Below, piece by piece: positions 1 through 64,000 of a stretch of DNA of 64,000 nt. The notes below the pieces were generated by a model that did no database searches, was not told the DNA's origin, and was given only the letters and a program-made list of their open reading frames with translations. The position numbers were made by a program, and so were the translations under genes. This DNA comes from Armatimonadota bacterium (GTDB taxonomy: Bacteria > Armatimonadota > HRBIN16). Every line of letters starts with the position of its first letter. Position 1 is the first letter of the stretch. Location of the stretch: contig OY781964.1 in assembly GCA_963677485.1 (NCBI GenBank), positions 4,064,001 to 4,128,000 on the forward strand, written 5' to 3'.

Positions 1-2
1 CC

Positions 3-833
3 AATGTGGCGAATAACCTCAACGCCTGGGGAGCTTCCACTACCCTCATCGGTGTGGTGGGTGATGATCTGCCCGGTCAGCAGTTGTGCAGCCAGCTAAG
101 CGAAACCGGCATTGATGTTAGCCGCATGGTGATAGACGGCTCACGACCCACGACCGTGAAGACGAGGCTCGTCGCCGGAAATCAGCAGATCGTGCGCGTC
201 GACACCGAGTGCAACGACGATGTCTCAGGCGAGGTCGAATCTCGCTTGATTGAAGCCGCGATGGGTGCACTCTTCGGTGTGGATGCGGTGCTGATTTCAG
301 ACTACCAGAAGGGTGTGCTCACGCCGCGTGTGGTCGGTGATGTGATCAAGACGGCGCTACAGGCTGGCATACCGGTGATCTGCAACCCGAAACCGCCGTT
401 GATGCCTTATCTGCAGCAGGCAACGCTTCTGAGCGTCAACATCCACGAAGCACGCGCCTATGCGAAAGTGGCTCACTGCCATCTACCGTTGGAAACTCCT
501 GAGCAGTTGCTGACCGCGACCTCCCAGTGGCTCGAACCTCTGGATGTCGAATACTTGATGGTGACACTGGGCAAGCACGGCTGCCTGCTCAGCTCTCGCC
601 AAAACAGCCTGCATCAGCCTGCTTACTCGGTGGATGTGAGTGACCCTGCAGGAGCGGGTGACACCGTCATCTCCATGCTGGCTTTGTGCATGACTTGTGG
701 GGTATCAATGGATGTTGCGATGATGTTTGCCAACGCCGCCGCTGGCAGCGTGGTGCGGCATGTAGGGGTGGTCACGCCCATAAAGGATGAAGTGATGCAG
801 CTATTGTGTCACGGGGAAGAGGAATCTGCTTAG
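3..833 (+). CDS. rfaE1: PfkB-family D-glycero-beta-D-manno-heptose-7-phosphate kinase (HldE/RfaE domain I), 5'-truncated by the window edge
   Basis: (A)NVANNL, TTVKTRLVAGNQQIVRVDTE, ISDYQKG and VSDPAGAGDTV motifs match the HldE kinase domain; the frame is open to the window start. Confidence 0.8.
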   Translation, partial: NVANNLNAWGASTTLIGVVGDDLPGQQLCSQLSETGIDVSRMVIDGSRPTTVKTRLVAGNQQIVRVDTECNDDVSGEVESRLIEAAMGALFGVDAVLISDYQKGVLTPRVVGDVIKTALQAGIPVICNPKPPLMPYLQQATLLSVNIHEARAYAKVAHCHLPLETPEQLLTATSQWLEPLDVEYLMVTLGKHGCLLSSRQNSLHQPAYSVDVSDPAGAGDTVISMLALCMTCGVSMDVAMMFANAAAGSVVRHVGVVTPIKDEVMQLLCHGEEESA

Positions 834-838
834 TTATC

Positions 839-2626
839 ATGATGAATCAATACAATCGCCGGATTTTGGTTATCTGGTTATCAATATCACTTTTTATTTG
901 CGCTGCCTTGGTGAATGCAGCATCGAGAATACAGCTTCAGGACAGGGACGTGCTGGTAGCGGGCTCTGTGGTCTTCCGGGGGAGCAGCACGTCACAGGCT
1001 GAAACTGTGGCCCAGAGGATCAACAAAGCGTTAGAGTTCGGTGCTTCGGCTGGTTCTGTCAGCCTCAAAGGGAAACGGCGAAACTACGCTGTGTGGATGT
1101 CCGGGCAGCTCATCAGCAGCTACGGAGGGCGCCAGGCAAGAGGCATGGCTATGGGTTTTGCATCGAAACTTAAGCATGCAGTGGCGCAGCCCGCTGTAAG
1201 GATGCCGGTATCCGGTATGGTGGTTCCGTTGGGTTCCAGCCGCACCGTCAGTGTATCTGGGTATGGTGTGTCGGATAGCGAGATATCGGTGCTGCAGTCC
1301 GATATCTCTCCTGTGCTTGAATCGAAATTCGATCGCGCCAGTAAAAAGCTGACGATCAACGGCTTGAGTGCTGGTGATACCACAGTTGTGGTTTCAGGCC
1401 CTGAAGGCGAGGACCGGATGGCTATCAAGGTTCGTCCGTGGGCCGGGCATGTCGGCTACGGCGGGACCGTGGGTGTGATGGGCTCGGTGGTGTCTGCCTC
1501 ATTGATCAAAAGGGCCGTCACATCAGCCATCTATCGGCACTCTATTCGGCAGCCGCAAGCGGTGCTGAATGTGAAATACCTTACACCGATGAATAGAACG
1601 CTACATGAAGGTCACAAGATGACCATCACTGTCAAAGTAGGTATCACCGCTCCAGACGCTTTACCGGTAAACTACACCGCGGCCGTGCCTGTATACAATC
1701 TCAGTGTTCTGTCGGCACAGGAGACCGTTCTGCGCGTCAGCAACAATCCTGAGACGGTGAAGAAGGCGGGCCGATTGTTTGAGGGCACCGTGCTGCCTGG
1801 TAGATCGACCCGTTTGCTGTATCACCACGTGAATGAAACCGGGCGTATGGCTTGGATGCGCATTGAGCTATCCAACCCATCTGATCAGCCTCGAAGTTTG
1901 CAGTTGATCGGTGCTACGCCTGCCGCACGCATCGACCCGCTGCAGCTTGGTGCTGTGGCGGGCAAGGAGTTCTTGTCGCGCTTGTTTGGGCAGCAGGGGA
2001 TGGTGATTACCATCAAACCACGCAGCAAGATGAACCTCTTCACTCAACGGGTGCCGAACAAGCTATCGTCCAGCGGTGTGATCCAGATCACGATGGGCCG
2101 AGACATGGATGCCGCCTGTGGTCTTCGCGTGAGCCTCGATGGGCAGCCGCCAGTCGATTCCGCGACTGAGCTTCTTGCCGCCAGCCTGCCGCAGGATATC
2201 TCTGCGATAGATGGAATGATCTATGAGAAAGACTCCATATATGAAACCAGCCATAAGTCGATCAAGGCCAGTTACGAGGTAGGGAAGGCTTGGCAGTTTA
2301 TCCGCATTGGTGAACATGCCGTGGTAGATAAGCAGGGAAATAAACTGTTTGGTAACTATGGCGTGGTCTACTCGGTAGATATCGACATGTATAACCCGAG
2401 TGATGTGATAAAGAAGGTGCGTGTGGCTTTGGAGCCGAGTGGCGGTCTGGCTGATGCTGCGTTTGCCATCGGCGGGGACATGGTGCAGCTAGGGCTGCTG
2501 CAACCCAACCGCGACTACACGGTGAGGATCCTGGTGCTACAGCCGGGGCAGCGTAAACAGATCAGAATTCATACGATGCCGCTAGCTGGCAGCAACTATC
2601 CCGTGACGTTGGTGGTTGGCAGTTGA
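839..2626 (+). CDS. Secreted hypothetical protein with SNNPE...YHH...GNYGVVY motifs (DUF3370-like C-terminal half)
   Basis: Long ORF with an N-terminal signal-peptide-like stretch; ATG at 839 after GAGGA; overlaps the next gene by 4 nt; family call is tentative. Confidence 0.6.
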   Translation: MMNQYNRRILVIWLSISLFICAALVNAASRIQLQDRDVLVAGSVVFRGSSTSQAETVAQRINKALEFGASAGSVSLKGKRRNYAVWMSGQLISSYGGRQARGMAMGFASKLKHAVAQPAVRMPVSGMVVPLGSSRTVSVSGYGVSDSEISVLQSDISPVLESKFDRASKKLTINGLSAGDTTVVVSGPEGEDRMAIKVRPWAGHVGYGGTVGVMGSVVSASLIKRAVTSAIYRHSIRQPQAVLNVKYLTPMNRTLHEGHKMTITVKVGITAPDALPVNYTAAVPVYNLSVLSAQETVLRVSNNPETVKKAGRLFEGTVLPGRSTRLLYHHVNETGRMAWMRIELSNPSDQPRSLQLIGATPAARIDPLQLGAVAGKEFLSRLFGQQGMVITIKPRSKMNLFTQRVPNKLSSSGVIQITMGRDMDAACGLRVSLDGQPPVDSATELLAASLPQDISAIDGMIYEKDSIYETSHKSIKASYEVGKAWQFIRIGEHAVVDKQGNKLFGNYGVVYSVDIDMYNPSDVIKKVRVALEPSGGLADAAFAIGGDMVQLGLLQPNRDYTVRILVLQPGQRKQIRIHTMPLAGSNYPVTLVVGS

Positions 2627-4284
2627 ACCGAATCTTACTACCAGCATTGATCATGTGGCTTTGTGCATCGTGTGTTACGGCACAACAGACACCTACCGTG
2701 ACGCAGGAGATGTCTTCACGACTTAATCTGAAGGCACATGTGCTGTGGGTAGACCCATCATGGAACTTGAAGTCGGTGAATACGCTGGAGGGTGTGCGTG
2801 CCCTAATCGACAGGGTGGCACAAGCGAAGTTCCACACCATCATCCTTGATGTGAAGCCGATCACTGGCGAGGTGATATTCAAAAGCAAGGTAGCAGCACC
2901 GTTTCCTGACTGGAAGGGTGTGAACCTGTCACCCGACTTTGATGTGCTGAAGGCGATGACTGAAGCCGCTCATGCCAAGGGACTGGAACTGTATGCCAGC
3001 TTTAACACCTTCACTGAAGGGCACCGGCAGGTCGAACGCGGCAAGGCGTATGAGAAGAAGCGGTGGCAGGTGCAGTATCTTGTGCCGTTGTATCGCATCA
3101 CTTTGCCCAATGGCGAGGTGGTGCCCCTGGCCGAAACCGATGAGGAGGTACTTGACAAGCCGTCTGGCTGGTTTGTGACAAAAGGAAAAGCCACTGCAGC
3201 CAAAGACAGTGGAGTGCGATTCTTCATTTTTGGCCCAGACAGTGTTCTGATCGGCCCTGTAGATGCTGCAGGCCAACCGGATGGCGGATTCCCATATCCT
3301 GCAGGCGGGTATGCACTGGGATGCCGAGGTTCGTTGCGCGAATATCTAGACACCGCATTGAAACCGGGAGACCGGATTAGTGTGAGCTCTGAGTGGTCTT
3401 TGGTGACCTCTGAGGCGGCTCCGGTGAAGGAAGCGGGGCTGTTTGTGAATCCGGCACTACCGGAAGTGCGTAACTACCAGTTGAACCTCATCCGTGAGGT
3501 GGTGCAGAACTACGATGTGGACGGCATCGTGCTGGACCGTATGCGGTATCCGGCTCCTGAAGCGGACTTCTCAGAGGCGAGCCGCTACCTTTTCGAGCAA
3601 CAGACGGGTGCCAACACCAAAGACTGGCCTGAATGTGTGCTGAAACCGCCGTCTATACCCAATGGCGAAGCCGAGTATGGCCCATTATGGGGCAAGTGGC
3701 AACAGTGGCGGGCCAAACAGATCCACGACTTTGTGCTCGACATTCGCGATCATGTGATTCCTGTAAAACCCAAGATCAAACTGGCGGCGTATGTGGGTAG
3801 TTGGTATGGCAATTATGCTGGAGTGGGTGTGGAGTGGGGCAACGATCTGACCCATACACCGTATTCCTGGGCCGATGACGATTACCGGATCAACGGCTTT
3901 GCAGGCATGATGGATTGGTTGACCACCGGCTGTTACTACAAATGGCCTACCATGGCAGAGGCCCGCGAGAACGGAGCTCCCGCTGGGGCCAGCGTCGAGG
4001 CCGCGGCTCAGTTGTCGGTCACCGGCGCCAAAGATGCGTGCTGGGTCTATCCGGGCATCTATGTGCTGGACTTCAAGGGTGACCCCAACCGGTTCAAGAA
4101 CGCCATCGCACAGGCATTGAAGAACGGGCAGGGGATCATGATATTCGATAGCTATTATTTGGATGAATACAACTGGTGGGGACTGCTTTCCGAAACACTT
4201 AACGAGAACGAACACTCACCGCACCTTCATCCTGAGTTGCTGGAGCAGGCACGCGATATTAGGGACCGGATCAACCCACGGTAG
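2623..4284 (+). CDS. Glycosyl hydrolase-like family 10 (GHL10/DUF187) secreted protein
   Basis: Signal peptide; FVNPALPEVRNYQLNLIREVVQNYDVDGIVLDRMRYP and WQQWR motifs typical of GHL10. Confidence 0.8.
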   Translation: MNRILLPALIMWLCASCVTAQQTPTVTQEMSSRLNLKAHVLWVDPSWNLKSVNTLEGVRALIDRVAQAKFHTIILDVKPITGEVIFKSKVAAPFPDWKGVNLSPDFDVLKAMTEAAHAKGLELYASFNTFTEGHRQVERGKAYEKKRWQVQYLVPLYRITLPNGEVVPLAETDEEVLDKPSGWFVTKGKATAAKDSGVRFFIFGPDSVLIGPVDAAGQPDGGFPYPAGGYALGCRGSLREYLDTALKPGDRISVSSEWSLVTSEAAPVKEAGLFVNPALPEVRNYQLNLIREVVQNYDVDGIVLDRMRYPAPEADFSEASRYLFEQQTGANTKDWPECVLKPPSIPNGEAEYGPLWGKWQQWRAKQIHDFVLDIRDHVIPVKPKIKLAAYVGSWYGNYAGVGVEWGNDLTHTPYSWADDDYRINGFAGMMDWLTTGCYYKWPTMAEARENGAPAGASVEAAAQLSVTGAKDACWVYPGIYVLDFKGDPNRFKNAIAQALKNGQGIMIFDSYYLDEYNWWGLLSETLNENEHSPHLHPELLEQARDIRDRINPR

Positions 4285-4326
4285 TATAGGAATATTACAG
4301 CTTCGAACTCGAAGGAGACCTGACTC

Positions 4327-6384
4327 ATGAAGCGCATTCTTGCCTGTCTGTCATGCCTGGTGTTTACTGCGATGGCCTTCGCTAACCCGAATGGTGAATA
4401 TCCCAAGATCGGCAACATGTGGGGGCTGGATGCGTGGTCGTTGAAATCCGCCAGCAACCTGGACTTTAGTGTCTGGGGCCGTTATGATTTGATGGTGATC
4501 GCTGGTTGGACTGTAGATGACCTGAAGACCATCCGGCAGAACACCCGCGCCGTCAACCCCCATTCGCTGCTTCTGCACACCGAGACACTCACCAACGCCT
4601 ACGAAAGACCACCTGGCACCGATGACAACTGGTCGTTATATCGGCCGAATGGCGAGGAGCTCCGATGGTGGGCAGGGCAGATACGAATCCCAAACCTGCT
4701 GGATGACAAAGTGAGTAAAGGGCTTCGCATCATGGCCGGCAGGGTTTCTCAACCGGCGCTTCAGCAGGGACTGATCGACGGACTGTTTTTCGACAGCGTG
4801 ACGGGCAGTATCAGCTATTTCGGCGATATCGACCTCAACCGTGATGGCAAGGCTGATGACCCTGTCAAGCTGAATCGAAGCTGGTTGGCGGCTCAGAACC
4901 GGTTCTTTGATAGTTTCTCTGAGTGGAGCCCGAAACCGCTGATCATGGGAAATGACTGCGATATGGGACACGCATCCCATGTGAATGGCCGGCAGGTAGA
5001 GGGGCAGGTTATCCTTGATACCGTGGCTGACGGGATGTTGAGTGCCATCGACGCGGTGAATGGGTTCAGCCGCTGGCAGGGAGCCACCAAGAAGCCACCG
5101 ATCACATTTGTGGTGATGTGCCACCCGGACGGCAACCAGGACTGGCGCATAGGTAAAGGGCGCGAGTCTCTGACACCTGGCGTTCGTGAGCTGGTGCGTC
5201 GCGATTTCCGGCGGATGCGAGTGGGGCTGGGAGTCGCCCTGCTGAGCGGAAGCTACTACGCATATGACTTCGGCACCACCTTCTACGGGCTGCCGCTTTG
5301 GTACCCCGACTATGATGCACCGCTGGGGAAGCCGATATCCGCCAGCAAACAAGTTCCCTTATCAAAAGCCGTAGACCAAACAGTTTTGGACTGGACCTCC
5401 AGCCATAAACTGCCTGGTTGGACGAATCCCGTAGCCAAATCGGATCATGGGCTGAAGTGGAGTATCGTCAAGGCGAAACCCACGGACTGGACGCCACTGC
5501 TCAGTATCCCTGTGGCTGAACTAGGTCTGACGGCGGGGGACAGCTTCCGTGTAGATGCAGAGTTTGAGATCGCCTCTGGGCCTCAGCCCGGTCTGCAGTG
5601 GACCTGCCGAAGTGACAAAGGCGGATGGCTGCAAGACCGCGGCGTGATGAGCCCATACCAGCGCTCCGTATGGATGCGGGATTCGGGGTTATCTCCTATG
5701 TGGCGATTCACCGCGCATGGCACGCAGGATCAATTTTCGGATTACCGGTTCCTTCTGAGTATGGCTGGCCAAGGCGGTGTCACCTTGAAGCGACTAAAAA
5801 TCACTCGGGTCGCGCCGGTGTATCTGAGGCGTGAGTTTACGGGTGGTGTGGTAGTGGTGAACCCACAGCCTAGACCGATCACGGTCGACCTGGGCGGCAA
5901 CTACCGAGAGCTTGCCATCGCAGAAGCACCCTCTGTGCAGCTTATTGAAGACGATGACAAAGCCGTCTACAAAGGCGAGTGGAAGGAGCTGGTGACACCC
6001 ATCCAGTATTATGCCCGTGGGTATCGGCAGAGCAGCAGCGCAGGGGAGAAGGCATCCTGGAGCTTTGTGGCACCCGAGACAGGACGATATGTTCTTTCAG
6101 CCAGCATTCCAGGCGGTGAGGGCTGCTCACCGGATGCCGTGTATACCTGCGGCGCTCAGAACATCACTATCGACCAGCGAAAGGGCGACGGCGGCTGGCA
6201 GAAGCTGTTTGAAGTGCAGGCCACCAAAGGCCAGCGGATCAGGCTGGAGTTGACCACGGGTCTGACGGGCAGCACCATCGCCGACGCCGTGCAGATGGAG
6301 AGCACCACTCCGCTGCAGCAAGGTCGACTGCTGCGGAAGCTCACCATCGGCGCCACCGACGCGCGGATATTACTGAGGCCGTGA
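4327..6384 (+). CDS. Putative secreted glycoside hydrolase (GHL15-like) with inserted CBM-like and golvesin/Xly-CBD-like domains
   Basis: GGAG RBS; signal peptide; DGLFFD, WYPDYDAPLGKP and RREFTGGVVVVNP motifs; IDQR..GGWQKL...ADAV golvesin-like motif. Confidence 0.6.
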   Translation: MKRILACLSCLVFTAMAFANPNGEYPKIGNMWGLDAWSLKSASNLDFSVWGRYDLMVIAGWTVDDLKTIRQNTRAVNPHSLLLHTETLTNAYERPPGTDDNWSLYRPNGEELRWWAGQIRIPNLLDDKVSKGLRIMAGRVSQPALQQGLIDGLFFDSVTGSISYFGDIDLNRDGKADDPVKLNRSWLAAQNRFFDSFSEWSPKPLIMGNDCDMGHASHVNGRQVEGQVILDTVADGMLSAIDAVNGFSRWQGATKKPPITFVVMCHPDGNQDWRIGKGRESLTPGVRELVRRDFRRMRVGLGVALLSGSYYAYDFGTTFYGLPLWYPDYDAPLGKPISASKQVPLSKAVDQTVLDWTSSHKLPGWTNPVAKSDHGLKWSIVKAKPTDWTPLLSIPVAELGLTAGDSFRVDAEFEIASGPQPGLQWTCRSDKGGWLQDRGVMSPYQRSVWMRDSGLSPMWRFTAHGTQDQFSDYRFLLSMAGQGGVTLKRLKITRVAPVYLRREFTGGVVVVNPQPRPITVDLGGNYRELAIAEAPSVQLIEDDDKAVYKGEWKELVTPIQYYARGYRQSSSAGEKASWSFVAPETGRYVLSASIPGGEGCSPDAVYTCGAQNITIDQRKGDGGWQKLFEVQATKGQRIRLELTTGLTGSTIADAVQMESTTPLQQGRLLRKLTIGATDARILLRP

Positions 6385-6541
6385 GCTCGGTTCATGGTGG
6401 TCTGTGATCATACGTTATATCGACTCTTGTCGGTGCCCGAAACATCCCTGCAGTTTGGGTATTGATAATCGATCATCTATGTGATTCTATGGTAATGACC
6501 ATCCGTCAGAGCCTAACAATATAGAGCAACCTAACCCGAAA

Positions 6542-9500
6542 ATGATGAGGATAGAACACTTGAACACTATACGATTAATGTGCGTCATGCTGGTGATGCT
6601 GTTGCTTGCGGGAAGTTATACGCCGGTGAGTGCGGCACCGAAGTCCATCAAAAGCTGGAGCTTTGAAAAAGGTACCCAGGGCTGGGCAGCCGGGCACGAC
6701 TGCACCGTAGAAGCCGCTGATGGCATACTCAAGATCACGAACAGCAATACCGAGCCGTTCGTCTTCAGCCCGACGCTGACCATCAACGCGCCGTTTGTCG
6801 TCAGGATCAAGGCCCGATCTACCAGTTCTGGTCAGGCACGTCTCTACTGGACGGTGAAGCTGCCCTCGCTGGTGTCATCAGCATGGGGTGAAGACGCGGT
6901 GGTCTACTTCGATGTCATCCACGACGGGCAGTGGCACGACTACGCCATACCGATCGACATTGATGGAGTGATCACGCAGCTCCGGCTGGATCCGGGCAAG
7001 GGCATCGGGAAGTTTGATGTGCAGAGCATCGAGCTGGAAACCCTCAGTGTGGAGGGCTCTGACGCCAAACCGGCTGCGAAGCTTGCTCCGATGGTGAAGC
7101 TGAAAAATGGTGCCATCACGCTGCAGCTTGATACCGCGAAGCACGTGTACACGATCACCGATCAGCGCACGAAACGGGTATGGCGCACGGCGTCAGCGGG
7201 CTCCATACGCTTGGTTGGTGTGAAACCTCTGAACTCATCAAGCATGGAACTGAGCTTGATTGACCGGACACAGCTTGCCAGTTACACCTGCATGGTCAGT
7301 TTAGACAAAAACGCCGCGGTTCGGTTCAAGATCACAGCCAAGGACAACAATTCGAAGCTGAACCGGATGAACTACCCTCCACGCCTGGAAACCGACCTGA
7401 AGCACGGTGCTCTGGTGGTGACTGAGCGATGCAACGGGCAGCTGGTTGACCAAAAAGATAAGCTGTTCCCGACCAGGAGCTTTGGATGCTACCAAAACCT
7501 GGGCTTGGACATGCCATGGATCGGCGTGACCGACACCGTGACGGGTGAAGGCGTCATGTCGTTGTTCGAGACACCCGCGAACGTGTTTGTGGATCTGCGG
7601 GAGGACGCGGCGGGTCGGATGTGGCCGCAGGTGCGATGGGCACCTTCTATGGGCAGCTTTTCTTACACCCGCAGCATGAAATGGCAGTTTCTGCCCAGTG
7701 GCGGCTATGTGGCCATGGCGAAAAGCTTCAGGGTTTACGCTCAGCAGACCGGGCTGTTCAAGACGCTGGCCCAGAAAAGTGCTGAACGTCCGAAGGTCGA
7801 CTGGCTGCGCGGTGCCACACTCATCTGGGGAAGCAACAGCAGCGTGGAGTTCGCGAAGCAATTGAAGGCCACGGGTATCCTCCGAGCCATGATCTACGGC
7901 CGGCCTGCGGCGGAAGTGTTGGCTGAAATCGGAAAGATGGGTTTTCTGACCGGCGAATATGACTGTTATACGGACATCCTGGAAGGCCCAGTGGGTATGA
8001 ACAAGGATGATGTCCAGAAGAACGCATACTGGAACACAGAGGGTAAGCCGGAACCTGGATGGCGCACGATGGAAGGTTTGCAATACTATACCCGTTCCAG
8101 TTCACGTGCGATTCAAGCGGCAGAGAGCTATGTGCCGGCCATTTTAAAGACATACCCTTTCAGCGGCCGTTTCCTGGATGTCTCGGCCGCTGTGGATTTG
8201 TATGAGGATCATCATCCGCAGCACACCTTCGACCGACGGCAGGACATGGCGTATCGGCGTGACTTGTATAAATACATGGCTGATCACGGCCTGGTAGTCG
8301 GCGGTGAGCATGGGAAAGCGTGGAACGCAGATATTCTGGACTACAATGAGGGCATGGCTAGCGGCCCGTTCTGGTGGGAGATGCCGGCGGGTTATCTGCT
8401 GCCGCCGAAGTCGCGAGATGAGATCAAGCCCAACTATCTGAGATACGGAGCCGTGTATGATAAGCAGATTCCGCTCTGGGAGCTGGTGTTTCATGACTGC
8501 GTTCAGTCGGCCTGGTACTGGGGCGACTCCAGCGACTACTACTACGCGGTGGCTCCCGAGATGTGTGACCGCAAGGAGCTGGTGAATATGCTCTACGGCA
8601 CCATGCCGTTGATGTGGGCGAACAATCTTGGGTATGGCTGGGACCGCAACCGTTCGCGCTTCGTGGAGACCTACTGGAAGACCTGCCGATTAAATGCGGT
8701 GCTGTTCGGGCAGGAGCTGAAACGGCATGAGTTCCTGAGTGCCGACCGTATGATTCAACGCTCGGTCTTCGCGAACGGTTCCACGACCGTGGTGAACTTC
8801 GATTCCAAGCCGCGCGCTTACGGAAAGCTGACGTTGGCTCCCAATGGGTTCACCGTCACCGCTCCAGGCATCACGCAATCCAAGCTGATGGTTGGCAAAA
8901 ATGTTGTTACGCGGGTGGATGGTAAAAACTACCTCTGGGTGCAGACAGAGGCACTGCAGCAGGTGGGAGCTGTGAAGATACAAGGTAAGCTCGGGTTGTT
9001 CCAAGCGAAGCCCGGCCAGTGGAACATCGTGCTGGACAGCCAGCATGAGACCAGCATAGACCTCGCCAAGTGCATCCCTCTGCCGAAAGGCGGGAGTTAC
9101 CGTGTGTTCCAGCTGAAAGAGGACAGCGAACCACTTCATGAGATGCCAAATGCTGTGAAGAACGGGAAACTGCTGATCCCTGGCGGCGACGGTCTGCGGT
9201 TACTCGGCGTGCTGACCAACGCCACCGGCAGGCTGATTGTGGCTCCACAATTTGGGATGATGCTATCGACGGACCAGGTGATGGTCTCAACCGGCGGTAC
9301 CGCTGGCGTGATTCGCTACACAGTGGACGGCAGCGATCCGACAGCAGCTTCATCTATCTACAGCAAGCCACTGCCGTGCGAATGGACGAAGCTTAAAGTG
9401 GGCCTGTTTGTGAGTAGCAAACGTGTTGGGCCGGTGGTGGAAGGCAGTTACCGGCGGCTGGCGTTCCAGAGCCCGATTTGCCGCTTCGGCGAACCGGCAG

Positions 9501-9883
9501 TCAGCGGTGTGATGTCAGTTAAAGGCGCGCACAAGATTACATTGCTGGTAGATGATGCCGGAGATGGTCCGGCGAATGACCGTGCGATATGGGCGGACGC
9601 CAAGCTGTTCACCTCCGACGGTCAGATGGTCTACCTCAGTGACCTCAAGCCGATCAGGGCGACCCAGAACTCGGGTCTGCTGGGATACAACCTCACCTTC
9701 GATGGCAAGCCGCTCGGGATTGGTCAGGTTGTCTACAAGAAGGGCATCAGCACCCATGCCGATTCGGACATCCAGTATGACCTGCAGGGCATGTATGAGC
9801 GGTTTGAGGTGCAAGTGGGCTCGGATATCTTGGTGGCGCCGTTCAAGCAGGGCAGCGTGCGGTTCAAGGTAGTGCTTGACTAG
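6542..9883 (+). CDS. Large secreted GH129/GH101-like glycoside hydrolase with FN3-associated and C-terminal NPCBM domains
   Basis: Signal peptide; RFLDV..EDHHPQH, GGEHG and IPLWELVFHDC core; IRYTVDGSDPT (FN3-associated); YLSDL...GISTHADS...YERFEVQVG (NPCBM). Confidence 0.65.
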   Translation: MMRIEHLNTIRLMCVMLVMLLLAGSYTPVSAAPKSIKSWSFEKGTQGWAAGHDCTVEAADGILKITNSNTEPFVFSPTLTINAPFVVRIKARSTSSGQARLYWTVKLPSLVSSAWGEDAVVYFDVIHDGQWHDYAIPIDIDGVITQLRLDPGKGIGKFDVQSIELETLSVEGSDAKPAAKLAPMVKLKNGAITLQLDTAKHVYTITDQRTKRVWRTASAGSIRLVGVKPLNSSSMELSLIDRTQLASYTCMVSLDKNAAVRFKITAKDNNSKLNRMNYPPRLETDLKHGALVVTERCNGQLVDQKDKLFPTRSFGCYQNLGLDMPWIGVTDTVTGEGVMSLFETPANVFVDLREDAAGRMWPQVRWAPSMGSFSYTRSMKWQFLPSGGYVAMAKSFRVYAQQTGLFKTLAQKSAERPKVDWLRGATLIWGSNSSVEFAKQLKATGILRAMIYGRPAAEVLAEIGKMGFLTGEYDCYTDILEGPVGMNKDDVQKNAYWNTEGKPEPGWRTMEGLQYYTRSSSRAIQAAESYVPAILKTYPFSGRFLDVSAAVDLYEDHHPQHTFDRRQDMAYRRDLYKYMADHGLVVGGEHGKAWNADILDYNEGMASGPFWWEMPAGYLLPPKSRDEIKPNYLRYGAVYDKQIPLWELVFHDCVQSAWYWGDSSDYYYAVAPEMCDRKELVNMLYGTMPLMWANNLGYGWDRNRSRFVETYWKTCRLNAVLFGQELKRHEFLSADRMIQRSVFANGSTTVVNFDSKPRAYGKLTLAPNGFTVTAPGITQSKLMVGKNVVTRVDGKNYLWVQTEALQQVGAVKIQGKLGLFQAKPGQWNIVLDSQHETSIDLAKCIPLPKGGSYRVFQLKEDSEPLHEMPNAVKNGKLLIPGGDGLRLLGVLTNATGRLIVAPQFGMMLSTDQVMVSTGGTAGVIRYTVDGSDPTAASSIYSKPLPCEWTKLKVGLFVSSKRVGPVVEGSYRRLAFQSPICRFGEPAVSGVMSVKGAHKITLLVDDAGDGPANDRAIWADAKLFTSDGQMVYLSDLKPIRATQNSGLLGYNLTFDGKPLGIGQVVYKKGISTHADSDIQYDLQGMYERFEVQVGSDILVAPFKQGSVRFKVVLD

Positions 9884-9913
9884 CATTACCTATACCTAAC
9901 GACAATCCCCAAG

Positions 9914-9951
9914 GATAAGGGCGTATGGCTGAACGGTCATACGCCCTTATC
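9914..9951. terminator. Stem-loop downstream of the GH gene cluster
   Basis: GATAAGGGCGTATGGC / GTCATACGCCCTTATC inverted repeat 30 nt after the stop; no clear U-tract. Confidence 0.55.
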
Positions 9952-10117
9952 ATATCGGTCTGAACGGTCGAATCTGTCGGCGTGAAAAACTAGTATTTCT
10001 GCTATATTTTGGCTTCAATGCGTATAAACCGATACTTTATCGTGTTTCGATATGGCATACTTGTGGCAGATACTGCCGCAGTGTAGAAGCGGCAGTTCAT
10101 CCTTGGAGGGAATCCGC

Positions 10118-11950
10118 ATGAAAATGCTGTCGAGTATTTTAGCATTGCTAGCCGCATCACAGTGTGTGATGGGTTCACCGGTGTTGTCCTATACCGCCAT
10201 AGGCAGTATTATCAAGGGAACACCGACGGTCACAGATATACCCAACGAAGCAGTCTTAACTCCGAATGCGGTCACACCGCCCTCTGCTGCGGCTGTCGGT
10301 GTGAAGCTGAACACCAATAAAATGCAGGCAGGTGAAGTCACATGCACATTCAAACTGGCAGGAACAGGTGATGCAGGAGGACGGGTTGGGCTACGTATGA
10401 ATCTAGGTGCAACATCAACCTCAGCTAAGTTTCATGTAAAGATAAACAGCAGGGTTGTGGTCAATTACGAGACAATCAGCGGTGGCGGAACACACATAGA
10501 ACAGGTGGCGATAGGTGACACCATTACAGTGCTAATCACTAATACAGCATCAGCCACTACCGCAAAGACTGCGTATGTCTGCCTGCAAGTAGCCGCGGCT
10601 CCCGGTGTGACGGTCATTGGATCCCTTAGCCCTGTGTATTCATCCCACAGTATCCTTGATGGAAGCACCTACACAGACACCGACCCATTTCGCGAGGGAT
10701 ATCAGATCATACAGGAAAAACCTCTGACCCTCAACTTCGCGGTGAATTCCATTACCTTGCATAGGAATGATATGTTTCCGGCGTATAGTTATAATGGCAC
10801 CGGCTATCTGGCAGTGCCATCGATTTATACAGACGGTATCGGTTTTGAACGTATAGCCAAATTGGTCAGCGAGGATACCACCAGGGATTTCTACCACAGC
10901 AATATAGATACCTGGGCTGAAATACCCGCAGGAGGTAGCAGCGTGGTAAAAGACCTCGGTTCTCTGCCCGCGGTGGAAGTACCTACCATACCCAGCGGCA
11001 CCTGGTTCAAGCCACAATACCAAATCAAGCTCTATCAAAACTGCGGAATAGATACACCCGTCTACCAGCTCATAGATGACGAAACCTCGCCGCTACCTTC
11101 CACGCCGATACAAATGCTGAGTAAGCCGACGGTGACCGCGACAGGGCTTGAAATGACTGCTTTCCGCCGCGCCTATCCCACGGAGGTGCCGATCACCATC
11201 AAGTTTGGCTCTGTACCCGCAGCCGGAAAGCAAGTCATCGTTCAAGACGAAACCAACACCACATTGTGCAGCCGGATTCTGGATGCGAATGGCCAGACCA
11301 CTGTGCCGGTGGTCGTGCCGAGTAACTTCGTGAACGCCACGTTCGAACGGCGGATACGATGGATCAGCGACGAACCACTGTGGAATTCGGTCGACCTGAT
11401 CAAGGGCGGGTTGAGTGTCCGCAATAACTATAGCAACAGCCTTGCCGGTAGATTAACTCTGGAAGGCGGATGCTCCAATCCTGCGGATATCGCCTGCATG
11501 ATACGCCTTCAGAAGATGGCGGGTGTTGCTGTCGAATCCACCCAGTACCGATACCCGGTCATACTAGACAACGGTAATTACCAACTGCAAGATATCGATC
11601 CCGGCACATACCGCGTGCTGATTGCCCCCATCAAATACCAACTGGACAGCCCAGATAAACTCCGCTGGCTGAGCCTATTGCTTGGTGAAATGACTTTGGC
11701 GAACAGCAGTCAAAGCCTCGGCAACAACGCCAGTCTGCATTCAGGTGACATTGCCGGAGAGTACGGTGAGATCGGCACCCGTGATGATGAGGTAAACTTG
11801 GCTGACCTGACTGCGCTGATCGCAAGGTATGGCACCACCGTGCGCAGCAGCGCATGGAATGATGAGGCCGATATGGACGCCGACGGCGAGGTGACTCTGT
11901 ATGATGTCATGGTGATCGATCGCAACTTCATGGCCAGAGGCGACGATTAG
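10118..11950 (+). CDS. Secreted protein with C-terminal dockerin-like (paired EF-hand-like) domain
   Basis: GGAGG RBS before ATG 10118; signal peptide; C-terminus GDIAG...DDEVNLADL...WNDEADMDADGEVTLYD...NF..RGDD. Confidence 0.7.
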   Translation: MKMLSSILALLAASQCVMGSPVLSYTAIGSIIKGTPTVTDIPNEAVLTPNAVTPPSAAAVGVKLNTNKMQAGEVTCTFKLAGTGDAGGRVGLRMNLGATSTSAKFHVKINSRVVVNYETISGGGTHIEQVAIGDTITVLITNTASATTAKTAYVCLQVAAAPGVTVIGSLSPVYSSHSILDGSTYTDTDPFREGYQIIQEKPLTLNFAVNSITLHRNDMFPAYSYNGTGYLAVPSIYTDGIGFERIAKLVSEDTTRDFYHSNIDTWAEIPAGGSSVVKDLGSLPAVEVPTIPSGTWFKPQYQIKLYQNCGIDTPVYQLIDDETSPLPSTPIQMLSKPTVTATGLEMTAFRRAYPTEVPITIKFGSVPAAGKQVIVQDETNTTLCSRILDANGQTTVPVVVPSNFVNATFERRIRWISDEPLWNSVDLIKGGLSVRNNYSNSLAGRLTLEGGCSNPADIACMIRLQKMAGVAVESTQYRYPVILDNGNYQLQDIDPGTYRVLIAPIKYQLDSPDKLRWLSLLLGEMTLANSSQSLGNNASLHSGDIAGEYGEIGTRDDEVNLADLTALIARYGTTVRSSAWNDEADMDADGEVTLYDVMVIDRNFMARGDD

Positions 11951-12108
11951 GGAGGATCACCAACCGGCATCACCAACCTACCAATTACGCAGGCAGGCGT
12001 ATACACTAATCATAGGTATCCACAAGCTGCGAGCTACTTGTCACCACGTGATGGTAGTGGTTGCGTGGCATATACCTAATATTGCTATACATTCATGGAG
12101 CGACATAC

Positions 12109-13134
12109 ATGCCTGCCGACTATACCCAGTTCCTTAAGGCCATCACGCGGACTGGCCGACCAGATCATCTGCCAGCTTACGAGCACATCGCCAGCTCGGG
12201 GTTCATCAGCCGCCGTCTGGGCAAAGAAATCAACGAGGTTCCCGCTGGCAGCCGTGAATACTGGCAGATGTTTGTAGATTTTTGGCTGGGCATGGGCTTT
12301 GATGTGGTGCCGATGGAGATACCGCTAAATTGTACTCTGGGCACGCCTGGTGGTGGTGGTTCCAGCTTTGGCAGCGAGTCACGGGTGGTGATTGCGAGCT
12401 GGGAGGACTTCGAAAAGTACCCATGGCCCGATGTCAGCAACCCGCTGGAATTCTCGCACTTCGACACCGTGGCGGAGCTGCTGCCCGAAGGTGCCAAAAT
12501 CGTGGGCGGAGTCTGCATGGGCCCATATGAGTGGCTGTCGGAGATGATGGGCACTATTGGACTTTCCTATGCACTCGCCGATGAGCCGGAGTTGGTGGAA
12601 GCTGTCGCGCACAAGATCGGTGAGCTGCACATCAGCGCCGACAAACAGATCGCCCAGATGGATGCGGTGTGTGCGCTTCGGCAGGGAGATGACCTTGGGT
12701 TCAACTCCGCCACATTCCTGAGCCCGGAGCTGCTGCGGAAGCTGATCTTCCCGACCTACAAGCAGATGGTGCAGGCCGCGCATGATGCCGATAAGCCTTT
12801 TGTGCTGCACTCCTGCGGCAACCTCACCCGCGTTTATGAGGAGCTGATTTCGGACATCAAGATTGACGCGAAACATTCCTATGAAGAGAAGATTACTCCA
12901 GTTGAGGTGTTCAAGAGGCAGTACGGTGACCGCTGCACTCCGATGGGCGGGCTGGATGTGGACTTCATCTGCCGCCGCAGCGAGCAGGAGATACGCGCCT
13001 ACACCCGCAGCAAGATCGATCAGTGCTTCGCGGACGGTTATTACACCATCGGCACCGGCAACTCGCTGACGGACTATATGCCGGTAGAGAACTACATGAC
13101 GGTTCTTGATGAGGCGAAACGCTACACAGCATAG
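12109..13134 (+). CDS. Uroporphyrinogen decarboxylase (URO-D/MtaA-like) family protein
   Basis: GGAG RBS before ATG 12109; QGDDLG, LHSCGN, GGLDVD and GTGNS motifs. Confidence 0.8.
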   Translation: MPADYTQFLKAITRTGRPDHLPAYEHIASSGFISRRLGKEINEVPAGSREYWQMFVDFWLGMGFDVVPMEIPLNCTLGTPGGGGSSFGSESRVVIASWEDFEKYPWPDVSNPLEFSHFDTVAELLPEGAKIVGGVCMGPYEWLSEMMGTIGLSYALADEPELVEAVAHKIGELHISADKQIAQMDAVCALRQGDDLGFNSATFLSPELLRKLIFPTYKQMVQAAHDADKPFVLHSCGNLTRVYEELISDIKIDAKHSYEEKITPVEVFKRQYGDRCTPMGGLDVDFICRRSEQEIRAYTRSKIDQCFADGYYTIGTGNSLTDYMPVENYMTVLDEAKRYTA

Positions 13135-13333
13135 CCGAATATGGGACACGCCTTCTTCGTGAGTGCTCGAAGAGGTAATATCATAGATTAGGTATCTTTG
13201 GATGCTAAGTTGTCGATATGAGCCCATGCAGTGACTCACTGGCGTGTTTAGTCATCTATGTCGCGCGATCGAACAAAGCGCCCACTCGATGGTGTGGGTC
13301 ACGGCTTCCATATATTCAGGGAGATATCGGCAG

Positions 13334-16300
13334 ATGAACAGATCGAAATGGGTGCTGGTTTTGTATGTGATGGCACTTTGTATATTCCATGTGACACCGT
13401 TACGGGCGGATGACGAGGGATATATCCACGACTGGCTGGCTTGCGGAGCCTTCCGCGGTGATGACATCCATAGCAGCCTCGACCCGCTCTTCGCGACGGA
13501 CACCTTCCCATCCTCGGGCGGGTATTCTGCAGGGAAGAGCTGGCAGCCGATCCGTGCGGACGCCATGCCGGTCGACTTCGCGAAGGCGCAGCTCAACTGG
13601 GATGCGAATGAACACTGCACCGCATATACTTCGGTCTATGTCTATTCACCAGATAAGCTGAGCACCACTTTATCGGTAGGCTGTGACGACAAGTATGCGG
13701 CCTGGCTGAACGGCGTTGAAGTGGGTCGAAGTGACGCCTGGCAGTCCTATGGCGTCAACTGGTATAAGCAAAACGTGACGCTGCGTGCTGGCTGGAACCT
13801 GCTGCTGATGCGTGTGACCAACGGCACCTCCTTCTGGCAATTCTCCGCGCGGTTTTTGGATACCAACGGTCAGCCGATCACCAACTTGAAATACCAGACC
13901 GATAACCCTGACCCTAATGGCCTGTTCCAACGCCGCACGCGGTTATCATCCGAACTGAAGATCATTTCAGCCAGTATGGACGGAAACGGCAGGATTGATG
14001 GACAAAAGCTGCTGGTGAATGTCCGGCTGAGTGTAGCCAACATCGGAGCCACCGCATCGGCAGCATATCGGGTTCAGGCTAAAGATGCAGGACAGTCGGT
14101 TTTGGGTGATGTGGAGTTACCCGCTTTGAACGCGTGCCGCGCCGAGACGGTAGTGCTGGGCATCCCATATGAGAATCTAGTGCGTGCCTCACTGCTGAGC
14201 CGGCAGGATATCACTGTCGAATGTGGGCAGTCGAGGATGACCGTGCCGGTCGCACAGACTGAGATCATGGCGATGCTGTTCCGGCCATTACGGTATGAAT
14301 GGACGGCGACGCTCAACGATGGCCAGATACTCGCTGCCAACACACTCTCTCAGGCGCAGCTCAAACAGGTGAAATCCTATCATATCAGGGAGATGCTTCC
14401 TGAGTTTGTCAGAAAATACCAGCTTTCCGCAGGGATTGACATCGGTTGGGAGTGTGTCGGTCGGATGCTGGTAAATGGTAAAGAGGTGAAGGACCATTTC
14501 TCCGGCGATTCGGGCGACATTGCCCTACCGATGACACACGCTGCGGACAACCGAATTGATCTATTCGTGCCTGTCAATGCCGGAGGCGCGCCGCGATACG
14601 ACAACGGCTGGCTGCGCGTGAGGATACCAGCGGTAGAGAACTATCTGAAGAGCTACCAATTCGCACAGATACTGCTCAAAAAGACCTCCGGATCCAGCAC
14701 ACCGGAGTTGAAAGGCATCCTGAGTGCGATCTTGACCGGTGACCCAGCAAAGATTGAGGCGGCTGTGAAGACCGCAAGCTTGCCGATCGATAAACTGGCT
14801 CCGTCTGCTAAATCTTACACCGCCCACATGCTGGGCCACGGCCATATCGACCTGGCCTGGTTGTGGCAGACCTCCGAAATGATACAGGTCACCAAAGACA
14901 CATTCAAATCGGCCCTCAGCATGATGGATAAGTACCCGGAATTCAAATACTCCCAAAGCTCCGCGGCGACCTACTGGTGGATGGAGCAATATGCACCCGA
15001 CACGTTGGCCCAGATTAAACAGCGGGTTACGCAGGGTCGTTGGGACCCAGTGGGCGGGATGTGGTCGGAGTGTGACTCCAACATGCCCTCAGGCGAGGCA
15101 CTGGTGCGCCAATTCCTGTATGGTCAGCGGTATATGAAGCAGCAGCTTGGCAAATCCGCCACCGCGGGCTGGGCACCGGATACCTTCGGGCACGCTTGGT
15201 CACTCCCTCAGATCCTGCGCAAAAGTGGGCTGGAGAGCTACACGTTCATGCGATGCCGCCCATCCGATGAGCCGTTTTGGTGGGTTGGTCTTGATGGAAG
15301 CCGGATTTTCTGCAGCCCGACCGAGAACTACAACAGCTCTGTGGGTGACTGGATCGGTGAACGGCTGGTCAAAAACGAGACGACGACTAAGGGCGGTAAA
15401 GACATCGCCGTGGTCTACGGTGTGGGTGACCATGGCGGCGGGCCGACGATGCGGGATATTGAGGCGGCCATTGAGCTGGACAAAACAAAGGTCTTCCCGA
15501 ATGTGAAATTCGACACCGTTTACCAGGCCAACAAGGCATTGAGGGCGCAAAAAGCGGAGTATAAATCCGTCAACTCCGAGCTGAACTTCATCTTCCAGGG
15601 ATGTTATACCAGCCAGGCTGACGTGAAGAAGGCGAACCGTCTGCTGGAAAATCTGCTTCCTCAAAGCGAGGCTTTCTCCGTGGTGGCACAGCGATATGGA
15701 GGCAGCTACCCATCGAAGGACATCTTTACCGCCTGGCGGCATACCCTGTTCAACCAGTTCCATGACATCCTGGACGGCTCGGGCATACACCCGATCTACG
15801 ATGATGGCGCGAAGGAATACCAGCAGGCGATCAAGCTGGGACAGTCTGCCCTCTCGCTGTCACTGGATACCATCACGCGCAACATCAAAGTGAGCGGCGA
15901 CTCGGTGGTGGTGTATAACCCGATGGCCTGGTCGCGCACCGATGTGGTGGAGCTTCCCAATCCGGGCAACGCAGACATCAGTGTAGGCGACCCTGGCGAC
16001 TGCCAGAAGGAAGATGGTAAGCTGGTGTTTATCGCACGCGACGTGCCTGCGATGGGATACAAACTGTTCCCGATCCGTCAGACGGCACCTGCCTCAGCGG
16101 CACCAGTGAAGTCTTCGGTGAGTGCCACGCTCGATCCGAAAACCGGCTGTATGAGCAGCGTGAAGGATGCGGCGGGCCGTGAGCTGCTGATCAGCGGCAA
16201 GATGGCCAACGATCTGTGGCTTCACCGCGAAACTGGCGACGGCTGGAATATCTACCCGACCGGTGTCATTGACAAGATCACCGCGAATGCCGATATCAAC

Positions 16301-17095
16301 GTCCTGGCGGAAGGTCCGGTGAGGTCGATCAAGCGGGTCACCCTTAAGCAAGACAAGACCGAGTATGTTCAGGACATCGTGCAGTATGCATCCCTGCCAC
16401 GGCTGGACATCCGCTACAAGGTTCGCTGGCAAGACCGCAAAACCATGTTGAAAGCCGATTTTCCGTTCGAGATCAAGGGCGCCACCGCCAGGTTTGAGAT
16501 ACCATTTGGAAGCATCGTGCGGGCCGCAGACGGCAATGAGGTGGTGACGCAGAAGTGGGTCGACCTGTCGAACAAGCAACATGGCGTGGCACTGCTGAAC
16601 GACAGCAAATACGGTGTCAGCGTGAGTGGGAGCACCATCCACATGACACTGCTGCGCCAGCCCATCTCTCCTGACCCTAACGGCGATGTGGGTGACCACG
16701 AGTTCGCGCTGTCGCTATATCCGCATGATGGTGACTGGGCAAAAGTCGATGTGGTGCGCAAAGGCTACGAATTCAACAACCCGCTGATCGCAGTGCGCAC
16801 GGCTGCCCATACGGGATCACTGCCGGAAGCGCATTCTTATCTGGAGGGCTCCGCCAATGTGGTGGTGACCGCCATGAAAAAGGCGGAAGACTCCAACGAT
16901 CTGGTGGTGAGGTTCTACGAACATGCTGGCGAGGCCTCAGAGGCCGTCATCACCCTTGACAGGCCGGTGGCCTCCGCGGTCGAGATGGACAACATGGAGT
17001 GGAAGACGCTGGGCAAACTGACGGTCAAGGGCAACCAGATCATCGCACCCATGAAGCCATGGGAGTATAAGACCGTGCGGATACGGTTGCGGTAG
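13334..17095 (+). CDS. Secreted GH38 alpha-mannosidase with N-terminal PA14-like/beta-sandwich extension
   Basis: GHGHIDLAWLW, VGGMWSECD, PDTFGH, YGVGDHGGGPT and NQFHDIL motifs; signal peptide from ATG 13334. Confidence 0.9.
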   Translation: MNRSKWVLVLYVMALCIFHVTPLRADDEGYIHDWLACGAFRGDDIHSSLDPLFATDTFPSSGGYSAGKSWQPIRADAMPVDFAKAQLNWDANEHCTAYTSVYVYSPDKLSTTLSVGCDDKYAAWLNGVEVGRSDAWQSYGVNWYKQNVTLRAGWNLLLMRVTNGTSFWQFSARFLDTNGQPITNLKYQTDNPDPNGLFQRRTRLSSELKIISASMDGNGRIDGQKLLVNVRLSVANIGATASAAYRVQAKDAGQSVLGDVELPALNACRAETVVLGIPYENLVRASLLSRQDITVECGQSRMTVPVAQTEIMAMLFRPLRYEWTATLNDGQILAANTLSQAQLKQVKSYHIREMLPEFVRKYQLSAGIDIGWECVGRMLVNGKEVKDHFSGDSGDIALPMTHAADNRIDLFVPVNAGGAPRYDNGWLRVRIPAVENYLKSYQFAQILLKKTSGSSTPELKGILSAILTGDPAKIEAAVKTASLPIDKLAPSAKSYTAHMLGHGHIDLAWLWQTSEMIQVTKDTFKSALSMMDKYPEFKYSQSSAATYWWMEQYAPDTLAQIKQRVTQGRWDPVGGMWSECDSNMPSGEALVRQFLYGQRYMKQQLGKSATAGWAPDTFGHAWSLPQILRKSGLESYTFMRCRPSDEPFWWVGLDGSRIFCSPTENYNSSVGDWIGERLVKNETTTKGGKDIAVVYGVGDHGGGPTMRDIEAAIELDKTKVFPNVKFDTVYQANKALRAQKAEYKSVNSELNFIFQGCYTSQADVKKANRLLENLLPQSEAFSVVAQRYGGSYPSKDIFTAWRHTLFNQFHDILDGSGIHPIYDDGAKEYQQAIKLGQSALSLSLDTITRNIKVSGDSVVVYNPMAWSRTDVVELPNPGNADISVGDPGDCQKEDGKLVFIARDVPAMGYKLFPIRQTAPASAAPVKSSVSATLDPKTGCMSSVKDAAGRELLISGKMANDLWLHRETGDGWNIYPTGVIDKITANADINVLAEGPVRSIKRVTLKQDKTEYVQDIVQYASLPRLDIRYKVRWQDRKTMLKADFPFEIKGATARFEIPFGSIVRAADGNEVVTQKWVDLSNKQHGVALLNDSKYGVSVSGSTIHMTLLRQPISPDPNGDVGDHEFALSLYPHDGDWAKVDVVRKGYEFNNPLIAVRTAAHTGSLPEAHSYLEGSANVVVTAMKKAEDSNDLVVRFYEHAGEASEAVITLDRPVASAVEMDNMEWKTLGKLTVKGNQIIAPMKPWEYKTVRIRLR

Positions 17096-17185
17096 GGTTG
17101 GAGAGGAGCCAAGGAGTAAGGAGAAGAGAAGAAAAGAAACTGCTCCTGTTCTCCTTTTCTCCTCTGCTCCTGCCTCCTCCGAGCC
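17096..17185. repeat. Purine-rich then pyrimidine-rich ~8-bp unit arrays (GGAGnnnA / nnCTCCT) forming a loose palindrome between convergent genes
   Basis: ggagccaa-ggagtaa-ggagaaga-gaagaaaa followed by ctgctcct-gttctcct-tttctcct-ctgctcct. Confidence 0.7.
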
Positions 17186-17216
17186 CCATGTGGCTGCCCT
17201 GCACCCACGGCCAGCT

Positions 17217-19985
17217 TCACCGCTCCGTCCAGATGGGTCTGCCCTGGCTGATCACGGTGACGTTTGCTCGGGTGCTCAAACCACCGTCGGCATCGGCCTT
17301 GAAACTCAGCCTGTTCACACCTGCCTTGAGGGAGGGGATATCTCCGACCGGCGTAATGTCGCGAATAAACTGACCGTCAGGGCCGTAGAGTTTACACTCC
17401 ATGGCGGATATCAGCTCAAGGTAGCTGCCGCTGGGCAGTTCCACCGGAAAAGTGATGCTCTGTCCGCCAAGGGTGACCCTCGGATTTATGATCCTGGCTG
17501 CCAGCAACGGCAACGCCTTCACCGCGCTGATGTGGCACGAGACGCCTCCGTTCGCGGGCAGGTTGTTGACCCAGATACGCAGGTTTTGGATACCGGCGAA
17601 GTCCACGGATTCGCGGAATGTCGGATAGGGCCCTCCATATGGCCACTGGTAATCCAACCAGCGGTCACCCTCCGTCTCGATCAGCTCCACATATCTCCAA
17701 CCAGTGAAGTCGACGGTCAAATAGTGCTCGCTGAAAGCCGCACTGATGTGCTCCGGTGACTTCAACTGGAAGTTGAGCAGTTCGCCCTTGCCGTCGCCAT
17801 GCACCCAGATACCCAGTGCCCTCTTGGCTGAGATATCACGCCATGGTGTGAATGCACTGCCAACATACGCCCATGAGCCTTCTCGCTTTGGGTTGGCATT
17901 GACGGCGGACAACTCCACAGCCTTCAGGCCAGCCGTTGGGTGGAGGTTGGAATCCGCGAGGCTGACAGACACGCCAGCGGCCGCAGCCTTGTCTGGGCAG
18001 GAGGCTGATAGCGAGGGATCGAGCAGCACCACACTTTCTGGCGAATCATAAGCCGCTGCGGACATCAAGGCCTCGATTCGTAGCTTGAGCGGCTGCGGCT
18101 CGTGGCCGTTGGTGACCGACCACTCTGCGCTTCCATCGCGGCTGCCCGTGACTTTGTGTTTTGAGTAATTCACCGGCGACAGGCTGCGCTTGCCATGGCG
18201 ATCGGTGCTGAGTGTGTGCTCAGCTCCTGGCACGGCGAGTTTGGCCAGCACGGCCGCAGGAAGCTTGTGGGCATGGCGCAACTGCTCGTAGCTCTTGAAG
18301 ATACCGGCGAGTCGGGCGATTCCGGGTTTGGCTTTATAGGTCTCCGGGTCGATGCCCATCAGGGCCAGTCCTGTGTCTGTGGCAAGTGCCTTGCCGGCGA
18401 GATACTCGATGTCATCGGGGAATGTCGGCTCGGTGTCGGGGCTGGTCCAACCTTTTGCTGCCCACCAGCCCAACTGAGCGGGCATGAACATTTTGGTGTA
18501 AGCCTCGTTATCCTTGCAGTGCATGTCGATGAACCGCTTGTGGCTGCGGTTGGGATGGTCCCAGGCCCCCAGCCGGCTGCGCAGATACCACAGGTGGTGG
18601 TGGAAGGTGCTCATCTCCATCAAAGCCGGTTTCTTGAGGCGCTTAGCGATTTCAAATACAAACTTCGAGCCGTAGTGCCAGCCATTCTCTGACCCAGCCA
18701 GGATGTCTTCACCATCGAGCGCGTCCAGGTAGATCATGTCAAAACCGCACGCATTATAGACCTCGGCGGTTTTCGCGGCCGCCTCTGTATAGAGCGTGGA
18801 ATCGCCATCGGGCACAAACAGACCAAAACACTCCTTCAGGTGATACAGCTTCGCTCCCGCAGGATGGGCCGCTGCTTTGGTGCCCAGTGCTCCGCGAGTG
18901 CAGCCGGTAAATCCCCAGGGCGCCGTTTTCGATGAGGCCGTGTAGGTGATCAGTTCGTTCTCGATGCGTAGGGTCACGCTGTTTCGGGTTTGGAAGCCCG
19001 TGATGTCCAGCATGGCGGCGGTCGATTCGTCTGTTGTGAGGCTGGTCGTATCCTGTGAAATTGGATTTGATAGGGTGAGGATGGCATCACTGGCCAGCCG
19101 TTTGTCGGGCACCGGCGTGACCCAAGGGCACTTCTTGTCGATGAAGAAAGCGTATGTGTGCAGCCCCGCTTTGATGCCCGCGCGGTGCAGCCGGTCGATG
19201 ACCGCCTTGAGGCTGGCGTAGCCGTTGGGATACATGTCCATATTGGGTTCGCAGTCGCCGAACCGGAAGGATGTGCCGCCATGAAAATCGAGCTGGTTGA
19301 AGCCGAGCGCTTTGATGACGGTGACCCACTCTACCACGCTCTTCTCGGTGACGTTGCCGAAGTTGAAGAGGTATGAGCCGCGGCTGTCCGGACTCTCCAT
19401 TGCCCAGGGACCGCCAAGCCGCGAGTGGGGGAGTTCCGGCGCAGATTCCACCGCCAGCTTCATCACCTCGCGCAGCTTTGGTGCGGGGCATCCGATGATC
19501 GCCACGCTCGCTCCCGCCAGACCAAACCGCGGGACGCATCCCGCCCAGAGGTGGCTGCTGGGCTGCGGCAGCTCCAGCACGTTGGTCTGCAGGTTGCGGG
19601 CCAGCGCGCAGGCCACGAAGGGCTCATCGGCTGTGGCCTTCATCTTCAACGGCAGGTCGATCAGCGTGAGCTCTTCGATTTGCTGGTCAGAAATGGAAAG
19701 CAGCTCCAGCACGAAGTGGCGTTTTAGTGCCTTCAAGGAGAACTCTGCCGTAATCCCCGAGCTGCCGAACAGCACCTTCAGCCGGTGGGCGGGACCGGAT
19801 ACCTGGGTGGCTGGGATGTCCACACCGTTCTTCCGCAGCCGTGCGAAGGGCGTTGGGTTCGCGGTGTCGCAGTAGTTGGTGCGGCTGCGTTTGTCGAGGA
19901 ACTCCACACTGCGTGCCTGCTGGTCCAGGGTGTAGCGGCAGTATTCGTTCTCGATGCTCAGTGTGTTGGCGGTTTGCTGGTTCAT
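17217..19985 (-). CDS. Large hypothetical protein, probably a glycoside-hydrolase-like TIM barrel with CBM-like C-terminal domains
   Basis: ~920-aa ORF; likely start ATG 19985 after GGAGG (the longer ORF start runs through a repeat element); LKAVIDRLHRAGIKAGLHT and FDMIYLDALDG resemble GH36/GH27-clan barrels. Confidence 0.55.
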   Translation of the reverse strand: MNQQTANTLSIENEYCRYTLDQQARSVEFLDKRSRTNYCDTANPTPFARLRKNGVDIPATQVSGPAHRLKVLFGSSGITAEFSLKALKRHFVLELLSISDQQIEELTLIDLPLKMKATADEPFVACALARNLQTNVLELPQPSSHLWAGCVPRFGLAGASVAIIGCPAPKLREVMKLAVESAPELPHSRLGGPWAMESPDSRGSYLFNFGNVTEKSVVEWVTVIKALGFNQLDFHGGTSFRFGDCEPNMDMYPNGYASLKAVIDRLHRAGIKAGLHTYAFFIDKKCPWVTPVPDKRLASDAILTLSNPISQDTTSLTTDESTAAMLDITGFQTRNSVTLRIENELITYTASSKTAPWGFTGCTRGALGTKAAAHPAGAKLYHLKECFGLFVPDGDSTLYTEAAAKTAEVYNACGFDMIYLDALDGEDILAGSENGWHYGSKFVFEIAKRLKKPALMEMSTFHHHLWYLRSRLGAWDHPNRSHKRFIDMHCKDNEAYTKMFMPAQLGWWAAKGWTSPDTEPTFPDDIEYLAGKALATDTGLALMGIDPETYKAKPGIARLAGIFKSYEQLRHAHKLPAAVLAKLAVPGAEHTLSTDRHGKRSLSPVNYSKHKVTGSRDGSAEWSVTNGHEPQPLKLRIEALMSAAAYDSPESVVLLDPSLSASCPDKAAAAGVSVSLADSNLHPTAGLKAVELSAVNANPKREGSWAYVGSAFTPWRDISAKRALGIWVHGDGKGELLNFQLKSPEHISAAFSEHYLTVDFTGWRYVELIETEGDRWLDYQWPYGGPYPTFRESVDFAGIQNLRIWVNNLPANGGVSCHISAVKALPLLAARIINPRVTLGGQSITFPVELPSGSYLELISAMECKLYGPDGQFIRDITPVGDIPSLKAGVNRLSFKADADGGLSTRANVTVISQGRPIWTER

Positions 19986-20073
19986 GGCGGCCTCCGAGGG
20001 CGTGGGCTGTGCTGATGTGTTCAGTTTACCTGATAGCGGTGAGGATGGTTTAACCACAGATGGCAGGGGGGAA

Positions 20074-20245
20074 TGTCTGAACCACGGATTACGCGGATTT
20101 ATAGGATTACACGGATGGAGAGCAAGGGAACGGGATTGTGCGCCTCTCCTCTCCATCCGAACCCATCCGTGTCATCCGTGTAATCCGTGGTTCAGACAAC
20201 CCTCTCCACCCTCCGCGACCTCCGCGTCTCAGCGTGAGGCAAATC
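20074..20245. repeat. Palindromic repeat element: two inverted TCTGAACC-(9-bp GGAT unit)x4 modules plus a CGCG-unit module
   Basis: tgtctgaaccacggattacgcggatttataggattacacggatggagag pairs with ctctccatccg...atccgtgtaatccgtggttcagaca; followed by ctccgcgacctccgcgtctcagcgtgaggc. Confidence 0.85.
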
Positions 20246-20277
20246 CCCCTCCTCGGGAGCGGTTTTCCTCACGCGGT

Positions 20278-20307
20278 TTGACAGCGATGCTCCACTTTCG
20301 TTACACT
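20278..20307 (+). promoter_or_regulatory. Sigma70-type promoter for the URO-D/ffh region
   Basis: TTGACA-N18-TACACT upstream of ATG 20350. Confidence 0.6.
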
Positions 20308-20349
20308 AAAGCGATATGGTGCCGTATTTTACCCAAACTGGAGGTGGCT

Positions 20350-21360
20350 ATGAGCTCAACACGAAACGACGTTCTTCTGACACTTGCTCATAAGCAACCG
20401 AGCAGAACCCCGTATGATATAGGATTTACACAGCACGCCTGGAAGGCTTTCGTAGAATACGCTGGCGAAGGCGTCAGTTCGCAGATACATAACTGCCTGA
20501 CCACCGGCAACCTCAGCTCTGCCAATGCCTGGAAGGATTTGGGATCCGACATATGGTCAGATGAGTTTGGAGTGAAGTGGAACCGCTCGATTGACCCGGA
20601 CATCGGCAATGTTTGCAACGAGCTGGTGACGCCCGATACGCTGGACGATTATGTGTTCCCGGATGCGAACGACCCCAGCCGCACCGAATGGTATAAGCAG
20701 GTCTGCCCTGACAAGGTCGCAAATGACCAGTTCATCGTGGCCAACCTGGGCTTCAGCCTGTTCGAGCGTGCCTGGACCATGACTGGCTTTGAGCAGTTCA
20801 TCGCTGACCTTCTTGAGGAGCCTGAGTTTGCTGAAAAGCTGCTGGACAGGATTTTAGAGTATAACCTGAAGGTCATACACAATGTCTGCCAGTATGATGT
20901 GGACGCCGTGATGTTCGGCGACGACTGGGGCACCCAGACTGGACTGATCACCGGCCCGCGGATTTGGCGAAATGTGATCAAGCCGCGCATCCGTGAGATG
21001 TATCAAGCGGTGAAGTCGCACGGCAAGTTCGTGTTTATTCACAGTTGCGGTAAAGTCACGGAGCTGTTCCCAGACCTGATCGAATGCGGACTGGACTGCT
21101 TCAACCCGTTCCAGCCGGAAGTGATCGATGTGGCGCAGGCCAAGAAGGATTTCGGCGACCGGCTGAGCTTCTATGGCGGCATCAGCACCCAGCGCACGCT
21201 GCCCTACGGCACCGTGCAGCAGGTTCGGGATGAGACAAAGAGACTGATCGATATCGTAGGGAAAGACGGTGGGCTGATTGCCTCGCCTGCTCACGCGATT
21301 CCTGGCGACGCCAAACCGGAGAACATCATGGCTATGCTCGATGTTCTCAATAACCAATAG
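20350..21360 (+). CDS. Uroporphyrinogen decarboxylase (URO-D/MtaA-like) family protein
   Basis: GGAGG RBS; DEFGVKW, SLFERAW, FGDDWG, IHSCGK, NPFQPE and GGISTQ motifs. Confidence 0.85.
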   Translation: MSSTRNDVLLTLAHKQPSRTPYDIGFTQHAWKAFVEYAGEGVSSQIHNCLTTGNLSSANAWKDLGSDIWSDEFGVKWNRSIDPDIGNVCNELVTPDTLDDYVFPDANDPSRTEWYKQVCPDKVANDQFIVANLGFSLFERAWTMTGFEQFIADLLEEPEFAEKLLDRILEYNLKVIHNVCQYDVDAVMFGDDWGTQTGLITGPRIWRNVIKPRIREMYQAVKSHGKFVFIHSCGKVTELFPDLIECGLDCFNPFQPEVIDVAQAKKDFGDRLSFYGGISTQRTLPYGTVQQVRDETKRLIDIVGKDGGLIASPAHAIPGDAKPENIMAMLDVLNNQ

Positions 21361-21393
21361 TACACAGAGTAAGAAGAGGAACCGCAACACCTG

Positions 21394-22749
21394 ATGTTTG
21401 AAAATCTAGGCAAAAAGATGCAGGATCTCTTCCGGCGGATGAAAGACCGCGGGAAGCTGACCGAATCTGATGTCAACGAGATACTTCGTGAAGTGCGTGT
21501 AGCGCTTCTGGAGGCGGATGTCAACTTCAAGGTGGTCAAGGAGTTCATCGCTGCGATCAAGGAGAAGGCGATCGGCACCGAGGTGCTGGAAAGCCTGACC
21601 CCTGACCAGCAGGTGGTCAAGATCGTCCATGACCAGTTGGTGGAAATGCTGGGAACTCAAGCGGAGCCGCTGAAGTATTCGCCCAGGCCTCCCACAGTGC
21701 TGCTGTTGTGCGGTTTGCAGGGAAGTGGTAAAACCACCACCGCAGCCAAACTGGGCGTGTATTACAAGAAGCAGGGACGCAACCCTCTGCTGGTGGCCTG
21801 TGACCTTCAACGCCCGGCGGCTGTGAAGCAGCTTCAGGTTTTGGGCGAGCAGACCAAAACCCCTGTGTTCGTGATGCCAGGTGAGACCGACCCAGTGAAA
21901 GTGGCGCAAGCTGCGGTGGCTTGGGCTCCCAAGAACGGCTGCGACATCGTGATCCTGGACACGGCAGGCCGACTGCACGTGGACGAGGATCTGATGGACC
22001 AGGTGCGCCGAGTCAAGTCGACCACCAACCCGGCGGAAACACTGCTGGTGCTGGATGCCATGACCGGGCAGGATGCGGTTCGTGTGGCGGAAGAGTTCAA
22101 CAAAGCTCTAGACGTGGACGGCTTCATCATGTCGAAGCTGGATGGCGATACCCGAGGTGGAGCGGCCATCAGCATCCGCGCAGTGGTGGGCAAGCCCATC
22201 AAGATGTGCGGCATCAGCGAAAAGAATGACGGTCTTGAGATATTCCACCCAGACCGGATGGCTGGCCGAATTTTAGGAATGGGCGACGTGCTCACCTCCA
22301 TCGAGACGGTGTTGGGCAGCATCGACCAAGACGCCATGGCGGACAGTATGAAGCGGCTGCAGGATGGCGGCGGCTTCACGATGAATGAGTTCCTGGCGCA
22401 GTTGCGGCAGGTGCAAAAGCTTCCTATCAAGCGGTTGATGAGCATGATCCCGGGCATGCCGGCGATGCCGGATGGCTTTGACGTCAACCCAAAAGATTTG
22501 AAACGCATAGAGGCGATCATCCTATCGATGACCAACCTCGAACGCGTGAGACCGGATTTGATCAACGGTTCGCGGCGGCGGCGTATAGCCAAAGGCTCTG
22601 GGACTACCGTGCAGCAGGTAAATGAACTGATGGCACAGTATGCACAGATCAAGAAGATGTTCAAAAAAGTGAATGTCATGCAAAAAGACGCGAAACAGTT
22701 GAAGAGGCAAGTGAACAAAGGCATGCCTCGCTTCCCATTTGGCAAATAA
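21394..22749 (+). CDS. ffh: Signal recognition particle protein Ffh
   Basis: ALLEADV, GLQGSGKTTT, DTAGR, SKLDGDTRGG, RILGMGD and SRRRRIAKGSG motifs. Confidence 0.98.
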   Translation: MFENLGKKMQDLFRRMKDRGKLTESDVNEILREVRVALLEADVNFKVVKEFIAAIKEKAIGTEVLESLTPDQQVVKIVHDQLVEMLGTQAEPLKYSPRPPTVLLLCGLQGSGKTTTAAKLGVYYKKQGRNPLLVACDLQRPAAVKQLQVLGEQTKTPVFVMPGETDPVKVAQAAVAWAPKNGCDIVILDTAGRLHVDEDLMDQVRRVKSTTNPAETLLVLDAMTGQDAVRVAEEFNKALDVDGFIMSKLDGDTRGGAAISIRAVVGKPIKMCGISEKNDGLEIFHPDRMAGRILGMGDVLTSIETVLGSIDQDAMADSMKRLQDGGGFTMNEFLAQLRQVQKLPIKRLMSMIPGMPAMPDGFDVNPKDLKRIEAIILSMTNLERVRPDLINGSRRRRIAKGSGTTVQQVNELMAQYAQIKKMFKKVNVMQKDAKQLKRQVNKGMPRFPFGK

Positions 22750-22774
22750 CGAATGAAGAAAGGAGGAGGGAAAT

Positions 22775-23059
22775 TTGGCTGTAAAAATCAGACTTCGACG
22801 CATGGGCGCTAAAAAGCGACCGTTCTACCGAATTGTTGTTACGCCCAGCACCAACCCTCGCGACGGCGGTTTCATCGAGAACATAGGGTTCTACAACCCG
22901 ATCACTGATCCGGCCGAGGTTAAGGTGAACGCTGAGCGAGCGATCTATTGGCTCAGCAAAGGCGCAATTCCGACGGAAACTGTCACCAGCATCCTTAGGA
23001 AGCAGGGCGTATATGACGCCATCGCTGCCAGCAAGGCTGCCGAAACTACCGAAGCCTAA
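22775..23059 (+). CDS. rpsP: 30S ribosomal protein S16
   Basis: [22 protein letters not shown]...RDG..IE.IG.YNP; TTG start after strong AGGAGG. Confidence 0.98.
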
Positions 23060-23122
23060 GACGGGTTTCTAAAGCAATACACCCCTCAGCCGATGTACTG
23101 AGGCCGATAAGGAGATTACAAC

Positions 23123-23353
23123 TTGAAGAAGATCATCGAATACCTCGTAAAAGAGATCGTCGATCAACCTGAGAAGGTGCAGATTCGCGAGACCGAGAGC
23201 GATGGCGTGGTGAACCTGGAGGTGGTAGTTTCCCAAACCGACATCGGGAAAGTCATCGGCAGGCAGGGGCGTATCGCTAATGATCTGAGAACAATCGCCA
23301 AAATTGCCGCGACGAAGCAGAAGAAGCGTGTCTTCTTGGACATCGTTGCTTAG
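23123..23353 (+). CDS. khpA: KH-domain RNA-binding protein KhpA
   Basis: DIGKVIGRQGR GxxG loop, 76 aa, canonical position after rpsP. Confidence 0.93.
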   Translation: MKKIIEYLVKEIVDQPEKVQIRETESDGVVNLEVVVSQTDIGKVIGRQGRIANDLRTIAKIAATKQKKRVFLDIVA

Positions 23354-23389
23354 GAGTGTTGGCTGACACTCTCACCGTCTGAATATATA

Positions 23390-23425
23390 GGCCGGCGTGA
23401 CCCTTAACGCCGGCCCGCTTTTTTT
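23390..23425 (+). terminator. Rho-independent terminator after khpA
   Basis: GGCCGGCGT...ACGCCGGCC stem followed by T7. Confidence 0.75.
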
Positions 23426-23480
23426 GCCCTATGTAGCACCGCTCTCGAGTACAATGCGGCCCGTATTATGTTGGATACGC

Positions 23481-23565
23481 TCGTAGGGGCCACCCTTGTG
23501 GTGGCCCTAAACGTTGTTCATTCGATAGGTCTTGTTTAGGGCCACCACAAGGGTGGCCCCTACGA
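23481..23565. repeat. REPIN-like element: perfect 32-bp inverted pair of GTAG-REP palindromes with 21-bp spacer
   Basis: tcgtaggggccacccttgtggtggccctaaac and its exact reverse complement; each arm is GTAG plus an internal hairpin. Confidence 0.9.
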
Positions 23566-23596
23566 CCAGTGACTTTCAAGGAGAATTCGATCGTAT

Positions 23597-24115
23597 ATGC
23601 AAGACCAACCCAAGTGGCGCACCATCGGTGCCATCACACGAACACACGGTCTGGCTGGTCAGGTGTTTGTGTTTCCCCTGACGGATTTCCCAGATCGCTT
23701 CAAAAAGGGCACTAAAGTCCAACTGCAGGATTCCAAGGGTAACCTGAAACCTGTGGTTATTACCGACTGCTCGAAATTCAAGAACGGCTTTTTAGTTCTA
23801 TTTGACGTCTGCCACAGCATCGAACTGGCTGAGGAACTCAAAGGTGTCAACTTGGTTGTTGACTACGACGACCGCATGCCCATGCCTGATGAACAGACTT
23901 TTTATGTAGATGACATCGTAGGACTGAAAGTATATACAGATGACGGTAAATTCCTTGGAGTGATTTCTGAGGTACTGCCGAATCCAGCCAACGATATTTA
24001 CTGCATCGGCGACATCATGATTCCGGCTGTGAGTGAGTTCGTTCTGGACATCAACCTGGCTGAAAACAAGATGGTCGTCAAGATCATACCAGGGATGCTT
24101 CCAGAGGACGAGTAG
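23597..24115 (+). CDS. rimM: 16S rRNA processing protein RimM
   Basis: IGAITRTHGLAG, FYVDDIVGL, ANDIY and MIPAV motifs; operon context. Confidence 0.95.
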   Translation: MQDQPKWRTIGAITRTHGLAGQVFVFPLTDFPDRFKKGTKVQLQDSKGNLKPVVITDCSKFKNGFLVLFDVCHSIELAEELKGVNLVVDYDDRMPMPDEQTFYVDDIVGLKVYTDDGKFLGVISEVLPNPANDIYCIGDIMIPAVSEFVLDINLAENKMVVKIIPGMLPEDE

Positions 24116-24867
24116 TGCACATCGATATTGTCAGTACCTTTCCTGAGATGGTCGAAGCGGTCCTGGATGCCAGTATCGTGGGCAGAGCCAGGCGTACAGG
24201 CCTTTTACAGGCGGCGGCACTGAATCTGCGCGCGTTTACCCATGACCGTCACAACACCACCGACGATGAGCCTTTCGGCGGCGGTGCAGGCATGGTCATG
24301 AAGCCCGCACCCTTCTTCGAAGCGGTGGAGTATCTCAGCCAGCAGTGCGGCGGATGTGCTCATCGCGTGATTGTCACCACTCCGCAGGGACGCCCCTTCA
24401 CCCAACAGGTGGCGCAGGAACTGGCAGCCTGCCCGCATTTAATCATGCTCTGCGGCCACTATGAGGCGATCGATGAGCGTGTGAGTGAGCATCTTGCGAC
24501 GGATGAGATCAGTGTGGGTGACTATGTGCTCACCGGCGGCGAACTACCGGCTCTGGTCATGACCGATGCGATCGCACGGCTGTTACCGGAAGTGCTGGGC
24601 AACCCTGAATCGCTGAGCGACGAAACCTTCGCCGAACGGCTGTTAGGGTATCCGCAGTATACACGGCCTGCTGATTACAATGGGCACCCAATTCCCGAAG
24701 TGCTGCAGTCTGGCCATCACGCCAACATCGCCCAATGGCGCAGGCTTCAACGGATGGAGCGAACCAAGCGTTACCGACCCGACCTGTGGGCGGAGTTTGT
24801 GCCTACCAAAGATGATATCAAGATGCTGAAAAAGAAGGGTCGAACCGACCTGCTGGAAGGGAAATAA
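24115..24867 (+). CDS. trmD: tRNA (guanine37-N1)-methyltransferase
   Basis: DDEPFGGGAGMVMK, CGHYEAIDER, SVGDYVLTGGE and YPQYTRP motifs. Confidence 0.98.
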   Translation: MHIDIVSTFPEMVEAVLDASIVGRARRTGLLQAAALNLRAFTHDRHNTTDDEPFGGGAGMVMKPAPFFEAVEYLSQQCGGCAHRVIVTTPQGRPFTQQVAQELAACPHLIMLCGHYEAIDERVSEHLATDEISVGDYVLTGGELPALVMTDAIARLLPEVLGNPESLSDETFAERLLGYPQYTRPADYNGHPIPEVLQSGHHANIAQWRRLQRMERTKRYRPDLWAEFVPTKDDIKMLKKKGRTDLLEGK

Positions 24868-24870
24868 TCT

Positions 24871-25629
24871 GTGCTGGGATTAGAAACAAATCAGTGGGTT
24901 GTGGGTTTGATCGCTGCCATGCTGATAGGAATCAGCAAAACCAGTGTCCCCGGTATTGGGATGCTGGCAGTTCCCTTGCTAGCCTACATATTCGGTGGCC
25001 GGATGTCGGTGGGTGTGATGCTTCCGATGCTGATTTTTGCAGACATCTGGGCTGTGAGCTGGTATCGCCAACATACCCAGTGGGATGCTATCGTCCGGCT
25101 GTTACCCTCCGTGCTGCTTGGTTTAGTTACCGGCGGGGCATACCTTGCGCTAGTCGCTCAGCGAAGCAACGGCACGCACTCTATGAATGTCACCATCGCG
25201 GTGATGGTGCTTGCCATGCTGGTGTTGAGCTATTTCAAGAGTTACAAACCGCACCACGGTGTGGGCAAAGTGGTGACTGGCGTGCTGGCTGGGTTCACCA
25301 CCACGGTATCGAATGCGGCCGGTTCCATCATGGCGATCTATTTAACCGCCTGTGGCATGAGCAAAGATCAGTTTGTGGGCACCAGTGCATGGTATTTCTT
25401 CATCGTGAATGTTTCTAAAGTGCCGATACTCATCGGGCTCAGTCTGGCGAACAGCAAATTCCCGTTTATGACGGGTACCAGCTTAAAGTTTGATTTATAC
25501 TGCATACCTGCCATACTTATAGGTGTATGGGCAGGAAGATGGCTGTTACCGCGCATCCCGCAGAAGGGGTTCAATGCGACTGTGCAAATTCTGGCAGCCG
25601 CCGGAGCCATCAAACTGCTGTTTCCCTGA
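24871..25629 (+). CDS. Sulfite exporter TauE/SafE family membrane protein
   Basis: About 8 hydrophobic helices; GISKTSVPG, NAAGSIMAIYL and FVGTSAWYFFIVNVSKVP motifs. Confidence 0.85.
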   Translation: MLGLETNQWVVGLIAAMLIGISKTSVPGIGMLAVPLLAYIFGGRMSVGVMLPMLIFADIWAVSWYRQHTQWDAIVRLLPSVLLGLVTGGAYLALVAQRSNGTHSMNVTIAVMVLAMLVLSYFKSYKPHHGVGKVVTGVLAGFTTTVSNAAGSIMAIYLTACGMSKDQFVGTSAWYFFIVNVSKVPILIGLSLANSKFPFMTGTSLKFDLYCIPAILIGVWAGRWLLPRIPQKGFNATVQILAAAGAIKLLFP

Positions 25630-25708
25630 GCAATATGGGCCTTGTGTCATGCAGTGCCCGTCTAATATAATATAAAACGCTGATCGTAACAATCATTGGA
25701 GTAACTTC

Positions 25709-26371
25709 ATGGCGATGAACCTTGAGCAAGTCTGGGCAGAGACAGTTGACCGAGTCAAAGATAAAATCGTCAATATCACTTTCTGGGGTGCGCTGGAAGC
25801 GGCGAAACCCATCATACTTGATGGCGACTTTTTTGTTGTAGGTATGCCGCCTTCTGATGCCCACCTGGGTGGACATCTACGGAACAGCACATACCGCAGT
25901 GAACTTGAGCGGACGATTGAAGAGATCTCTGGTGTGCATGTGCTTCTGCGCATCATTGATGGCATCACCCGTGAGGACTGGCAGCGTGTCAAGGTCCGTG
26001 AAGCCACGCAGGACCGCCAGAAGCAGCAAGTCGAAGCGGTCCGCAAGCGTGAAAAAGCGAGTGACGAACTCTGGAGCGAACTGTTTGAACGCACTCAGCG
26101 TATGTATGCATCTCAGCCGCTGCGTTCGCTGCCCCAAGGCCGTGCGATCTATCTGCAAAAAGTTCTCGAACTGACGGTGGAGACCATGGACCGCATCATA
26201 CCGCCAGACGAACCGGTAGATGAAATCAACGCCCGCAACTTGGCCCGCGTGATCGAACGCATCGCCACCAACACGGATACACCCTCGACGCTGATCGCTC
26301 ATGAATTCCTGAAGGTGCGTGACCGGGTTCACCCTGGCATGCCGATGGAGCATGAGCAGAGGCTGACGTAG
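25709..26371 (+). CDS. Hypothetical protein with DnaA domain I-like N-terminus and helical C-terminus
   Basis: LEQVWAETVDRVK...AKPIILDGDFFVVGMP...ELERTIEEISG pattern resembles the DnaA_N/DciA KH-like fold; GGAG RBS. Confidence 0.55.
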   Translation: MAMNLEQVWAETVDRVKDKIVNITFWGALEAAKPIILDGDFFVVGMPPSDAHLGGHLRNSTYRSELERTIEEISGVHVLLRIIDGITREDWQRVKVREATQDRQKQQVEAVRKREKASDELWSELFERTQRMYASQPLRSLPQGRAIYLQKVLELTVETMDRIIPPDEPVDEINARNLARVIERIATNTDTPSTLIAHEFLKVRDRVHPGMPMEHEQRLT

Positions 26372-26373
26372 TC

Positions 26374-27276
26374 ATGCCGTATGATATCTGCTTGTATGGA
26401 ACGATATGCCTCGACCGTATCTCTACGGTGGAGGCATTGCCGCCTTTAGGCGGGTATGTTGACATCGATTCTCAGATGGTAGCGGCAGGTGGGGAAGCAC
26501 TGAACACAGCGGTGGCACTTGCCACTTGGGGTGTGAAGGTGGTCATCGTGGGTAACGCGATCGGCCAGGATACCGCTGGCGATCTGTTGATGCATAAGTT
26601 CTCCGAATACCCCAGCATCGAGACCCGCTTTCTACGCCGTATAGCATCCCTTCCCACGCCTACCTGCGAAGTTTACGTGACTCCAGATGGCGAACGCACG
26701 ATGTTTGGCACCGGCTTCAAAGAGATGAGCACCGAATGGCTGCCGCATGATGCCATCGCGGGCTGTAAGGCGTTCAGTTGCGACATGAACCCAGGCGAAG
26801 CGTCAACCCAGGCCTGTATCGACGCCCATGAATATGGTGTTCCTGTGGTGAACATGGACATGCACACCTCTGAAGCTGCCTGCAACGCATCCAGCATCAT
26901 CTTGACCAGCTATGAACAGGTCGGCCGTATCGACGATATACCGCACCTCATGAAAAAGGCTCAAGAGTATTTCGCCAGCTATGGCTGCAGTGTGGTGCTG
27001 ACCGCCGGTGATAAGGGATGTGTGGTGCTGGATCGGTTGGCCGGTGAGGCCGTGCATCTGCCCGCCTATATTCCGCCAGTGGTTGTCGATGGCACTGGTT
27101 CCGGTGACACCTTCCGCGCCGGGCTGCTTTACCGCTGGGCTGTGTGCGGCGACACGCTGTTAGAGGCTTGCCGGTTTGGCAGTGCCGTGGCGGCGCTCAA
27201 CATCGGAGCTATGGGTGCCTGCGCCGGCGTGCAGCCTGAGGCTGCGATTTGGGAGTTTATGAAGAGCCAAGGGTAG
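26374..27276 (+). CDS. PfkB-family carbohydrate kinase
   Basis: GGEALNTAVALA, GERTM and VVDGTGSGDTFRAG signature. Confidence 0.9.
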   Translation: MPYDICLYGTICLDRISTVEALPPLGGYVDIDSQMVAAGGEALNTAVALATWGVKVVIVGNAIGQDTAGDLLMHKFSEYPSIETRFLRRIASLPTPTCEVYVTPDGERTMFGTGFKEMSTEWLPHDAIAGCKAFSCDMNPGEASTQACIDAHEYGVPVVNMDMHTSEAACNASSIILTSYEQVGRIDDIPHLMKKAQEYFASYGCSVVLTAGDKGCVVLDRLAGEAVHLPAYIPPVVVDGTGSGDTFRAGLLYRWAVCGDTLLEACRFGSAVAALNIGAMGACAGVQPEAAIWEFMKSQG

Positions 27277-27355
27277 GACCCTAGAACGTTGCCCGCACCG
27301 CACACGAGCGATATGAAATGTGCTATCTTTTTACTGGAGGTACTCAGTAACGGTC

Positions 27356-27682
27356 ATGGCACCCAAAATTACTACAGAAGAAGCCATACAGGTCATGGTG
27401 GACAGGATCGCAGCTCGGTTCAAACCCGAACGCATCATTTTGTTCGGATCTCAAGCACGTGGAGACACACACCGGGATAGCGATATTGACCTACTTGTGG
27501 TTCTATCTACATGTGACAATCGTAGAGCGGTCACAGTATCGATCATGAAAGAACTCGCTGACATCCCATTCAGCAAAGACATCATTGTCACGACGCCGCA
27601 AGAAATTGAAACCCGTGGAAAGCTAGTGAGTACAATATGGTCTCCAGCATTGCTAGAGGGTAAGGTTCTGTATGCCAGATGA
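27356..27682 (+). CDS. Minimal nucleotidyltransferase (MNT) antitoxin-like protein
   Basis: LFGSQARG...DSDIDLLVV (GSx10DxD); overlaps the HEPN gene. Confidence 0.9.
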   Translation: MAPKITTEEAIQVMVDRIAARFKPERIILFGSQARGDTHRDSDIDLLVVLSTCDNRRAVTVSIMKELADIPFSKDIIVTTPQEIETRGKLVSTIWSPALLEGKVLYAR

Positions 27683-28073
27683 AGCGAATGGCCATGATAT
27701 CGCCCGCTGGATGCAATTTGCCAGAGAAGACATGGACGCAGCCATTGCTATGCTATCTGGAACGCTTAGGCATAGCTGCATGTTTGCCCAGCAAAGTGCT
27801 GAAAAAGCCATAAAAGCCTTATATATTGTCTACGGTCAACGAATACCAAAAAGCCATGACCTTGACATGTTGATCAGCAACCTTCCCGATGAATGTACCA
27901 TTAAGAAACAATTTACCGATCTGTCGGATCTTTCTTTTTGGGCTGTTGAATCAAGATACCCAGGTGATTTACCAGACGCCATGTATGAAGATGCCGATCG
28001 TATGGTGTCAATTGCTAAGGACGTAGTGTCATGTGTAGAGCAGATATTACTAGACAAAGGTTATATCAATTAG
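27672..28073 (+). CDS. HEPN-domain protein (MNT-HEPN pair)
   Basis: AQQSAEKAIKA, KSHDL and RYPG motifs. Confidence 0.9.
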   Translation: MPDEANGHDIARWMQFAREDMDAAIAMLSGTLRHSCMFAQQSAEKAIKALYIVYGQRIPKSHDLDMLISNLPDECTIKKQFTDLSDLSFWAVESRYPGDLPDAMYEDADRMVSIAKDVVSCVEQILLDKGYIN

Positions 28074-28100
28074 TATATATATCGATTAACTTAAAATACC

Positions 28101-29003
28101 TCAATCCTCCTGCCCAACCTTATTCTTCGGCAGAAACTTCGCACGGTAATTGACTGGGCTGACGCCAACCTTTTGCTTGAACAGCCGTGAAAAGTAGTAG
28201 ATGGAATCAAACCCCAGCTCTCTGGTGATCTGGCCCACGGAGTAGTGCGTGTACTGCAACAGCCGACACGCCTCATCTATGCGCAACTGCATATGGTAAT
28301 GTCCAGGCGAAAAGCCGGTGATGCGCTTAAACTCTCGACGAAAGTTATTGTAGTTCACACCTGAGTTGTGGCAAAATTCTGCAAAGTCAAATAGTTGGGT
28401 ATAGTTCGTCAGCAACTGTGACTTCGCCTGTTCGATGCAGTTGTTCAATGGTGAATAAGCCAGACTTTTCCGCTGTGACAGTGCTGCCGCATGGGCGATG
28501 ATTAATATCGCCTGGGCCGCCACTACCTGTGTATAACCCACCGCCTCGGTCTGCATCTCCTCTACAAGCTGCACGTAGTCGTTCACGATTCGCTCATGCA
28601 CCCCAACTTCCATGACTGGCTTCGAGCGCGTGAGCTGACGGTCCTGAAGCAGGCTGTAAACATCGCTCCCGCGTAACGCCACCCAATACTCGTGCCAGCC
28701 GGTGACCGGGTCGGGTTGATAGCGGTGCCATTCGCCTGGGAACAAAGCAAAAAGCGTACCCTCCGTGATATGTTGCTTGCCAGCGGATGTGGATTCGAAG
28801 CTTCCACGCCCTTTGCCGATATACACAAGTTGAAACTCATGCAGGATTCTACCCGTCTTCGCGTCGAAATGGTAACTGGTAGGGTGGAATGACGGTGGAT
28901 ACACGGTGTTTGCATCCACGTGGGTGTAACCTCCTGCGATGACATACAGGCCGTTGTTTTGGGTTTCGACTGATATGGGAAGGTAGCGGCATGCATATTT
29001 CAT
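28101..29003 (-). CDS. AraC-family transcriptional regulator
   Basis: N-terminal cupin (FPGEWHRYQP) and C-terminal double HTH (FKRITGFSP...LGFDSIYYFSRLFKQKVGVSP); divergent from rhaT. Confidence 0.92.
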   Translation of the reverse strand: MKYACRYLPISVETQNNGLYVIAGGYTHVDANTVYPPSFHPTSYHFDAKTGRILHEFQLVYIGKGRGSFESTSAGKQHITEGTLFALFPGEWHRYQPDPVTGWHEYWVALRGSDVYSLLQDRQLTRSKPVMEVGVHERIVNDYVQLVEEMQTEAVGYTQVVAAQAILIIAHAAALSQRKSLAYSPLNNCIEQAKSQLLTNYTQLFDFAEFCHNSGVNYNNFRREFKRITGFSPGHYHMQLRIDEACRLLQYTHYSVGQITRELGFDSIYYFSRLFKQKVGVSPVNYRAKFLPKNKVGQED

Positions 29004-29120
29004 TTATCGGAGCTCCTGGTCAAAATCTGCAAATATCACACCATTAATGCTATTGAATTCCCATATATGGCTATCCATAATATAAACACGTTCTAGACAA
29101 ATAGACAAATTCTGGAGATA

Positions 29121-30188
29121 ATGATGCATTCAAATCCTGCGTTAGGTGTTTTACTACATGCCATCGGCGGGCTGGCTGCTGCCAGCTTTTATATCCCTTA
29201 TAAACGTGTCCAAAAGTGGAGCTGGGAGCTTTACTGGATTCTGGGCGGTATCTTTAGCTGGGTCGTGATGCCATGGATCATCGCCGCCTCGGTGTGCCCC
29301 TATACGATGAATATCTTGTCATCCGCCCCTAAGAGCAGCCTCATCTGGAGCTACGTATTTGGCTGCCTATGGGGAATCGGCGGTATGACCTTCGGACTGT
29401 CGATGCGTTACCTGGGTGTGTCACTGGGGTATGCCATGGCACTGGGTTTTTGCGCGTTGTTTGGCACCATCGTGCCGCCCATATTCAAAGGCGAGTTCAT
29501 GGAGCTGATCGCTAAACCATCAGGATTAGTGCTGATGCTGGGTATGGTGGTGTGTCTGTTGGGTGTGGGCATCAGCGGACTTGCTGGCATGATGAAAGAG
29601 CGTGAGGTATCTGACACCGAGAAGAAGAGCACCATCAAGGAGTTCAGCTTCGTGAAGGGTGTCTGGGTGGCGATTTTCGCCGGTGTGATGAGTGCCTGTA
29701 TGGCCTTCGCCATTCAAGCAGGCAAGCCGATGGCAGAACAAGCCAAAATGTATGGCACTCCCGAACTGTGGGTGAACTCGGTCTCCTACATCGTGATCTT
29801 CGCTGGTGGATTTACCGTCAACCTGATCGCCTGCGCGTATTTGCTTCTCAAGAACAAAAGCTGGCAGGAACTCTCGCCAAAGAACGCGGCTCCGAATGCG
29901 ATCAACCTGCTGTTTTCGGCACTGGCAGGTATCACTTGGTATTTGCAGTTCATGTTCTACGGCATGGGCACCACCCAGATGGGCCGTTATGACTTCTCAA
30001 GCTGGACCATCCACATGGCCTTCATCATCGTGTTCAGCACCTTGTGGGGAATACTCTACAAAGAGTGGAAAGGCTGCTCGAAGAAGACCTTCAACACCTT
30101 GTTGGCTGGCATCTACGTATTGGTGGGATCTACGGTGTTGGTCGGCGTTGGCAACTACATCGATAAGATCACGAAGGTGACAAAATGA
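29121..30188 (+). CDS. rhaT: L-rhamnose/proton symporter RhaT family
   Basis: ASFYIPYKRVQKWSWE, LWGIGGMTFGLSMRYLG and WYLQFMFYGMG...SWTIHM motifs. Confidence 0.9.
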   Translation: MMHSNPALGVLLHAIGGLAAASFYIPYKRVQKWSWELYWILGGIFSWVVMPWIIAASVCPYTMNILSSAPKSSLIWSYVFGCLWGIGGMTFGLSMRYLGVSLGYAMALGFCALFGTIVPPIFKGEFMELIAKPSGLVLMLGMVVCLLGVGISGLAGMMKEREVSDTEKKSTIKEFSFVKGVWVAIFAGVMSACMAFAIQAGKPMAEQAKMYGTPELWVNSVSYIVIFAGGFTVNLIACAYLLLKNKSWQELSPKNAAPNAINLLFSALAGITWYLQFMFYGMGTTQMGRYDFSSWTIHMAFIIVFSTLWGILYKEWKGCSKKTFNTLLAGIYVLVGSTVLVGVGNYIDKITKVTK

Positions 30189-31633
30189 GCGATCATGTTA
30201 CAACAAGTGACACCCCTATGGTGAAGGTTGGCGTGTTTGCCATCGGGCTTGACACCTACTGGGCGCAGTTTGGTGAGCTCAAAGAGCATCTTCTTGGGTA
30301 TCACGCCGGGATATGCAAACGTATCGGCGGGTTCGGCGCTGAGGTTGTGGATGCGGGCCTTATTGATAACCCAGTCAAGGCACGCGGAGCTGCCGATCTG
30401 TTCAGCCGTGAGCAGGTCGAGGTCATCTTTCTGTATGTCAGCACCTATGCGCTCTCCTCCACCGTGTTGCCAGTGGTGCAAAAGGTGGGAGTTCCGGTGG
30501 TGGTGTTGAACCTTCAACCGGTGGCCAGGCTGGATTACGACAAATTCAACGCGCTTGGCGACCGTGGCTTGATGACGGGCATCTGGCTGGAGCATTGCCA
30601 GGCCTGCTCAGCACCTGAGATTGCCAGCGTGTTCAATCAGGCGCATATCCCGTATCATCTTGTGACAGGCACGCTGGATGACCCTGAGGCCTGGGTCGAG
30701 ATTGAGGATTGGGTGCAGGCCTCACACGTGAAAGCTGTGATGCAGCAAAACCGTGTGGGGGTTCTGGGTCACTATTACTGCGGCATGCTGGACGTCTACA
30801 CCGACCTCACCCAGCAAAGCATCGTGTTTGGCAACCACTTTGAGCTGCTGGAGATGTGCCAGTTGGCGGCTTTGCGGCATGGGGTCACTGACACCGCGCT
30901 GCAGGCTAAGCTGAAGCAGTTCCAGGAGTGGTTTGTAGTCGATCCGGCGTGTACGCCCTATGAGATGGAGCGCGCAGCCCGCACCTCCTGCGCACTGGAT
31001 GCGCTGGTGGCGAAACACAACCTGGGCTCGATGGCCTACTATTACGAGGGTGAGGCCGGTAACGAGTATGAAGACATCGTGACCAGCGTGATCCCTGGCA
31101 ACACATTGCTCACGGCTAACCATGTGCCCATCGCCGGGGAGTGCGAAGTGAAGAACGTGCAGGCCATGAAGATCATGGATGCGTTCGGTGCAGGTGGCTC
31201 TTTCTCAGAGCTTTACTTGATGGACCTGGAGGACGACATCGTGATGCTAGGTCACGATGGTCCGGCCCATGCGGCGATCGCTCAGGAGAAGGTGAGACTG
31301 GTGCCATTGCCGCTGTATCACGGCAAACCTGGTCAGGGACTTTCCATTCAGATGGAAGTGAAGCATGGGCCTGTTACACTGCTGAGCGTGGTTCAAGATG
31401 GCGATGGAAAACTGCTGCTGCTCATCGCAGAAGCGGAGTCGGTAGCCGGACCCACTCTGCAGATCGGCAACACAAACAGCCGTTACCGCTTCAGCATCGG
31501 TGCCAAAGGCTTCATCAACGCCTGGTGCGCGGCAGGGCCGGCTCACCACTTCGCAATTGGAGTAGGGCACATTGGCGGTAAACTCGTGAAACTGGCCAGC
31601 TTGCTGGGCATCCGGTCGTTGAAAGTTTGCTAG
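30185..31633 (+). CDS. L-fucose/L-arabinose isomerase family protein
   Basis: YCGMLDVY, AGECEVKN, GSFSE, LGHDGPAH and GPAHHFAIGVGH motifs; ATGA overlap with rhaT. Confidence 0.8.
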   Translation: MSDHVTTSDTPMVKVGVFAIGLDTYWAQFGELKEHLLGYHAGICKRIGGFGAEVVDAGLIDNPVKARGAADLFSREQVEVIFLYVSTYALSSTVLPVVQKVGVPVVVLNLQPVARLDYDKFNALGDRGLMTGIWLEHCQACSAPEIASVFNQAHIPYHLVTGTLDDPEAWVEIEDWVQASHVKAVMQQNRVGVLGHYYCGMLDVYTDLTQQSIVFGNHFELLEMCQLAALRHGVTDTALQAKLKQFQEWFVVDPACTPYEMERAARTSCALDALVAKHNLGSMAYYYEGEAGNEYEDIVTSVIPGNTLLTANHVPIAGECEVKNVQAMKIMDAFGAGGSFSELYLMDLEDDIVMLGHDGPAHAAIAQEKVRLVPLPLYHGKPGQGLSIQMEVKHGPVTLLSVVQDGDGKLLLLIAEAESVAGPTLQIGNTNSRYRFSIGAKGFINAWCAAGPAHHFAIGVGHIGGKLVKLASLLGIRSLKVC

Positions 31634-31665
31634 AACACATCACGTCATCGTATGGGAGGTCCGTT

Positions 31666-34600
31666 ATGAGACGTCTGATTCTCGCTATTCTCGTGCTGCT
31701 TTGCAGCTTGTCGGCAGGTGCTGACGTGATGCGGCAGCATTTTGTTAATCCACCCGCGTCTGCACGGCCATGGGTCTACTGGTTTTGGTTGAATGGGAAT
31801 ATCACCGAACAGGGCATCAAGGCCGACCTTCAAGCGATGGCCAAGGTGGGCATCGGCGGTGTATTGATCATGGAGGTCGACCAGGGTGCTCCCGTTGGCC
31901 CTGTTGATTTCATGGGTCCAAACTGGCAGATATTGTTCCGCGTGATGGTGAAAGAAGCCGCCCGGCTGGGCATCGAAGTGAATATGAACAACGATGCTGG
32001 CTGGAACGGCAGCGGTGGCCCATGGATTACCCCGGACAAGTCGATGCAGAAAGTGGTGTTTACCGAGACCACCGTGGAGGGTGGGCAGGATGTCAGCGTG
32101 CAGTTACCGCAGCCTGAAACCATACGAGGTTACTACAAAGACATCACGGTGATGGCCTTCCCAAAACGTGGTAGTTACCGTGTGCCTGACATTGCAGGTA
32201 AGGCAGCGTATGGGCTGGGAGGAGCTGGTCAGCCGATCGGCGCAGTGCCGTCTGACAGCGTGATATCGGCGGACAGCATCATCTATCTAGACGCCTCAAT
32301 GGATGCGAATGGAAAGCTTAGCTGGAAGGCTCCTGCTGGCACATGGACGGTCATGCGGTTTGGACATACCACCACCGGTGCTGTGAATGGGCCGGCACCA
32401 GCTACGGGCACTGGGCTGGAGTGCGACAAGCTGAGTGTTGAGGGGGCTGAAGCGAACTGGTACGGCATGATGGGCAAGCTGCTGGCTGATAATAGGCAAT
32501 ACGTGGGCAAGAGCCTGGTGGCGACGCACGTGGATAGCTGGGAAGTCGGTTCGCAGAACTGGACAGAAAAGATGCCAGAGCTGTTCCGATTCCACTCTGG
32601 GTATAGCCTGACTTCATATCTACCTGCTTTCGCTGGCTATGTAGTGAACAGCGGTGAGGAGACCGAACGGTTCCTTTGGGACCTGCGTTCCACTATCTCG
32701 TTTGGCGTGGTGAATAACTATGCGGGCACCATCCGAAAATTGGCGAACAAGAACGGCTTGCGTTTCACCATTGAGGCCTACGGCAGTCCATGCGACTATC
32801 TACCATATGCCAAGCAGGCCGATGAGCCGATGGGTGAGTTTTGGATTGGGGCCGGTGCGATTGAAAGCTGCCGAGGCATGGCGTCCGCAGGGCATATCTA
32901 CGGCAAGAACATCATCGGTGCCGAGTCGTTCACTGCGGGGTCTGACGAGCGCTGGCTGCAGTATCACGGCAGCATTAAAGCGCTAGGTGACCGCGCGTTC
33001 TGTGAGGGCATCAACCGGTTTGTGTTCCATCGATATGCCATGCAGCCATGGGTCAACCGTGAACCTGGGATGACCATGGGGCCTTGGGGACTACACTACG
33101 AGCGCACCACAACCTGGTGGCAGCAGTCAAATGCCTGGCACAAGTATCTCGCTAGATGCCAGCAGATGCTGCGCACCGGGCAGTATGCGGCCGATGTATG
33201 CTACCTGCAGCCAGAAACACCGTTCCGAGGCTTTGAGATGCGGCAACTCAACGGCTACGCCTATGATGAGGTCACGCCAGAAGCGGTGATCAACTTGATG
33301 ACGGTGAAAAACGGCCGATTTGTGCTGCCAGGCGGCATGAGCTATCGGCTGATGGTGCTGCCAGGTGAGGTCCGAATGACGCCGACGCTGGTCAGCAAAG
33401 TGCGCGACTTGGTGAAGATGGGTGGAGTGGTGCTGGGCAGTTTACCGAAACTGACTCCCGGGCTGACATACTATCCTGCGAGTGATGGCAAGCTGAAAGC
33501 GGTCACGACTGAGCTGACTGCTTATTCCGCTGCCAAGCGCCCAGCCGGCGTCGGACGTGTGCTGAGCGGAATGTCCCCCGAAGAAGCGTTGAAGATGATG
33601 GGCGTGGCCCCGGACTGCGGACGTATCAGCGGCGTCAGCATGAACTGGATACACAGGCACCTGGCCGATGGGGAGCTCTACTTTGTAGCCAACCCATCAA
33701 GTCTGGCACAAGAAATTACCCTCTCTTTCCGTGTGAAGGGCATGGTTCCTGAGCTGTGGCATCCTGAGACCGGTACTGTTGAAACGGCGGCTGTGTATGC
33801 ACCCACCGCGCAAGGCACCTCCGTGCGGCTGTCGATGCTTCCGCAGGAGTCCGTGTTCGTGGTGTTCCGGAAGGGAACCAAGCCGTCATTGCGGCTCGCC
33901 AGCCTGAAGCTCAACGGCAGCACCGTGGTCGCGCTCAGCAAGGCCTCTGCGAAGCCGTCCGCCTCCTTGCTGCAGGTGGTTTCAGCCAGATATGGTCTCT
34001 TCTCCGACCCATCCCGCACCATCGACGCGAAACCCAGGGTGGATGCCCTTCTGGCCAAAGGTGTGGAGCAGTTCCGGGTGGCCGATCTGGCGATTGGCGG
34101 CGACCCTGCGTTCAACATCGTGAAAACAGCCGAAATAGTGGTTAAGAGCAAGAACCGTACCTACACCGTCACTGGCACCGACCCTGAGATGGTCAGTCTG
34201 TCTGACCCCGAGGGTGTGGTGGCGAACCGCGCCAGCGTGCGGCCGCTTGATGCAAACAGCGCCCAACTGACGGTGTGGAGTGCCGGGAAATACGAGCTCT
34301 CTGCGTCCGACGGCAGGTCAATGGTGAAGACGATCTCTGCTTTACCCAAGGCAAAGCCTATCACTGGTCCTGTGAAGGTGCAATTCCAGCCAGGTAAAGG
34401 CGCACCAGCCTCCATCGTGATGCCGGAACTGGCCTCATGGAGCGAGAATTCAAACCCTGGCGTGAAATACTTCTCAGGAAGCGCGAACTACCTTCTGAAG
34501 GCAAAGATGAGTGCCTCTGATCTGGCACCTGGCCGCTGCTGGATGTTGGACCTGGGTAATGTGAAGGTGATTGCGGAGCTGACAGTGAACGGCAAGAAGA

Positions 34601-34929
34601 TTGTCACGCTTTGGAAGAGCCCATACCGATATGACATCACCGGATGGCTGCGTGCGGGAGCGAACAACATCGAAGTTCGCGTGACGAACCTGTGGCCAAA
34701 CCGCCAGATCGGTGACGAACTGCTTCCCGATGACAGTGAACGGCGAGGCGACGGCACGCTGGTGAAATGGCCGGAGTGGGTAGATGGCGCCGGCGTCAGC
34801 CCGACAGGGCGTGTGAGCTTCACAAGCTGGCGTCTGTGGGGTAAGAATGATGCTCTGCAGCCGTCCGGGTTGATCGGACCGGTGGTGCTTCGCCCTGGAC
34901 AGAAAGTTCAGGTAAAGTGGGGTGAATAG
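31666..34929 (+). CDS. Secreted GH106 alpha-L-rhamnosidase-like glycoside hydrolase
   Basis: PPASARPWVYWFWLNGN, GWNGSGGPW, DSWE, PMGEFW, AESFT and SGLIGPV motifs; GGAGG RBS before ATG 31666. Confidence 0.88.
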   Translation: MRRLILAILVLLCSLSAGADVMRQHFVNPPASARPWVYWFWLNGNITEQGIKADLQAMAKVGIGGVLIMEVDQGAPVGPVDFMGPNWQILFRVMVKEAARLGIEVNMNNDAGWNGSGGPWITPDKSMQKVVFTETTVEGGQDVSVQLPQPETIRGYYKDITVMAFPKRGSYRVPDIAGKAAYGLGGAGQPIGAVPSDSVISADSIIYLDASMDANGKLSWKAPAGTWTVMRFGHTTTGAVNGPAPATGTGLECDKLSVEGAEANWYGMMGKLLADNRQYVGKSLVATHVDSWEVGSQNWTEKMPELFRFHSGYSLTSYLPAFAGYVVNSGEETERFLWDLRSTISFGVVNNYAGTIRKLANKNGLRFTIEAYGSPCDYLPYAKQADEPMGEFWIGAGAIESCRGMASAGHIYGKNIIGAESFTAGSDERWLQYHGSIKALGDRAFCEGINRFVFHRYAMQPWVNREPGMTMGPWGLHYERTTTWWQQSNAWHKYLARCQQMLRTGQYAADVCYLQPETPFRGFEMRQLNGYAYDEVTPEAVINLMTVKNGRFVLPGGMSYRLMVLPGEVRMTPTLVSKVRDLVKMGGVVLGSLPKLTPGLTYYPASDGKLKAVTTELTAYSAAKRPAGVGRVLSGMSPEEALKMMGVAPDCGRISGVSMNWIHRHLADGELYFVANPSSLAQEITLSFRVKGMVPELWHPETGTVETAAVYAPTAQGTSVRLSMLPQESVFVVFRKGTKPSLRLASLKLNGSTVVALSKASAKPSASLLQVVSARYGLFSDPSRTIDAKPRVDALLAKGVEQFRVADLAIGGDPAFNIVKTAEIVVKSKNRTYTVTGTDPEMVSLSDPEGVVANRASVRPLDANSAQLTVWSAGKYELSASDGRSMVKTISALPKAKPITGPVKVQFQPGKGAPASIVMPELASWSENSNPGVKYFSGSANYLLKAKMSASDLAPGRCWMLDLGNVKVIAELTVNGKKIVTLWKSPYRYDITGWLRAGANNIEVRVTNLWPNRQIGDELLPDDSERRGDGTLVKWPEWVDGAGVSPTGRVSFTSWRLWGKNDALQPSGLIGPVVLRPGQKVQVKWGE

Positions 34930-34941
34930 AAGGCGGAATAG

Positions 34942-35017
34942 TGGTGGGCCCGGCTGGATTCGAACCAGCGACCAATCAGTTATGAGCCGACTGCTCTAAC
35001 CACTGAGCTACGGGCCC
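34942..35017 (-). tRNA. tRNA with CAT anticodon, most likely tRNA-Ile2 (lysidine-modified)
   Basis: Reverse complement GGGCCCGTAGCTCAGTGGTTAGAGCAGTCGGCTCATAACTGATTGGTCGCTGGTTCGAATCCAGCCGGGCCCACCA folds as a cloverleaf with encoded CCA; closely resembles E. coli ileX rather than Met tRNAs. Confidence 0.92.
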
Positions 35018-35033
35018 TCAGGGCAGCTTCTGT

Positions 35034-35062
35034 ATTATAACAAACCTGCCTGGGTTGAGCAA
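35034..35062 (-). promoter_or_regulatory. Sigma70 promoter of the tRNA
   Basis: Minus strand TTGCTC-N17-TATAAT, 16 nt upstream of the tRNA 5' end. Confidence 0.65.
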
Positions 35063-35091
35063 TACTCAGGCAGAAAACCAATGAGGATAAT

Positions 35092-36075
35092 ATGACATCA
35101 CGTGAACGGGTCTTAGCAGTCATCAATCACCAGCGGCCAGACCGTGTGCCAATCTATGGATGGGTCGTGGCAAACCTGAGCGAGCAGATCAACCAAAAAT
35201 GGGGAAGCCTAGCCGCATTTGAAGACAAATACGAGTTCGATTACGCCCACCTGTTCGGGGGGCCAGGCAACTACCGCGGCGAAGATATGGCCGAGTGGTT
35301 CAAAACTTTCAACATGGATACCGAACCTGGCACGCTGCTTGATGTCCCTTTGACAGACCCGAACGTCTCCGGTGACTACGATGGCTTGCGTGCCGAAGTG
35401 GCGCACCATAAGGTACAACGTGACAAATGGGTGTATGTGCAGACGAACGGATTTTTCGAATGTCATAACGGGCCCTACGGTATCGAAAACCACCTGGCTT
35501 ACCTTGCCGAATACGAGGACCAACTGCACGAAGTGTACAAACGGCAGGCTGAGTGGACCATCCAGTTTGCTAATAACTGCCTGGATATCGGAATAGACAT
35601 GATCCACATCTCGGATGACTGGGGTGGCCAACACTCGTTGATGTTCAACCCGCGTGTCTGGAAGCGGCTGATCGCACCTTATCATAAGATGATTATCGAC
35701 GCGGTGAAAGCGCGCGGAGGATATGTCAGTCTGCATACCGACGGCTGTAACAGCAGCGTGGTGGATGGCATTGTAGAGCTCGGTTTCGACGTGGTTCATC
35801 CCTGGCAGGAGAGTGCAGGCATGAGCTACGAGCTGTATGACCAGTATAAAGACAAGTTCACTATCATGGGCGGCCTGGATGTTCAGACCACCATCGGCTT
35901 CGGCCGCCTAGACGCTCTGGTGGCGGACATCGAGCGGGTGTTGGGCCGGTTCCGTGACGGCAATATGCTATACTGCACCTCGCACTTCGTGCAGGACCAC
36001 TGCAGCATGGAGGAGCTTGAGCTGGCGTTTGACACCGTGCTGCGGGTCGTGCGCGAGCAGCAGGCGAAAGGGTAG
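35092..36075 (+). CDS. Uroporphyrinogen decarboxylase (URO-D/MtaA-like) family protein
   Basis: MTSRERVL..INHQRPDRVP, SDDWG, LHTDG, HPWQE and GGLDVQ motifs. Confidence 0.85.
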   Translation: MTSRERVLAVINHQRPDRVPIYGWVVANLSEQINQKWGSLAAFEDKYEFDYAHLFGGPGNYRGEDMAEWFKTFNMDTEPGTLLDVPLTDPNVSGDYDGLRAEVAHHKVQRDKWVYVQTNGFFECHNGPYGIENHLAYLAEYEDQLHEVYKRQAEWTIQFANNCLDIGIDMIHISDDWGGQHSLMFNPRVWKRLIAPYHKMIIDAVKARGGYVSLHTDGCNSSVVDGIVELGFDVVHPWQESAGMSYELYDQYKDKFTIMGGLDVQTTIGFGRLDALVADIERVLGRFRDGNMLYCTSHFVQDHCSMEELELAFDTVLRVVREQQAKG

Positions 36076-36225
36076 GGAAGAAGAGCAGAAGTTAGGAGAG
36101 CAGGAGATAGGAGATGCTGTATCTTCTCCTATCTATCTGAACTTAACCGCGTAATCCGTGGTTCAGACAACCCAGCGGTTCAATCTCTCCTGACTCCTGC
36201 TCTCCTTACTCCTTACTCCATGCCC
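36076..36225. repeat. Composite intergenic repeat: 8-bp GGAG/CTCC arrays enclosing a collapsed TCTGAAC...GTTCAGA module
   Basis: gaagagca-gaagtta-ggagagca-ggagata-ggagat; tctgaacttaaccgcgtaatccgtggttcaga at 36136-36167; ctcctgactcctgctctccttactccttactcc. Confidence 0.8.
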
Positions 36226-36232
36226 CCACGCC

Positions 36233-37393
36233 CTACCCGTTTTCCTTCCACTTTCCATCAGCTTTCAACAGGGCCACTAACTCCGCCACGCCATCGGACT
36301 GATGCACTGTCTTCACGGGCTGCTTGCCGCGGTAGAGAGTGATCTGGCTGGCGCCTTTGCCTACGTAGCCGTAATCCGCGTCCGCCATCTCGCCAGGACC
36401 GTTCACAATGCAGCCCATCACCGCGATGTCCAGTCCAACCAGGTGCTGCGTGGCCTCGCGAACCTCGGAAAGCACCCGCTGGAGGTCAAACTGCGTCCGG
36501 CCGCAACTGGGGCATGCGATATATTCCACTTTGGTTTTGCGATGCCCGGTGGCTTGAAGCAGCTCGAAACAGACCGGTATCTCCTTCTCAGGGTCCTCAG
36601 AAAGGCTGACTCGGATGGTGTCTCCGATGCCCTCCAGAAGCAGCGTGGCGATTCCCGCGATGCTCTTGGTGCGGCCGTAGCTGCCGTCACCCGCTTCGGT
36701 CACTCCAAGGTGCAGCGGACAGTCGAGACCCTCTTCGGCCATGCGAATCGCTGCCAGGCGGTTCGCAGCGAGCATGGTAGGAACACGACTCGCCTTGAAT
36801 GAGATGACGATGTCCTCAAAACCCAGCTCCCGGCAGATGCGTGCATACTCCAGCGCGGACTGCACCATGCCCTCGGGCGTGTCGCCGTAGCGCAGCATCA
36901 TGCGTGGCGCCAGGCTGCCATGGTTCACGCCCAGCCTCAGGCAATGCCCATACGCACGGAGCTCAGCGAGCAGGGGAGATAGTGCGTCGGTGATCTGTTG
37001 TTCAGCTTCCGATTCGCTCCAAATTTCATCTGCCGGCTGCATCACATACAGACCTGGGTTGATGCGCACTTTGTCGACGGCGCTCGCCACCCGTATGGCG
37101 ATCTTCTGCCCGGTGTGGTGGACGTCGGCAATGAGCGGAGTATCGCAGCCGTCAGCCAGAAGCTGCTCGCGGATGCGGTGTGCAGCTTCTGCATCGGCCA
37201 TCGTGGGCACAGTAAAGCGTACTGCTTCAGCACCGGCCTCAGCCAGTCGTTTGACGGCCTCCACCGCTGCGGGCACGTCGTGAGTGGGCACATTGATCAT
37301 CGACTGCACCAGAACCGGTGCGTCTCCGCCAATGAATTGACGGCCAAGTGCGATCTTGCGTGTATGTCGGCGCGGGTATTCGGTTTGCCACAT
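36233..37393 (-). CDS. ispG: 4-hydroxy-3-methylbut-2-en-1-yl diphosphate synthase
   Basis: [49 protein letters not shown] and [11 protein letters not shown] motifs; start placed at MWQTEY. Confidence 0.96.
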
Positions 37394-37514
37394 GTGGTGT
37401 ATTATCCCCAGGTAAAATCGTGTCATGTTCATTTTACACCCATGCCATGGTGTGACGTTTGTTGCATCGATTGGGCGGCGGAGGCATAATATTAAATGAG
37501 AGGTGATGTGATAC

Positions 37515-37835
37515 ATGCCCACATATGGTTACCGATGCCAGGACTGCGGCTACGAGTTTGAGGAGTTCCAGAGCATTACTGCCGACTCCCTGACCGTATG
37601 TCCGAAGTGTCAGGGTGAGATCAAACGGAAAATTTTTGCCGCCGGGATTATTTTCAAGGGTTCGGGATTCTACGTGACAGATAACGCGAAAGCGGTAGCA
37701 CCTGGCGTGGTTCCACCCAGCGAAACGCCCTCCAGCGATACTCCGTCTACCGAAACCCCAACTACCGTTACTTCAACTAGCGATGCCTCAACTGGTGGTT
37801 CTACACCAACCGCACCGTCGAGTGATATAAAGTAG
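37515..37835 (+). CDS. FmdB-family zinc-ribbon protein with S/T/P-rich tail
   Basis: [12 protein letters not shown]...CPKC...[10 protein letters not shown]; GAGGTG RBS; TTGCAT-N17-CATAAT upstream. Confidence 0.92.
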
Positions 37836-37843
37836 CTACGATG

Positions 37844-37881
37844 AAAATGGCGTTGCAGAACACAAACTGCAACGCCATTTT
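37844..37881. terminator. Bidirectional intrinsic terminator between convergent genes
   Basis: AAAATGGCGTTGCAG-loop-CTGCAACGCCATTTT. Confidence 0.85.
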
Positions 37882-37908
37882 GATTTAGAATCTACGGATC
37901 AAATCGGC

Positions 37909-39117
37909 TCAGTCCTGGTTATCACCCAACTGGTTAATATCATTGGTTATCTGCTTCATTTCTGGCATAGGTTCGTCGGTGATCTCGGTTGGGTCAAAGC
38001 CCATTTCGTCTTCTAGTGTCATAAACAACCCAACGATCGATGAGCCCATGAATGGATCCTGGCCGTAGCCATCCCCGGTTTCAGACGAATACCACTCTCT
38101 GTAGCTGCTTTTATCCAGTATATTCAATGACAGTTTGGCAAGCGCGGTGGCTTCATCCATGAACCCATATTTGCGCAACCCTTGGAACACAAGGTAGTTT
38201 ATGGAGATATACGTGCTGGCTCGCCAGTTCCTGCCCTCTTCACCTTCAATCAACTCATCGCGATACCCCGGTTCGGTGGCAGCCAAGGCGGGGATGGGAT
38301 AACGGCGCCAAAACTCATCAGGGTTCATCAAGTGCTCTTTCACCAAACGGTCGGCTTGCTCTTGCGTGCAGATACCGGCGAATAAGGGAAAGAATGTGGA
38401 GACTGCTTTAACGGGAATTTGCTCATTCGTGCGGACATCAAGGTCGAAATACATCCCTTGTTCTTCATTCCACAATAGCGACTGAATCGCATCGGTTCGT
38501 GTATTGGCGGCTTCCTGCCAGCGTTCAGATTCAATGGATCGACCGACCCGCTGATATAGCAGCGATAACGCCTGGCACTCGCGCACCAAAGTAGCGTTTA
38601 AGTCTACGCCAGCACAATAGGCCTCGCCATTTTTACCAAGACGTTCCGTCTGGTTTTCCATTACATGGCTGGCGCCTTCCCATACACTGAGGTTTATGCC
38701 GCTGACATCACGCCGAAGCATCCAATGGGTCAGATACTTTTCCAACGCATCCAGCAGGCCATGGGTGACCCAACCCCATTCATTGATGTATGCACCGGTC
38801 AGCACGCATGTTTGAGCTAGCCAAGGCTTGGCGTGTTCTCCGCGGGTACTGGCGATAGGTGGTACGGATCGCGGCAGCAGGCCTGTGTTTCGATCCTGGT
38901 ATGCGAAAAACACACGAACTCCATTTAATGCGAATACCGGAGGCCAGCCTAGATAAAACTGTGTGATCGCTTCAAAATACTGATCGTAGTCAAATAGCGT
39001 TTTCTTCGTATATCCGGAATAGATGGTAAGCCTTGTTCGGTCGTTGGTGTGTTGTCCGCTCTTCATTAGCTCTCTAGCTTCAGTGGCAAGATCAGCTAAT
39101 AAAAGTCTCTCATCCAT
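37909..39117 (-). CDS. GH63/trehalase-like (alpha/alpha)6 glycoside hydrolase (MGH1-like)
   Basis: DYDQYF, VDLN, LWNEEQGMYFD, FFPLFAG, NYLVFQGLRKYG and EWYSSETG motifs; GGAGG before ATG 39117. Confidence 0.75.
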   Translation of the reverse strand: MDERLLLADLATEARELMKSGQHTNDRTRLTIYSGYTKKTLFDYDQYFEAITQFYLGWPPVFALNGVRVFFAYQDRNTGLLPRSVPPIASTRGEHAKPWLAQTCVLTGAYINEWGWVTHGLLDALEKYLTHWMLRRDVSGINLSVWEGASHVMENQTERLGKNGEAYCAGVDLNATLVRECQALSLLYQRVGRSIESERWQEAANTRTDAIQSLLWNEEQGMYFDLDVRTNEQIPVKAVSTFFPLFAGICTQEQADRLVKEHLMNPDEFWRRYPIPALAATEPGYRDELIEGEEGRNWRASTYISINYLVFQGLRKYGFMDEATALAKLSLNILDKSSYREWYSSETGDGYGQDPFMGSSIVGLFMTLEDEMGFDPTEITDEPMPEMKQITNDINQLGDNQD

Positions 39118-39272
39118 ACATACATTCCTCCCAGTCATAAGACATCCTTATATATTGTGACCGATAACGAATTATAAAAGTATGTGAATTCTCAGGATTA
39201 TACAAGGAATATAGGTGCAGTTTCTCGAATACTAATAAGAAGACGTGCCATTCCATCATACGAGGAAATATC

Positions 39273-42200
39273 ATGCAGAAATACCCCCAAGTCACTCAGA
39301 CACGTATCCGACGATTCATCGACTGGACGCTGGCCCCACTGATCTGGAAGGATCAAGTGGTGATGCAGGCGTCGATGGCTCAACCCGACCATAATCTCGA
39401 CCCTTCACTGGCCCATACTGTGGACTATGCGCCGATAAACCCAGGGCAAGCTTGGGGACCAATCTGGAGTAATGCATGGTTTAAGCTGGAAGCTCAAGTG
39501 CCTGAACAATGGGCGGGCAAACCGCTGGTGGCACGGATAGAATTGGGTTCAGAAGCCACCGTCTGGGATGGCAGTAATCCGGTTCAAGGCATTGATCATA
39601 ATCACCGCGAACTAAATTTGACTGACTGTGCAGAATCTGGTCATGTTTATACCCTTTACGTGCGAGCCACGGGAATGAACCCTAATGTGCAGTGTGAAGT
39701 GGAGCCATGGGAGCCATCAAGCACGCCGTTTGTGTTTCAGTTCGCGTTCCTGAACGTGGTGAATGATCCGCTGCTGCAGCTTTATTGGGATGTGAGCTTG
39801 TTGCTGGACATCTACAACAACATGCCAGATACGGAACAACCGCGGAAGTCGAACATACTGTATGCCATGAATGATGCGGTGAACCAGTTTGACGAAAATG
39901 ATGCTGATACCATCGCCGCGGCGCGTGAAGCCATGGCTTCGGTATACGATACACCGGCTCACGCCTCGTCGCATCAAATCACGGCGATTGGTAATTCCCA
40001 CATCGACAGTGCCTGGCTGTGGCCCATCGAGCGCACCCAGCATAAATGTATGCACACCTTCAGCACGGTGTTGAACTACATGAAGAAGTATCCAGAATAC
40101 CGCTTCCTGGCATCGCAGGCCGTGCAGTATCAATGGATCAAGGACTTGGCCCCGGAGTTGTTTGAGCGCATTAAGAAAGAGGCGCAAGAGGGCAACTGGG
40201 AGGTGGCCGGCAGCATGTGGGTGGAAGCCGACTGCAACATCACCGGCGGCGAAAGCCTGGTGCGGCAGGTGGTATATGCCAAGCGGTTCTGGATGCAGGA
40301 GTTTGGCATTGAGACGGTGGAACTGTGGCTGCCCGACGTGTTTGGATATAGCGCCGCACTGCCTCAGATACTCAAAAAGTCCGGTGTCGACTATTTCCTG
40401 ACGCAGAAGATCAGTTGGAACCAGTTTAACAGGTTCCCACATAGCAGCTTTATGTGGAAGGGCATCGACGGCACGGAGATATTCAGTCACTTCCCACCGG
40501 TCGACACCTATGTAGCCGGCGTGAACGCGGATGAGCTATATAGAGCCGTCAAGAACTACGGTGAGCACGACCGGGCGAATATGAGCGTGATGCCTTATGG
40601 TCACGGCGATGGGGGCGGCGGCCCGACCATCGAAATGCTTGAGCGGTTACGGCGTTTGAAGGACTTTGAGGGTCTGCCCAAGGTGGAGCAGGGCACCATC
40701 CGCGGTTTCTTCGAAGATGCCATCAAGCAGAGCGATGATTGGCCGGTGTGGGTTGGCGAGTTGTATCTTGAGGTTCACCGTGGAACATACACCACACAGG
40801 CCAGAACGAAGAAGGGCAACCGCAAGAGCGAATTCCTGCTGCGAGACGCGGAGTTCTTCGCGCTGATGACCGACCCTACGGGTGCCAGTTACCCGCATAA
40901 GGTGCTGGAAGATGCCTGGAAGAAGGTGTTGCTGAATCAGTTCCACGACATCATTCCTGGCTCATCGATCAATGAGGTCTACAAAGACGCAGAGGCTGCG
41001 TATGCCGAAATCGAGCAGACAGGCTTGGCAGTCGTCAACACCGCCCTGGGCAGCCTTGCCACCAAGATCGACACCACCGAGATGGAAAACCCGGTGATGG
41101 TGACACGCAACCTGGATGGTTTCGTGATAGGCTCTGTTGCGAAGGTGCCATTGCCAGACGGGTTCACACCCAAGTCGGTAAGCTACGATGATGATACCCA
41201 TGCTGTCGTGCAGATCATAAATGAGGATGGTCAGCGGTGCGCCCTCTTTAGTCCTACGACTGAAGAAGATGGACATGGGTACACAGTCTATGACCTGAGC
41301 ACTAAGAAACCTGGTGATGAAGGTCATGACCTTAGTGTCAATAACCGGTTGATCGATAATGGTGTGCTTCGTGTTGAGTTCGACGAAAATGGTCTCATCA
41401 GCCAGATTTTCGACTACGAAGTAGGCCGTAATGTGATGCATGAAGGCGACAAGGGCAACCTTCTTCGTCTGCATGATGACAAGCCAAACTCATACGACGC
41501 CTGGGACATCGACCTGTTCTACAAAGAGAAATACGAGGATCTGACATCGCTTGACTCCGTAAAAGTGATCGAGCAGGGCCCGATCCGCGCGGCTCTGCGG
41601 TTCGAGCGATCCTTCGGCAGCAGCCATATCAGCCAAATTGTGCGGTTGGCAGCCGGCAGCCGACGCATTGAGTTCGTGACCGATGTGGACTGGCACGAAC
41701 GGCGCAAGCTGCTGAAGGTGGGCTTCCCTGTGGAAATCAACAGCTCACGTGCGACGTATGAAATCCAGTATGGCAGTGCAGAGCGGCCAACCCACATGAA
41801 CACAAGCTGGGATATGGCCCGGTTTGAGGTTTGCGCTCAGAAGTGGGCCGACCTCAGCGAAGGCGACTACGGCGTGGCACTCATTAACGACTGCAAGTAT
41901 GGGTATGACATCCTTGGACGGACCCTGAGGTTGTCGCTGCTGAGATCACCCAAGGCACCAGACCCTCAGGCTGACATGGGCCATCACCGGTTCACTTACG
42001 CGCTGATGCCGCACCTTGGTGACTACACTATGGGCGGAGTGGTAGAACATGCCTACGACTTGAACAGCCCGAGCCGGGTGATGATGCTTCAGCCCAACCA
42101 GCCTGGCATGTTACCGAAGGAACTGACCGTGTTCCAGGTGGACCGAGAAGGTGTGATGATTGAGTGCATCAAGCGAGCCGAAGATGACAACTCTGTGATC

Positions 42201-42410
42201 GTGCGGTTATACGACGCATGGAACAGCCGCGGTCCCGTGGTGTTGACCACACCGCTGGATGTCAAGCGCGCGTCACTGGTGGACCTGATGGAGCGTGAGA
42301 TCAGCGAGATCGACTGCACCGCAGGCGATATTACGCTGGAGATCCGTCCGTTTGAGATACAGACCATCAAGCTGGAACTCAGCGACGACCCTCTGGGCTT
42401 ATACGAGTAG
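39273..42410 (+). CDS. Cytoplasmic GH38 alpha-mannosidase (class 2C/Ams1-like)
   Basis: NSHIDSAWLWP, WLPDVFGYS, GHGDGGGGPT, GELYLEVHRGTYT, NQFHDIIPGSSI and ARFEVCAQKW motifs; no signal peptide. Confidence 0.95.
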   Translation: MQKYPQVTQTRIRRFIDWTLAPLIWKDQVVMQASMAQPDHNLDPSLAHTVDYAPINPGQAWGPIWSNAWFKLEAQVPEQWAGKPLVARIELGSEATVWDGSNPVQGIDHNHRELNLTDCAESGHVYTLYVRATGMNPNVQCEVEPWEPSSTPFVFQFAFLNVVNDPLLQLYWDVSLLLDIYNNMPDTEQPRKSNILYAMNDAVNQFDENDADTIAAAREAMASVYDTPAHASSHQITAIGNSHIDSAWLWPIERTQHKCMHTFSTVLNYMKKYPEYRFLASQAVQYQWIKDLAPELFERIKKEAQEGNWEVAGSMWVEADCNITGGESLVRQVVYAKRFWMQEFGIETVELWLPDVFGYSAALPQILKKSGVDYFLTQKISWNQFNRFPHSSFMWKGIDGTEIFSHFPPVDTYVAGVNADELYRAVKNYGEHDRANMSVMPYGHGDGGGGPTIEMLERLRRLKDFEGLPKVEQGTIRGFFEDAIKQSDDWPVWVGELYLEVHRGTYTTQARTKKGNRKSEFLLRDAEFFALMTDPTGASYPHKVLEDAWKKVLLNQFHDIIPGSSINEVYKDAEAAYAEIEQTGLAVVNTALGSLATKIDTTEMENPVMVTRNLDGFVIGSVAKVPLPDGFTPKSVSYDDDTHAVVQIINEDGQRCALFSPTTEEDGHGYTVYDLSTKKPGDEGHDLSVNNRLIDNGVLRVEFDENGLISQIFDYEVGRNVMHEGDKGNLLRLHDDKPNSYDAWDIDLFYKEKYEDLTSLDSVKVIEQGPIRAALRFERSFGSSHISQIVRLAAGSRRIEFVTDVDWHERRKLLKVGFPVEINSSRATYEIQYGSAERPTHMNTSWDMARFEVCAQKWADLSEGDYGVALINDCKYGYDILGRTLRLSLLRSPKAPDPQADMGHHRFTYALMPHLGDYTMGGVVEHAYDLNSPSRVMMLQPNQPGMLPKELTVFQVDREGVMIECIKRAEDDNSVIVRLYDAWNSRGPVVLTTPLDVKRASLVDLMEREISEIDCTAGDITLEIRPFEIQTIKLELSDDPLGLYE

Positions 42411-42427
42411 ATAGGCTGCATATCCAC

Positions 42428-42466
42428 AGGCCGAGGTTCTTTTAGAGCCTCGGCCTTGTTTACTTT
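42428..42466 (+). terminator. Intrinsic terminator
   Basis: AGGCCGAGGTTCT-loop-AGAGCCTCGGCCT followed by T-rich tail. Confidence 0.75.
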
Positions 42467-42576
42467 TACCGCTTGGGATATAGGGTATAATTCATGCATA
42501 TTCCGGCCGAGTGCAGGAATATCATCTCGTAAACCCACCCCAGGGTTTCGACCTGGACCTGATAAGGAGGCCAGGA

Positions 42577-44583
42577 ATGGTAACTATGAACCTGCTGCGT
42601 ACACGCCTTACACAACGCACTCTCGTGCTTATTTTGACCGCATGGTTTATGCCATTCGCCCACGCGCAGCAACCCAAACTCACGGTGTCAATCGCTGGTG
42701 TTGCATCATCAGTGTCGCAAAACGATGTGATTTCAGGGACTGTCACCATCAAGCTGTCGGGATACAAGAATGGAGTGACTCTTTACGTATCTTCTGCCAT
42801 CGGGAAGGACAGTGTCATGGTCACGAAGGGTAATGCAGAGAGCCTTACTTGCCGGAAAAACGGCGTATATACACTAAGCCTCGCTCGGGATCTTACCACA
42901 TATGCCAGGGTTGATGAAGGAGAGTATGCAATTATAGTCGATGTTGGAACTATAGTTGGCAAACCGGTGCTGTCGACCTATGCACAGCGGAAGTTCATGG
43001 TGAAGCCATCCAACGATACTTTCGTCATCATTGGAGAATCCATCACGGTTGAAGATGTGAACTTGAGGGATTCTACCGAAAATCGCAAGATGGCGACTGT
43101 CAAGTATACCGTGCGTAACACAAAGTCAAAACCGAGCAGTTTAAAGGCAACAGTCACAGAGCGGATGAGTGTGTTTGGCCCTGAAGATAGACAGTTCAAG
43201 CCAGAGGCACGTCCGATGGTGATACCGGCTAAGTCGAGTATTACGACATCAAGCAAGTATAATGTTGGCTTTACAAAACCCGGATCGTATATGCTGCGGA
43301 TAAGGCTGGAATGTGCAGATTCCAAACCTATACAGCTCGAACAGCGTATTGTTGTGGGGCATGACGAGTCTAATCAGGTATCTGAGTTGAAACTCATCAG
43401 TGCTTCCACAGATGCCACTTCAGTGGATATCAGAAAACCCATCCGGCTTAAGGTGAAATATGCACTGACGAATATACGGTCGGGCTTGTGGCCTAGGGTA
43501 ACTGAGAATGTGGTGATCTCTGGCCCAGAGAACCTGTCTGGTTCGGTGATGCGTTATACAGATGACAAGACAGATGAAGAGGAAGGCGTATACGAAGCGA
43601 AGCTCTCGAAACCAGGCAGCTATACGTGGAAGATCACATTGACTAGTAACTTCGCAGATTCGGACGCTCCAGTTGTCGCCACAGGAAGTTTCACGGTCAT
43701 TCGCAAGTCTGGCCCTGCCTCAAAGACGGTGTGGGTCAGCAGCGGTGGGGTCGATAGCGGTGAACGCAGTGCCCTGCAGATCAGCGCAGGGTTTGTGGTT
43801 TATAATGATGCCATAGGGCCGGAGCGAAAGATATACACCAACCGGATGTCGTGGACTGAACCACCCCTTTCTGTCAATGAAGGGGATATCCTTGAGTTCA
43901 GAACCTCATGTACCCAAAACGAGCATGCTTATCTGGCTGGCACGTATGCGATGTCTGGCTTCGGTGGCGAAGCCTACCAGAGCTTCATCAGCATGGTGAC
44001 CTGCACCAACCCTAAAGACGGGCGTGACAGTTACAACATGAGCCTGAAGTTCATACCAAAAGATACGCAGAAGCCGTATATCGAATGGTCTGTGGGTGAG
44101 AGCCCCTACACAAACTCATATCTGGTGCGGCGGTGGACATACGAAAAACGCGAAGTCAAACCGGAGGCGGGTGAGTTGCCAACCGGCACGCTGAAGGATG
44201 TGACCCCGGTTACACCAGTAGGCCCGAAGACCAAGAGTGAGAAAAGTGGTGATGACCAGAAGAATGGCACCCTTCAATCGGCGAAGGAACCTGACACCGC
44301 TACCGAAGCTTCGGAGCACAATCTTTACAATACCATCTTACCGGGAGCAGTCGTGGCAATGAAGGAGGGTCAATGGATCATCAGCTCCTTCGATGACCCG
44401 TTCATGGCTGCCGATTTCGGAATTGCGATCGGTGATGAGATCGTGCGAATCAATGGTAAGCCAGTGCATGGGATTTCTGATTCGCAAATGGAGGCGATGA
44501 CAAAAACAGAACCAGGACAAAGTATCCGTATCGAGTTCAAGCATCCAAACGGGCAAATCGTGTCCGTTGTGATGGTTCGTTAG
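42577..44583 (+). CDS. Secreted multi-beta-sandwich hypothetical protein with C-terminal PDZ-like domain
   Basis: AAGGAGG RBS; signal peptide (AHA-QQ); C-terminal AADFGIAIGDEIVRINGKPV PDZ pattern. Confidence 0.6.
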   Translation: MVTMNLLRTRLTQRTLVLILTAWFMPFAHAQQPKLTVSIAGVASSVSQNDVISGTVTIKLSGYKNGVTLYVSSAIGKDSVMVTKGNAESLTCRKNGVYTLSLARDLTTYARVDEGEYAIIVDVGTIVGKPVLSTYAQRKFMVKPSNDTFVIIGESITVEDVNLRDSTENRKMATVKYTVRNTKSKPSSLKATVTERMSVFGPEDRQFKPEARPMVIPAKSSITTSSKYNVGFTKPGSYMLRIRLECADSKPIQLEQRIVVGHDESNQVSELKLISASTDATSVDIRKPIRLKVKYALTNIRSGLWPRVTENVVISGPENLSGSVMRYTDDKTDEEEGVYEAKLSKPGSYTWKITLTSNFADSDAPVVATGSFTVIRKSGPASKTVWVSSGGVDSGERSALQISAGFVVYNDAIGPERKIYTNRMSWTEPPLSVNEGDILEFRTSCTQNEHAYLAGTYAMSGFGGEAYQSFISMVTCTNPKDGRDSYNMSLKFIPKDTQKPYIEWSVGESPYTNSYLVRRWTYEKREVKPEAGELPTGTLKDVTPVTPVGPKTKSEKSGDDQKNGTLQSAKEPDTATEASEHNLYNTILPGAVVAMKEGQWIISSFDDPFMAADFGIAIGDEIVRINGKPVHGISDSQMEAMTKTEPGQSIRIEFKHPNGQIVSVVMVR

Positions 44584-44642
44584 GCCGTTACGGCTCATCG
44601 GCTCGGTATTTCAAAGCCTTCGGCATAAGGTGCGGATCCAAC

Positions 44643-45959
44643 CTACACCGTCTTAAGCACAAAATGGACGACGAACATCGCCGCGGCAAAGTATGTCAGC
44701 GGATGCACTTTCTTGTAGCTGCCCCGCGCCAGACAGATCACCACATAGCTGATCATGCCGAGGCCGATGCCGTCGGCGATACTGTAAGTAAATGGCATCC
44801 CAATGATGGTGATGAAGGCAGGGAAGCCCTCCTCCACGTGTTCGATGTCGATATCTTTCACGATGCCCATCATGAGGAAACCCACCACAATCAACGCCGG
44901 TGCCACAGCCGCAGAGGGAACCACCCCCACAATCGGTGCGAAGAAGGCTGCAAGCACGAACAGCAATGCAACCACCACACTCGTCAGACCTGTCCGGCCA
45001 CCCTCCGCCACACCCGAGGCGCTTTCCACATAGGTGGTGTTGCTGGAGCAGCAGAACAGACCGCCCAAAATGGCACCTATCGAGTCGGCCAGCAGCACAT
45101 TCCGCAGACCAGGCAGTCGGCCCTCTTTATCCACAAATCCGGCCTGCTCTCCCACTGAGACCACCGTTCCCATGGTGTCAAAGAAGTCGCTTACCAAAAG
45201 GGCGAAGATGAGGCTTGCGAACGTAAGGCTGAAAGCCGCTTTGATATCGGCTTTGAAGAAGGTGCTGAATGTGTCGTGGCTAAAGCTAGTAAATACCTGT
45301 GACGGTGCGTGCGTAACTGTGGAGTTGCCCATATGGATGAAAAACCCCGCGAAGGTCGCAGCCAAGATACCAATGAGGATGGAGCCCTTCACCTTCCGTG
45401 ATAGTAGCGCGATGGTCACCAGTAGCCCGATCAATGCCACGATCACGGTGGGGTCATTCACCTTACCCATGGTGACAAAAGTCGCTGGGTCGGCCACAAT
45501 GAGTCCGCCGTCTTTGAGGCCGATCAAGGCGATGAACAGACCGATCCCGGCACCGATCGCTCGCTTCAGGTTCAGCGGGATGGAGTCCATCAGCGCTTCC
45601 CGCAATTTTGTCAATACGAGTATCGCAATGATGATGCCTTCAATCACCACCATGCCCATCGCGGTTTGCCAGGGCAGCTTCATGCCGCTCACGACCGTGA
45701 ACGCCACAAACGCATTGATGCCCATACCGGCTGCCATGGCAAACGGGTAGTTGGTCATCAAACCCATCACCAGGGTGCAGATGGCCGCGGCGATGCAGGT
45801 CATGACCATGGTGGCTTCAAAGGGCATCCCTGCCGCTTTGAGAATAGTTGGGTTGACAAAGACGATGTAGGCCATCGTGAGGAATGTGGTGATTCCCGCG
45901 ATGACTTCGGTCCTGATGTCCGTCTTATTTTCGTTCAAGTGGAAGAGACGGTTTAACAC
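44643..45959 (-). CDS. NCS2/AzgA-type purine (guanine/hypoxanthine/adenine) permease
   Basis: TEVIAGITTFLTMAYIVFVNP, AAGMGINAF, DFFDTMGT, YVESASGV..GGRTG and PFTYSIADG motifs; GTG start after AGGAG. Confidence 0.93.
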   Translation of the reverse strand: MLNRLFHLNENKTDIRTEVIAGITTFLTMAYIVFVNPTILKAAGMPFEATMVMTCIAAAICTLVMGLMTNYPFAMAAGMGINAFVAFTVVSGMKLPWQTAMGMVVIEGIIIAILVLTKLREALMDSIPLNLKRAIGAGIGLFIALIGLKDGGLIVADPATFVTMGKVNDPTVIVALIGLLVTIALLSRKVKGSILIGILAATFAGFFIHMGNSTVTHAPSQVFTSFSHDTFSTFFKADIKAAFSLTFASLIFALLVSDFFDTMGTVVSVGEQAGFVDKEGRLPGLRNVLLADSIGAILGGLFCCSSNTTYVESASGVAEGGRTGLTSVVVALLFVLAAFFAPIVGVVPSAAVAPALIVVGFLMMGIVKDIDIEHVEEGFPAFITIIGMPFTYSIADGIGLGMISYVVICLARGSYKKVHPLTYFAAAMFVVHFVLKTV

Positions 45960-46159
45960 AGATGGTTGACTCCTGTAGTGTGTGATGCGGTACGCACCAT
46001 ATATCATGATACTGAATCAGGAACGGCGTGAAAACAAACGGAGTGTGAAGCATAATGATGATGACGGTCATATTGGCGGCCATGATATCTGCCGCGACAT
46101 AAATGTCTCGGCTATTGATCAGCAAGCCCGTTGAAACGCTGATAACAGCATCATAGACT

Positions 46160-46381
46160 GCTATCCGCCCTTATTGCAGCCCAGTGTTGCCTATGTCCGG
46201 GGCGGTCTGTGCGTAGGCTAACGGCTGCAGAAGGCTCTAGACCGCGCCGGTCTTGTTCCTGACACAAATCTTTCATGGCTATCCGCCAGACCGGCGCGGT
46301 CTAGAGCCTTCTGCAGCCGTTAGCCTACGCACAGACCGCCCCGGACATAGGCAACACTGGGCTGCAATAAGGGCGGATAGC
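46160..46381. repeat. Perfect 94-bp inverted repeat (46160-46253 / 46288-46381) with 34-bp spacer
   Basis: Base-by-base reverse complement from gctatccgcccttattgcagc...ccggtct to agaccgg...gggcggatagc. Confidence 0.95.
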
Positions 46382-46384
46382 CAT
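46275..46384. mobile_element. Putative 110-bp MITE with 13-bp terminal inverted repeats ATGGCTATCCGCC
   Basis: atggctatccgcc ... ggcggatagccat; non-coding; an almost complete inverted copy lies immediately to the left. Confidence 0.55.
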
Positions 46385-46415
46385 TCGCATATCGATCTGT
46401 GTCCTCAGCGTGACG

Positions 46416-46606
46416 CATCAGTTACAGTCCGGGCTGCCGTGCCAGCATGGGAAGATGCTTGTATGTGGCAGGTCGTAGGGGCGTCCCTTGTGGGCGCCCT
46501 AAAAGAATTATGGTATGAACAACGATTAGGGCGCCCACAAGGGACGCCCCTACGACCGGATCCGGCATAGCCTGGGCTGCCGTGCCTTTACGGGCGGGTG
46601 CTTGTT
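46416..46606 (+). repeat. Two copies of a GGGCTGCCG...GTGCTTGT motif flanking the REPIN; third copy at 55948-55995
   Basis: catcagttacagtccgggctgccgtgccagcatgggaagatgcttgt (46416-46462); tgggctgccgtgcctttacgggcgggtgcttgtt (46573-46606). Confidence 0.7.
46471..46557. repeat. REPIN-like element: perfect 32-bp inverted pair of GTAG-REP palindromes with 23-bp spacer
   Basis: ggtcgtaggggcgtcccttgtgggcgccctaa and its exact reverse complement. Confidence 0.9.
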
Positions 46607-46696
46607 GTTCAATAGCCCAGACATTTATGTCGCGGCATCGAAGGCACACAATCTCGATGACTAATGTAGACCCATCGGTATGAATAAGGAGCACTC

Positions 46697-47629
46697 TTGA
46701 AACCTGAATTGAATATCATCATTGTGAACTGGAATACCGAAGCCCATCTGCGGCGTTGCCTGGAGAGCCTGAAGCCGCAACTGTGCGATGGCCGCGTGCA
46801 GGTGACGGTGGTGGACAACGCCAGCGCCGACGGCTCCGTGAAGATGGTGCAGTCGGATTTCCCGTGGGTGAAGCTCATCGCCAGCGAGACCAACCTGGGA
46901 TTCGGGCGGGCCAACAACCTGGCATTGAAGCAAGCCGACGGTGAGTTCGCGCTGCTGCTGAACAGCGACATCGTGGCCTATGAGGGCGCCATCGAGGCGA
47001 TGCTGGCCCAGATGAGTGCCAATCCGCGCTGCGGTGCCTTAGGCGGCCGACTGATCTTACCCAGCGGGCGAACGCAGAGCTCGGTAGGGGAGATGCTGAA
47101 CCTCTGGTGGCTGTTCTGCGAGCAGAGCCTGCTGGCGAAGGTTTTTCCGCGCACCAAACTGTTCGGCGGATATAACTACACCTGGTGGGACTATGAGTCG
47201 GAACGGCAGGTGAAGCAGGTGGTAGGCGCCTGTCTGATGATGCGGCGGATAACCGACGGGCAGTTCCCGCTATTCGATGACCGCTACTTCATGTATGCCG
47301 AGGACACCGAACTGTGCGACCGCATTGCGAAAGCCGGTTTTGAGCTGCATTACACTCCACTGGCGCGTTTCCGACATGAGCTGGGTGCCAGCAGTGAGCA
47401 ATCTGAGGTACGTACCAGCATGATCGCGCATTACAATATAAGCCGATTGCTTTTCTTTCAGGATCATGGCGGCCGCGGTGTGCGGTTACTGTGCCAGTGG
47501 ATACTGGTCGGTGGTGCTCTGCTGCGAATGCTGATAGCCTTCCCACGGGCGATACTACGCCCACGAACCTACCCCACCAACGCCGCGATGTGGCGCAATG
47601 TACTCGCCCGCACCATCAGAGGGCGGTGA
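46697..47629 (+). CDS. Glycosyltransferase family 2 (WbbL-like)
   Basis: IIIVNWN, VVDNASADGS, NLGFGRANN, LLNSD, GACLM and FDDRYFMYAEDTELC motifs. Confidence 0.93.
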   Translation: MKPELNIIIVNWNTEAHLRRCLESLKPQLCDGRVQVTVVDNASADGSVKMVQSDFPWVKLIASETNLGFGRANNLALKQADGEFALLLNSDIVAYEGAIEAMLAQMSANPRCGALGGRLILPSGRTQSSVGEMLNLWWLFCEQSLLAKVFPRTKLFGGYNYTWWDYESERQVKQVVGACLMMRRITDGQFPLFDDRYFMYAEDTELCDRIAKAGFELHYTPLARFRHELGASSEQSEVRTSMIAHYNISRLLFFQDHGGRGVRLLCQWILVGGALLRMLIAFPRAILRPRTYPTNAAMWRNVLARTIRGR

Positions 47630-47657
47630 TTGCACCTGCCTCCCCACGGTCTTTGGT

Positions 47658-47716
47658 TTGACAAACAGCACACAGAGTCATACAATATGACTGGAATACA
47701 AATATAGTCATCAGTC
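47658..47716 (+). promoter_or_regulatory. Sigma70 promoter with overlapping putative TetR operator half-sites
   Basis: TTGACA-N17-TACAAT; AGTCAT-N5-ATGACT-N13-AGTCAT overlaps the -10 and +1. Confidence 0.75.
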
Positions 47717-47730
47717 AGAGGAGGCGGTCG

Positions 47731-48333
47731 TTGCAAAAGTCAGACTCGACTCACGATATCAAAGAACAGATATTGGCAGCGACTGGCCGTTTACTCCCGC
47801 GGTACGGTTATAAACGCATGACTGTGGACGACATCGCCAAAGAAGCTGGGATTGGCAAGGGCACTATCTACCTTCACTTCAACAGCAAGTCGGATGTGGC
47901 ACTGCAGTGGTTGGGTGATTTCAATGTGAAGCTCAGGGTTGAGTTGATGCAGGTCGCCGATCTGGACATACCACCGATTGACCGTATCAAGCAGATGCTT
48001 TACCTCCGCGTCATCCGTCGTTTCGATAGTTCCCTTCACTTTACCGAGAGTTTCGATGAACTGTTCGCCGCTATACGGCCGGCCTTACTGGGATCTCGTG
48101 TATGTAACCATAAAGCAGAATCCCTCCTGCTAGCAGAAGTGATTAAGGATGGTTGTGCAGCCGGTGTATTCAGATGCGATGATGTGGCTGATACGGCCTA
48201 CTGCATGGTGTTGGCTACCAACTCGCTGCTGCCCTACAGTCTCAGCGCTCAGCAGCTTGGTGAGCGCGAAGAGATCGAACGGTACGTGAGGCTGATATGT
48301 GATTTGGTGATTAATGGCATTGTGAGCCGATAG
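47731..48333 (+). CDS. TetR/AcrR-family transcriptional regulator
   Basis: GYKRMTVDDIAKEAGIGKGTIYLHFNSK HTH; TTG start after GGAGG. Confidence 0.95.
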   Translation: MQKSDSTHDIKEQILAATGRLLPRYGYKRMTVDDIAKEAGIGKGTIYLHFNSKSDVALQWLGDFNVKLRVELMQVADLDIPPIDRIKQMLYLRVIRRFDSSLHFTESFDELFAAIRPALLGSRVCNHKAESLLLAEVIKDGCAAGVFRCDDVADTAYCMVLATNSLLPYSLSAQQLGEREEIERYVRLICDLVINGIVSR

Positions 48334-48545
48334 GCTCCGTCTTGTCCCTGTTTTTCAGAATGAACCTGCACTTCATCTAGCAGCAATGCCGCTGACTATG
48401 TCGCAAAGTCGCACGGCAAGTGCTCAATCGAACTAGCTCAAACGAACTAGCTCACCAGAACGAAATACGGCATCAAAATTATTGGTGAGCTGCTAGACCG
48501 CAGTCACCAATAATCGATGCATTGAAGATGAGGTCAGTTTCATCC

Positions 48546-50135
48546 ATGTCGATTAATGGCACCGTGCGCCATATTCCGGAATACTCCGAATACACTAGCA
48601 CCATGCGTTGGCTCATACTGATAGCCTTGATGCTGGGCACGATGATGCAGGTGATCGACACCACCATCGTGAGCGTGGCGATCCCGCAGATGATGGGCAA
48701 CCTTGGTGTGACCGTCGATCAGATCGCTTGGGTGACCACGGGTTATATCATCTCCACCGTGATTGTGCTGCCGTTGACAGGTTGGTTGTCCTCGTTTTAT
48801 GGCCGCAAGAACTACCTCACCGCCTCAATCATCATATTTACCGTCTCCTCGTTTCTCTGCGGCATCTCCTGGGACCTCAACTCGCTGGTGTTCTTCCGCG
48901 TACTGCAGGGTCTGGGAGGCGCGGCACTTCTTTCCGTAGCGCAAGCCGTCATCATGGAGATATTCCCACCGGCGCAGGTAGGTATGGTGCAGGCGATTTA
49001 CGGTCTGGGTGTAATTGCCGGCCCTACCATCGGGCCAACCCTGGGCGGGTGGATTACGGACAACTATAACTGGCCCTGGATATTCTTCATCAATGTGCCC
49101 ATTGGTATCATCGCTGCCACCATGACATTTATGTTCATCCACAACTCGAAGCACCAGACACCATCCAGCCGTGTCGACTTTATAGGCATCGGGTTGATGG
49201 CCGTTGGCTTGGGCACCATGCAGACCATTCTGGAGAAGGGCCACCGAGAGGGCTGGTATGAATCGCCGCTCATCATTTGGATGACCATCATCTCGATTGC
49301 CACGCTGATTGCGTTTGTGGTCTGGGAACTCCGGATAGATCATCCGGCAGTCAACTTGCGGGTGCTAAAAAACCGCGGTCTGGCCGCTGGGTCGCTTTTT
49401 GGCGCGGTGCTTGGGTTTGGGCTGTTCGGAGGCACCTTTGTCATCCCCCTGTTTCTACAGGGAGTCAGGCATTACACCGCCCAGCAATCCGGATTCATGC
49501 TGTTACCAGGAGCGCTGGCCACCGCCTTTGTGATGCCCATAGTGGGCAGGCTTGTTTCCAAGGTGTCGTCGCGCTTGCTGGTGGCCCTGGGAGCGGTTGG
49601 GTTTGTGATCTCTATGTTTATGCTTCAGACCATGACCATGGACACCGGCCCGGATCAGATGTTCTGGCCTCTGGTCATCCGAGGCGCATCCATGGGGTTT
49701 CTATTTGTGCCTCTGACCATGGCCACACTGCTGGGTCTTCGAGGCCGTGATATCTCGGAGGGTTCCGGGTTGTTCAACCTGACGCGGCAGGTCGGCGGCA
49801 GCATGGGCATCGCCGTTCTATCAACTATGGTTGATCATCGCACCATTATGCATAGAGCGAACCTGGTGGAGTATGTCAGCTTGTTGAATCCGATCGCATT
49901 GGAGCGGTTGCGCGGAGTTCAGATGATGCTGATGTCCAAAGGTGCATCGCTGGAGGCCGCGCGTCTTGGTGCGTTGAAGATGATCGACGGTGCCGTCCAT
50001 GGTCAGGCCACCATCATGGCGTTTGAGGATGTGTTCCATTTCGTGGCTGTGTTCTTCCTGTGTGCGCTCCCGCTTCTGCTACTGTTCAACAAGGGAAAAG
50101 CATCCAGGCAGGCAGGCCCAGGGCCGATTGACTGA
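48546..50135 (+). CDS. DHA2-family (EmrB/QacA-like) 14-TM MFS efflux permease
   Basis: IDTTIVSVAIP, WVTTGY, FRVLQGLGG, GPTLGGWITDNYNWPWIFFINVPIG and NLTRQVGGS motifs. Confidence 0.93.
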   Translation: MSINGTVRHIPEYSEYTSTMRWLILIALMLGTMMQVIDTTIVSVAIPQMMGNLGVTVDQIAWVTTGYIISTVIVLPLTGWLSSFYGRKNYLTASIIIFTVSSFLCGISWDLNSLVFFRVLQGLGGAALLSVAQAVIMEIFPPAQVGMVQAIYGLGVIAGPTIGPTLGGWITDNYNWPWIFFINVPIGIIAATMTFMFIHNSKHQTPSSRVDFIGIGLMAVGLGTMQTILEKGHREGWYESPLIIWMTIISIATLIAFVVWELRIDHPAVNLRVLKNRGLAAGSLFGAVLGFGLFGGTFVIPLFLQGVRHYTAQQSGFMLLPGALATAFVMPIVGRLVSKVSSRLLVALGAVGFVISMFMLQTMTMDTGPDQMFWPLVIRGASMGFLFVPLTMATLLGLRGRDISEGSGLFNLTRQVGGSMGIAVLSTMVDHRTIMHRANLVEYVSLLNPIALERLRGVQMMLMSKGASLEAARLGALKMIDGAVHGQATIMAFEDVFHFVAVFFLCALPLLLLFNKGKASRQAGPGPID

Positions 50136-50260
50136 TGGCATATTCCAGCCGATACTGGCAGAGCAACTTATAGATAACATCCGCCAGAAAAGATCGGATT
50201 TCACTGTATACATAACGCTAACCCGTCTAGGTGTATAAACCATACCTGAAGGAGATTTCC

Positions 50261-51856
50261 GTGAGCAACAAAGAGACTGCTGATACCAACGAAAGACGTA
50301 AGTCCAACACTTTGTCTGGCTACTTACGTGACAGAAGGGATTCTGGACCAAACGGAGCATTTGTCACCCTCGGTGTAGTGGTGCTCATCGCTGCCGTGGT
50401 TGCATTAGGATACCACTACTGGAAATATGCATCCACTCACGTGGGCACCGATGATGCGTATCTGACGGCTAACATCGTGCAGATAGCTCCACAGGTGAGC
50501 GGCACCGTGACGCAAGTCTACGTCGATGACAATGAACCCGTCAAGCGGGGACAGCTTATCGCCGTTCTCGATGACGCACCTTACCAGGCGGCCGTCAGAC
50601 AGGCCGAAGCAAACCTCAATGCGGCGCTGGCCGCTGTGGACAGCAGCAACATCAACGTTGCTCTGACCGGCGACACCGGCAATGCACAGATCAAACAGTC
50701 AGAGGCCAATGTCGCCCAGGTGGAGGGAGCCGTTGGTAGTTCGCTGGCGGATGTCCAGCGCATCAAGGCGCAGGTCGGACAGGCGAATGCGACGGCAGCG
50801 GGAGTAAAGGCGAACATTAACACCGCTGAGGCTGGTGTCCAAGCGGCGATCGCTATGAAGCAGCGCGCCGATGCTTCCATGGATTCGGCATCAGCCCAAG
50901 TGCTCACAGCGGAAGCCGGCGTCAGGTCTGCGCAGGCCTCACTGGAATCCGCCAAAGCGATCTGCGAGAAGGCGATCCGCGATAATGAGCGGTATCAAAA
51001 GCTTGTAGCCCGCAGCGTGATCGGCACACAAATGGCAGAACAGGCTGCTGTTGCGGAGCAGACCGCCAAGTCGCAGCTTCAAGCCGCACTTGAGCAGGTG
51101 AACTCCAGTAAGGCGGCTTTGAGTTCCAAAAAGGCCGAATTACGAGCCGCGAAGGAACAGGTGAACGCGGCACTAGCGACTGTTGATCAGCAGCGTTCGT
51201 TATACGCGGCTTCGAAGCAGCAGTACCTGGCGGCAGATGCGGGCGTGGCTCAAGCCAAAGCTCAGTTACAGTCATCTGTCATGTCTGTGACACAGTCTCA
51301 GGCCCGACACAAACAGTCGCTGGCCCAACTGGATCAGTCCAACACTGCACCCAAGCTACTGAAAATGAGTATGGCGACCGCTCATCAAGCGCAAGCCAAA
51401 GTGGACCAGTTGCGGGCAGCGCTGGTCGATGCGAAGCTGAAGCTGTCATATACTCGTATCCTGGCACCGGTAGATGGGCGCGTGAGCAAGAAAAGCATCA
51501 ATGAGGGCGTGCTGGTGCAACCTGGCACACCTTTGATGGCCATCATACCTCCACCATCCCAGAACATGTGGGTTGTGGCGAACCTGAAAGAAACCCAACT
51601 TGCACATGTCGCAGTGGGACAGCATGCGGTGATCACGGTAGACAGCTACCCAGGTATGTCGTTCAATGCCACAGTTGGCAGCATCTCTGCAGGCACTGGT
51701 GCGAGTTTCTCACTGCTTCCACCTGATAATGCGACAGGCAACTTCACCAAGGTCGTGCAGCGGGTACCTGTGAAACTCATCATGGATCCTGGTCAGAAAG
51801 ACATAGATCGATTACGCAACGGGATGTCTGTGGCTGTGAACATCACGTTAAAATAG
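50261..51856 (+). CDS. EmrA/HlyD-family periplasmic adaptor with a very long coiled coil
   Basis: TDDAY, IAPQVSG, YTRILAPVDG, WVVANLKETQL and FSLLPPDNATGNFTKVVQRVPV motifs; GTG start after AAGGAG. Confidence 0.93.
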   Translation: MSNKETADTNERRKSNTLSGYLRDRRDSGPNGAFVTLGVVVLIAAVVALGYHYWKYASTHVGTDDAYLTANIVQIAPQVSGTVTQVYVDDNEPVKRGQLIAVLDDAPYQAAVRQAEANLNAALAAVDSSNINVALTGDTGNAQIKQSEANVAQVEGAVGSSLADVQRIKAQVGQANATAAGVKANINTAEAGVQAAIAMKQRADASMDSASAQVLTAEAGVRSAQASLESAKAICEKAIRDNERYQKLVARSVIGTQMAEQAAVAEQTAKSQLQAALEQVNSSKAALSSKKAELRAAKEQVNAALATVDQQRSLYAASKQQYLAADAGVAQAKAQLQSSVMSVTQSQARHKQSLAQLDQSNTAPKLLKMSMATAHQAQAKVDQLRAALVDAKLKLSYTRILAPVDGRVSKKSINEGVLVQPGTPLMAIIPPPSQNMWVVANLKETQLAHVAVGQHAVITVDSYPGMSFNATVGSISAGTGASFSLLPPDNATGNFTKVVQRVPVKLIMDPGQKDIDRLRNGMSVAVNITLK

Positions 51857-51884
51857 CGGGATGTGTCGAGGAATATGGAGGTAT

Positions 51885-53225
51885 ATGATGAATCACACTC
51901 TTAAGATCGGCCTCTGCAGGGTGACTGGATCGGCTCTCCTGGTATACGGTTTTCTGACGGCATCTATGGCCAAGCCGGTGAGTATAGACGAATGCGTTCA
52001 GACGGCGCTTGTTCAGAACCGGTCTGTACTTCAGTCTGAGCAGAACGCGAAAAGTGCGGCTGGTAAAGTGAAAGAGCTGGCCGGAGCCGGGCTTCCTAAG
52101 CTCAGTGTTTTCGGTGTCGCCAGCCAGAGAACGGACGAGATCACGGTTCCTCTGGCGGTGGACATCGACGCCAACATGAAGCTGGTGACGGTCGACGCTC
52201 CGCTGGTGCCCAGCTACGTGGCCTCGGCAGGCGTGGCACTGACGCAGGTGCTGGATGTGAGCGGCCTCACCCGCACCGGCGTGAATGTGGCCCGGCTTGG
52301 CGAAAAGGTGGCAATGCTGGATATCGGGCGCACACGCAATGATGTGGTGCTTCTGACGAAGCTGGCGTATTACGATGTGCTCCGTAGCGATGAACTCGTG
52401 GCGGTGGCGCAGGAAGTGATGAAGAACGCGCAGATACGCAAGAAGACCGCCGAAGCGCTGGTGGAAACTGGGATCAGCTCTAAAGTAGATGTGATTCGCG
52501 CCGATGCTGCGATATATGCTGCCCAGCAGAACATCATCAGCTCGCAAAATGCACTGCAGGTGAGTAAGTCGGTGCTGAACCGCGTGCTTGGGCAGGATGT
52601 GAACGCACCGATTGACCTGGTGAAGCCTGATGACGTTAGTGTGAACTATCCGAGTTATGATGAGTGTCTGACGGAGGCACTTGCCAACCGTCCCGAGGTG
52701 GCGATGGCCTCCACCGCGATTGATGTCTCCAAAGGGCGTCACAAGCTGGCGAAGCGCGGGATGGCTCCAGGAGTCTTGCTGAGTGCTGCAGCGCAGTCTG
52801 ACGTCGCGCACGGTAGTCCCAGCGACGAGAACGCCTCCATTGGCGTGAAGATCAGCATCCCGCTCTCCGATGGCGGTGAAACCAGAGGCCGTGCAGAACA
52901 GGCGGCGTCGGAGATACAGTCTGCGATCATCGCCGACGCTGAGATGAAAGCACAGGTCTCGCTGCAGGTCAAGAGCGCCTATGTTCACATACAGAACGCG
53001 GCCGAGAAGCTTAGCACCGCAAACAAGCAGTTGGAGCAGGCGGCTGAGAGCCTTCGGCTGTCGCGCGAACGGTATGAAGAGGGTATGGCCAGCCAGGTTG
53101 AGCTAAGCGATGCTGAGCTGTTATATACGCAGGCCCAAACCAGCGTGGTCAACGCCCGGTATGAGCAGTTCGGCACTCAAGCGGAGCTGGATAGAGCACT
53201 GGGCAAAAACGCGCATAGTCATTGA
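51885..53225 (+). CDS. TolC-family outer membrane efflux protein
   Basis: Signal peptide; ALANRPE, IPLSDGG and ERYEEGMASQVELSDAE motifs. Confidence 0.9.
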   Translation: MMNHTLKIGLCRVTGSALLVYGFLTASMAKPVSIDECVQTALVQNRSVLQSEQNAKSAAGKVKELAGAGLPKLSVFGVASQRTDEITVPLAVDIDANMKLVTVDAPLVPSYVASAGVALTQVLDVSGLTRTGVNVARLGEKVAMLDIGRTRNDVVLLTKLAYYDVLRSDELVAVAQEVMKNAQIRKKTAEALVETGISSKVDVIRADAAIYAAQQNIISSQNALQVSKSVLNRVLGQDVNAPIDLVKPDDVSVNYPSYDECLTEALANRPEVAMASTAIDVSKGRHKLAKRGMAPGVLLSAAAQSDVAHGSPSDENASIGVKISIPLSDGGETRGRAEQAASEIQSAIIADAEMKAQVSLQVKSAYVHIQNAAEKLSTANKQLEQAAESLRLSRERYEEGMASQVELSDAELLYTQAQTSVVNARYEQFGTQAELDRALGKNAHSH

Positions 53226-53324
53226 TGTAGATTAACTAATCAGCGGTTTAGATAGCCAGCACAGCTGCTCCGAGTGCAGTAAATGTATGTATTACAATGA
53301 ACAGACGCGGAGACGGGAAATGAT

Positions 53325-54089
53325 ATGGAAACATTACACGATGCAGAGCACGATGCAGAGCAAGCGCATCTGGCTAAGGTCGCACTTGAACACGATGATG
53401 CGGATACACGCAGAGATGCTGTTGACCGAATAATCGATCAGCCGTTGTTGGCGATGCTTGCATTGGAGGCTGATGATGTCGTGGTACGCAAAATCGCCTT
53501 CGCTAAGTTAACAGATCATGATTTGGTTTTGAAGCTGGCTCGTGATGCCAATGAGATATATGCACGCAGGATTGAGACACTAAACATGGCCGAACAGGCC
53601 AGACTGGCAGGCATTGCCGAGGGACAGAATAGCGTTGCTGTCAGAAAATCGGCTATACGGCAGCTTGCCGATCAGTCTGTGTTAATGCGTTTGGCGCGAA
53701 CAGATGAAAACACCGATATACGCATTACGGCACTCAGAAAAATGAACAATCAGGCTGCCTTCACCGAATTGGCCTTTTCCGACAAAGATGAGTGTGTGCG
53801 TATGGATGCCGTAAAACACCTTTCTAGTGATGTCCTACTTGAGAAGCTGGCCCTGGAGGACGAATCTGCACGCGTCAGGAACGTGGCAATCTGGCATATC
53901 GACGATCAAACAATGCTTGCGAACCTGGCACTTACTGCGTCAAGAATCGACGTTCGCAAGACCTCCGTTACTCGCCTAACTGACCGTCTATTGTTGACCA
54001 CATTGGCTCAAAGTGATGGAGACGAACAGGTCCGAAAACTAGCTGCGAAGAGGTTAAGGGATATCGAAGCTGATTCGCATCCGGTCTAG
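53325..54089 (+). CDS. HEAT/PBS-like helical repeat protein (~9 x 26-aa repeats)
   Basis: Repeating D-x3-VR-x2-A-x3-L-x-D-Q-x2-L-x2-LA unit. Confidence 0.75.
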   Translation: METLHDAEHDAEQAHLAKVALEHDDADTRRDAVDRIIDQPLLAMLALEADDVVVRKIAFAKLTDHDLVLKLARDANEIYARRIETLNMAEQARLAGIAEGQNSVAVRKSAIRQLADQSVLMRLARTDENTDIRITALRKMNNQAAFTELAFSDKDECVRMDAVKHLSSDVLLEKLALEDESARVRNVAIWHIDDQTMLANLALTASRIDVRKTSVTRLTDRLLLTTLAQSDGDEQVRKLAAKRLRDIEADSHPV

Positions 54090-54147
54090 AACCTTTATGA
54101 TTCATGAAAAGGTAGAGATAACCAAGCTGCCATCCCTACGCTAGAAA

Positions 54148-55680
54148 TCACTTCACGACGATCACCTGTGACGCTTTGTGCTGCTGCCCAAAGTAGTCGG
54201 TGGCGGTGAAGTGCATGGTGGTGCTGCCACGCTTCATACCTGACGGAAGTGAGCATTGCCACAGGTGCGGGTTTTTACTTCCATTCCACAATGCATACGC
54301 CGTTGCTGCGACCTCACCCTTTGGCGTCCAGCCTTTTTCGGTGCGCGACATCGGCAAGACAGGGAAACCTGCGATTTGCATCTCAATCTTGGCGCCTTCG
54401 CTGCCCACAAAGAAGTTCACCAGCACATCAGTCGAACCTGCATCCGCCGCAGACACGACGTCTGGTGCAGCGATCTGCATCTGGTAATCGGTGGGCTTGC
54501 GGGCGGCCTTATATCGAATGCTGAAGCGGTTGCCGTTAAAATGCACTGTGGCGTAGCCGTTGGGAGTGCCATCGCTCATCATCGCATTCGGGATGCCAGT
54601 CTCATCAACTGCGCCGCCCCACCAGTTGCCGCAGGATGTGCCCAGCACCACATTCAACAACGGCTGCGGTTGGTCCCAGCCCACGCTTTTACCCATCTGG
54701 CTGAAATATTGGTTGTGCCAGTGGGCAGACATCGCCAGAAGGTTCGGATGATCAGCCAGAAGTGCGAACAGCTTTTTACGGTTGTCCGCTTCCATCTCGG
54801 AAAATGGGATGTGTGACAACATGACCACCAGTTGGTCTTTGGGCAGGAAAGTAAGGTCGGATTTGATGAAATACATCTGCTGGATGCCGATGCTTCCTGT
54901 GTATGTTCTAAAGTCAACCGTAGAGAATGCCGGATTGTCGATGACGAGGAAATGCACCTTCCCCACATCATACGAGTAATAAGAAGGGCCAAAATGCCGT
55001 TCGAAGGTCTCATTGATATATTTGGAGTGTTCATATCCGTCGTAGTTGGTGTCGTGATTCCCTTTGACGTAATACTGTGGGTTGCCGATCTGGCCCATCA
55101 CGGGGATGATATCTTTATATACAGAGAGATCGTCGAACACGATGTCACCAAGAATGGCGGTGAAAGCCGCTTTGGTGCCGATCAGCTCCGCCACGATGTC
55201 GCGCGATAGGTAACCCACCTCTTTGGCGTTCCGCACCTGGGTATCACCCAAGATGATCGCATCGAACTGGCTGGGCTCCGACACGGGCGTTAAAGGAAAG
55301 TCGATGCTGGTTGGCAGGGGACCAGTCGGCTTATTCCCGGCGTATTTCAGTTTTGGAGAGCCAGACGGTTTATAAGTGTAGAAGAACTTTGGGCGGTTCT
55401 GCGCGTCTACGGGTGGCTTCCACTGACTGGGTTTGATGACAAAGATGATATCACCATCGCGGATTGGCAACTGGTATGTGCCGTCTTTGTCGGTGGTGGT
55501 GATGACACGTCCGTTGCTGACGCGCACATCAGGCAAACCTGGTTCGTTGAGTTCACGCGTCTTGTTGGCGTTGAGGTCACTATAGACAATGCCTTGTGCC
55601 CAGGTGGTGTCAGCGTGAGATATCATCGGGCTGCTGGCCTGCAGCGACAATGCGATCATGACTATTACGGGATGCTTCAT
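54148..55680 (-). CDS. Secreted calcineurin-like metallophosphoesterase with N-terminal SdrD/Cna-B-like domain
   Basis: GDTQ, GDIVFD, GNHD, SHIP and SAHWH metal motifs; DGTPNGY; VYSDLNANKTRELNEPGL; AGGAG before ATG 55680. Confidence 0.88.
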   Translation of the reverse strand: MKHPVIVMIALSLQASSPMISHADTTWAQGIVYSDLNANKTRELNEPGLPDVRVSNGRVITTTDKDGTYQLPIRDGDIIFVIKPSQWKPPVDAQNRPKFFYTYKPSGSPKLKYAGNKPTGPLPTSIDFPLTPVSEPSQFDAIILGDTQVRNAKEVGYLSRDIVAELIGTKAAFTAILGDIVFDDLSVYKDIIPVMGQIGNPQYYVKGNHDTNYDGYEHSKYINETFERHFGPSYYSYDVGKVHFLVIDNPAFSTVDFRTYTGSIGIQQMYFIKSDLTFLPKDQLVVMLSHIPFSEMEADNRKKLFALLADHPNLLAMSAHWHNQYFSQMGKSVGWDQPQPLLNVVLGTSCGNWWGGAVDETGIPNAMMSDGTPNGYATVHFNGNRFSIRYKAARKPTDYQMQIAAPDVVSAADAGSTDVLVNFFVGSEGAKIEMQIAGFPVLPMSRTEKGWTPKGEVAATAYALWNGSKNPHLWQCSLPSGMKRGSTTMHFTATDYFGQQHKASQVIVVK

Positions 55681-55742
55681 GTTCACTCCTCGACGGAAAT
55701 CTAGTATGTAACTGCTCGTTATAAAGATCATGCCGCCAAACT

Positions 55743-55995
55743 GCGACGGGTTCCATCAGCCCGCTAAAGCAGGCCTCGTCACCCGTCGCTTATCATCTGG
55801 CTGTCCGCTGAAGCGGACGCGGGGATACGCCCTGCGCCGGCCGGAGCGAAGCGACGCCGGCCGCTAATGATCAGCCACGCGGTGAGGAAATCCTCGTAGG
55901 GACGCCAGTCCCGTGGGGTGACTGAACCCGTGGCCATTTGCCGAAATCATCAGTTACACCATGGGCTGCCGGGCATGCACGGGCGGGTGCTTGTT
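55743..55995. repeat. Multi-hairpin intergenic element (REP-like composite or structured RNA)
   Basis: GCGACGGG/CCCGTCGC, GTCCGCTGAAGCGGAC, GGCCGG-AGCGAAGCGA-CCGGCC and GCCACG/CGTGGC stems, plus the GGGCTGCCG motif copy. Confidence 0.5.
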
Positions 55996-56122
55996 ATTAA
56001 TATGTTACCGCTAACGCGGGAACACTGGGCGGCTTAACCCAGGTAGGTTAATGTAATAGCGGTACAATAACCGTAGGATCATAGCGCAAATTGACCATGA
56101 GTATGATCACGAGGAGACACCG

Positions 56123-57496
56123 ATGAAAAAGAGTGTGGTAAGCTGCCTGACCATGATGCTGGCGTTGTTGATTGTCAATACTGCGATGGCACAGACAGGA
56201 AATGAGATTGTCCGCGCGTTAAAAAGCAACCCTGTCTATATCAGCCCGAGTATGGAAGGGACGGCGGACGTCGCAAAACTTGAGTCTGTTGTCAGTAAAC
56301 TGAAGCCATTTAACACATATATAGTTGTGGTTCGGAATGTAAATGGCGGTTCTACGCGGCTGGATCAGCTATCCAAATGGCTCAGGACGCAGGTCGGTGT
56401 GAAGAACGGTGTGGTGATCGTGTTGAGCCAGACTGGTGTCCGGGCCAGCTCTGATCGTCGCACACCAGATGATGTGACCTCGGTGTTTCAGTCCACCAGA
56501 AGCCTGTATACCCGCGGTGATGCTACCGCGTTCTTGACGGCGTTCGCTGAGGGTATCGCCGCTGCACGAGCCACGTCACAGCCCATCTCCACGGGCATTG
56601 CTGGTCCAATCAACCTCTGGCCGGCTGTGGGCGGCATCGCACTGTTGGGCGGTGTGGCCTGGGTGGTGGTTCGCCGGAACCGCATGAAGGCGGTCCGTCA
56701 GTTTGCGGATAATCTGAAGCCCAAGCAGACGCAGGTGGTGGACAAGATCATGTCGCTGGACCGCGACATCCAGTTCCTTCCCACCAGCGAGGATGCGCTT
56801 CTGGCGCAGGAAGAGCGGCAAACCTCCGCGGAGCTGCTGGAAAAATCCACGGCCTTAATTAACACCGCCTCAAGGGCGGAGCAGGTGTGGCGTGCTGAAG
56901 AGCTGCTGGACCGCGCCATTGAGCGCACCCACCGATCTGAACTGTATGTGCAACGGGCGAAGGGTGAAAAGGTGGATGTGCCGAAAGAGAGCGTTGAGGA
57001 GAAGATGCGCGACAAGAAGGAGTTCCGCTTAAACGGCTGCTTCTTCTGCAGCAAACCCGAAGGCGTGAACATGGAGCCGGTGGAGATGACGCTGGGGAAC
57101 ACCCAGAAGCGTGTGTATGCCTGCCATGATTGCGCGGAGAAAGTGAAGCGCGGTGAACAACCGCTGATGGCCACCATATCCAGTGGTGACCGCCGGCGAC
57201 CATGGTATGAGGCGGATGACTACGACCCTCGCTACCAGTACGGCAGCTATGGCGGTATGGATATGTTCAGCATGATGGTGATGAGTGACATCATGTTTGG
57301 CGGTTGGGGTCATGCCGGTTACGGCAACAATGGCGGCTGGAACGATAATTCCGGCGGGTTTGGTGACGGCAACAGCGGTGCAGATAACGTGGACTTCGGC
57401 AACACCGACTTCGGCGGCGATGCTGGCGGAGGCGATTTTGACATCGGCGGTTTTGACGGCGGCGACATCGGCGACATCGGCGGCGGCGATTTCTAG
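56123..57496 (+). CDS. Membrane-anchored TPM-like protein with cytoplasmic coiled coil, Cys4 zinc finger and Gly/Asp-rich tail
   Basis: Signal peptide, one TM helix, CFFC...CHDC, terminal GGDF/GGDI repeats. Confidence 0.6.
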   Translation: MKKSVVSCLTMMLALLIVNTAMAQTGNEIVRALKSNPVYISPSMEGTADVAKLESVVSKLKPFNTYIVVVRNVNGGSTRLDQLSKWLRTQVGVKNGVVIVLSQTGVRASSDRRTPDDVTSVFQSTRSLYTRGDATAFLTAFAEGIAAARATSQPISTGIAGPINLWPAVGGIALLGGVAWVVVRRNRMKAVRQFADNLKPKQTQVVDKIMSLDRDIQFLPTSEDALLAQEERQTSAELLEKSTALINTASRAEQVWRAEELLDRAIERTHRSELYVQRAKGEKVDVPKESVEEKMRDKKEFRLNGCFFCSKPEGVNMEPVEMTLGNTQKRVYACHDCAEKVKRGEQPLMATISSGDRRRPWYEADDYDPRYQYGSYGGMDMFSMMVMSDIMFGGWGHAGYGNNGGWNDNSGGFGDGNSGADNVDFGNTDFGGDAGGGDFDIGGFDGGDIGDIGGGDF

Positions 57497-57530
57497 CGAT
57501 TACCCGGATTGGGAAGGGCTCACAGGAACG

Positions 57531-58602
57531 TCTGAACCACGGATTACACGGATTTACAGGATGACACGGATGGAGAGGGAACGCCTCACGCGAGGACGCG
57601 AAGGTCGCGAAGGTTTGGAGAGTGAAGCTTTGCTTAGGGATCGATCCGTCCGATTCTACTAATCCGTCGGACCGTACGTCTGAACCACGGATGACACGGA
57701 TTAATTGGATGATACGGATAAGAGACGGAACGCTTCATCCGAAGACTCTGAGGACACGAAAAGTCAGGGCGGCAAACGCCCCGGAGGGGCAAGATTCTTT
57801 ACAGCCACGGGTAAGCGAAGCGCAACCCGTGGAGGGTAATCAGAAACCATCTACCCACGAACGTGGGTCGAATGGTTCGATGGAGGTGTATATGTCTGGG
57901 TCACTGGTATCCAACCACGTTCATATAGTATTTAGCACCAGAAAACGAGCTGAATTGATCCGATCTGACCATATGCAGGCCATCATCGCCCAAATGGTCG
58001 ATGTAATAGAAAAATACCATTGTCCGGTTCGGGCGATCGGTGGAACTAGTAACCACATGCACATACTTATATCGCTCAACCAAGAGTGCCGATTGTCATA
58101 TGTGGTGAGGGATGTTAAGGTGGCAACCTCCCATTGGATGCATGAGCAAGGTCTGAATTTCGAATGGCAGGCAGGTTATGGTGCCTTTTCAGTGGGACAA
58201 CGTGAGTTGGGTTTGGTGACGAACTACATAAGAGCACAGGATATACACCATGCGCGGTTTACATTTGATGAGGAATTCATTAAGATGCTGCGGCATGCTC
58301 AGATTGATTTCAACCCGGAGTATGTATTTGGGTGACAGACCCCTTCGGGGTAGAGGGCTTGTTGCTGCTTACCAGGGGTATCGCTTCGCTCACCCCTGGC
58401 TGTAAGGAATCCTGCCCCTTCGGGGCGCCGGAGGATGCAGACGACATTGGTAATCGTAGATGTCAGACGATACAAGGTGTCGGAGATTGCTGACATTGGC
58501 AAACGCAGTATATGCTTCTCCCTCTCTCTCCTTCGCGGCCTTCGCGTCTTCGCGTGAGACATTCCCCTCCATCCGGGCCATCCGTGTAATCCGTGGTTCA
58601 GA
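57531..58602. mobile_element. IS200-like / REP-associated Y1 transposase locus bounded by nested inverted repeats
   Basis: Outer IR ~57531-57627 / 58514-58602; inner IR 57777-57832 / 58372-58427; innermost hairpins 57851-57869 / 58338-58353; tnpA in the middle. Confidence 0.7.
57892..58335 (+). CDS. tnpA: IS200/IS605-family Y1 (HUH) transposase, 147 aa
   Basis: HIVFSTRKR, HUH motif NHMHIL, FEWQAGYGAFSV and catalytic-Tyr helix NYIRAQ; GGAGG before ATG 57892. Confidence 0.93.
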   Translation: MSGSLVSNHVHIVFSTRKRAELIRSDHMQAIIAQMVDVIEKYHCPVRAIGGTSNHMHILISLNQECRLSYVVRDVKVATSHWMHEQGLNFEWQAGYGAFSVGQRELGLVTNYIRAQDIHHARFTFDEEFIKMLRHAQIDFNPEYVFG

Positions 58603-58675
58603 TAAAAAGCCAGCGGTTGAGACAATCCCGTTCCTCTTCTCCTCATCTCCTCCACTCCTGACTTCTCCCTCCATA
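58603..58675. repeat. CCAGCGGTT/CAATCCCGTTCC linker plus CTCC-unit pyrimidine array
   Basis: Shares ccagcggtt...caatc with 36172-36185 and caatcccgttcc with the reverse complement of ~20126-20139; ttctcct-catctcct-ccactcct-gacttct units. Confidence 0.65.
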
Positions 58676-58687
58676 GCCATATTTCCC

Positions 58688-58744
58688 AATCCAGAAAGAA
58701 AAGTAGGGATATACTTGACTTTGTAGTAGGGATTGTGACAGACT
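58688..58744 (+). promoter_or_regulatory. suf promoter with tandem IscR/CymR-like Rrf2 boxes
   Basis: ATACTTGACTTTGTAGTAGGGAT overlaps the TTGACT -35; AGTAGGGAT is repeated at 58702 and 58725. Confidence 0.55.
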
Positions 58745-58762
58745 AATAGTGGAGAACGAATT

Positions 58763-59290
58763 ATGAAGATTACCGCACAAGAAGAATATGGACTTCGATG
58801 CCTGATGAACCTCGCTAGAAGGGTGCCGGGTCAGACCGTGAATGCCCGCGAAATATCCGAAGGCGAAGGACTGTCGGTGGCATACGTGGAAAAAATCCTG
58901 CATCAGCTCACACGAAGCGGCCTCACCGAAAGCGTGCGAGGTGCTTCCGGTGGATACCGCCTGAAACGCATGAATGATGCCATCACATTGCGCCAGGCGC
59001 TAGATGCGCTGGGCGGCGTGATCAACACCATGGATGTATGCGACCAGTACACCGGCTCGCATGAGGTGTGTGTTCACCAGCATGCAGGGTGTGGTATCCG
59101 AAGCGTTTGGGGATTCATCGGCGACTATCTGTCGCTGGTATTCGACAGCATCACCCTGAGGGATTTAGTCGACGGCAATTTCCCGATGCAGATGGAGCCG
59201 CTCCGGTATGCCAGGGAATCGCTGAGTCCAGCAAATACCGAAAACACTGATCAATTCGTAGCTGCGCCACAGGAGGCAGAACTTAAATGA
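58763..59290 (+). CDS. Rrf2-family Fe-S cluster regulator (IscR/SufR-like, three Cys)
   Basis: YGLRCLMNLA, YVEKIL, SVRGASGGYRL and C-x9-C-x6-C. Confidence 0.92.
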   Translation: MKITAQEEYGLRCLMNLARRVPGQTVNAREISEGEGLSVAYVEKILHQLTRSGLTESVRGASGGYRLKRMNDAITLRQALDALGGVINTMDVCDQYTGSHEVCVHQHAGCGIRSVWGFIGDYLSLVFDSITLRDLVDGNFPMQMEPLRYARESLSPANTENTDQFVAAPQEAELK

Positions 59291-60063
59291 GCCAGCAACC
59301 ACTTATAAATATTGAAAATCTGCATGTGTCCGTGCAAGGCAAGCCCATCCTGAAGGGTCTGAACCTGATGATGATGCCCGGCGAGATACACGCCATCATG
59401 GGCCCGAATGGTTCAGGTAAAAGCACACTTGCCTCCACGTTGATGGGCCACCCGAGCTTCGAAATTACCGATGGTTCCGTCAGCTTCCGTGGTCAGGACC
59501 TGCTGGCAATGAGCGTGGATGAGCGCGCCCGGGCGGGGGTCTTTCTGGCATTCCAGTATCCGGTGGCTATCCCGGGTGTGTCAGTGGCCAGCTTCTTGCG
59601 AACGGCTATGAAGTCACTGCATGGTGCAGACATGAGCGCCCGCGACTTCCGCGCTTCCTTGAAGAAAGAGTTCAAGCACCTCACCATGGACGAAAAGTTC
59701 GCCACACGGTATGTGAATGACGGTTTCTCGGGCGGTGAGAAAAAGCGGCTGGAAATCGCCCAACTGGGCATGATCAAACCGCACCTGGCGATCCTTGATG
59801 AAACAGACAGCGGCCTGGACATCGACGCACTGAAAATAGTGGCCGAAAATGTGATGCGCAACTTCAACGAGTCCGGCGAAATGTCACTTCTGGTGATCAC
59901 TCACTACCAGCGGCTTCTCCGGTATATCCCTCCCATGGTGGTGCATGTGCTGGCGGACGGCCGCATCATCAAAAACGGCGACAAAGAGTTGGCGCACGAG
60001 CTTGAAACCCGTGGCTACGACTGGGTATTGGCGGAGGCTGGAGTTCAGCAGGAGGTCAAGTAG
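59287..60063 (+). CDS. sufC: Fe-S cluster assembly ATPase SufC
   Basis: HAIMGPNGSGKST, FLAFQYP, GFSGGEKKR, LDETDSGLD and ITHYQRLL motifs. Confidence 0.97.
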   Translation: MSQQPLINIENLHVSVQGKPILKGLNLMMMPGEIHAIMGPNGSGKSTLASTLMGHPSFEITDGSVSFRGQDLLAMSVDERARAGVFLAFQYPVAIPGVSVASFLRTAMKSLHGADMSARDFRASLKKEFKHLTMDEKFATRYVNDGFSGGEKKRLEIAQLGMIKPHLAILDETDSGLDIDALKIVAENVMRNFNESGEMSLLVITHYQRLLRYIPPMVVHVLADGRIIKNGDKELAHELETRGYDWVLAEAGVQQEVK

Positions 60064-61479
60064 ATGGCTGCAGATGACAACGTCCGGAGCATAAGCCCGG
60101 AATACGAATACGGATTTCACGACGATGATTTCGTCGCTGCCTTCAAAAGTGAGCGCGGACTGACGAAACGCGTGGTTGAGATGATCTCCGGCATGAAGAA
60201 TGAGCCGACCTGGATGCTGGAACAGCGGCTGAAGGCGCTCGCTATCTTCGAGAGCAAGCCGATGCCCACCTGGGGAAACACCCAGATGCTCAACGAGATC
60301 GACTTTGACAACATCTTTTACTACATCAAACCCTCCGAAAAGATGGGCAGAACCTGGGACGATGTGCCGACTTCAATCCGCGACACCTTTGAGAAGCTGG
60401 GCATTCCAGAAGCTGAGCGCAGCCTTCTGGCTGGCGTCAGCGCGCAATATGAATCTGAAGTGGTGTATCACTCCATCCGCGAGGACCTGGAGGCGCAAGG
60501 CGTCATCTTTACGGACATGGACTCGGCGCTGCGCGAATACCCCGACATCGTGAAGCGCTATTTCGGCAAGGTGATCCCATCGGCGGACAATAAGTTCTCC
60601 GCGCTGAATACGGCCGTATGGTCAGGTGGATCCTTTGTGTATGTTCCTCCGGGCAAGAATGTGGAGATCCCTCTGCAAGCCTACTTCCGCATCAACACGG
60701 AGAACATGGGACAGTTTGAGCGCACGCTGATCATTGCGGACGAAGGCTCCCGCGTGCACTACGTGGAGGGCTGCACCGCACCGATCTACAGCTCCGACTC
60801 GCTGCACGGCGCCGTGGTGGAACTAGTGGCGCATAAGAGCGCGCATGTTCGCTACACCACCATCCAAAACTGGAGCAAGAACGTCTACAACCTCGTGACC
60901 AAGCGGGCCGTAGCGCATGAAGATGCGGTGATTGAGTGGGTGGATGGCAACATGGGCAGCAAGCTGACCATGAAGTATCCGGCCGTCTACCTGATGGGCC
61001 GTGGAGCGCGTGGAGACATGCTGAGCATCGCCTTTGCAGGCCGTGACCAGCACCAGGACACCGGCGCCAAGATGGTTCACCTGGCACCCGACACCAGCAG
61101 CACCATCGTCAGCAAGTCTATCAGCAAGGACGGCGGTCGGGCAGGCTACCGCGGTCTGGTTCAGGTGAACCCGGGGTGCACCGGCGTGAAAGCGAACGTG
61201 CGTTGCGATGCGTTGATCCTGGACGACCAGTCCCGCAGCGACACCTATCCCACGATGAACATCCGTGAGAGCGGCGTGCGCGTGGAGCATGAGGCCACCG
61301 TCAGCAAGGTCGGCGACGAGCAGTTGTTCTACCTGATGAGTAGGGGACTGACCGAGCAACAGGCCGTCACCACCATCATCAATGGCTTCTTCGAGCCGTT
61401 TGCACGGGAGCTTCCGCTGGAATACGCAGTGGAGTTAAACCGGCTGATCGCACTGGAGATGGAGGGCTCGGTAGGGTAA
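60064..61479 (+). CDS. sufB: Fe-S cluster assembly protein SufB
   Basis: [38 protein letters not shown] and [15 protein letters not shown] motifs. Confidence 0.98.
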
Positions 61480-62699
61480 TGGACACAACACAACAGACTA
61501 TAATGCAAAGTGCAGAGACTATAAGCCAGAGTTTGCGTGAGAACGCCTGGATGACCGAACAGCGGGCCCAGCAGGCAGAGCTGTTCAGCAGCCTGTCGCA
61601 GCCCACCCGGAGCGACGAGGGCTGGCGGCGTGCCGATATCAGCGACCTTAACCTGAACGCGTTGGCTGAGCAGCCAAATGAGTTTGAGGCCAGCTTTGGC
61701 GATGAGTGCAATACCGCACGTGAACGCGGCGTGTTTCTGGGCAGCGTGGCCACGGCGGTGGGCCATCACCCGGAAATGATGCGCGGACTTTTTGCACAGA
61801 TTCAAGATGACGACGTGTTCTTGAAACTCACCAGCATGGCGCGGGCACTGTATGGCAAGGGCAGCGCGGTGGTGGTACCCGAAGGGTATGACGCACCCAC
61901 GCCGATCCGTATGCTCAGCCATCAGGCGGGTGCCGTCGGGTTCACAAGGAACCTGGTGGTGCTTCAGCCGCACAGCCGCTTATTGGTGGTAGACGACCAG
62001 AACAGCCCAGATGGTGTGGACGCCTTCCATTCCGGTGTCACTGATCTGTTCGTGGGAGAGGGCGCGGAGCTGGTCTACGTGCAGTTCCAGCGTTGGGGAC
62101 ACGGCATGAGGGCCTTCCAGCATCAGCGCGCCGTGCTGTCCAAGGATGCCAGCCTGACCACCATCACGGTGGCACTGGGCGGTAAGCAGCACAAAGCGCA
62201 GGTGGAAAGCGCGTTGTCGGCACCAGGTGCCAGCAGCAACATGCTCGGGCTGGTGTTTGGGAACCAGAAACAACAGTTTGACATCCGCACCGTGCTGCGG
62301 CATATCTCGGCTGACACGCAGAGCGATCTGCTGTTCAAGAGCGCGCTGGAGGACGAGGCCTATTCCGTCTACTCGGGCTTGATCCGCATCGACTTCGGTG
62401 CGCAGCGCACGAATGCGTACCAGAAGAACGAGAACCTGCTGTTAAGCAGCAAGGCCCATGCAGAGGCATTGCCTGACCTGGAAATCCTGGCAGACGATGT
62501 GAAGTGCTCGCACGGCGCCACCATCTCTCCTGTGGATGATGAGATGCTGTTCTACCTGGCCAGCCGAGGCATGGACAAACGGTCGGCGGAGCGCTTGATT
62601 GTGGAGGGCTTCTTCCGGCCGGTCATCGACCGGATCATCAGCGAAGAAATGCAGGACATCGTGACCAACGAGTTGAATACCAAAATCCGACACCAATAA
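61479..62699 (+). CDS. sufD: Fe-S cluster assembly protein SufD
   Basis: EGWRRAD, NLLLS, LEILADDVKCSHGAT and LFYLASRG motifs. Confidence 0.93.
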   Translation: MDTTQQTIMQSAETISQSLRENAWMTEQRAQQAELFSSLSQPTRSDEGWRRADISDLNLNALAEQPNEFEASFGDECNTARERGVFLGSVATAVGHHPEMMRGLFAQIQDDDVFLKLTSMARALYGKGSAVVVPEGYDAPTPIRMLSHQAGAVGFTRNLVVLQPHSRLLVVDDQNSPDGVDAFHSGVTDLFVGEGAELVYVQFQRWGHGMRAFQHQRAVLSKDASLTTITVALGGKQHKAQVESALSAPGASSNMLGLVFGNQKQQFDIRTVLRHISADTQSDLLFKSALEDEAYSVYSGLIRIDFGAQRTNAYQKNENLLLSSKAHAEALPDLEILADDVKCSHGATISPVDDEMLFYLASRGMDKRSAERLIVEGFFRPVIDRIISEEMQDIVTNELNTKIRHQ

Positions 62700-62717
62700 T
62701 CATCAAGGATCAAACAC

Positions 62718-63026
62718 ATGAAATATCTATTGCAGGCATCAAACGACATAGAGAAAGGCTCCACCAAGGTGTTCGTGGTGGCTGGTCGGCGCATTCTTCT
62801 GGCACATACCAAAGAGGGCGAATATTACGCCGTGGACGATCTGTGCTCACATGATGGCGCCGCGCTGGATACCGGCGAGCTTTACGGCTATGAGGTGGAG
62901 TGCCCGCGCCATGGTGCCTGCTTTGATATCCGCAGCGGCAAAGTACTGACCCTGCCCGCCACCGAAGACATCACCAGCTACCCTGTGACGGTGGATGATG
63001 CCGGAATCAGCGTGGAGATCAACTGA
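62718..63026 (+). CDS. Rieske-type [2Fe-2S] ferredoxin
   Basis: CSH...CPRHG..FD Rieske motif. Confidence 0.93.
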   Translation: MKYLLQASNDIEKGSTKVFVVAGRRILLAHTKEGEYYAVDDLCSHDGAALDTGELYGYEVECPRHGACFDIRSGKVLTLPATEDITSYPVTVDDAGISVEIN

Positions 63027-63029
63027 CCA

Positions 63030-64000
63030 ATGAACAGTGACTGGGCGAAAATACGAGCGGATTTCCCGATACTCAAGCGCGAGTTCTACGGCAAGCGGCT
63101 GGTCTACCTCGACTCGGCGGCGACCTCTCAGAAGCCGCGCCAGGTGATCGAGGCGCTGACCAGCTACTATAACAACAGCAATGCGAATGTTCACCGTTCT
63201 TTATACTCGCTGGCTGCGGAGGCCACGGAGCTTTACGAAAGCTCGCGCCTAAAACTCAGCCAGTTTCTGAATGCACCCTCTGTGGAGGGCGTGGTGTTTG
63301 TGAGGAACACCACCGAGGCGATCAACCTGGTGGCCAGGAGCTGGAGTGAGGCGAACCTGAAACCCGGCGACTTGATCGTGTTGACGGAGATGGACCACCA
63401 CAGCAACATCGTCCCCTGGCAGCTTGCCGCCAAACGCCACGGAGCAACTTTGCATTACGTGCCGTTTGGTGCGGATGGTCTGTTGGACCTGGATGACTAC
63501 CGCGCCGCACTGGCCAGAGGGCCGAAGATGGTGGCCTTCACGCACGTCAGCAACGCGCTGGGCACCATCAACCCGGTGCAGCAGATGACCGAGTGGGCCC
63601 ATCAGGCCGGAGCCACCGTGCTGGTAGACGGCGCGCAGTCGGCACCTCATATGCCTGTAGATATCAAGGCGATCGGCTGCGACTTCTACGCCATCAGCGG
63701 ACACAAGATGCTGGGCCCGATGGGCATTGGCGCACTCATCGCCAAGCCGGAACAGCTACAGAAGATGCCACCCTTCCTGGGCGGCGGCAGTATGATCAAT
63801 CGAGTCGAGCGTGAATACAGCACATGGGCAGAGATACCCAACAAGTTTGAGGCAGGCACGCCCAACTGTGCCGACGTGGTGGCGCTGGGAGCGGCCATCG
63901 ACTACCTTCAGGAGATCGGCATGGAGCAGGTGGCGCAGCACTCGCAGAAACTGGCTCAGCTAGCCATGGAGATGCTTCTGGCGGAGGGTGACATCGATCT
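63030..64000 (+). CDS. sufS: Cysteine desulfurase SufS, 3'-truncated by the window edge (absent from the ORF track)
   Basis: Translation from ATG 63030: IRADFPIL...LVYLDSAATSQKP, NANVHR, NTTEAIN, HHSNIVPWQ, DGAQSAPH, SGHKMLGP, KFEAGTP. Confidence 0.96.
   Translation, partial: MNSDWAKIRADFPILKREFYGKRLVYLDSAATSQKPRQVIEALTSYYNNSNANVHRSLYSLAAEATELYESSRLKLSQFLNAPSVEGVVFVRNTTEAINLVARSWSEANLKPGDLIVLTEMDHHSNIVPWQLAAKRHGATLHYVPFGADGLLDLDDYRAALARGPKMVAFTHVSNALGTINPVQQMTEWAHQAGATVLVDGAQSAPHMPVDIKAIGCDFYAISGHKMLGPMGIGALIAKPEQLQKMPPFLGGGSMINRVEREYSTWAEIPNKFEAGTPNCADVVALGAAIDYLQEIGMEQVAQHSQKLAQLAMEMLLAEGDID

Follow-up and report, generated by a model that had tools for sequence, protein, structure and literature searches.

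The gene tnpA, which codes for a Y1 (HUH) transposase, lies between two inverted arms of hairpins, and outer repeats are found beyond the arms on both sides. By "the window" we mean the whole stretch of DNA that was analysed, which is 64 kb long. The features are listed below by coordinates and strand. Each arm contains three hairpins, termed A, B and A', and R1 is a covariance model of the arm that is described further on.

57530..57760, + strand: outer repeats, left, with two tandem sets (57530-57620 and 57678-57760) and a degenerate inverted piece (57641-57667)
57774..57874, + strand: left arm (A-B-A'), reading towards the gene; R1 matches 57774-57848 with 27.6 bits, E 3.8e-4
57778..57790, + strand: hairpin A of the left arm, with a 5-bp stem and a GGA loop; the proposed TnpA-bound hairpin
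57803..57832, + strand: AG and hairpin B of the left arm, 12 nt after A; B itself is 57805-57832, 28 nt, with a small hairpin inside
57853..57868, + strand: hairpin A' of the left arm, 20 nt after B; its stem reaches 57843-57878
57882..57886, + strand: GGAGG, a ribosome-binding-like site seen in the sequence, 5 nt before the tnpA ATG
57892..58335, + strand: tnpA, 147 aa, a transposase of the Y1 (HUH) type whose motifs are those of TnpA-Y1 subclass 1.2
58333..58430, - strand: right arm (A-B-A'), reading towards the gene; R1 matches over its full length with 39.1 bits, E 1.7e-6
Right arm parts, - strand: A' 58339-58351 (3 nt past the stop codon), B 58372-58399, AG 58400-58401, A 58414-58426
58530..58602, - strand: outer repeats, right, an inverted copy of the 9-bp-unit arms

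A 147-aa TnpA with intact HMH and tyrosine motifs and no tnpB had been reported in a preliminary description of this DNA, and the open reading frame, its motifs, the Pfam match and the neighbouring genes all agree. The protein carries NHMH (H55-M-H57), the pair W92-Q93 and the segment YIRAQDIHH, which corresponds to Y112-xxx-Q116-xx-H119-H120, together with a C-terminal helix. Its match to Pfam Y1_Tnp has an E value of 4.8e-21, where the Pfam core covers residues 8-116 and the helix residues 125-135. The NCBIfam scores fall under both relevant cut-offs (53.9 against 55 for IS200, and 26.8 against 80 for RAYT). No tnpB was found among the adjacent genes by inspection and Pfam, and a crude motif test for tnpB was negative at 81 of 81 loci, comprising the window and its relatives. 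The GC content of tnpA is 46%, compared with 55% for the window. A promoter scan was uninformative, with two sites against 1.7 expected.

Judged by its motifs, the protein is a subclass 1.2 TnpA, close to the TnpA of IS200 and not a class 2 RAYT. The RAYT signature Y---NP is absent, and Y---Q takes its place. The Y---Q--HH signature is common to 93 of 106 homologues and recurs in 71 of 73 intact relatives (seven of the 80 relatives were left out for stop codons or length). In trees, eight IS200/IS605 references form a clade without the window protein (SH-aLRT 99.5), and BLAST scores of that protein against the references are at most 55 bits. Four RAYT references likewise form their own clade without it, with a support of 100. 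The set of 1.2-like proteins was monophyletic in FastTree (0.99) and was not in IQ-TREE, where a long RAYT branch falls inside the set with zero support. It is because of this disagreement that the subclass assignment rests on motifs, and the RAYT branch is too long for reliable rooting of TnpA trees. The predicted structure (pLDDT 93) resembles IS608, ISDra2 and the E. coli RAYT about equally, and TM-scores of 0.62-0.65 for both insertion sequences and RAYTs mean that structural comparison gives no separation between them.

Upstream of the locus, at 56123-57496, lies a gene for a 457-aa protein that has no Pfam match; it shows a probable signal peptide, a tract of the form CxxC-x-CxxC and a tail rich in Gly and Asp. 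At 55745-56060, between divergent genes, there is a GC-rich intergenic stretch with several hairpins, one of which resembles the inner loop of hairpin B; neither R1 nor Rfam gives a hit in this stretch. Downstream, the region 58763-63026 encodes an Rrf2 regulator, identified with Pfam, followed by what by inspection are likely sufC, sufB and sufD and a Rieske-type protein.

Inner arms and outer repeats

The inverted repeats closest to the gene pair 57777-57856 with 58348-58427 over 80 nt, with 78% complementarity. The score of this alignment is 80, compared with a maximum of 31 among 500 shuffles. The preliminary description had depicted the transposase as wrapped in three nested layers of inverted repeats. 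Its sequences and inner inverted repeats were all found where it had located them. The layers themselves required revision. Because the innermost hairpins (A' in the left arm among them) and the middle inverted pair align continuously, they constitute one arm of about 95 nt with three hairpins, which is inverted on either side of tnpA. What had been taken for three layers is one inverted pair of arms within an unrelated outer repeat.

In the window the arm follows the plan A, 10-12 nt, AG and B, about 20 nt, A'. The link from A to AG is 12 nt in the left arm, compared with a family mode of 10, and R1 leaves the left A' unaligned, this hairpin having come from a descriptor search. The loops of A and A' in the right arm are both GAA. 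Only the left arm folds better than shuffles (z -4.9 and -5.6); for the right arm taken by itself the z values are -1.5 and -0.9. The four bases before B are ACAG, not GTAG. Searched across the 64-kb window, R1 finds both arms, otherwise nothing below E 0.4, and no gene-free arm.

Relatives were taken from a scan of GTDB genomes, as the best 80 of 601 matches, and the host phyla among these 80 loci include Acidobacteriota, Bacteroidota, Planctomycetota and Verrucomicrobiota. When flanks were compared with no motif assumed, an inverted-repeat score of at least 30 was reached at 62 of 79 loci with two flanks, as opposed to 2 of 569 control ORFs from the same loci, a control set that includes spurious ORFs and coding flanks. 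R1 was made from one arm each of 38 loci, leaving the window out. Over all 80 loci it identifies an adjacent arm at 68, a convergent pair at 47 and a direct pair at 2; ten of the 80 relatives have no R1 match within 1 kb of tnpA. At the 42 loci outside the training set, which are the harder ones, an adjacent arm was found at 30 and a convergent pair at 13. R1 had no match at any of 13 IS or RAYT reference regions, the flanks of most of these being only 150-600 nt long. Three tnpA genes or fragments that happen to lie in the flanks, without having been selected, also adjoin an arm, as a convergent pair in loci L046 and L005 and as one arm in L012.

Hairpin statistics are based on 106 R1 hits, which are those from the non-training loci and the window. 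The distance from A to B, including AG, is 12 nt in 83 of the 106, and in 67 of them 21-25 nt separate B from A'. Before B the sequence AG is present in 90, TAG in 39 and GTAG in 4 of these hits. Compensatory changes occur at all 18 base pairs among the non-training hits, and since the arms were chosen or aligned by structure, this covariation serves as supporting evidence only. By eye, the CT cut site that would be predicted from an AG guide appears at no fixed place on the strand that carries the GNA loops. A correlation between arms and proteins (Mantel r 0.40, n=65, 0 of 2000 permutations) was considered as proof of their co-evolution and rejected, because shared ancestry alone would suffice to produce it.

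The arm varies among relatives. Several have A hairpins and no B, and L029, L035 and others are without clear arms on one or both sides. The flanks of a Bacteroidota clade (L042, L044, L057, L064, L073 and L078) have no hairpin B. In these flanks A is followed at about 9 nt by GTAG or a near match. GTAG is the canonical REP tag, but here it lies 3' of the hairpin. By eye, several Bacteroidota loci missed by R1 likewise have no B and show A, then about 10 nt, then TAG. Because B is absent while A and its spacing are kept, A is the constant part of the arm and B the variable one.

In the upstream flanks of L001, L003, L011 and L016, A' contains GGAGG and stops 5-7 nt short of the start codon, an arrangement that could damp the translation of tnpA. 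In the window, unlike these four loci, GGAGG lies just outside the A' stem.

The outer inverted pair and its tandem duplication on the left, both reported in the preliminary description, are present. The pairs are 57531-57563 with 58570-58602 and 57577-57613 with 58530-58566, and the left duplication is spaced at 148 nt. As an alternative, it had been proposed that the element targets the centre of the outer palindrome. That the cassette targets or works with this palindrome, so that the two form one nested system, strikes us as highly improbable. The cassette does sit within an inverted pair of the outer family in the window, and a lineage-specific link may exist (the context comparison omitted the two closest proteins, P0002 and P0003). 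However, among the best 80 of 601 matches no relative has the outer motifs within 500 nt of tnpA by pattern, and local alignment found one outer arm in 0 of 80 and the other in 1 of 80, which is background level. Tracts with a 9-bp period on both sides of tnpA occur in the window alone among 81 loci. The outer family is also found without tnpA, both in the window (an inverted pair at 20075-20197, within 20075-20250, and 36151-36168) and elsewhere in the loci of relatives (22 pattern matches). The arrangement around tnpA is asymmetric as well, with extra copies on the left and a spacer of about 100 nt on the right. On these counts the targeting claim finds no support, and the outer repeats were rejected as a part of the tnpA system. 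As judged from their distribution, they are an independent family that shares the same intergenic space and stands outside the tnpA unit.

The outer repeats are part of a modular family of tandem units in the window, seen at 20075-20250, 36151-36219, 57530-57760 and 58530-58660. This family comprises 9-bp units of two kinds, GA-rich tracts of 7-8 bp (17143-17172 and 36082-36219) and gene-less intergenic inverted pairs, and related 9-bp pairs occur in loci L012, L016, L031, L037, L051 and L053. The interval 58433-58520, which separates the right arm from the outer repeat, holds a 17-nt direct repeat (at 58443 and 58492) and a 14-nt inverted repeat. In locus L050, a GxxExxY-type protein with a match to Pfam PDDEXK_3 is encoded at 14173-14583, which is 3.7 kb from tnpA. 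Proteins of this type were considered as a mobiliser of the outer repeats and rejected, as the locus with the sole such gene has neither of the two patterns and the literature gave nothing relevant.

Gene-free copies and the position of the gene

Thirty R1 hits lie more than 1 kb from tnpA. Five of them adjoin a second tnpA-like ORF, leaving 25 tnpA-free copies in 13 loci, over 0.99 Mb, and 24 of these 25 fall outside long ORFs. When the arms of 68 loci were compared, 18 of the 30 distant copies matched the arm of their own locus best and 12 did not. At 35 of 47 loci the best match of the left arm is the right arm of the locus itself. Seven gene-less convergent doublets are present, as are several tandem arrays. 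When seventeen distant copies picked as cognate were aligned with their gene-adjacent arms, identity climbed one base ahead of A and fell off about five bases past A'.

In four species pairs, tnpA lies between the same neighbours. Within these pairs tnpA is 71-85% identical and the neighbours about 65-96%, with dS values of 0.9-2.2 and dN/dS ratios of 0.06-0.14. Paralogues are divergent, with an identity of 45% in L046 and of 54% to the window TnpA for P0003, which is probably its paralogue on the same replicon. At an identity of at least 32%, the window TnpA matches 2 of 72,556 plasmid records, both of about 600 kb, and none of 50,697 phage records. At E 1e-5, an IS605 TnpA query has 2,915 plasmid matches and the window TnpA 126, in a plasmid collection where the host phyla are sparsely represented. 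Neither the inner nor the outer arms had a BLASTN match among the plasmids.

An autonomous insertion sequence with inverted ends would also produce tnpA between arms. Arm, gene and arm would then move as a unit, and the gene-less doublets would be MITE-like deletion derivatives. The seven doublets do resemble an element minus its gene, and L005 has a second tnpA copy that is internally truncated, is flanked by both arms and is 83% identical. Several genomes carry more than one gene, the hosts span many phyla, and the gene is low in GC (at 70 of 71 loci, lower than the flanking DNA). Among the 22 tnpA pairs of highest similarity, 17 share no neighbour, an outcome that fits movement or merely distant hosts. 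Even so, we regard this account as unlikely. The gene has kept its position in the four species pairs at the dS values given above, its paralogues are divergent, it is nearly absent from plasmids and phages, and no target duplication is evident by eye in the aligned copies. In addition, transposition in the IS200/IS605 family is strand-specific (PMC8266576), so that both ends must lie on one strand, whereas an inverted pair of arms is seen at 47 of 80 loci and a direct pair at 2.

Truncated tnpA pieces with one or both arms were seen near the intact gene in L005 (11655-12049), L017 (929-1293), L043 (10701-10904) and L019 (9629-9772). Such pieces suggest local duplication or rearrangement at the arms.

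Acido-Lenti-1 and a proposed DNA substrate

As identified with Rfam, the A-B part of the relatives' arms is Acido-Lenti-1 (RF01687) read from the other strand. There were 27 Acido-Lenti-1 hits in the 27 relatives' loci searched, which included a second set of seven chosen as arm-rich. A comparison of coordinates shows that all but one of these hits (26 of 27) coincide at least in part with the A-B portion of an R1 hit, and all 26 are on the opposite strand. Both models contain two hairpins and a 12-nt link. The Rfam model differs in describing the opposite strand, omitting A' and classing the family as an sRNA. In the window, RF01687 stays below its gathering score (37 bits), and B and its link are longer than usual there; at the gathering score Rfam reports one tRNA only, in addition to two chance hits with E of about 2. 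Because the window arms miss the Rfam threshold, their connection to Acido-Lenti-1 runs through the relatives.

The arms could instead act as RNA, be it a true Acido-Lenti-1 sRNA, a regulator of tnpA expression or a guide, with DNA recognition being secondary. Rfam lists the A-B part as an sRNA, and Weinberg 2010 rated Acido-Lenti-1 as 'probably' RNA (PMC2864571). Covariation of the stems fits RNA as well as DNA, and in some loci the ribosome-binding site, 5-7 nt ahead of the start codon, falls within A'. We nevertheless give this possibility very little weight. On the Rfam strand the loops are UNC triloops, whereas on the other strand they are GNA triloops, which are unusually stable in DNA (PMC3201870, PMC13037366). 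The three-base loops of hairpin A are GNA in 75 of 97 cases and TNC in 0, and those of A' are GNA in 57 and TNC in 6 of 81. The motif flanks an enzyme of single-stranded DNA on both sides and in inverted orientation, and the 5' leader in the window folds as RNA no better than shuffles (z -1.15). The published seed also has the character of a dispersed repeat, in that 53 of the 54 rows in one part come from a single genome, many of them in tandem, and 11 rows are spread round one chromosome (PMC2864571). The Acido-Lenti-1 'RNA' is probably DNA that is copied around by a subclass 1.2 enzyme.

At the level of sequence, these comparisons establish the architecture of the unit, its conservation across phyla, the convergent orientation of its arms, the gene-free copies, the kept position of the gene and purifying selection upon it. 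The DNA-type GNA loops, the kept position and the dN/dS ratios point to a resident, RAYT-like enzyme that would act on single-stranded DNA repeats. The explanation that we favour, and consider likely, is a unit of REPtron-like organisation whose enzyme is of the IS200 type, in which a resident subclass 1.2 gene would sit amid inverted copies of its own single-stranded DNA substrate. Inheritance of TnpA would be mostly vertical, with the gene staying put. The substrate would be a single-stranded element of three hairpins in the order A, about 10 nt, AG and B, about 22 nt, A'. A putatively dimeric TnpA would bind the short GNA-loop hairpins A and A' on exposed single strands, nick at a set distance, probably close to the AG that lies some 10 nt beyond A on the 3' side, and rejoin the strands, and in this way the arms would be copied or moved. 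As the arms would be active on opposite strands, the gene could not depart in a single circle of single-stranded DNA.

A RAYT-like resident nuclease with non-GTAG repeats had been suggested in the preliminary description. Convergent arms across phyla, cognate gene-free copies, conserved gene position, purifying selection and the presence of GTAG in 4 of 106 arms bear out that suggestion. For the protein it is borne out by organisation, which is REPtron-like, and contradicted by sequence, which places the enzyme in subclass 1.2 and outside the RAYT clade.

A number of proteins, among them P0107-P0125 and amounting to 19 of 149 new top hits of the family profile, are 260-325 aa long and have two HUH motifs. 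Three of these long proteins were tested and have two Y1_Tnp domains, the second half more often keeping Y---Q--HH. They look like single-chain TnpA dimers.

A further reading, tentative and on balance doubtful, concerns the origin of the arm. Each arm may be an IS608-style right end (A and its 10-nt 3' link) and left end (A' and its 5' link of about 20 nt) joined head-to-tail on one strand round a dispensable B, which would be cut out at its feet by a TnpA dimer, and this would make the arrays and doublets. The dimer on A and A' would excise, insert or exchange B as cargo. In IS608, cleavage falls 10 nt beyond the right hairpin on the 3' side and 19 nt ahead of the left hairpin on the 5' side (PMC3597680), and the arm links (10 nt on the 3' side and about 22 nt on the 5' side) recall these linkers of 10 nt (right) and 19 nt (left), a likeness that we offer as a lead only. 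The B-less Bacteroidota variants and the single-chain double-TnpA proteins fit such a fusion of ends and prove nothing. If it were true, subclass 1.2 and its 'Acido-Lenti-1' would stand as a surviving form between IS200 transposons and REP/RAYT systems, one that arose apart from the class 2 RAYTs, and the DNA of transposon ends would have been catalogued as an abundant non-coding RNA.

With the favoured REPtron-like unit, a widespread transposase subclass would gain a substrate, and a repeat catalogued as RNA would gain a function. Against the family profile, E values of 1e-30 or below are reached by 1,649 representatives at 50% identity. The unit also suggests that IS200-type enzymes have settled into a REP-like life where GTAG REPs are not the rule. 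Many 'IS200/IS605 family transposase' annotations in the host phyla may denote non-mobile genes.

Comparison with known systems

Transposases of the IS200/IS605 family, IS608 in particular, are the closest protein relatives with solved structures, and the short hairpins are a shared feature. The ends of these elements lie on one strand, whereas the arms described here are inverted (47 of 80 loci have a convergent pair, 2 a direct one). There is also no tnpB here and no sign of recent copies in the loci compared, and the IS references form a clade of their own.

Di Nocera 2013 described TIRtrons and TIRYTs, in which tyrosine transposases are associated with long TIRs, some of them 'double palindromic' (PMC3733652). 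An Acidobacteria group is included among them and some of the TIRs form repeat families, and in both respects they resemble the loci considered here. Quentin's subclasses set TIRtrons apart, the 26 examples falling in 2.1, 2.2 and 2.5 and none in 1.2, and some overlap with the present loci may still exist.

REPtrons and REPINs, which belong to groups 2 and 3 of the RAYTs or TnpA-REPs, likewise consist of a resident HUH-Y1 gene amid inverted palindromic repeats (PMC8266576, 10.1101/2021.07.10.451892). Gene-free copies, doublets and arrays elsewhere in the genome are shared too, as is purifying selection. The REPtron enzyme belongs to class 2 and has Y---NP, whereas the enzyme here belongs to class 1 and has Y---Q. 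The repeat is also different, in that three hairpins stand at fixed spacing and GTAG precedes B in 4 of 106 arms. The organisation is REPtron-like for the family, whose relatives have gene-free copies, the 64-kb window itself holding none.

The published group that most nearly matches the protein is subclass 1.2 of Quentin 2018, which is characterised by Y---Q--HH, a length of about 148 aa, low copy number and the entry 'REP: no' (PMC6006769). The window TnpA agrees with it in length (147 aa compared with a median of 148), in WQ and Y---Q--HH, in a C-terminal extension of about 30 aa, in the lack of tnpB and probably in its divergent paralogues. The HuH motif differs, being NHMH in the window and DH[IV]H in the published members. 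Most members here carry inverted three-hairpin arms, in contrast to the published entry of no REPs, and the repeat table of that study has no row for subclass 1.2 (PMC6006769). Literature searches, whose coverage lay outside subscription journals, found no paper that links subclass 1.2 with Acido-Lenti-1. Subclass 1.2 (PMC6006769) and Acido-Lenti-1 (Rfam RF01687, PMC2864571) have each been described on their own. The preliminary description had spoken of an undescribed system, and with each half already in print, that term applies only to the link of the subclass to the repeat.
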